Below are positions 1-26,647 of a stretch of 26,647 nucleotides of DNA, in pieces (position 1 is the first letter of the stretch; each line of letters opens with the position of its first letter). The notes below the pieces were generated by a model. That model had not been told where the DNA came from, searched no databases, and saw only the letters and a list, made by a program, of their open reading frames with translations. Made by a program: the position numbers and the translations under genes. The DNA comes from Opitutales bacterium (GTDB taxonomy: Bacteria; Verrucomicrobiota; Verrucomicrobiia; Opitutales; Coraliomargaritaceae): the NCBI GenBank assembly GCA_049598495.1, contig JBMYNR010000023.1, positions 1 through 26,647 on the forward strand, written 5' to 3'.

Positions 1-149
1 TGGATTATAATTTGCTTTGAAGTGTTCCTGCTTCGCTTTTTGTATCCACAGCTCAACGACACACTCGCCTACAATGCGTCAACGGCTGTCGCGGTCCACT
101 CGGCTCTCGCCTGATATGTCCTGAGTTCACTGGACAGTGGATTCCTCTA

Positions 150-383
150 TTGGAGAAGTTCACTTACGGCTACGATAAAGCCGGCAACCGCACCAGTGTG
201 ACCACAGGAACTGCCAACACCAACTACGCCGCCAATCAGCTCAACCAGGCCACTGCCAAGCAGGGGCACGGCCCAACCCGCTTCAGCGGCACCATCGACG
301 AGCCTGCCCGCGTCACCGTCAGCGGGCAATCGGCGACCGTGATGTCCGATGGCGGGGTAACCTACGTTATCTCTAGGGGATGA
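150..383 (+). pseudogene. Fragment of an RHS/YD-repeat protein
   Basis: 'FTYGYDKAGNRTSVT...NYAANQLNQ' is a YD/RHS repeat. The ORF is only 77 aa with a TTG start, and has no RHS core end (DPxG) or toxin tip. Confidence 0.65.
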
Positions 384-433
384 CTTTCCGGGGAATCCAC
401 GTGTCAGTTTTCAGTATTAGCTGTTTTGTGACC

Positions 434-462
434 TTGTATTTCTCGCTAAGGCATCGTATTCT
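434..462 (+). promoter_or_regulatory. Candidate sigma70 promoter for the phasin-like/four-helix/ubiB unit
   Basis: TTGTAT(434-439)-17 nt-TATTCT(457-462), ending 9 nt before the ATG at 472. Confidence 0.4.
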
Positions 463-471
463 ATCAACGTT

Positions 472-786
472 ATGATCGAACTTGTGAAAAAGACTATGTT
501 GGCCAGCGTAGGATTGGCTGTCGTGACGAAAGACAAGGTGCTGGAGTCGCTCGATGAATTGGTGGAGAAGGGCAATCTGACTAAAGAGGAGGCTGCCAGG
601 ATGTCGGAGAAGATTGTCGAAGAAGGAAAGGTTGAGACGGAAAAGGCAAAAACCGAAGCCAGTAGGCTCTTTAACGAGATGTTGCACCGGGCAAATTTAG
701 TGACGAGGGATCAATACGACGAACTCGCTGCCCGTGTGACTGAACTGGAGGGGAAGCTGCATAAGGAATTTCCGAATGAGGACTAG
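472..786 (+). CDS. Phasin-like coiled-coil protein (COG3937-like)
   Basis: 'GLAVVTKDKV...DELVEKGNLTKEEA...LVTRDQYDELAARVTELE' matches the small phasin-like family usually found upstream of AarF/UbiB kinases. Confidence 0.8.
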   Translation: MIELVKKTMLASVGLAVVTKDKVLESLDELVEKGNLTKEEAARMSEKIVEEGKVETEKAKTEASRLFNEMLHRANLVTRDQYDELAARVTELEGKLHKEFPNED

Positions 787-787
787 T

Positions 788-812
788 GTTGTTCGTTGAA
801 CGTTGATGGTTG
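788..812 (+). repeat. Left heptamer-periodic array (GTTGNNN)x3+GTTG
   Basis: GTTG at 788, 795, 802 and 809. Confidence 0.85.
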
Positions 813-816
813 CCCG

Positions 817-1194
817 ATGGCTCGGATAGACAGCTTCGAAGAGCTCGACTGCTGGAAGGCGTGCCGTGAATTGAGGCAGTTCATCAACGAAAAGGTGTTA
901 CCCCAATTGCCATCGGAAGAACGTTATAGGTTGGTTGATCAGCTGATTCGAGCTTCTCGTTCAGCAACAGCAAATATTGCTGAAGGGTTTGGCCGGCGCC
1001 ATTTTCTTGATAACGCGAAATTTATTCGGAATAGCCTTGGGTCGCAGCACGAGTGTTTGGATCACCTAATTACAGCTGTCGTCGAAGGTTTGATCTCGGA
1101 TGTTTTACTCGAGGAATTTAGACCTGTGTTTCAAAGATCTCTGGCGCTCAGCAATGGTTATGCTGCCTACTTAGCAAAAGCCGCTAAGCAGTGA
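817..1194 (+). CDS. Four helix bundle protein (23S rRNA intervening-sequence protein family, bAvd-like fold)
   Basis: Motifs 'FEELDCWK', 'EERYRLVDQLIRASRSATANIAEGFGR' and 'F..S.GS..E'. ATG 817 is preferred over TTG 796, which lies inside the repeat array. Confidence 0.9.
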   Translation: MARIDSFEELDCWKACRELRQFINEKVLPQLPSEERYRLVDQLIRASRSATANIAEGFGRRHFLDNAKFIRNSLGSQHECLDHLITAVVEGLISDVLLEEFRPVFQRSLALSNGYAAYLAKAAKQ

Positions 1195-1201
1195 CTTCTT
1201 A

Positions 1202-1231
1202 CAACCATCAACAAACAACTCTCAACTCAAC
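1202..1231 (+). repeat. Right heptamer-periodic array (CAACNNN), inverted relative to 788-812
   Basis: CAAC at 1202, 1209, 1216 and 1223 (plus 1228). 1202-1212 is the exact reverse complement of 802-812. Confidence 0.85.
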
Positions 1232-1234
1232 CCC

Positions 1235-2881
1235 ATGAAACCCTTTAATTATCTCGCCAATGCCCTACGTGCTCCGGAGATCGTGGCGATTCTTGTGCGC
1301 TGGGGTTTCGAGGACTTGTTGCTGCAGTTGGATACACCGCATTTTCTTTTGCGGAATTTGGTAAGAAAAAAGGTGGCGCATCTGACTCCTTATGAGCGGA
1401 TTCGTAACGCCTGTGAAGAGCTTGGGCCGATCTTCGTTAAGTTCGGACAGATCCTTAGCACGCGGCCTGATCGCCTGCCGGAGCCGCTCGTTATGGAGCT
1501 TAAGAAGTTGCGCAATGATGTGGAGCGGCAACCTTTTGAGAAAATTAAATCCGTCGCCCTTGAGGCCCTCGACTGCGAGTTGGAAGACGTTTTCTCAAGC
1601 TTCAATCCCGAGCCGATTGCCGCCGGATCACTTGGTCAGGTATACCGGGCGAAGTTGTTGAAGGGCGGAGAGGAAGTCGCAGTTAAGATCCAGCGCTCGG
1701 AAATCCAAAAAACGATTTCCTCGGATATGGAGATCATTGGCTGGTTTGCTCGGCAGCTTCACGCCCGGATTGAAGAGCTGCGTCCGTATCAATTGCCCTC
1801 GCTCGTCAAGGAGGCGGAGAAACGACTGGAGGAGGAACTCGATTACCGTAATGAAGCAGACAACGCGGAGATTTTTCTGGCTCTCAATACGGAGCATCCG
1901 AATGTCTTTGCGCCAACGGTCTTCCGTGAATACACCTCGCGTCGCTTGCTGGTCACTGAGTGGATCGACGGTGTGTCTCCCGATCAGATCACGCTCGATC
2001 CAGGGGAGGCTCAAAGGATTGCGCGAATGGGCGGTGAGTCCATTTTTCACCAAATCGTTGGTACGGGGTTTTTCCATTCCGATCCGCATTCCGGTAATAT
2101 GTTGATTACGGACGATCACCGAATTTGTTTCATTGACTGGGGCCAGGCTGGCCAGATTTCCCTCCAGATGCGCTATCACTTAGCGGATTTGTTTGTCGCG
2201 ATCACTGACCGTAATGCAGAAAAAGTCATTCACGTTGCTGAGTTGATGTCTTCTAACAACCGACGTATTGACCGCCGTCGCCTTGAAAAGGAGATCACCT
2301 ATCTCTTGAATAAACATCGCAAGTTTGGCCCATCGGGGACGAAGTTGGGAACCGTCGGCCTGGAGTTGCTCTACTTGTTCGGCATAAATGGGATTGAAGT
2401 ATCGTCCGACTATGCGCTCCTCACGAAGTCGATTTTATGTGTTGAGGAGACCGCGCGTGTCTTGGATCCCGGTTTTGACATTCAAGAAGTGGCGCGGCCC
2501 TATCTGATGAAGCTAAATTCGGAACGCTGGAGTTTAGAGGGTATCCAGCGCCAGCTGCTCTTTCCTTTGGTCAATATGATGCGGAGCCTGCAAAGAATCC
2601 CGGAGAATGCGCAACGGATTTTGCAACGGGTTGAAGAAGAGGAGCTTCAAATCAATTTTCACCACACCGGCACGGAGAAATTACAGGAGACCTTTAATGC
2701 GTCCATGAATCGGCTCACTGTCGGCATTATTCTAGGTTCGCTTTTGGTTGGTTCGTCTCTCGTGATTACAACGGGCGTGAAGCCGCTTCTCTTTGGCTAT
2801 CCGGTTCTTGGAATCATCGGTTTTCTTGCCTCCGGCTTGCTGGGTATGTACATCGTGGTTTCAACAATTCGGAAGCATTGA
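1235..2881 (+). CDS. ubiB: AarF/ABC1/UbiB family atypical kinase
   Basis: KFGQILSTRPD (KxGQ), AAGSLGQVY, VAVKIQ, EELDY, HSDPHSGN, IDWG, and two C-terminal hydrophobic helices. The family call is firm; a role in ubiquinone synthesis is not. Confidence 0.9.
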   Translation: MKPFNYLANALRAPEIVAILVRWGFEDLLLQLDTPHFLLRNLVRKKVAHLTPYERIRNACEELGPIFVKFGQILSTRPDRLPEPLVMELKKLRNDVERQPFEKIKSVALEALDCELEDVFSSFNPEPIAAGSLGQVYRAKLLKGGEEVAVKIQRSEIQKTISSDMEIIGWFARQLHARIEELRPYQLPSLVKEAEKRLEEELDYRNEADNAEIFLALNTEHPNVFAPTVFREYTSRRLLVTEWIDGVSPDQITLDPGEAQRIARMGGESIFHQIVGTGFFHSDPHSGNMLITDDHRICFIDWGQAGQISLQMRYHLADLFVAITDRNAEKVIHVAELMSSNNRRIDRRRLEKEITYLLNKHRKFGPSGTKLGTVGLELLYLFGINGIEVSSDYALLTKSILCVEETARVLDPGFDIQEVARPYLMKLNSERWSLEGIQRQLLFPLVNMMRSLQRIPENAQRILQRVEEEELQINFHHTGTEKLQETFNASMNRLTVGIILGSLLVGSSLVITTGVKPLLFGYPVLGIIGFLASGLLGMYIVVSTIRKH

Positions 2882-2981
2882 ACCCAGTAATTGAGCGGGA
2901 AGACACGGAGCGGTTGAGCAGACCACTCTGGTGCATTTTGTGGACCGCTAAAACCAATTCGCAAAAGGTCTGACCTTTAAG

Positions 2982-3085
2982 GTAGGGACGCATGCCCTCA
3001 TGCGTCCGCTGCGTCCTGCAAGTATCTCGGACGGCTTCCCGCTTCGCAGAAGCTACGCCGGACACGGGAGGGCAGCCGTCCCTAC
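2982..3085. repeat. GTAG-type REP doublet with nested insert
   Basis: GTAG-GGACGCATG-ccct-CATGCGTCC (2982-3007) and GGACGGCT...AGCCGTCC-CTAC (3029-3085), between convergent genes. Confidence 0.75.
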
Positions 3086-3339
3086 CTTTGTAACCAGTTC
3101 AAACTTTTTGGCAGGCGGTATGAGTCGCTACGGAAAGCGGTGTGTGCAGCCGAAACTTCGACGAAGAATGGAAGCTACCATCAGCCTGTGATGCGCGTTT
3201 ATCATCGGTTTCTAGCTATGTTGGAATTTTGGCGGCATCAGCAAGCAAAGGCTCGATACCTTTGAACGGATCGAGTCAAAGCCATCTCAATTTTGTCTAA
3301 GGGTATAAGTCATGGTAAACGCAGAACAGCTAGTTCGCT

Positions 3340-4362
3340 TTAATCGGTTCCGTTCTCTGCGAAGAACTCCTGGAGCACCTCCATTTTCTTTCGTTCGACC
3401 CGAGCCTCATGAATTTCCTGTTTGCTGCGTTGACGTTCATTATCGGTCATGAGCCGACGCATCTTGTGAATGGCTATGTTCTGTATCTGACGGACGCGTT
3501 CGCGTGTAATGTGAAATTTCTCGCCGACCTCCTCAAGGGTAAGTGGGCGGCTGCCGTCGAGCCCAAAACGCAGCTGTATGATTTCAGCCTCTCGGTCATC
3601 GAGTCGAGTGATAACCGATTTGATGTCCTTGCTGATCGACTTTTGCTGTAGGTTCTCAAGCGGCGTGGTTTCGCTTTCGTCTCCGACCAACTCACCGAAG
3701 GTGGTGTCGCCGTCTTCACCGACGGGAGCATCCAGTGATGCGGGGCGCACGCTGACTGATTTGAGGTGGGCGACTTTGTTGATCGGCATGTCCATCGCGT
3801 ATGCGATTTCCTCATCGGTCGGTTCTCGGTCGAGTTCGTCTGCAAGCTGTGCGGTGATTTTGCGCATTCGCGCGATGCGGTCGACTAGATGCACGGGCAA
3901 ACGGATCGTCTTACTTTGATTAGCGAGTGCCCGTTTGATGGATTGTTTGATCCACCAGGCCGCATAGGTGCTGAGCTTTCCTCCCTTGGATGGGTCGAAA
4001 CGCTCGACGGCCTTCACCAACCCGATGTTGCCTTCGCTAATCAGATCGAGGAGTGGCAGACCAAAATTGTTATAATCGTATGCAATCTTCACCACGAGGC
4101 GAAGATTGGCTGAGATCATGTGGTCGCGTGCTTCCTTGTCCCCCTTGCGGATGCGCTCGGCAAGCTCAACTTCTTCTTCCTTCGTCAGAAGCGGGGTCTT
4201 GCCGATTTCCTGCATGTAGGTTCGCATGACATTCCTATCGGTGGACGGTAAATCCCGCACATCCGTAATTTCCTCCTGATCATCAGTTTGAGACCGAGGA
4301 ACACTGGAAAGCCGAGGAGCGGTGGAAGGTCGGGTCCGAGTTTTGTTTGCAGCTGGTAGCAT
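3340..4362 (-). CDS. RNA polymerase sigma-70 factor, RpoD/SigA family (no region 1.1)
   Basis: Region 1.2 YMQEIGKTPLLT, 2.1 ANLRLVVKIA, 2.2 DLISEGNIGL, 2.3-2.4 STYAAWWIKQ, 3.0 TIRLPVH, 4.2 TLEEVG..ITRERVRQI. Start uncertain. Confidence 0.93.
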   Translation of the reverse strand: MLPAANKTRTRPSTAPRLSSVPRSQTDDQEEITDVRDLPSTDRNVMRTYMQEIGKTPLLTKEEEVELAERIRKGDKEARDHMISANLRLVVKIAYDYNNFGLPLLDLISEGNIGLVKAVERFDPSKGGKLSTYAAWWIKQSIKRALANQSKTIRLPVHLVDRIARMRKITAQLADELDREPTDEEIAYAMDMPINKVAHLKSVSVRPASLDAPVGEDGDTTFGELVGDESETTPLENLQQKSISKDIKSVITRLDDREAEIIQLRFGLDGSRPLTLEEVGEKFHITRERVRQIQNIAIHKMRRLMTDNERQRSKQEIHEARVERKKMEVLQEFFAENGTD

Positions 4363-4474
4363 CTTGCTTCGATCGGGCTGGGTAAATCACCCGCCTGTAT
4401 GAATTGTCGAGCTTTGGATGATTCCAAAGTCCATAGATCAATCGAAGTCTTCGGTAACAGCTTACAGTATAGGT

Positions 4475-5968
4475 CTAGTTTTCGAACATGTTTTCCGCCA
4501 AAGCGACGGCTTTCAGCATGGCTTTAGCCTTGTTCACGGTTTCCATGAACTCGTTTTCAGGGATGGAATCGGCGACGATGCCCGCACCTGATTGTATATA
4601 GATTTTTCCCTCTTGGATCACTGCCGTACGGATGCCAATGCAGGAATCGTGGTTTCCATTGTAGCCGAAGTAGCCCAATGCGCCCCCGTAGACCCCCCGT
4701 TGAGTCTGCTCGAGTTCGGCGATGATCTGGAGGGCGCGCACCTTGGGTGCCCCGCTCAGCGTCCCTGCAGGAAACGTTGCCCGCATTAGGTCGTAGGCGT
4801 TGCAGGCCTCACGGATGGTGCCGACCACCTGCGATACAATGTGCATAACATGTGAATAACGCTCGATGGTCATGTAGTCGGGAACGTGAATCGTGCCAAA
4901 TTGACATACACGGCCGATATCATTGCGAGCAAGATCGACAAGCATGAGATGCTCCGCCTTCTCTTTCTCATCGGCCAGCAAATCAGCTTCCAGAGCCAGA
5001 TCCTCGGCCTCGGTTGCACCGCGGTGCCGGGTGCCTGCGATCGGCCGAATCTCCACCTGGTCTCCGGTGAGGCGAACATGCACTTCGGGGGAGGCGCCTA
5101 CAACCGAGAATGCAGCGTCCTCCATCAGAAACATATAGGGAGATGGATTGACTGTTCTTAGCGCTCGATAGAGGTCGATAGGCTGGGGTGAGAATCCCTT
5201 CTCAAAACGTTGAGAAAGAACGGTTTGAATCACATCTCCAGAGCGGATATAGTCCTTTACCCGGTCGACCGCTTCCTTGAATCGCTCGCGGGTAAAATTA
5301 CCTTTTGGCACACTGATTTCTTGGGACGGACCGATGGGGCGGTGAGCGAATTTTTGGGGACGTTCCAGCAGGGAGTAGATCCGCTCGATTTCAGCGACTG
5401 CTGAGTCGTAGCTGGAGTCGATTTCCTTGCCCTCAGTGTTCGCCTGCACGCAAATACGGAGAACCTGCCGAACATGGTCAAAGATGAGCACCGAATCTGT
5501 GATCAGGTAGTAGAGAATGGGCACCTTTAGCGGGTTTTCTTCGGGTTCTGGGACCGTCGGTTCGATTCTGTGAATAAACTCGTGCCCGACGAAGCCTACG
5601 GCACCCCCCGAGAAGGGCGGCATGCCCGGGATCTCAACCGGTTGATACTGAGCCATCTCCGCTTCGATCAAGGTCAGTGGATCAGGTGGTGTCTCCACTG
5701 TTTCGATGGATCCGTCTTTGCTTTGAATCGTGGTTTCTTTGTCAAATACACGAAAAACCTTTCGCGGATTGGCGCCCATGAAGGAGAATCGACTGATGCG
5801 TTCTCCGCCGACGATGGATTCGAATAGGAAGGAAGGTCCCTCGTGGCAGATTTTCGAGTAAGCGCCGAGTGGCGTCTCGCAGTCCGCAGTGAGATCGAGA
5901 AAGACGGGAATCGTGTTTCCTTTCGAGGCGAGAGCTTCGAATTCAGATCTGGAGGGTTGAATGTTCAT
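4475..5968 (-). CDS. trpE: Anthranilate synthase component I
   Basis: FLFES, NPSPYMF, ASPE, PIAGT, EHLMLVDLARND, HVMHIVS, FPAGTLSGAPK. Confidence 0.95.
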   Translation of the reverse strand: MNIQPSRSEFEALASKGNTIPVFLDLTADCETPLGAYSKICHEGPSFLFESIVGGERISRFSFMGANPRKVFRVFDKETTIQSKDGSIETVETPPDPLTLIEAEMAQYQPVEIPGMPPFSGGAVGFVGHEFIHRIEPTVPEPEENPLKVPILYYLITDSVLIFDHVRQVLRICVQANTEGKEIDSSYDSAVAEIERIYSLLERPQKFAHRPIGPSQEISVPKGNFTRERFKEAVDRVKDYIRSGDVIQTVLSQRFEKGFSPQPIDLYRALRTVNPSPYMFLMEDAAFSVVGASPEVHVRLTGDQVEIRPIAGTRHRGATEAEDLALEADLLADEKEKAEHLMLVDLARNDIGRVCQFGTIHVPDYMTIERYSHVMHIVSQVVGTIREACNAYDLMRATFPAGTLSGAPKVRALQIIAELEQTQRGVYGGALGYFGYNGNHDSCIGIRTAVIQEGKIYIQSGAGIVADSIPENEFMETVNKAKAMLKAVALAENMFEN

Positions 5969-6025
5969 TCGTCAATGCTCGAACGTTGAAGATCGGATTC
6001 GTTAGGTCGATTTAATTTTTGCTTA

Positions 6026-6086
6026 TAGGGCTCGACCAACCGTCTTCGCTCGCCGAGCTACGCCGAGTCAAAAGGTCGGGCTCTAC
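6026..6086. repeat. REP-like palindrome with nested CTTCGC..GCTACGCCG insert
   Basis: TAGGGCTCGACC (6026-6037) pairs with GGTCGGGCTCTA (6074-6085), with two G-U wobbles on the + strand. TAGGGCTCGA also occurs at 14042. Confidence 0.7.
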
Positions 6087-6091
6087 AATTT

Positions 6092-7231
6092 TTAATTCGA
6101 TAACTTTTTATAATGGGCTTGGGCAGCTTCGAGAGTCGCTTCGACATCATTGCCCAAGAGGTTGAAGTGACCCATTTTTCGGCCGGGGCGAGCCTCGCCT
6201 TTATCGTAGAGGTGCAACTTGGCGTTTGGGTCGGAGAGGAGGCCTTCCCAGTTTGGTTCGCCCTGTTCCCATATATCGCCAAGCAGGTTGATCATGACTG
6301 TCGGGCGGTTGAGCTCCACCGAACCGAAGGGCAGGTCGGTGACCGCTCGGATGTGTTGTTCGAACTGGCTGGTGACGCAACCGTCCATCGTATAGTGTCC
6401 AGAGTTGTGGGGACGTGGCGCCATCTCATTGATGATCAGGTTCCCGTCCTCTTTGAGGAAGAGTTCCACTGCGATGAGTCCTACAAGCTCAAGTCGGTCT
6501 GCAATCTCATAGGCAAGTTCAGCACCGGTCTTCTGTGTGGCATCAGTCACGCGTGCCGGCACGATCGAGGCGTGTAGGATGTGATGGACATGGATATTTT
6601 CTGCCATCGGAAAGCTGATCTTGCTCCCGTCGGCTTTCCGCGCGCAGACCACGGAAAACTCGCCGACATGGTGGATCCATTTTTCAACCACGACACGGGG
6701 CGGGTTGCCCAGGTAATCCCATAGGTAATCACAATCGGCTGCTTCCTCAGCCGCGTTGAGTTTGATTTGACCCTTCCCGTCATAACCGAAGGCTGCGGTC
6801 TTGATAACGCAGGGAAAGCCGATCGCCTCGACTGCAGTCTTCAGACTGTTAGCGGAATCGGCATACTCAAAGGGCACGCAGGGAAGCCCGCTTTCTTTAA
6901 GAAAGTCCTTTTCCCTCTGACGATGCTGACAGATGTGCAGAGCGTGCATGCCGGGCATGACCGGCTTGATAGCGCTCAATAGATCGATCACCTTCGACGG
7001 GATGTTCTCGAACTCCAGTGTGATGATATCGACCCCTTCGGCAAATGCCTTCAATGCGGCTTCGTCCGTGTATTCCGCATTGATTTCCCTATCCGCTACC
7101 ATGCCCGCGGCGCAGGGGCCTTTCGGTTCAAAGACGTGGAATCGATAGCCGTGGTTTCGGCCCGCGAGAATGAGCATGCGGCCGAGCTGTCCCCCGCCAA
7201 GGATACCGATTTTACTACCTGGTGTGATCAT
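6092..7231 (-). CDS. purK: N5-carboxyaminoimidazole ribonucleotide synthase
   Basis: IGILGGGQLGRML, TLEFEN, GYDGKGQ, NEMAPRPHNSGH, GRKMGH. ATG 7231 chosen as start. Confidence 0.96.
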   Translation of the reverse strand: MITPGSKIGILGGGQLGRMLILAGRNHGYRFHVFEPKGPCAAGMVADREINAEYTDEAALKAFAEGVDIITLEFENIPSKVIDLLSAIKPVMPGMHALHICQHRQREKDFLKESGLPCVPFEYADSANSLKTAVEAIGFPCVIKTAAFGYDGKGQIKLNAAEEAADCDYLWDYLGNPPRVVVEKWIHHVGEFSVVCARKADGSKISFPMAENIHVHHILHASIVPARVTDATQKTGAELAYEIADRLELVGLIAVELFLKEDGNLIINEMAPRPHNSGHYTMDGCVTSQFEQHIRAVTDLPFGSVELNRPTVMINLLGDIWEQGEPNWEGLLSDPNAKLHLYDKGEARPGRKMGHFNLLGNDVEATLEAAQAHYKKLSN

Positions 7232-7262
7232 TTTTAGTATCTGAGAAAAATGGAAATCCTGC

Positions 7263-7331
7263 AACACGACGACGAGCGTCGTTGTGAGGAACGGCCGAAC
7301 GGCTCAACACTGGCTCTCGCCAGCGTTCTAC
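7263..7331. repeat. GTAG-type REP doublet (one arm degenerate) in the purE-purK spacer
   Basis: The minus strand reads GTAG-AACGCTGGC-gaga-GCCAGTGTT (7331-7306). A second imperfect palindrome CACGACG...CGTCGTTGTG lies at about 7265-7286. Confidence 0.6.
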
Positions 7332-7344
7332 GGATGATCTCGGG

Positions 7345-7851
7345 TCATGCCTCCGGCAACTCCGTATCAAGCACAGTTTGTGTCTGCTTTGCCCGGAATA
7401 CTTTGAGCCGTTTGCCAATTCCAGAATCGTTGAGCGAGAGAATGGAAGCGGCGGACAGCGCGGCGTTCTTGGCACCGGCGACACCGATCGCGAGTGTCAT
7501 CACGGGGATTCCCGCGGGCATTTGAACAATCGATAGGAGTGAGTCCTGCCCGCTGAGGGCTTTGGATTGAACAGGAACACCGAGAACGGGCAGATGCGTC
7601 ATGGCCGCCGTCATTCCAGGTAGGTGCGCGGCTCCACCTGCCCCGGCGATGATGACCTGAAGTCCGCGCCCTTCGGCTTCTTCGGCGTAGCTGTAAAGAA
7701 GTTTCGGCGTGCGGTGAGCGCTCACAATCTTTGTTTCGAAGGGAATCTCAAGCTCCTTGAGCAGGGCCGCGGCCTCGCCCATGGTGCTCCAGTCCGACTG
7801 GCTTCCCATAATGATTCCGACGACCGGTTTTTCTGCTACGCTGTTATCCAT
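7345..7851 (-). CDS. purE: N5-CAIR mutase
   Basis: [46 protein letters not shown] 7851 chosen as start. Confidence 0.97.
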
Positions 7852-7945
7852 GGAAGGAGAGAAGCGAATTTCTGGAAGGAATTCAATCTCGTATCCTGAG
7901 AAACGACGGGTGTGTCTCCCAATACGACTTCCATTAGAACTGGTA

Positions 7946-9202
7946 TTAGTGTCGATGTCCCCAACGACCACCTCGATTCAGTTGTGCATTCCCTAGGCGT
8001 TCACGCTGTTCGTCGGTCAAGTCAGAAGCACCTAGATAATTCACAAAGCTCTCAGGTGCTTTTGATTTCCATGTGGCGGCAACGCGTTCCATCATCCACA
8101 TGCGTCGCCGCTCATCTTCTATAGATTCGGCCCAGGTCATCGCCGTTTCCGGATCCTCTTCGGCTGCACGGAAGGTGTAGCTGATCACGGCGCGATCCAG
8201 TTCTGGGCTCGGCGGGAGCGTGTTGAGCCATTCGGCGGATGCGGAGAGATCGTAGCGAGTCCATTCCTGAATGATCGCCGCACTCGCTCGTGCGACTGCG
8301 GGATCCTCCTCCGGCAAACTGGAAAGCCAGGCGGCGGCTGATGCCGGATCGCTCTCCGCCCACTCGCTCAGAAGTGCGGACTTGATATGGGTCGAAGCAT
8401 CTTCCCCAAGTGATTCCACGTAGTTGGCCGCGGCGACAGGATCGTATTCTGCCCACTCGCCGACCAGTTCGCGACGCAGGCTGTTTTGAAGCTCTGGATC
8501 GCTCAGCGTATCGACGATTACCTTGGCTGACTGGAGCCCACCGTTTTCTATCTGAGTTTCGATGATTTCATCCAGGATACGGTTTCTGAATTCAGTTTCA
8601 GATCCCATCGCCTGTTGGAATGCGGCCTGCGGATTCGTTTGCGCATAGCCGCGGTAGATGGCGATCAGGTTTGACGAGCGGACACGGCGCGGTTCGTTTT
8701 GCAGAGTTTGATTGGCCCAGGCCAGTGCCCCCGCCGGATCGTTGCGGCCCCAAACTGTGAGGATGGACCGGCGTGCACTGTCACTATCACGAAGCGATTT
8801 GATGTTACCGGCGATCTCGAGTGCTGCCACCGGGTCTGTTTGCGCAATCTGACTCAATAATTGCCGAATGAGCTGTGATCGATTCGGGTCCGAAGCCGGG
8901 AGATTGAAGGCTTCGTTCAGAAGAGTCCGTGCATCGGAGATCGAGAGGCTGGATACATCCTTAAGTGCATCTACTAGGGATACGTCCTGCCCTTCGAGAT
9001 AGGCGATAAGGATATTGGCAGTCTCGGGAGTCTCCTGTTGTCCGGGTGACGCGACCGAAGCTGCCTCGAGCCGTGCGCTTGATTCGGGCTTTTCTGTGAG
9101 CGGGTCGGGGGGATCTGCATGTTGCAGCGAGCCGATCCAGTAGGTGGCGCCCAAGCTGACGAGCCAAACAGAAATGAAGAGGGTGGGTGGGGGACCTTTC
9201 AT
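7946..9202 (-). CDS. Hypothetical membrane-anchored alpha-helical repeat protein
   Basis: N-terminal hydrophobic segment, then repeats [78 protein letters not shown]. Confidence 0.8.
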
Positions 9203-9563
9203 ATTAAAACGACTTCAGTTCAGCATCGAATCGTGGAATCGCAAGTCTCAGAAAAAAGTTACCCGCAGGCATCACTTTCATACTGCATCACATTCAAGGG
9301 CTCTAGGCTGTAGATCTTGCAATCTGCCACATTGTGAAACAATACATCACCAGAACAATGGCTCTAGCCCGGTTTGGCCAGCTCGATCAGTGCTCAAATT
9401 TTTGCATTTTACGTTTAACGACATTCGTCAGTCACCCTCCTGTCGAGGGGACCTCCGAAAGCGCCTTTTGAGGTGGCGATTCGATCTTCCTCCGCCATCA
9501 CTCGTTTCATCGGATGATCGGCTCCTGGCAAACATTGTTTGGGCCTAAGGCTTGATTTGTAAG

Positions 9564-10388
9564 ATGAAGATACCCATTGAAGACAGCTATAAGGATGTGA
9601 TTGAAAAGGCGGCCGTCGGGCAAGGTCTTGGCCATGCCGCCCTGGCGGAGCGGGCGGATTTAAGCCTCAAGCAGGTCCGGGCACTCATCGATGGAGATTA
9701 CAACGAAACCCACGTCCGCAGAATTGCCCCCTTGCTTGGCTTGAATGCAGATAAGCTCGTTTTTCTCGCCGAAGGGACCTGGCGGCCGAAAGCCGTCAAG
9801 TTGCCCGGTCTCGAGATGATGAATATGCCCTTTCCCTGGGCCGGCTATCCGAATGCCTCCGTGAATGCTTACGTCATCTGGAATCAGCTGACTAAGGAGG
9901 GTGTCGCCTTTGATGCAGGCGCCGAAGCCGCGCCCATTTTAAAATGCCTTGATGCGAAGGCAATTAACCTCAAGGCCCTTTTTTTAACGCATACACACCC
10001 TGATCATGTTGGGGGCTGCGAGGCCATGAAGGTAGCATTGCCCCGCTTGAGGGTTTTCACTTCTGCTGGCGAAGCCTACCCCGGCGCTGAGCCTGTGAAG
10101 GAGGGCGCCATATTTGAGCTTTGTGGCTTTCGAATTCGGGTGATTGGCACGAATGGACACTCTCCCGGGGCTTTGAGCTTTCAGGTTCGTGGCCTGCCGC
10201 AGGACTTGGTCTTTGTTGGGGATTCGCTCTTTTGTCTTTCCATGGGCGGTGCTCGCACTGCCTATCAGCTCGCACTTCAGAACAACCGTGAAAAACTAAT
10301 GAGTCTGCCGGGAGAGACAGTCCTTTGTCCAGGGCATGGCCCGATGACCTCCGTTGCGGAAGAGCGCGCCCATAATCCTTTTTTCTAG
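9564..10388 (+). CDS. MBL-fold metallo-hydrolase with N-terminal HTH-like domain
   Basis: THTHPDH, GHSPG, VGDSLF, PGHG. The N-terminal 'GLGHAALAERADLSLKQVRALIDG' resembles an XRE HTH. Confidence 0.88.
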   Translation: MKIPIEDSYKDVIEKAAVGQGLGHAALAERADLSLKQVRALIDGDYNETHVRRIAPLLGLNADKLVFLAEGTWRPKAVKLPGLEMMNMPFPWAGYPNASVNAYVIWNQLTKEGVAFDAGAEAAPILKCLDAKAINLKALFLTHTHPDHVGGCEAMKVALPRLRVFTSAGEAYPGAEPVKEGAIFELCGFRIRVIGTNGHSPGALSFQVRGLPQDLVFVGDSLFCLSMGGARTAYQLALQNNREKLMSLPGETVLCPGHGPMTSVAEERAHNPFF

Positions 10389-10518
10389 CCGGATTGCTGA
10401 AGGGCCTTTACCAGCTTCGGTAGAGCGTTTCCTGCCTCCTCGGCGATACAGGTGAATTCCCGTTGCAGATCTCGGGCAGGGAGCTCCGGGTTGATTAGAT
10501 ATTTGCTGTCGATTCGGC

Positions 10519-10772
10519 TTAGAAGTGTCGCCTTGCAAACTCACGCCCTGATCCGGATTCTAGGTATTTCTCGAAGGCGCGCGCCTTTTGGGGGTCGCTG
10601 AATCGAACAGCGGTTTCCAGCCTCCACGGTCGATACTTCGCGGTATGAAATATATCTCCTTGTTGTGTTTCGAAAGGCGGCTCTTTAGATCTTTCGTGCA
10701 ACCCGTGTAGTGTCTATCGGGTTCGTTTTCGCTTCGCAGAATATACACGTAAGAGATGTCGGGGGACTGCAT
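10519..10772 (-). pseudogene. GIY-YIG nuclease, split by a one-base frameshift near 10660
   Basis: Frame 1 'SYVYILRSENEPDRHYTGCTKDLKSRLSKHN' joins frame 2 'GDIFHTAKYRPWRLE...ARAFEKYLESGSGREFARRHF'. The 254 nt are one base short of an 84-aa ORF. Confidence 0.85.
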
Positions 10773-10879
10773 GCCAAGCCGCAGTCTTGAGCGAAAATGT
10801 CCATGGTGTCGAGTCCGCCTGCGCGCCTTTAGCGGCTCCGGCATGACAGCCTTCTCTTTCGCTGCGCCCAAGCGAAGGC

Positions 10880-10900
10880 TGGTAGGCCGTCGGGGACTCG
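10880..10900 (-). repeat. Duplicate of the tRNA-Lys 3' end, ending in CCA
   Basis: 10882-10900 is identical to 11045-11063 (19 bp). The minus strand reads CGAGTCCCCGACGGCCTA-CCA. Confidence 0.9.
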
Positions 10901-11003
10901 TTCCGAGCCTTGAGCTTGTCGAAAGGCGACAAGACCGGGTCCCGCTTAGCGGGAAACCGGACCACCGCAGGTGAAGAGTCCCCACGAAGCTGTCGAAGTG
11001 CAC

Positions 11004-11034
11004 AAAAAAGCCCACGAGCAGGAAGCTGGCGGGC
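11004..11034 (-). terminator. Intrinsic terminator of tRNA-Lys
   Basis: Minus strand GCCCGCCAGC-ttcct-GCTCGTGGGC-TTTTTT (imperfect stem). Confidence 0.7.
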
Positions 11035-11045
11035 GGGAAAGAAAG

Positions 11046-11118
<73 letters not shown>

Positions 11119-11134
11119 CTACACAGAGCGCGGG

Positions 11135-11163
11135 AGTCAAGAAAGCTATACTACCCTTGTCAA
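11135..11163 (-). promoter_or_regulatory. Candidate tRNA promoter
   Basis: Perfect TTGACA (11163-11158), a 17-nt spacer, a weak -10 TTGACT, then GC-rich CCCGCGC resembling a discriminator. Confidence 0.4.
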
Positions 11164-11206
11164 GAATAGGAAAAGTAATTTTTTCTTTCTTTGAACGAAG
11201 TTTTCA

Positions 11207-11234
11207 GGAACAAATCTAAAGATTACACGATCTA
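11207..11234 (+). promoter_or_regulatory. Candidate ECF-type promoter
   Basis: GGAAC(11207-11211)-17 nt-GATCTA directly upstream of the ECF sigma gene. Confidence 0.35.
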
Positions 11235-11252
11235 CCCTAAGTGAACCCAAGC

Positions 11253-11855
11253 ATGACGACGAAAACGGAAATAATCCCCACGGATGATCGACTGATAGAG
11301 CGCATTCTAGAAGGGGATACGGCAGCCTACAACGACATGGTGGCCCGTTATTACGATCGTATCTTCGCGCGCGTCTCGCAACTCCTGAAAAATAAGCAGG
11401 ACGCGGAAGAGGTGACGCAGGATGCCTTTATTCGTGCACACCGTGGGTTGGAGAATTTTCGCGGAGAGGCTTCCTTCTCCACCTGGCTTTATCAGATCGC
11501 CACAAATTTGGCTCATAATCGCTATTGGTATTGGTTTCGCCGGAAGCGCGAGCAGTCCATTTCTCTGGATCAGTCGCTTACTGATGACGGTGATTTGACG
11601 CTTGAAAATGTCATGCCTTGCTCTGGGGAGACTCCGGCAGAAGCTGCTGTCACTCAAGAGTTCGTGGACCGAGTCTCCGCCTGTATGGACGAGCTCAGTA
11701 AAATGCACAAAGAGATCTTAATCCTACGAAATGTCAGAAACCTCACTTATGACGAGATCGCACAGCAACTTGAAATCAGTGTGGGAACCGTTAAAAGCAG
11801 GATTGCCCGCGCGCGGGAAAGTCTGCGAGATTTGATGGGTGACGATTTTGCATGA
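11253..11855 (+). CDS. ECF (RpoE-like) sigma factor
   Basis: DAEEVTQDAFIRA, FSTWLYQIATN, LTYDEIAQQLEISVGTVKSRIARAR. Alternative GTG start at 11241. Confidence 0.95.
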   Translation: MTTKTEIIPTDDRLIERILEGDTAAYNDMVARYYDRIFARVSQLLKNKQDAEEVTQDAFIRAHRGLENFRGEASFSTWLYQIATNLAHNRYWYWFRRKREQSISLDQSLTDDGDLTLENVMPCSGETPAEAAVTQEFVDRVSACMDELSKMHKEILILRNVRNLTYDEIAQQLEISVGTVKSRIARARESLRDLMGDDFA

Positions 11856-12700
11856 CGGAAGACAGGTTTACAGAGCTCACCAATCTTTATCTCGATAAAG
11901 AAATCTCGGAAAAGCAGCTCGTGGAGTTGAAGGCTGAACTTGCTGTGAATTCTCAGCGACAGGCAGAGTTCCAGGAGCGTTGCCGCCTTCATCAAGCAAT
12001 GCGATTGGCTCTCGACTCTGATTCGAGTCAGGGTAGGCGCACGACCAGCCGTTCCCCGCTGAAGGCAGGCAGGCGCTCTGGTGAGCGCTCTGGTGGGCGC
12101 TCTGACCGTGAGCGCCAAGGTTCGGGGCGCCGCGCCTCATCGCGAGTCCCTCCTGTATCCGGTGCCCGTGTGAACAAAGCCCGTGTGAACAAAGCCCGTG
12201 AAGGCACCCGCCCCCCGGTTGGCTTTCCGCGTTGGGTTCTCGGCTTGGGTTTGATGGCTTCCGCTGTCATGGCCTTTCTGTTCTTGTCGTCCGTCTTTCG
12301 TGATCACACGCAAGTTGCGGCCCTGCCTCAGTTTGAGGGTTCGGATACTAAAGACCTGTCTCCCGGCGACCCGCTGGATGCGATTGGCCGCACGGATTTA
12401 CGCCGCTTTGCGACCATTCAGGAACAACGCACCTTCAACCAGAGGGCGAGTCTTGCTGCCCAGTTGCGCTTAATGGGCCTCCGTCCGGAAATGACACCGC
12501 AGAAAAAGGAATTACGCTCGGTCAGTCTTGACGCGCTTCAACCGAAAGTGCTTCGCCATAGTCGGTCGGCAATGCTGCAACCATTGCAGTCGTTCAGCCC
12601 GATGCCCGCACCACAAATTCTTCGCAAGGTTCCGGGGGTGGTTGAGCCCCTGCCAAAGTGGCCAGGGGGCTTCCAGTCCTCGCTGGCGAGTTTTAAGTGA
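11852..12700 (+). CDS. Putative membrane-bound anti-sigma factor
   Basis: ATGA overlap with the ECF stop, N-terminal 'ELTNLYLDKEIS...L', and one TM segment (WVLGLGLMASAVMAFLFLSSVF). Confidence 0.65.
   Translation: MTEDRFTELTNLYLDKEISEKQLVELKAELAVNSQRQAEFQERCRLHQAMRLALDSDSSQGRRTTSRSPLKAGRRSGERSGGRSDRERQGSGRRASSRVPPVSGARVNKARVNKAREGTRPPVGFPRWVLGLGLMASAVMAFLFLSSVFRDHTQVAALPQFEGSDTKDLSPGDPLDAIGRTDLRRFATIQEQRTFNQRASLAAQLRLMGLRPEMTPQKKELRSVSLDALQPKVLRHSRSAMLQPLQSFSPMPAPQILRKVPGVVEPLPKWPGGFQSSLASFK
12071..12200 (+). repeat. In-frame tandem repeats (12 bp x3; 15 bp x2.5)
   Basis: NNGCGCTCTGNN at 12071, 12083 and 12095. GCCCGTGTGAACAAA at 12164 and 12179, with a partial copy at 12194. Confidence 0.85.
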
Positions 12701-12781
12701 TTACTGGTAAATCCCCGCTTTCCGCTTGCGTCCTCGCTTTGGAATCGCACTTCTTCATAGCTCGTTTTTCTATTTCTTTCT

Positions 12782-14035
12782 ATGAAGATTGTACTCGCAT
12801 ACTCTGGAGGACTCGACACCTCCGTCCTCGTTAGTTGGCTTAAGGAGCACTATTCCGCCGAGATTATTACTTTTGCTGCGGATGTCGGTCAGGAAGAGGA
12901 ACTCGATGGTTTGGCTGAGAAAGCCAAGGCGACCGGGGCCTCGGCGCACTACACAGTCGATCTGGTTGACGAGTTTGCCCGTGATTTCATCTATCCGATC
13001 ATTCGGGCCAATGCGATCTACGAAGGCCAGTATTTTCTGGGCACCTCGATCGCGCGTCCATTGATCGGTAAGGCGCATGTAGAAATCGCCGAGCGCGAAG
13101 GAGCGGATGCCGTCGCACACGGTGCCACAGGGAAGGGGAATGATCAGGTCCGCTTTGAGCTCGCCTATGCGGCCCTTGCTCCGAAACTGCAGATCATCTC
13201 TCCATGGCGAATGGATGTCTTTCGTCAGGCTTTTCCGGGACGCTCGGAAATGATCGATTACTGCCGGGCCCATCACATCGATGTCGAAGCGAGTGCTTCG
13301 AAGCCCTACTCGATGGACCGCAACCTACTGCACATTTCCTACGAAGCCGGCATCCTTGAGGACCCCTGGTTTGACCCGACAACAGCGGATAACAAGGGAA
13401 TGTATAAGCTCACAACGGATCCGCAGGACGCGCCTGATGAGCCGGAATATCTCGAGCTCGATTTTGAGCGCGGCGACTGTGTTGCGGTCAATGGTGTGGC
13501 GATGACACCTGCGCAAGTGATGAAGTGCCTCAATAAACTAGCTGGTAAGCACGGCGTTGGCCGTGTGGATATTATTGAAAATCGCTTTGTCGGCATGAAG
13601 AGTCGTGGTGTCTACGAGACTCCGGGTGGAACGATCCTGATGCACGCGCACCGGAACATGGAAACGCTCACCATGGATCGAGAGCTTTCCCATCTACGGG
13701 ACAGCTTGATTCCGCGTTACGCACAGCTTGTTTACAACGGCTTTTGGTATGCCCCGGAGCGGGAAGCTCTGCAGGCGTTTATTGACGATTCTCAAAAGAC
13801 CGTCACCGGAACGGTTCGGCTCAAGCTTTACAAGGGTAACATTACGACAGTTGGGCGGAAGTCGCCTCTTTCTCTTTACGATGAAGACATCGCTTCGATG
13901 GAGGGCGTCGAGAGTGATTACAATCCCGATGATGCAACTGGCTTCATCCGTTTGAATGCGCTTCGCCTCCGCCGCCGTGCAATCGCTCAGGGTGGCCCCG
14001 AAATCGCCTCGGAGAGTAAGCTTTCCAAGGAGTAA
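12782..14035 (+). CDS. argG: Argininosuccinate synthase
   Basis: [49 protein letters not shown]. Confidence 0.98.
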
Positions 14036-14040
14036 ATTAT

Positions 14041-14119
14041 GTAGGGCTCGAGTTTGCTCGATGCCGAGCACATACGCAGGCTTTGTATATTACCCGGCCT
14101 TAGCTTGCTAAGGCCCTAC
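14041..14119. repeat. GTAG-type REP doublet
   Basis: GTAG-GGCTCGAG-tttg-CTCGAtGCC and GGCCTTAGC-tt-GCTAAGGCC-CTAC. Confidence 0.75.
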
Positions 14120-14129
14120 GATCTCAATT

Positions 14130-14882
14130 ATGTCCAGCACCAATATCCTTCTTGGCGTCAATGTCGACCACGTCGCTACGGTGCGGCAGGCGCGCTACCG
14201 AGAGCACGCTCTCGATCATGGGGATGAGGTTGAACCGGACTGTGTCCAATTTGCCCTGCTCAGTGAGCGGGCAGGGGCCGACGGGATCACCATGCACCTA
14301 AGGGAGGATCGGCGTCATGTTCAGGATTCGGATATTCGACGCGCGCGTGCGGATTTGGCTACGCGTCTCAATCTCGAGATGGCTTGTACGGAGGAGATGA
14401 TTGCGTATGCCCTCGAGCTCAAGCCGGACTCTGTTTGTCTCGTTCCCGAAAGTCGCGAAGAAGTCACCACGGAGGGTGGCTTGGATGTGCTCGGTCAGAA
14501 ATCCCGAGTGGGCGAGGTTGTTGCCGCGATGACCGATGCAGGCATTGTAACCAGTTTGTTTATTGATCCCGATCCGGAGCAGATCGATGCGGCGGCCGAA
14601 TTGAAGAGCCCCTGGATTGAACTGCACACCGGGGCATATGCGAATGCTTACTTTCATGGTGGACGCAGTCGCGAGTTGGATACCCTTCGTTCCGGAGCCG
14701 AGCAAGCACATGCGCTCGGCTTGGTTGTGAATGCAGGGCATGGAATTAACTACACCAATATCGCAGAAGTTATCACGCTGCCTCATCTTCACGAATTGAA
14801 CATAGGCCATTCGATCATCAGTCGTTCTCTTTTTGTGGGCGTCGATCAGGCTGTGCGTGAAATGAAGGCCGCTCTTGCCTAA
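14130..14882 (+). CDS. pdxJ: Pyridoxine 5'-phosphate synthase
   Basis: [50 protein letters not shown]. Confidence 0.97.
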
Positions 14883-14974
14883 ACGCCTCTCGACTAAGGA
14901 ACGGCGGATGAATAACCGCTTGCCTCAATTCAAGAGCTGTTGTTAGGTTACATGCTTATTCGGATAAATACACT

Positions 14975-16558
14975 ATGTCCTCTTTCATCTATGCGGATCC
15001 TGTTTTGTCCTGCCAGCAAGCAGGTGAGTTTGAACGCTCGATCCTGAAAGATGAGGCAGCAGAATGGTCGGCCATGGTGTCAGCGGGTAAGCGAATTGCT
15101 GAGTGGGTCATTCGGGATTATTTGGAATTTAAAATTGTTCCCGAGCGGCTTCGTATTCTCGCCCTTATCGGTAAGGGGAACAATGCGGGTGACGCTCTCA
15201 TTGCCTGTGCGCAAATCCTAGCGGATTATCCTCGAGCACGTGTTGAATTGATTCTCACTTCTCCGCCTGATGATCTACGGCCCCTCGCTGCTCGGGCGCT
15301 GCAGGAGTTAGAGGGCCGTGTTCACGCCCATCAGGTATGGGGCGAGGAGCCTAGCTCGGATTTTTTGAGTTTGCTGCACGAGATAGGTGGGGACGCAGGA
15401 TTTCATCTCTGCATCGACGGTCTTCTGGGTATGTCTTTCAAGCCCCCGCTCAAGGAACCTCTTTCAAGCCTGATCGAAGCGGTCAACGCTTATGAGTTGA
15501 TTGATATCCGAGCTTCGGTGGATTTGCCCAGTGGTAAGGGTGATGCATCTGATGGCCCAGCATTTGATGCGGATTTTACTTATGCGACGGGCATTGCCAA
15601 GCGGCCGGTCTTTGGCGGTGTCGCCGACTGTGGTCGTGTCCGTTTCATTGATCTCGGATTTTTCACTGAGGAAGCGGTAGGTAAGCTGACTCAGAAAGAG
15701 TCGATTCTCTCGCCGAGAGTTTTGGAGCCCATGCGTCGTTTGCGACCTGCTGTTGCGGATAAGCGTGCTTTTGGCCATCTTTTTATTGTTGGGGGCTCTG
15801 CCTATATGCCGGGTGCCTTGCTGATGTCGGTTCAAGCAGCCGTGCGTTCCGGGGTTGGTTTGGTGACCGCCTTTGCTCCTGCCTCGGTCGCGGCGGCGCT
15901 TTCTGCGCAGGTGCCGGAAGCGATGTGGATTCCATGGCCGGAAACGAATAACGGGACACTCAATCCAAAGGCGATCCCTCTCCTGCTGGATCGTATCGGA
16001 AAGGCAACAGCGGTCCTCGTGGGGCCGGGTATGGGGCAGGACCGAAATACGGAGCTTGTTGCTCAGGAGATCGTCAAGCTGGTCGAATTGCCGGTCGTAT
16101 TGGATGCCGATGCTCTTCGTTTGCGCGTGATGGAGGTCGCGCAGAAGCGTAAGCCGCACTTCGGGACCGTGGTGGCGACTCCCCACATGGGTGAGTTTAT
16201 CCGTATCGCGAAACTTTCCGACTCGGACTTTTCGATTCAGACTCAGCTAGACGTCTCTAAATTCTATCGAATCATGACTGTGCTCAAGGGGCCGAATACC
16301 CGTATCTGCGACGGTGATTCCGTCATCTATAGCACGCATGGTGGTCCTGTGCTTTCACGTGGTGGAAGCGGTGATATTCTCGCGGGGCTCCTCGGTGGGA
16401 TTGTTGCCCAAGACAATGATCATGTCCGCGTATCCGTCTGCCAGGGGGTGATGCTGCACGGGCTTGCCGCCGAGCGCCTCGCGCGCGCCCGCGGGCAGGT
16501 TGCGGTGCGCACAACCCAGATATTGGAATATATTTCCGAGGTTTTGAGAGAGGCCTAG
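14975..16558 (+). CDS. nnr: Bifunctional NAD(P)H-hydrate epimerase/dehydratase
   Basis: YjeF_N motifs GKGNNAGD, DGLLG, VDLPSG; dehydratase motifs GPGMG, VLDADAL, TPHMGEF, VLKG, GGSGDILAG. Confidence 0.93.
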   Translation: MSSFIYADPVLSCQQAGEFERSILKDEAAEWSAMVSAGKRIAEWVIRDYLEFKIVPERLRILALIGKGNNAGDALIACAQILADYPRARVELILTSPPDDLRPLAARALQELEGRVHAHQVWGEEPSSDFLSLLHEIGGDAGFHLCIDGLLGMSFKPPLKEPLSSLIEAVNAYELIDIRASVDLPSGKGDASDGPAFDADFTYATGIAKRPVFGGVADCGRVRFIDLGFFTEEAVGKLTQKESILSPRVLEPMRRLRPAVADKRAFGHLFIVGGSAYMPGALLMSVQAAVRSGVGLVTAFAPASVAAALSAQVPEAMWIPWPETNNGTLNPKAIPLLLDRIGKATAVLVGPGMGQDRNTELVAQEIVKLVELPVVLDADALRLRVMEVAQKRKPHFGTVVATPHMGEFIRIAKLSDSDFSIQTQLDVSKFYRIMTVLKGPNTRICDGDSVIYSTHGGPVLSRGGSGDILAGLLGGIVAQDNDHVRVSVCQGVMLHGLAAERLARARGQVAVRTTQILEYISEVLREA

Positions 16559-16561
16559 CAG

Positions 16562-17677
16562 ATGTCGTGTGCGTTGAGTCATCGACAGGCACTTCTTGTT
16601 CTCAATGGGTTGCCGAGTGTCGGCCCCGTTATGCTCCGCCGCCTATTGGATGTATTTGACGGGGATCCTGTAGCGGTTCTGGCCGGTGATCGGGGTAAAC
16701 TCTTGAAGGTTCAAGGGGTTGGAGAAAAAGCGGCGAGTATTCTAAGCAACTGGTCTCGCTACTTTGATTTATCAAAGGAGGTTGAACGGATGAAGAGTTC
16801 CGGTGTCCGGTTTGTCGGGCAAACGGATGAATCGTTTCCGAGCATGCTACAAGAAACCTATGATCCGCCAATTGGATTGTATTGGAAAGGTGAATACAAT
16901 ATCGATCGCCCCTGTGTGGCGATCGTAGGGACGCGGCGTGGGACGCTTTATGGCCTTGGAGTAGCGAAGCGTTTTGCTTCCGAGCTTGCGGGGCTCGGTT
17001 TCTGTATTGTCAGCGGGATGGCGCGTGGGACGGATACGGCCGCCCACGAGGGGGCGCTCGAGGCTGGCGGAAAAACGGTCGCGGTGCTTGGTTGTGGCTT
17101 GGATATTGTTTATCCCCCGGAGAATCTGGAGCTTTACAAGCATATCGCGAGGGAGGGTGCGGTTGTCAGCGAGTTTCCCTTCGGCCGCCGTGCGGATCGC
17201 CAAACCTTTCCTATGCGTAATCGCGTGGTTGCCGGCATCTGTGAAGCAGTGATCGTAGTTGAGAGTGCTGCCGCTGGGGGTAGCATGATTACCGCCCGCT
17301 TTGCCGGTGAGCAAGGGCGCCAGATTATGGCGGTGCCGGGGCGCATTGACCAGTCGGCCAGTGCCGGTTGTCACCAACTCATTCGTGATGGGGCCACGAT
17401 GGTGAGTTCGGTCGACGATATCCTTGAGGAGCTACGCTACGCCCGCCCTGATCAAGGCCGTATGGAGCAAGATTTGCCACAGGAAACGGGACGTGTCGAG
17501 TTGAGTGAGCTTGAGCACTTGATCCTCGCTTGTTTTCAAGGCGGGGAACTCTGCTTGCCCGACCAAATTTGTCGTCAGGCGAACCGGACACCTGCAGAGG
17601 TTTCCGCCGTCCTGATGGGCCTCGAAATCAAGCGTCTGGTAGTGAAACGTGCGGACGGTCGCTTTGAGAGGAGATGA
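16562..17677 (+). CDS. dprA: DNA-processing protein DprA
   Basis: [40 protein letters not shown]-terminal winged helix. Confidence 0.96.
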
Positions 17678-17718
17678 TTATGGTCGACAGGCGCGAGTGG
17701 ATCGCAAGAACGGGGCTC

Positions 17719-18039
17719 ATGTCTGAAACATTCGAAAAAGTAACGATCATCAAGAAAGCCAATGTGTATTTCGGCGGTAAGGTAACCAGCCGCACTGTCC
17801 AGTTTGCCGACAGTAAGAAGAAAACGCTCGGTTTCATGCAGGCGGGGGATTATGAATTCGGGACGGAGGCTCCTGAGTTGATGGAAATTCTCGGTGGTTC
17901 GATGGAGGTAAAGCTCGCGGGGAACGACGAGTGGGTCTTCTACGGGGAGGGTCAGTCCTTTAATGTAGAGGGCAACTCCAAGTTTGCGCTGAAAGTGGCT
18001 GAGGGGGGTGCAGACTATTGCTGCAGTTACCTTTCGTAG
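17719..18039 (+). CDS. ppnP: Pyrimidine/purine nucleoside phosphorylase (YaiE/DUF1255)
   Basis: [37 protein letters not shown] 17719 chosen as start. Confidence 0.92.
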
Positions 18040-18168
18040 TAGGCTCTAGGTGTGATTTCAACTTTGCTCGGTTAAATTTCTTGCTACTTTCGGTGAGGCG
18101 ACCCTGCGTCAGCAGAGCGTTGCTTGTCATTATTCTGAATAAGGTCCATTTGTTTGGTTCCGGCGAAC

Positions 18169-18193
18169 GGCAGTCTCGGCGAGACAGCCCTAC
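18169..18193 (-). repeat. GTAG-type REP
   Basis: Minus strand GTAG-GGCTGTCTCG-c-CGAGACTGCC; a possible degenerate partner lies at about 18092-18121. Confidence 0.65.
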
Positions 18194-18218
18194 CTTGTTT
18201 TAACACAGACCAGATACC

Positions 18219-19274
18219 ATGCCTCAGATGAACGACTTTCTTGAAGGTTTAAGCTACTGCGCACTGGAAGATTCCTTGTGTGAGGCACGGGTGAATCCGG
18301 TGCATGCCCGAGCTCTGTTCAGTACGATTCAACGAAAGTTGATCCGCGACGATCTGGATAGCGCTGAGGGAATTCTTCCGCCCGTGCAGAGATGGCTAGC
18401 CAGTGAGTGTGCACCTGATTTTTCTCCGATCGAGAATGTCGCGCATACCGTGAGCGATGATGGCTTTACGGAGAAATTCCTGTTGCGTCTTGGTGACGGT
18501 GTTGAGGTGGAGACTGTGCGGATGGGCTTCCCCGGCCGTTTTACCGCTTGTTTAAGTAGTCAGGTGGGCTGTGCGATGGGCTGTGTCTTCTGCGCGACAG
18601 GTCAAATGGGGTTTTCCCGTCATCTGACGGCAGGAGAGATTGTTGCGCAAGCCCATCATGTTGAGCGAGCGCTTCGGGCGAAGCATGGTGAGCGCCTGCG
18701 TAATATCGTGATGATGGGAATGGGTGAGCCGCTTCATAATTTTGAGCCTGTCATGGAGGCCCTGGAGATTTTAACTGACAACCGTGGCTTAAATATAGGA
18801 CCTGCTCGGGTAGCGATCAGTACCGTGGGGCACATCCCAGGTATTTTGAAGCTGGCCCGCCATCCGAAGCGCTACTCTCTGGCGGTCAGCTTGCATGGAG
18901 CCAGCGATAAAGAGCGCGGACAATTGGTGCCCGTAAATAAGAGATGGCCGCTCAACGATTTGCTGGATGCCTGCCGCGAATACAGTGCCGTGAAGCGGGC
19001 ACGTGTGTTCTTTGCTTGGACGCTAATTGGCGGCGTTAATGATAGTGCGGATCATGCGCATCGACTTGCCGGCATATTAAAGGGAATGGACGCGCACGTG
19101 AATTTGATTCCGCTCAATGCAACTGACGGTTTCTCGGGTCAGGCACCAGAGGAAGCAAGTGTCCGCGAGTTCCAACGCATTATTCAAGAAAGCGGCTTGC
19201 CTAGTACCGTGCGGCAACGCCGCGGGATCGACGTCGCGGCCGGCTGCGGGCAGCTAAAGGCTAAACGTAAGTAG
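18219..19274 (+). CDS. rlmN: RlmN/Cfr-family radical SAM RNA methyltransferase (RlmN type)
   Basis: CLSSQVGCAMGCVFC (CxxxCxxC), MGMGEPL, VSLH, VNLIP.N, DVAAGCGQL. Confidence 0.9.
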   Translation: MPQMNDFLEGLSYCALEDSLCEARVNPVHARALFSTIQRKLIRDDLDSAEGILPPVQRWLASECAPDFSPIENVAHTVSDDGFTEKFLLRLGDGVEVETVRMGFPGRFTACLSSQVGCAMGCVFCATGQMGFSRHLTAGEIVAQAHHVERALRAKHGERLRNIVMMGMGEPLHNFEPVMEALEILTDNRGLNIGPARVAISTVGHIPGILKLARHPKRYSLAVSLHGASDKERGQLVPVNKRWPLNDLLDACREYSAVKRARVFFAWTLIGGVNDSADHAHRLAGILKGMDAHVNLIPLNATDGFSGQAPEEASVREFQRIIQESGLPSTVRQRRGIDVAAGCGQLKAKRK

Positions 19275-19311
19275 CGTAACTGACTTTTTAACCATCCGCT
19301 CCCTTTCAGGT

Positions 19312-19370
19312 CATTGGAGGCACGAAGGTCACAGAGGTCTTCCTCTCGATCTCCGTGCACTCCGTGGTTA
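19312..19370. repeat. Inverted 9-bp-periodic repeat hairpin between convergent genes
   Basis: CATTGGAGG-CACGAAGGT-CACAGAGGT faces CCTCTCGAT-CTCCGTGCA-CTCCGTGGT. Confidence 0.6.
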
Positions 19371-19416
19371 ATGAATGCGCTGATTCAGTCTTTATGTTAT
19401 GCTGCGTATCCCGCGC

Positions 19417-20478
<1,062 letters not shown>

Positions 20479-20487
20479 GGGGTGGTG

Positions 20488-21369
20488 TTATTGGGGGATC
20501 GTGTCGGACAGATTGACGAGGAATAGCATCAGGAGGGTGTAGCCGTTGAAGAACGCATGGAACCAAATCGAAACGAGTATGCTGCCTGTCTTTTCGTAGA
20601 CGCGTGCGAGGAGAACTCCGACAAGCACTAAAGGGAGGAAGGAGAATATATTTGCGTGTATGAGGGAGAACAGAATGCCACTGATAATCTGAGCGGGCAA
20701 AATTGTCGTCTGACTTTTCAGGAATCTGTAGAGACAGCCTCGAAAGATGAGCTCTTCAACAATTGGAGCTAGGGCGATGGCCATCAGGACAAGGACTGAG
20801 ATGGTAACCGGATCTCCTCCTCCCTGAAAGAGTGTAATTAATTCCTGTGGTTCGGCCTCTCCGATGGCCCCGGTTGCCTGGAGAAGCTCAAGGAACTTGG
20901 TCCAAGCAAGTGCTACAATCCACACAAGGGGCAGGAGCATGACGAAATGGGGAATGGCTTCTCGGAGGGCGCGCAGAGGCGAAATATTGCGACTATTGAG
21001 GCGGCCCGCGTAGTGCCCGGGGTAATAACGACGGGCCCCGTAAAAGACCGCAAGCATCGGCAATTGAAGAAGTAGAAGCAGGAGGACGGCGAGCTTGGGA
21101 GTGAGCTCTTGCTCGTCCTCGCCCATTGGTAGTGGCTCAATTAGAAAGTAGGCTCCAAGGTTTTGAAAAAAGAAGGCAACAATCACTAAGGCGCATGTGA
21201 AAATACCGAAATTAACCCAGCCGATTGACCAGGCGGGCACGCCTGCATCTTCGTTGATGACCGTCTTGGGGCGCTGGACGTGGCGGATCCAAAGAGTTGC
21301 ACTCGCAGAGAGAACACCGAGCGCGATGAGACTTGCGATGATAAGTGGTGGATCGACCCCTGGTTGCAT
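20488..21369 (-). CDS. CPBP (CAAX/Abi) family intramembrane metalloprotease
   Basis: APIVEELIFRG, LFSLIH, HAFFN; multiple TM segments. Confidence 0.92.
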   Translation of the reverse strand: MQPGVDPPLIIASLIALGVLSASATLWIRHVQRPKTVINEDAGVPAWSIGWVNFGIFTCALVIVAFFFQNLGAYFLIEPLPMGEDEQELTPKLAVLLLLLLQLPMLAVFYGARRYYPGHYAGRLNSRNISPLRALREAIPHFVMLLPLVWIVALAWTKFLELLQATGAIGEAEPQELITLFQGGGDPVTISVLVLMAIALAPIVEELIFRGCLYRFLKSQTTILPAQIISGILFSLIHANIFSFLPLVLVGVLLARVYEKTGSILVSIWFHAFFNGYTLLMLFLVNLSDTIPQ

Positions 21370-21378
21370 TCGATTTGC

Positions 21379-22674
21379 TTAGGCGATAATAGACGCTCCG
21401 TCGAAGACCTGTTTGCCTTCGACAAACGTTGCTTTGACTGCGCCCTTGAGTTTCTTCCCATGCCAAGGGCAGTTTCGTGACTTACTGAAGAATGTATCCG
21501 CGTTGACCACCCATTCTTCGTCGGGCGCAAAGAGGCAAATGTCGGCGGGAGCTCCCTCGCGCAGCGTGCCGGCGTCAAGTTTGCAAATTTCGGCGCCTTT
21601 ATGGGTCATTAGGGCGATTACATCGCTCAAGCGCATGCGCCCGCTATGGTAAAGTGTTGTCAGTGAACTCGCGAGCGAGTTTTCCAGGCCAATGATGCCA
21701 AAGGGTGCCATATCAAACTCGCGGTCTTTTTCATCAGGACTGTGTGGTGCATGGTCGGTTGCGATGCAGGCGAGAGTTCCGTCGACGAGACCTTCGATCA
21801 GGGCGTCTCGGTCTGCGTCCGTCCGAAGGGGCGGATTCATCTTATAATCGGTATCGTAATCATGAAGATTCGCATCCGTAAATTCGATATGGTGGGGGCT
21901 CGCTTCGCCGCTGACAGGGGCACCTCGTGCGATCGCCCGGCGAAGGATGTCGACCGAAGTGGCAGAGCTGACATGCTGCATGTGGATATGTGCCCCGGTG
22001 AGTTCGGCCAAGAGAACATTGCGTGCGACGATGATATCTTCCGCTGCTTTGGGCCATCCCTGTAGCCCGAGCTTGAGGGACCATTCTCCCTCATTCATGA
22101 CAGCACCCTGCGTCAGGCTGGCATCCTGGCAATGATCCATGATAGGAAGATCGAACATCTTCGCATACTCCACGGCACGCCGCATGATCTCGTTGCTCTG
22201 TACGCATTTTCCATCGTCAGTCACCGCGACAACACCTGCCTTTTTGAGTTGGCCTGTGGGCGCAAGTTGCTCGCCGTCCATGCCGATTGTTAGGCAGCCT
22301 GTGGGGTAAACGTGAACCACCGCCTCGCGCTCAACCTTGTCCATGATCCGCTGGATCGTTCCGGCGTTATCGCAGACTGGGTTGGTGTTGGGCATGCAAA
22401 CCACAGAGGTGAAACCGCCAGCCGCTGCTGCCTTGGAGCCGGTAAGGATGTCCTCTTTATGGGTCTGCCCGGGATCGCGAAAATGAACATGAATGTCGAC
22501 AAGGCCCGGCGCCACAACGAGACCCTCCGCTTCAATGACCGTCGCTTCGGCTTTTTGCGATTCACTGAGTTTGCTGACGAATACCCCATCGAGAGCGTAG
22601 ACGTCGCCGACGGCGTCGCGTTGATTTGCAGGGTCGATTACGCGACCTCCTTTGATCCAAAGTGCGTTACTCAT
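21379..22674 (-). CDS. pyrC: Dihydroorotase
   Basis: DIHVHFRDPG, MPNT, KMNPPLR, IATDHAPH. ATG 22674 chosen as start. Confidence 0.95.
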   Translation of the reverse strand: MSNALWIKGGRVIDPANQRDAVGDVYALDGVFVSKLSESQKAEATVIEAEGLVVAPGLVDIHVHFRDPGQTHKEDILTGSKAAAAGGFTSVVCMPNTNPVCDNAGTIQRIMDKVEREAVVHVYPTGCLTIGMDGEQLAPTGQLKKAGVVAVTDDGKCVQSNEIMRRAVEYAKMFDLPIMDHCQDASLTQGAVMNEGEWSLKLGLQGWPKAAEDIIVARNVLLAELTGAHIHMQHVSSATSVDILRRAIARGAPVSGEASPHHIEFTDANLHDYDTDYKMNPPLRTDADRDALIEGLVDGTLACIATDHAPHSPDEKDREFDMAPFGIIGLENSLASSLTTLYHSGRMRLSDVIALMTHKGAEICKLDAGTLREGAPADICLFAPDEEWVVNADTFFSKSRNCPWHGKKLKGAVKATFVEGKQVFDGASIIA

Positions 22675-22920
22675 AAAATACTGTGTTTTGTATAACCACG
22701 GAGCGCGTGGAGAGAAGGAGATATTTAGAGAACGAGGCACCCGACCCTACAGCCTTCGGTTTTCATATGAGTTAGAAGTTGTGCTTCGTGAATGGGCAAC
22801 GCTTTCACGCGCTGGTGTTATTCTATGGCTCCTCCGGTGATCGATTGGGTTAAGGCTTTCTCTATCGTGCGGTCTCCCTCTCTCGGTGTTATCAAACGAA
22901 GCGGGTGGTCCTCATTTAAT

Positions 22921-23880
22921 CTAGTTTGGCAGGGCGATGATCTCGCCACGGTGTGCGCAGGAGCAGAGGTGAAGGATCGCCATGCGGACTACGATTCCGT
23001 TTGTGACTTGTTCGAGGATGACGGATTGCTTGGAGTCGGCCAACTCGGAGTCGATTTCTACGCCCCGATTGATTGGGCCGGGGTGCATGATGATGGCACC
23101 GGGCTTGAGCCATTCGGCCCGTTCTTTATTCAGCCCGAAGGAGCTGGTATATTCGCCGACCGAAGGAAAGTGGCTGGCGGTTTGCCGTTCGTGTTGAATG
23201 CGTAGCAACATGACGGCATCGGCATCCTCGAGTGCGGGCTTCAGCTTGTGGCTGACGGAAACGCCCATGGCCTCGAAATCTTTTGGGACAAGTGTGCTCG
23301 GGCCCGCGATGGTCACTTCTGCACCCAATGTCTGCAGGCAGATGATATTCGAACGTGCCACACGGCTAAAGAGGATGTCGCCCAGGATGGTAATTTTTTT
23401 TCCTTCCAGAGAACCGAACTTCTCGAGCAGCGTAAAGGCGTCCAATAGTGCCTGGGTGGGGTGGGCATGCGAGCCGTCACCCGCATTGATAACGGGGATG
23501 TCGACCACCTTGCTGAGGTAGTTGGGTGCCCCGGAGGAAGCGTGCCGCATGATAATAATGTCCGCCCTTAGGGCTTCCATATTGCGAGCGGTGTCGCGAA
23601 GGGTCTCACCTTTTGTGAGACTACTAGCGTCTCCAGTCACTGTGATTGTGTCTGCACTGAGGCGACTTGCGGCAACTTCAAAGGCGAGCCGTGTGCGTGT
23701 GCTTGGCTCGAGAAAAAGATTCACAACCGTGCGCCCGTTCAAATAGGGCTGCTTCATGTTGTCGGCCTTCATGGCCTTTTTGAACGCACTTGCAGCGGTG
23801 AAAATTACCTCAATCTCACCCCGCGACAGTGGAGCAACATCGATCAAGTCTTTTCGGTTCCAGGTAAGGCTTTGGCTCAT
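22921..23880 (-). CDS. pyrB: Aspartate carbamoyltransferase catalytic subunit
   Basis: FLEPSTRT, INAGDG, HPTQALLD, SRVARSN, MHPGPINRGVEI. ATG 23880 chosen as start. Confidence 0.97.
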   Translation of the reverse strand: MSQSLTWNRKDLIDVAPLSRGEIEVIFTAASAFKKAMKADNMKQPYLNGRTVVNLFLEPSTRTRLAFEVAASRLSADTITVTGDASSLTKGETLRDTARNMEALRADIIIMRHASSGAPNYLSKVVDIPVINAGDGSHAHPTQALLDAFTLLEKFGSLEGKKITILGDILFSRVARSNIICLQTLGAEVTIAGPSTLVPKDFEAMGVSVSHKLKPALEDADAVMLLRIQHERQTASHFPSVGEYTSSFGLNKERAEWLKPGAIIMHPGPINRGVEIDSELADSKQSVILEQVTNGIVVRMAILHLCSCAHRGEIIALPN

Positions 23881-23976
23881 GAAATTCAGTTTGGGTTCCG
23901 AGAACGGAAATTTGGCTTGTCTATCCGAAAGGGCAACGAGAAATCGCCCGGAAATCGATGACCCTAGGCTGGGCAC

Positions 23977-24006
23977 AAAAAAGCCCCGGGGGAACCGAGG
24001 CTTTTT
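23977..24006. terminator. Intrinsic terminator downstream of rpmB (bidirectional shape)
   Basis: AAAAAAGCCCCGG-gggaa-CCGAGGCTTTTT. Confidence 0.8.
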
Positions 24007-24048
24007 GCAATGAAATGATGATCACGCTAAGGCTGTCCTAGGCTTTTC

Positions 24049-24283
<235 letters not shown>

Positions 24284-24310
24284 GATCCTTCTTTTAAAAT
24301 TGAAGGCTGG

Positions 24311-24338
24311 AAGGTAGGGGGCAAAAGCAAGCTGACAA
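24311..24338 (-). promoter_or_regulatory. Candidate sigma70 promoter of rpmB
   Basis: Minus strand TTGTCA-16 nt-TACCTT. Confidence 0.4.
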
Positions 24339-24357
24339 GTGTTTTTTCGAAAAACTT

Positions 24358-25350
24358 TCAGCCCTCTCGTAGGCCCCAAAGCACCTGGAAGCGCTGCCCC
24401 ATATTGGCGGGATGTATTAATTCCATAAGGGTCTGGCGCTCTGCGCTAAAATTGCCCACGCCGGCTTCGACAATCGCTTGCGCGGCCCGCTGCGCCCGTT
24501 GGACGAGGAAGGATTCCTGATTTTCGAGCGTGACCCGGTTGAAGCCCGCCGCCTCCAACTGGGCCTGAAGTGGGGTCCAGCAGACGTCGCAAGTGATGTC
24601 GAGCGTGCCCGGATCTTCAAGGAGGTTGTTGCCCTGCTCATGCTTTTTGTAGGTCCTGGCGGTGCCACTCGGGTGATTCTGAAGGAGCGCCTGCCAGGTG
24701 CGCCCATAGTCGAACAAAAGAAGCAGACCGCTCCACTCCTGCTCGAGAAGATTCGAGAGCGCCTTTTCTGATTCGAGGGGCAGGTCGAGTTCGTAGCCCT
24801 CCTCGATTTGCTCAGGTAGGCGATTCGCTACTTGTTGAACTGATGGGCTCAGGTCCGAGAGGAGTGTTTCGGCGAGTTTTCCATCGTCGTTAAAATAGAC
24901 CCCTCGTTCTCGCCAGCATCCGTTTTTAAAAATCAGGCGGTGAAAGGGCAGGGCGTCGAGCCATTCGTTGGCAAAAATGACAACGGATCCCTCGACCTTG
25001 ATCGGGTTGCCTTGCCGAAGAAGAATTTCCTGTTTGAAAGGATGGTTTGATAGATGGCCTAGTAGGGAGCTACCCGGTTCCGCTGCGATCTCGACGAAGT
25101 TATGGTGGGCGGTGTCGCTCCCGATTAAATCCTCTGCCGCCGTGGACACCAGACGGGCAAATACCTGCCCGAGACTCTCGGCCGTATAGAAATCGTGTCG
25201 CGGGCTCCGGCCGACTCGTTCTGCCGATTGCGTGTAGTATCCGACGTCGTCTGCGTAGAGCACGGTGGCAATATAATCCCGATAACTGATAGGCCCATCT
25301 GCGCAGCGTGTGCGGAGGTTCTCGATCAGCGGTCTGGGAGCTTTAGGCAT
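24358..25350 (-). CDS. MidA/NDUFAF7-like SAM-dependent methyltransferase
   Basis: GYY, DFYTA, IFANEWLDALP, FDYG, PG..DIT.DV, LIHP..MG..F. ATG 25350 chosen as start. Confidence 0.85.
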   Translation of the reverse strand: MPKAPRPLIENLRTRCADGPISYRDYIATVLYADDVGYYTQSAERVGRSPRHDFYTAESLGQVFARLVSTAAEDLIGSDTAHHNFVEIAAEPGSSLLGHLSNHPFKQEILLRQGNPIKVEGSVVIFANEWLDALPFHRLIFKNGCWRERGVYFNDDGKLAETLLSDLSPSVQQVANRLPEQIEEGYELDLPLESEKALSNLLEQEWSGLLLLFDYGRTWQALLQNHPSGTARTYKKHEQGNNLLEDPGTLDITCDVCWTPLQAQLEAAGFNRVTLENQESFLVQRAQRAAQAIVEAGVGNFSAERQTLMELIHPANMGQRFQVLWGLREG

Positions 25351-25537
25351 GGATTTAGATTGGGTTCGATGCGGCCGAGCGCAAATAAAAGCGGAATAAG
25401 ATGTTTGGGCGACTGGCGGAGCGAGCGAGGTAATCGGCACTAGCTCTCGAGGGGAATACAGTCACAGCAACCCCCACGCATTTCGAAGTGGTCATACTTC
25501 TCGGCAGCGAAGAAGGTGCCAAAAAAAACTTTTCTCT

Positions 25538-25568
25538 TCTGTTGTCTGACGTCTGACTCCTGTCTTCT
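25538..25568 (+). repeat. Orphan heptamer-periodic array (YCTGNNN)
   Basis: TCTGTTG TCTGACG TCTGACT CCTGTCT TCT, starting at 25538, 25545, 25552, 25559 and 25566. Confidence 0.6.
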
Positions 25569-25578
25569 TTCAAATATC

Positions 25579-26625
25579 ATGATTCTGGCTATAGAAAGCT
25601 CCTGTGATGAGTCGGCGATTGCACGATTTGACCCTGCGATGGGCATGGTGGGGGAGTGGGTGCACAGTCAGATTGATTTACATCGGGAATACGGTGGGGT
25701 GGTGCCGGATCTCGCAAGCCGGGAGCACCTGAAGAACTTTTTTCCTCTGCTTGAAGCGGCCGGCCTCTCGTCGGATCCTGGCCCGATTAAGCAGATCGCT
25801 GTGACCTATGGTCCCGGCCTAGCCGGTTGTCTCGCCCTGGGGATCGCCTTTGCCCGAAGTCTCGCCCTGGCTTGGGGCTTGCCCGTTGTCGGTGTGAACC
25901 ACTTGCGGGGGCATGCCTTTTCGCCCTTCATCGCGCTACACGAGGCAGCGCCGCAGAACTTTGAAGCTGCGCTGAGCGAACGACTCCCGCATCTGGGGTT
26001 AATCGTCTCGGGTGGTAATACCATTCTCTTTGAGATTGCTGAGGACCTCAGCTTGTCCGTCCTTGCGCAGACGGTTGACGATGCGGCAGGTGAAGCCCTT
26101 GATAAGGGTGCTAAGCTTCTTGGATTGCCATACCCAGGCGGGCCACAGGTCGAGAGGCTGGCTTCTGAGGGGGACTCCAGACGATTTGAGTTTCCGAAAG
26201 CGATCGCGCCACGCAACGAACGCCGATTTAGTTTTTCCGGCCTCAAGACCAGCCTTCGCTATCGCATCGAGAAGATGAGAGACGAAGAAATCGAGTCTTC
26301 TATGGCGGATTTGTGTGCTGGTTACCAGCAGGCCGTCATCGACCAACTACTGGGAAAAACGAAGCATTTGATCCAAGCGGGCGCCTACAGGAGTATCGGG
26401 CTATCCGGGGGGGTATCTAACAATCGGGCGCTTCGATCTGCTATGGAGAATCTCGCAAAGCGCTATGGAATCCCATGCCTGCTCGCGCAACCCAAGCACA
26501 CGGGGGATAACGCGGGGATGATTGCCTTTGCTGCCTACGCGGATCGCCCTGCGCTTGCCTCGGAACGGTTCACGATCGAGCCCGCATTAAAGCTAGTGTG
26601 GTGTCAGCGAAATAACCTACATTAG
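25579..26625 (+). CDS. tsaD: tRNA N6-adenosine threonylcarbamoyltransferase
   Basis: ILAIESSCDE, YGGVVPDLASREH, GPGL, VNHLRGH, VSGG, DDAAGEA.DK, FSFSGLKT, DNAGMIA. ATG 25579. Confidence 0.97.
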   Translation: MILAIESSCDESAIARFDPAMGMVGEWVHSQIDLHREYGGVVPDLASREHLKNFFPLLEAAGLSSDPGPIKQIAVTYGPGLAGCLALGIAFARSLALAWGLPVVGVNHLRGHAFSPFIALHEAAPQNFEAALSERLPHLGLIVSGGNTILFEIAEDLSLSVLAQTVDDAAGEALDKGAKLLGLPYPGGPQVERLASEGDSRRFEFPKAIAPRNERRFSFSGLKTSLRYRIEKMRDEEIESSMADLCAGYQQAVIDQLLGKTKHLIQAGAYRSIGLSGGVSNNRALRSAMENLAKRYGIPCLLAQPKHTGDNAGMIAFAAYADRPALASERFTIEPALKLVWCQRNNLH

Positions 26626-26647
26626 AACTTGTACGCTGATTCCGGAT

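What the first reader, a model, noticed from the sequence alone, without database searches (positions are those of the whole stretch)
787..1234. Four-helix-bundle gene boxed by inverted 7-bp-periodic GTTG/CAAC arrays: candidate minimal mobile or RNA-processing cassette
Seen: the gene (817-1194) fills the gap between the phasin-like stop (786) and the ubiB ATG (1235). The left flank has GTTG at 788/795/802/809 and the right flank has CAAC at 1202/1209/1216/1223. 788-812 can pair with 1202-1226 as an 11-bp perfect helix plus two 4-bp helices separated by 3x3 internal loops. This would loop out the whole ORF and bring the upstream stop close to the downstream start. Established: this family was first found inside excised 23S rRNA intervening sequences and shares a fold with Avd, the nucleic-acid-binding accessory protein of diversity-generating retroelements; its function is unknown. 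Inference: gene plus arrays form a self-contained unit inserted into an operon with no transposase in cis. The periodic tetramers could be binding sites for the oligomeric protein, or a stem for mRNA-level processing or bypass.
Basis: partly seen in the sequence, partly recalled or inferred. Interest (0 to 1): 0.8.

Follow-up and report, generated by a model that had tools for sequence, protein, structure and literature searches.

The report
Site-swapping hairpin-armed four-helix gene cassette
A small conserved gene framed by mirror-image 7-base repeats fills an operon gap that in related bacteria is empty, holds its decayed remains, or holds a different cassette; it likely spreads sideways into that same gap despite having no recognisable cutting enzyme, and its protein probably binds its own repeat arms.

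Summary
GTTG x4 (788-812) and CAAC x4 (1202-1226) are the window's only such arrays (0 expected) and are predicted to pair around a TIGR02436/PF05635 gene with the Xcc0516/Avd fold.

Gene plus arms act as one unit. Of 64 orthologous junctions in the family, 14 are empty or nearly so, 17 hold this cassette or its relics, 12 hold an unrelated paralogue with other arms, and 3 hold gene-less arms like those of GxxExxY nuclease cassettes. The states are interleaved on the host tree.

The ORF is under purifying selection (dN/dS mostly 0.03-0.10). In several genome pairs it is far more alike than its flanking genes (silent divergence 0.01 vs 0.21; across genera 0.30 vs 0.73), which suggests lateral spread into the same site. 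The window's own copy looks old. The GTT(A/G) core follows the protein clade across phyla.

Binding, RNA processing and the driver of spread are unshown: no G-U strand bias, and no RNA joint in thin data. The closest known element is the ORF-bearing 23S rRNA intervening sequence. My searches found no paper on the operon form. This scan has noted the class before on other DNA (21 findings).

The parts
472..786 (+). upstream host gene, phasin-like (104 aa); not part of the cassette
   Evidence: TIGR01837 and NF047773 below cut-off; matches at E<=1e-15 in 81 of 101 family genomes
788..812 (+). left arm: 4 GTTG cores at period 7, starting 1 nt after the upstream stop and ending 4 nt before the cassette ATG, so it covers the ORF's initiation region
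817..1194 (+). four-helix-bundle gene (125 aa), TIGR02436/PF05635, cassette lineage 'A'
   Evidence: AlphaFold pLDDT 96; Xcc0516 2GSC TM 0.86, BT_0352 2RLD up to 0.74, Avd 4DWL 0.76; dN/dS among orthologues mostly 0.03-0.10
1202..1226 (+). right arm: 4 CAAC cores at period 7, inverted to the left arm, ending 8 nt before the kinase ATG (extra CAAC at 1228-1231)
1235..2881 (+). downstream host gene, ABC1/UbiB-family atypical kinase (548 aa); not part of the cassette
   Evidence: PF03109 220 bits; below the TIGR01982 cut-off

Best explanation
The 787-1234 stretch is a gene-plus-arms cassette that is present, absent, decayed or replaced by a different cassette at this operon junction in relatives; it is likely a selfish element that spreads sideways into its own cognate junction by homologous recombination, and its predicted pentameric protein probably binds its own repeat arms. 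Steps: (1) shown - the unit is gained, lost and swapped at this junction, and the close relatives found are all at this site. (2) Shown as a pattern, cause inferred - in several genome pairs the cassette is much younger than its flanks, with divergence rising outward over roughly 100-400 bp, as expected from co-conversion during homing-like spread or from a sweep. (3) Inferred - each protein clade recognises a short core word (here GTTG/CAAC) repeated about four times per arm, close to the five subunits of the Xcc0516/Avd pentamer. (4) Inferred - on the operon mRNA the arms would close a stem that hides the ORF's own start and leaves the upstream stop about 9 nt from the downstream start, so that binding would autorepress the gene and keep the insert cheap for the host. 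What drives the spread (a helper nuclease in trans, the protein itself, or host benefit) is not determined.
For: Junction survey of 64 phasin-kinase junctions: 14 empty or <=25 bp, 12 type A, 5 A relics, 10 type B (protein about 33% identical to A, period-8 GAAGGT/ACCTTC arms), 2 B relics, 3 gene-less period-9 hairpins, 18 other. At least 20 changes of A/B/none on a 63-tip UbiB tree; the window's sister tip carries B. A and B sit on kinase alleles about 97% identical (G109a vs G107). Silent divergence, cassette vs kinase: 0.01 vs 0.21 (G091/G088), 0.00 vs 0.12 (G107/G109b), 0.20 vs 0.58 (G115/G109a), 0.30 vs 0.73 across genera (G115/G091). The same trough appears at 3 other cassette sites of G088/G091: 8/915 vs 134/2400 mismatches, Fisher p 2e-11. 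Most more distant pairs show no trough, so the ORF is not simply slow-evolving. All 16 database hits at >=68% identity lie at this junction. A type B gene with B arms also sits at a second site, behind argG. GTT(A/G)/(T/C)AAC lattices at period 7 or 8 lie on both sides in 49 of 75 scored homologue loci (74 GTDB plus the window) and 47 of 73 metagenome homologues, against 5 of 78 other family paralogues and 0 of 10 B-like loci; period-7 lattices were in 0 of 62 control windows. The arm word tracks the protein clade on a 113-protein tree. Modal core number is 4 per arm. Median upstream stop to arm is 6-7.5 nt and arm to downstream ATG 8-11 nt. Spacers are complementary beyond the cores: cognate 0.62 vs non-cognate 0.49, 23 of 27 loci. 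Avd binds an 11-bp RNA stem with all five protomers through flipped-out bases (bioRxiv 10.1101/2023.10.23.563531).
Against: No binding or expression experiment exists here. The window's own copy shows no recent transfer (silent sites saturated against all 10 intact orthologues), and its spacers pair no better than non-cognate ones (0.50 vs 0.47). G023/G122 show plain vertical descent (0.11 = 0.11). The cassette tree does not reject host-genus grouping. There is no sense-strand G-U excess (13 G-U vs 14 A-C), and the sense duplex was stronger in only 31 of 75 loci, so RNA-level pairing is not favoured over DNA-level pairing or arm-to-arm copying. The protein is net neutral (17 K+R, 17 D+E, pI 6.8), unlike the positively charged Avd barrel, and is only 4% identical to Avd. 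Word-clade association can arise from co-inheritance alone, GTT cores also occur in some other clades, and host G+C confounds the spacer test. Most genomes are draft multi-contig assemblies, likely largely from metagenomes, so chimeric assembly could mimic some swaps (G109 holds both alleles, 4% contamination). A divergence trough also follows a sweep for host benefit.
Confidence: 0.55

Rival explanations
1. mRNA intervening sequence: host RNase III cuts the closing stem and drops the ORF out of the operon message, as for the ORF-bearing 23S rRNA IVS; the arms are processing signals rather than protein sites.
For: The Coxiella IVS has this architecture, a 28-bp stem, heptameric repeats upstream of the ORF and an RNase III cut at the first repeat (PMC4990558 passages). 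The host encodes RNase III. 10 of 29 A/B-filled junctions have a 7-13 nt inverted copy of the phasin's last codons right after its stop, against 0 of 35 others; this could cap an upstream cleavage product.
Against: The stem here has only 11 continuous bp (19 in all), short for RNase III by general knowledge. One RNA-library contig (695-1014) reads uncut across the left arm and no joints were seen (contigs only, depth about 3, DNA not excluded). No G-U bias. The stop hairpin is absent in the window's own copy. This rival does not explain purifying selection on the ORF or its spread.
Confidence: 0.17
2. Non-autonomous DNA or retro element: the arms are DNA ends (cruciform or terminal-repeat-like) mobilised in trans by the GxxExxY PD-(D/E)XK nucleases of sister cassettes, or by a reverse transcriptase with the protein as an Avd-like cofactor.
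For: The genome has 13 GxxExxY matches, many framed by period-9 CGCGAA/TTCGCG-type arms, and gene-less arms of that type occupy this junction in 3 relatives. No strand bias in the arms. A group II intron-like RT is in the genome. Family genomes with an RT more often carry PF05635 genes (26 of 29 vs 17 of 37).
Against: No target-site duplication was seen at the boundaries. No RT was found in 8 of 24 genomes with >=4 copies, including G088 and G091, which share near-identical cassettes. Only 2 weak hits (38-40%) in viral contigs.
Confidence: 0.13
3. Domesticated regulator: the protein binds the arms to tune coupling of many operons for the host's benefit, and the divergence troughs are ordinary selective sweeps.
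For: Strong purifying selection. Position at operon junctions. Copies persist to silent-site saturation.
Against: Frequent loss and decay (7 relics, 1 frameshifted A and 3 damaged B among 29 A/B junctions). Unrelated cassettes replace one another at one site. 23 of 66 family genomes show no copy at E<=1e-10. No common function of the host operons is evident.
Confidence: 0.12
4. The arms are slippage-made simple repeats with no function, around an ordinary conserved gene.
For: Unit number varies by whole 7-mers between close relatives.
Against: Inversion, fixed orientation (reverse orientation on both sides in 1 of 74 and 2 of 73 loci), clade-specific words and arm complementarity are not expected from slippage.
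Confidence: 0.03

Closest known systems
ORF-bearing intervening sequences (IVS) of 23S rRNA (Coxiella burnetii helix 45, Leptospira; S23p ORF; PMC4990558)
   Same: Same protein family (PF05635); about 430-450 nt; ORF enclosed by terminal inverted repeats; heptameric repeats before the start codon; sporadic distribution
   Different: Sits between protein-coding genes, not in rRNA. The ORF is under purifying selection, whereas the Coxiella ORF is reported as decaying. The stem is interrupted (11+4+4 bp) rather than 28 bp. Excision is not shown.
Avd of diversity-generating retroelements (PDB 4DWL, 8UB7; bioRxiv 10.1101/2023.10.23.563531)
   Same: Same four-helix fold (TM 0.76, rmsd 1.7 A); its pentamer binds an 11-bp RNA stem through repeated protomer crevices
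   Different: 4% identity; no RT, template repeat or variable gene in cis; net neutral charge
Xcc0516 (PDB 2GSC) and BT_0352 (2RLD), S23-family proteins of unknown function
   Same: Closest structures (TM 0.86 and up to 0.74); five chains per entry; Xcc0516 is reported as a homopentamer
   Different: No function known; their flanks were not examined here
Free-standing homing endonuclease genes, and homing introns or inteins (recalled)
   Same: Site fidelity; invasion, decay and loss; cassette younger than its flanks, with a co-conversion-like gradient
   Different: No nuclease domain or recognisable active site; no splicing machinery; filled alleles replace other filled alleles
MITEs and REP/RAYT elements (recalled)
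   Same: Short inverted ends, intergenic position, gene-less derivatives
   Different: Carries its own conserved gene; arm word specific to the protein clade; site-faithful rather than dispersed; no target-site duplication seen

Membership tests
TIGR02436 / PF05635 four-helix-bundle family | profile score above the curated cut-off | tested here: met
   62.3 vs 24 bits; 75.9 vs 33.8 bits
TIGR02436 / PF05635 four-helix-bundle family | four-helix fold like Xcc0516 | tested here: met
   pLDDT 96.4, TM 0.86, rmsd 1.0 A
TIGR02436 / PF05635 four-helix-bundle family | homopentamer | not testable with these tools
   the complex tool takes at most 4 copies; no job was sent
23S rRNA intervening sequence | located inside an rRNA gene | tested here: not met
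   flanks are protein genes; Rfam finds only one tRNA in the window
23S rRNA intervening sequence | terminal inverted repeats closing a stem around the ORF | tested here: met
   (predicted fold)
23S rRNA intervening sequence | excised from the RNA by RNase III without ligation | tested here: inconclusive
   RNase III gene present; thin RNA contigs show read-through of the left arm and no joint
Diversity-generating retroelement | RT, template repeat and variable gene beside the Avd-like gene | tested here: not met
   the only RT match is on another contig and looks group II intron-like
Homing endonuclease element | encodes a site-specific nuclease | tested here: not met
   no nuclease family or fold match
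Homing endonuclease element | empty and filled alleles of one site, with the element younger than its flanks | tested here: met
Insertion sequence / MITE | transposase in cis and target-site duplication | tested here: not met
   none at the boundaries of filled vs empty sites, read by eye

The most novel reading that the evidence does not exclude
A nuclease-free homing element. The pentamer clamps the periodic arms so that the two host flanks are rejoined into a copy of the empty site, and this RNA- or single-stranded-DNA-protein complex drives gene conversion of empty or rival alleles. Each protein clade and its repeat word would form an orthogonal lock-and-key pair, and Avd of DGRs and the rRNA IVS would be offshoots of this element class.
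Probability: 0.17. Interest if true: 0.92.

Novelty: new variant of a known kind. Interest (0 to 1): 0.7.

Why it matters
PF05635/TIGR02436 is a widespread orphan family with solved structures and no function, and how ORF-bearing rRNA intervening sequences spread is an old open question. This locus supplies a candidate ligand (the clade-specific repeat core), natural empty, filled and rival alleles of one site, and a measurable signature of lateral spread without a recognisable nuclease, transposase or RT. Binding and invasion can therefore be tested directly with a 450-bp cassette from a marine bacterium. If confirmed, it is among the smallest self-propagating gene cassettes known and offers orthogonal protein-repeat pairs.

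Tried and rejected
RNA evidence. Five RNA runs held 5-17% of the words, and four were laid. They were contigs only, at depth 2-5, with no joints and no end pile-ups. One contig spans 695-1014. In another run two contigs stop at 764 and begin at 1244, outside the cassette; at this depth that is not evidence of excision.

Strand tests. Sense vs antisense duplex energy and G-U vs A-C counts gave no preference.

Structure. Single-sequence AlphaFold was poor (pLDDT 51) and was replaced by the alignment-based model. No complex prediction was sent, because a pentamer cannot be modelled.

Stem geometry. The MFE-based stem-base distances were uninformative because flanks paired non-specifically; core-to-gene distances were used instead.

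RT in trans as an obligatory helper is not supported. Phage carriage gave 2 weak hits only.

Fold-back hairpin. The inverted copy of the upstream gene's end is specific to this junction: 5 of 118 at other sites, against 1.7% non-cognate and 2.4% of 1092 genome stops. It is rejected as a general insertion scar.

Promoters and terminators. No promoter-like or terminator-like site lies in the cassette. Rfam has no family for it.

Tree test. The test of host-genus monophyly on the cassette tree neither showed nor rejected it.

Dropped rows: 21 of 85 junction loci (1 without the phasin-like gene, 20 without an adjacent kinase start); 6 of 80 GTDB and 7 of 80 metagenome homologues (contig ends or odd lengths); 2 of 80 family loci (no profile hit); 1 short kinase left out of the tree.

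Literature. Nine searches found no paper describing arm-bounded PF05635 cassettes in operons. Subscription journals are not covered and no supplements were read.

Full report
Observation. Four GTTG cores at period 7 (788-812) follow the upstream stop by 1 nt, a 125-codon ORF runs from 817 to 1194, and four CAAC cores (1202-1226) end 8 nt before the next ATG. The pattern occurs twice in the window, against 0 in 100 shuffles, and this is the only inverted four-core pair in the 1.75-Mb genome. Folding predicts the 11+4+4 bp stem with all 19 pairs at probability 0.96 or more. The ORF passes TIGR02436 and PF05635. An alignment-based model (pLDDT 96) matches Xcc0516 (TM 0.86), BT_0352 and Avd (TM 0.76, 4% identity). 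The neighbours are a phasin-like gene and an ABC1/UbiB-family kinase, both below their equivalog cut-offs. Named records that hold the orthologous locus are mostly titled Opitutales, Opitutaceae or Puniceicoccaceae, so the host is probably an Opitutales verrucomicrobium.

The junction in relatives. I took 85 loci from family genomes; 64 had the two genes adjacent. Fourteen are empty or hold 25 bp or less, six of them with overlapping stop and start. Twelve hold the orthologous cassette (type A; one frameshifted) and five hold its deleted or gene-less relics (one assigned by eye). Ten hold a different PF05635 gene (type B, about 33% identical, three damaged) with period-8 GAAGGT/ACCTTC arms, and two hold B relics. 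Three hold gene-less period-9 hairpins, and 18 hold other spacers. The period-9 arms resemble those around GxxExxY nuclease genes in the window's own genome (13 matches). On a 63-tip kinase tree (quick method) the states need at least 20 changes for A/B/none; the window's sister carries B, and A and B occur on kinase alleles about 97% identical. No target-site duplication was visible.

Selection and spread. Type A ORFs have dN/dS mostly 0.03-0.10 where silent sites are not saturated; the one exception, G091/G088, has almost no silent change. In several pairs the cassette is much younger than its flanks. Silent divergence of cassette vs kinase is 0.01 vs 0.21 (G091/G088), 0.00 vs 0.12 (type B, G107/G109b), 0.20 vs 0.58, and 0.30 vs 0.73 between two genera. 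G088/G091 show the same trough at three other cassette sites (8 of 915 vs 134 of 2400 mismatches), in one case as a clean V (10,7,7,4,3,2,0,0,0,3,4,5,6,8 per 100 bp). Of the 18 pairs, most of the more distant ones have ORFs as divergent as or more divergent than their flanks, so the trough is not intrinsic constraint. Against this: G023/G122 are vertical (0.11 = 0.11), the window's copy is saturated against all orthologues, the cassette tree is too weak to reject host grouping, kin are not independent, and assembly chimeras cannot be excluded. All 16 hits at 68% identity or more (8 GTDB, 8 metagenome, partly overlapping) lie at this same junction, so lineage A is site-faithful. Lineage B also occurs at a second site, behind argG, so new sites are occasionally reached.

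The arms. Among the 80 best GTDB homologues (44-78% identity, several phyla), 49 of 75 scored loci (74 plus the window) have GTT(A/G) and (T/C)AAC lattices at period 7 or 8 on the correct sides. The metagenome set gives 47 of 73, with reversed orientation on both sides in 2. Other paralogues of the host family rarely use this word (5 of 78) but mostly have their own inverted periodic word (57 of 78, vs 12% of mismatched arm pairs; 80 of about 170 matches were fetched). The word follows the protein clade on a 113-protein tree. All 9 PF05635 matches in the own genome show some such arms by eye. The core stays while period and spacers change, which points to recognition of the core, though co-inheritance alone could contribute. 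Spacers are also more complementary within a cassette than between cassettes (0.62 vs 0.49, 23 of 27), so the arms are kept mutually paired or are copied from each other. The window's own spacers are no better than non-cognate ones, and G-U and A-C oppositions are equal (13 vs 14), giving no sign that pairing happens on the sense RNA. Arms abut the host genes (medians 6-7.5 nt from the upstream stop, 8-11 nt to the downstream ATG) and usually have four cores. Short gaps are expected of operons anyway.

RNA data were thin. One metatranscriptome contig reads uncut from the phasin-like gene through the left arm into the ORF, and no joined form was found.

Mechanism. The best-supported reading (0.55) is a selfish, site-faithful cassette that spreads by homologous recombination with flank co-conversion, whose pentameric protein binds its own arms. 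The closed stem would mask the ORF's start and bring the host stop and start together, making the insert cheap for the host. The unit and its turnover are shown (about 0.9), lateral spread is well supported (about 0.75), and cognate binding is inferred (about 0.6). RNA vs DNA level and the driver are open. The analogy rests on Avd, whose five protomers grip an 11-bp stem through flipped-out bases (10.1101/2023.10.23.563531; passages and section 8 read); this protein, however, is net neutral. Rivals are RNase III excision as an mRNA IVS (0.17), mobilisation in trans by GxxExxY nucleases or an RT (0.13; no RT found in 8 of 24 copy-rich genomes), a domesticated regulator (0.12) and neutral repeats (0.03).

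Known relatives and novelty. The Coxiella 23S IVS has the same gene family, terminal inverted repeats, heptameric repeats and an RNase III cut (PMC4990558; 12 passages read). The Avd-PF05635 likeness is in print (PMC10053308; one passage). PF05635 ORFs are scattered over rRNA insertion sites in CPR bacteria (10.1101/2024.02.27.582315; two passages). The element fails membership as an rRNA IVS, DGR, homing endonuclease or IS, but is built like the first and spreads like the third. Nine literature searches found no description of the operon form; subscription journals and supplements were not seen. The comparison with homing endonucleases and MITEs, and the RNase III stem-length rule, are recalled. 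Earlier notes of this scan describe the same class elsewhere; they are unchecked and not counted as support. What was tested here is the competition of three cassette types for one site, the repeated divergence trough, and the word-to-clade match. Verdict: real; a new variant of a known kind; interest 0.70.

Noticed in passing
phasin stop in L011, L029, L032, L133, L142, L148, L159 and others: 10 of 29 cassette-filled junctions (7 of 12 type B) carry a 7-13 nt inverted copy of the host gene's last codons just after its stop, matching each host's own variant; 0 of 35 other junctions do. It is absent in the window and rare at other sites. It may be a fold-back scar or an RNA cap.
   Followed up: partly
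G000 C2, C6, C7, C11, C12, C46 (L193-L202): 13 GxxExxY (PF13366) nuclease matches, 6 intact, mostly framed by periodic inverted arms (often period 9) between co-oriented genes: a sister cassette class and a possible helper.
   Followed up: partly
L181 (G068:C84): A type B cassette behind argG, whose left arm overlaps the argG stop; the window's argG (12782-14035) has no such gene after it.
   Followed up: partly
L142, L148: Type B cassettes of 729-739 bp with expanded arms interspersed with small GCGGAGC/GCTTCGC palindromes.
   Followed up: no
L147: The kinase gene appears to start with CTG (also in L177), shared with the cassette junction although the two kinases differ by about 17%.
   Followed up: no
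L048-L119: In many homologues the right arm begins inside the ORF and the TAAC core supplies the stop codon; at period 7 or 8, successive cores give TAA stops in all three frames.
   Followed up: no
window:129-377: Truncated RHS/YD-repeat fragment at the contig start (PF05593, E 0.003, below cut-off).
   Followed up: partly
window:2979-3088: 110-bp REP-like palindrome (GTAGGG...CCCTAC arms, 30 nt) after the kinase gene; the REP/RAYT label is recalled.
   Followed up: no
window:10560-11118: GIY-YIG fragment next to a tRNA (11046-11118, minus strand), with a 19-nt direct repeat of the tRNA's 3' end at 10882-10900: possibly a small integrated islet.
   Followed up: no
L192 (G000:C3:6882-7514): Group II intron-like reverse transcriptase (452-aa frame), the only RT match in the genome.
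   Followed up: partly
L130, L137, L139, L144, L149, L151, L153: In small genomes of the same genus the phasin-like gene is not followed by the kinase; it is followed by decayed period-9-like repeats and apparently a convergent gene.
   Followed up: no
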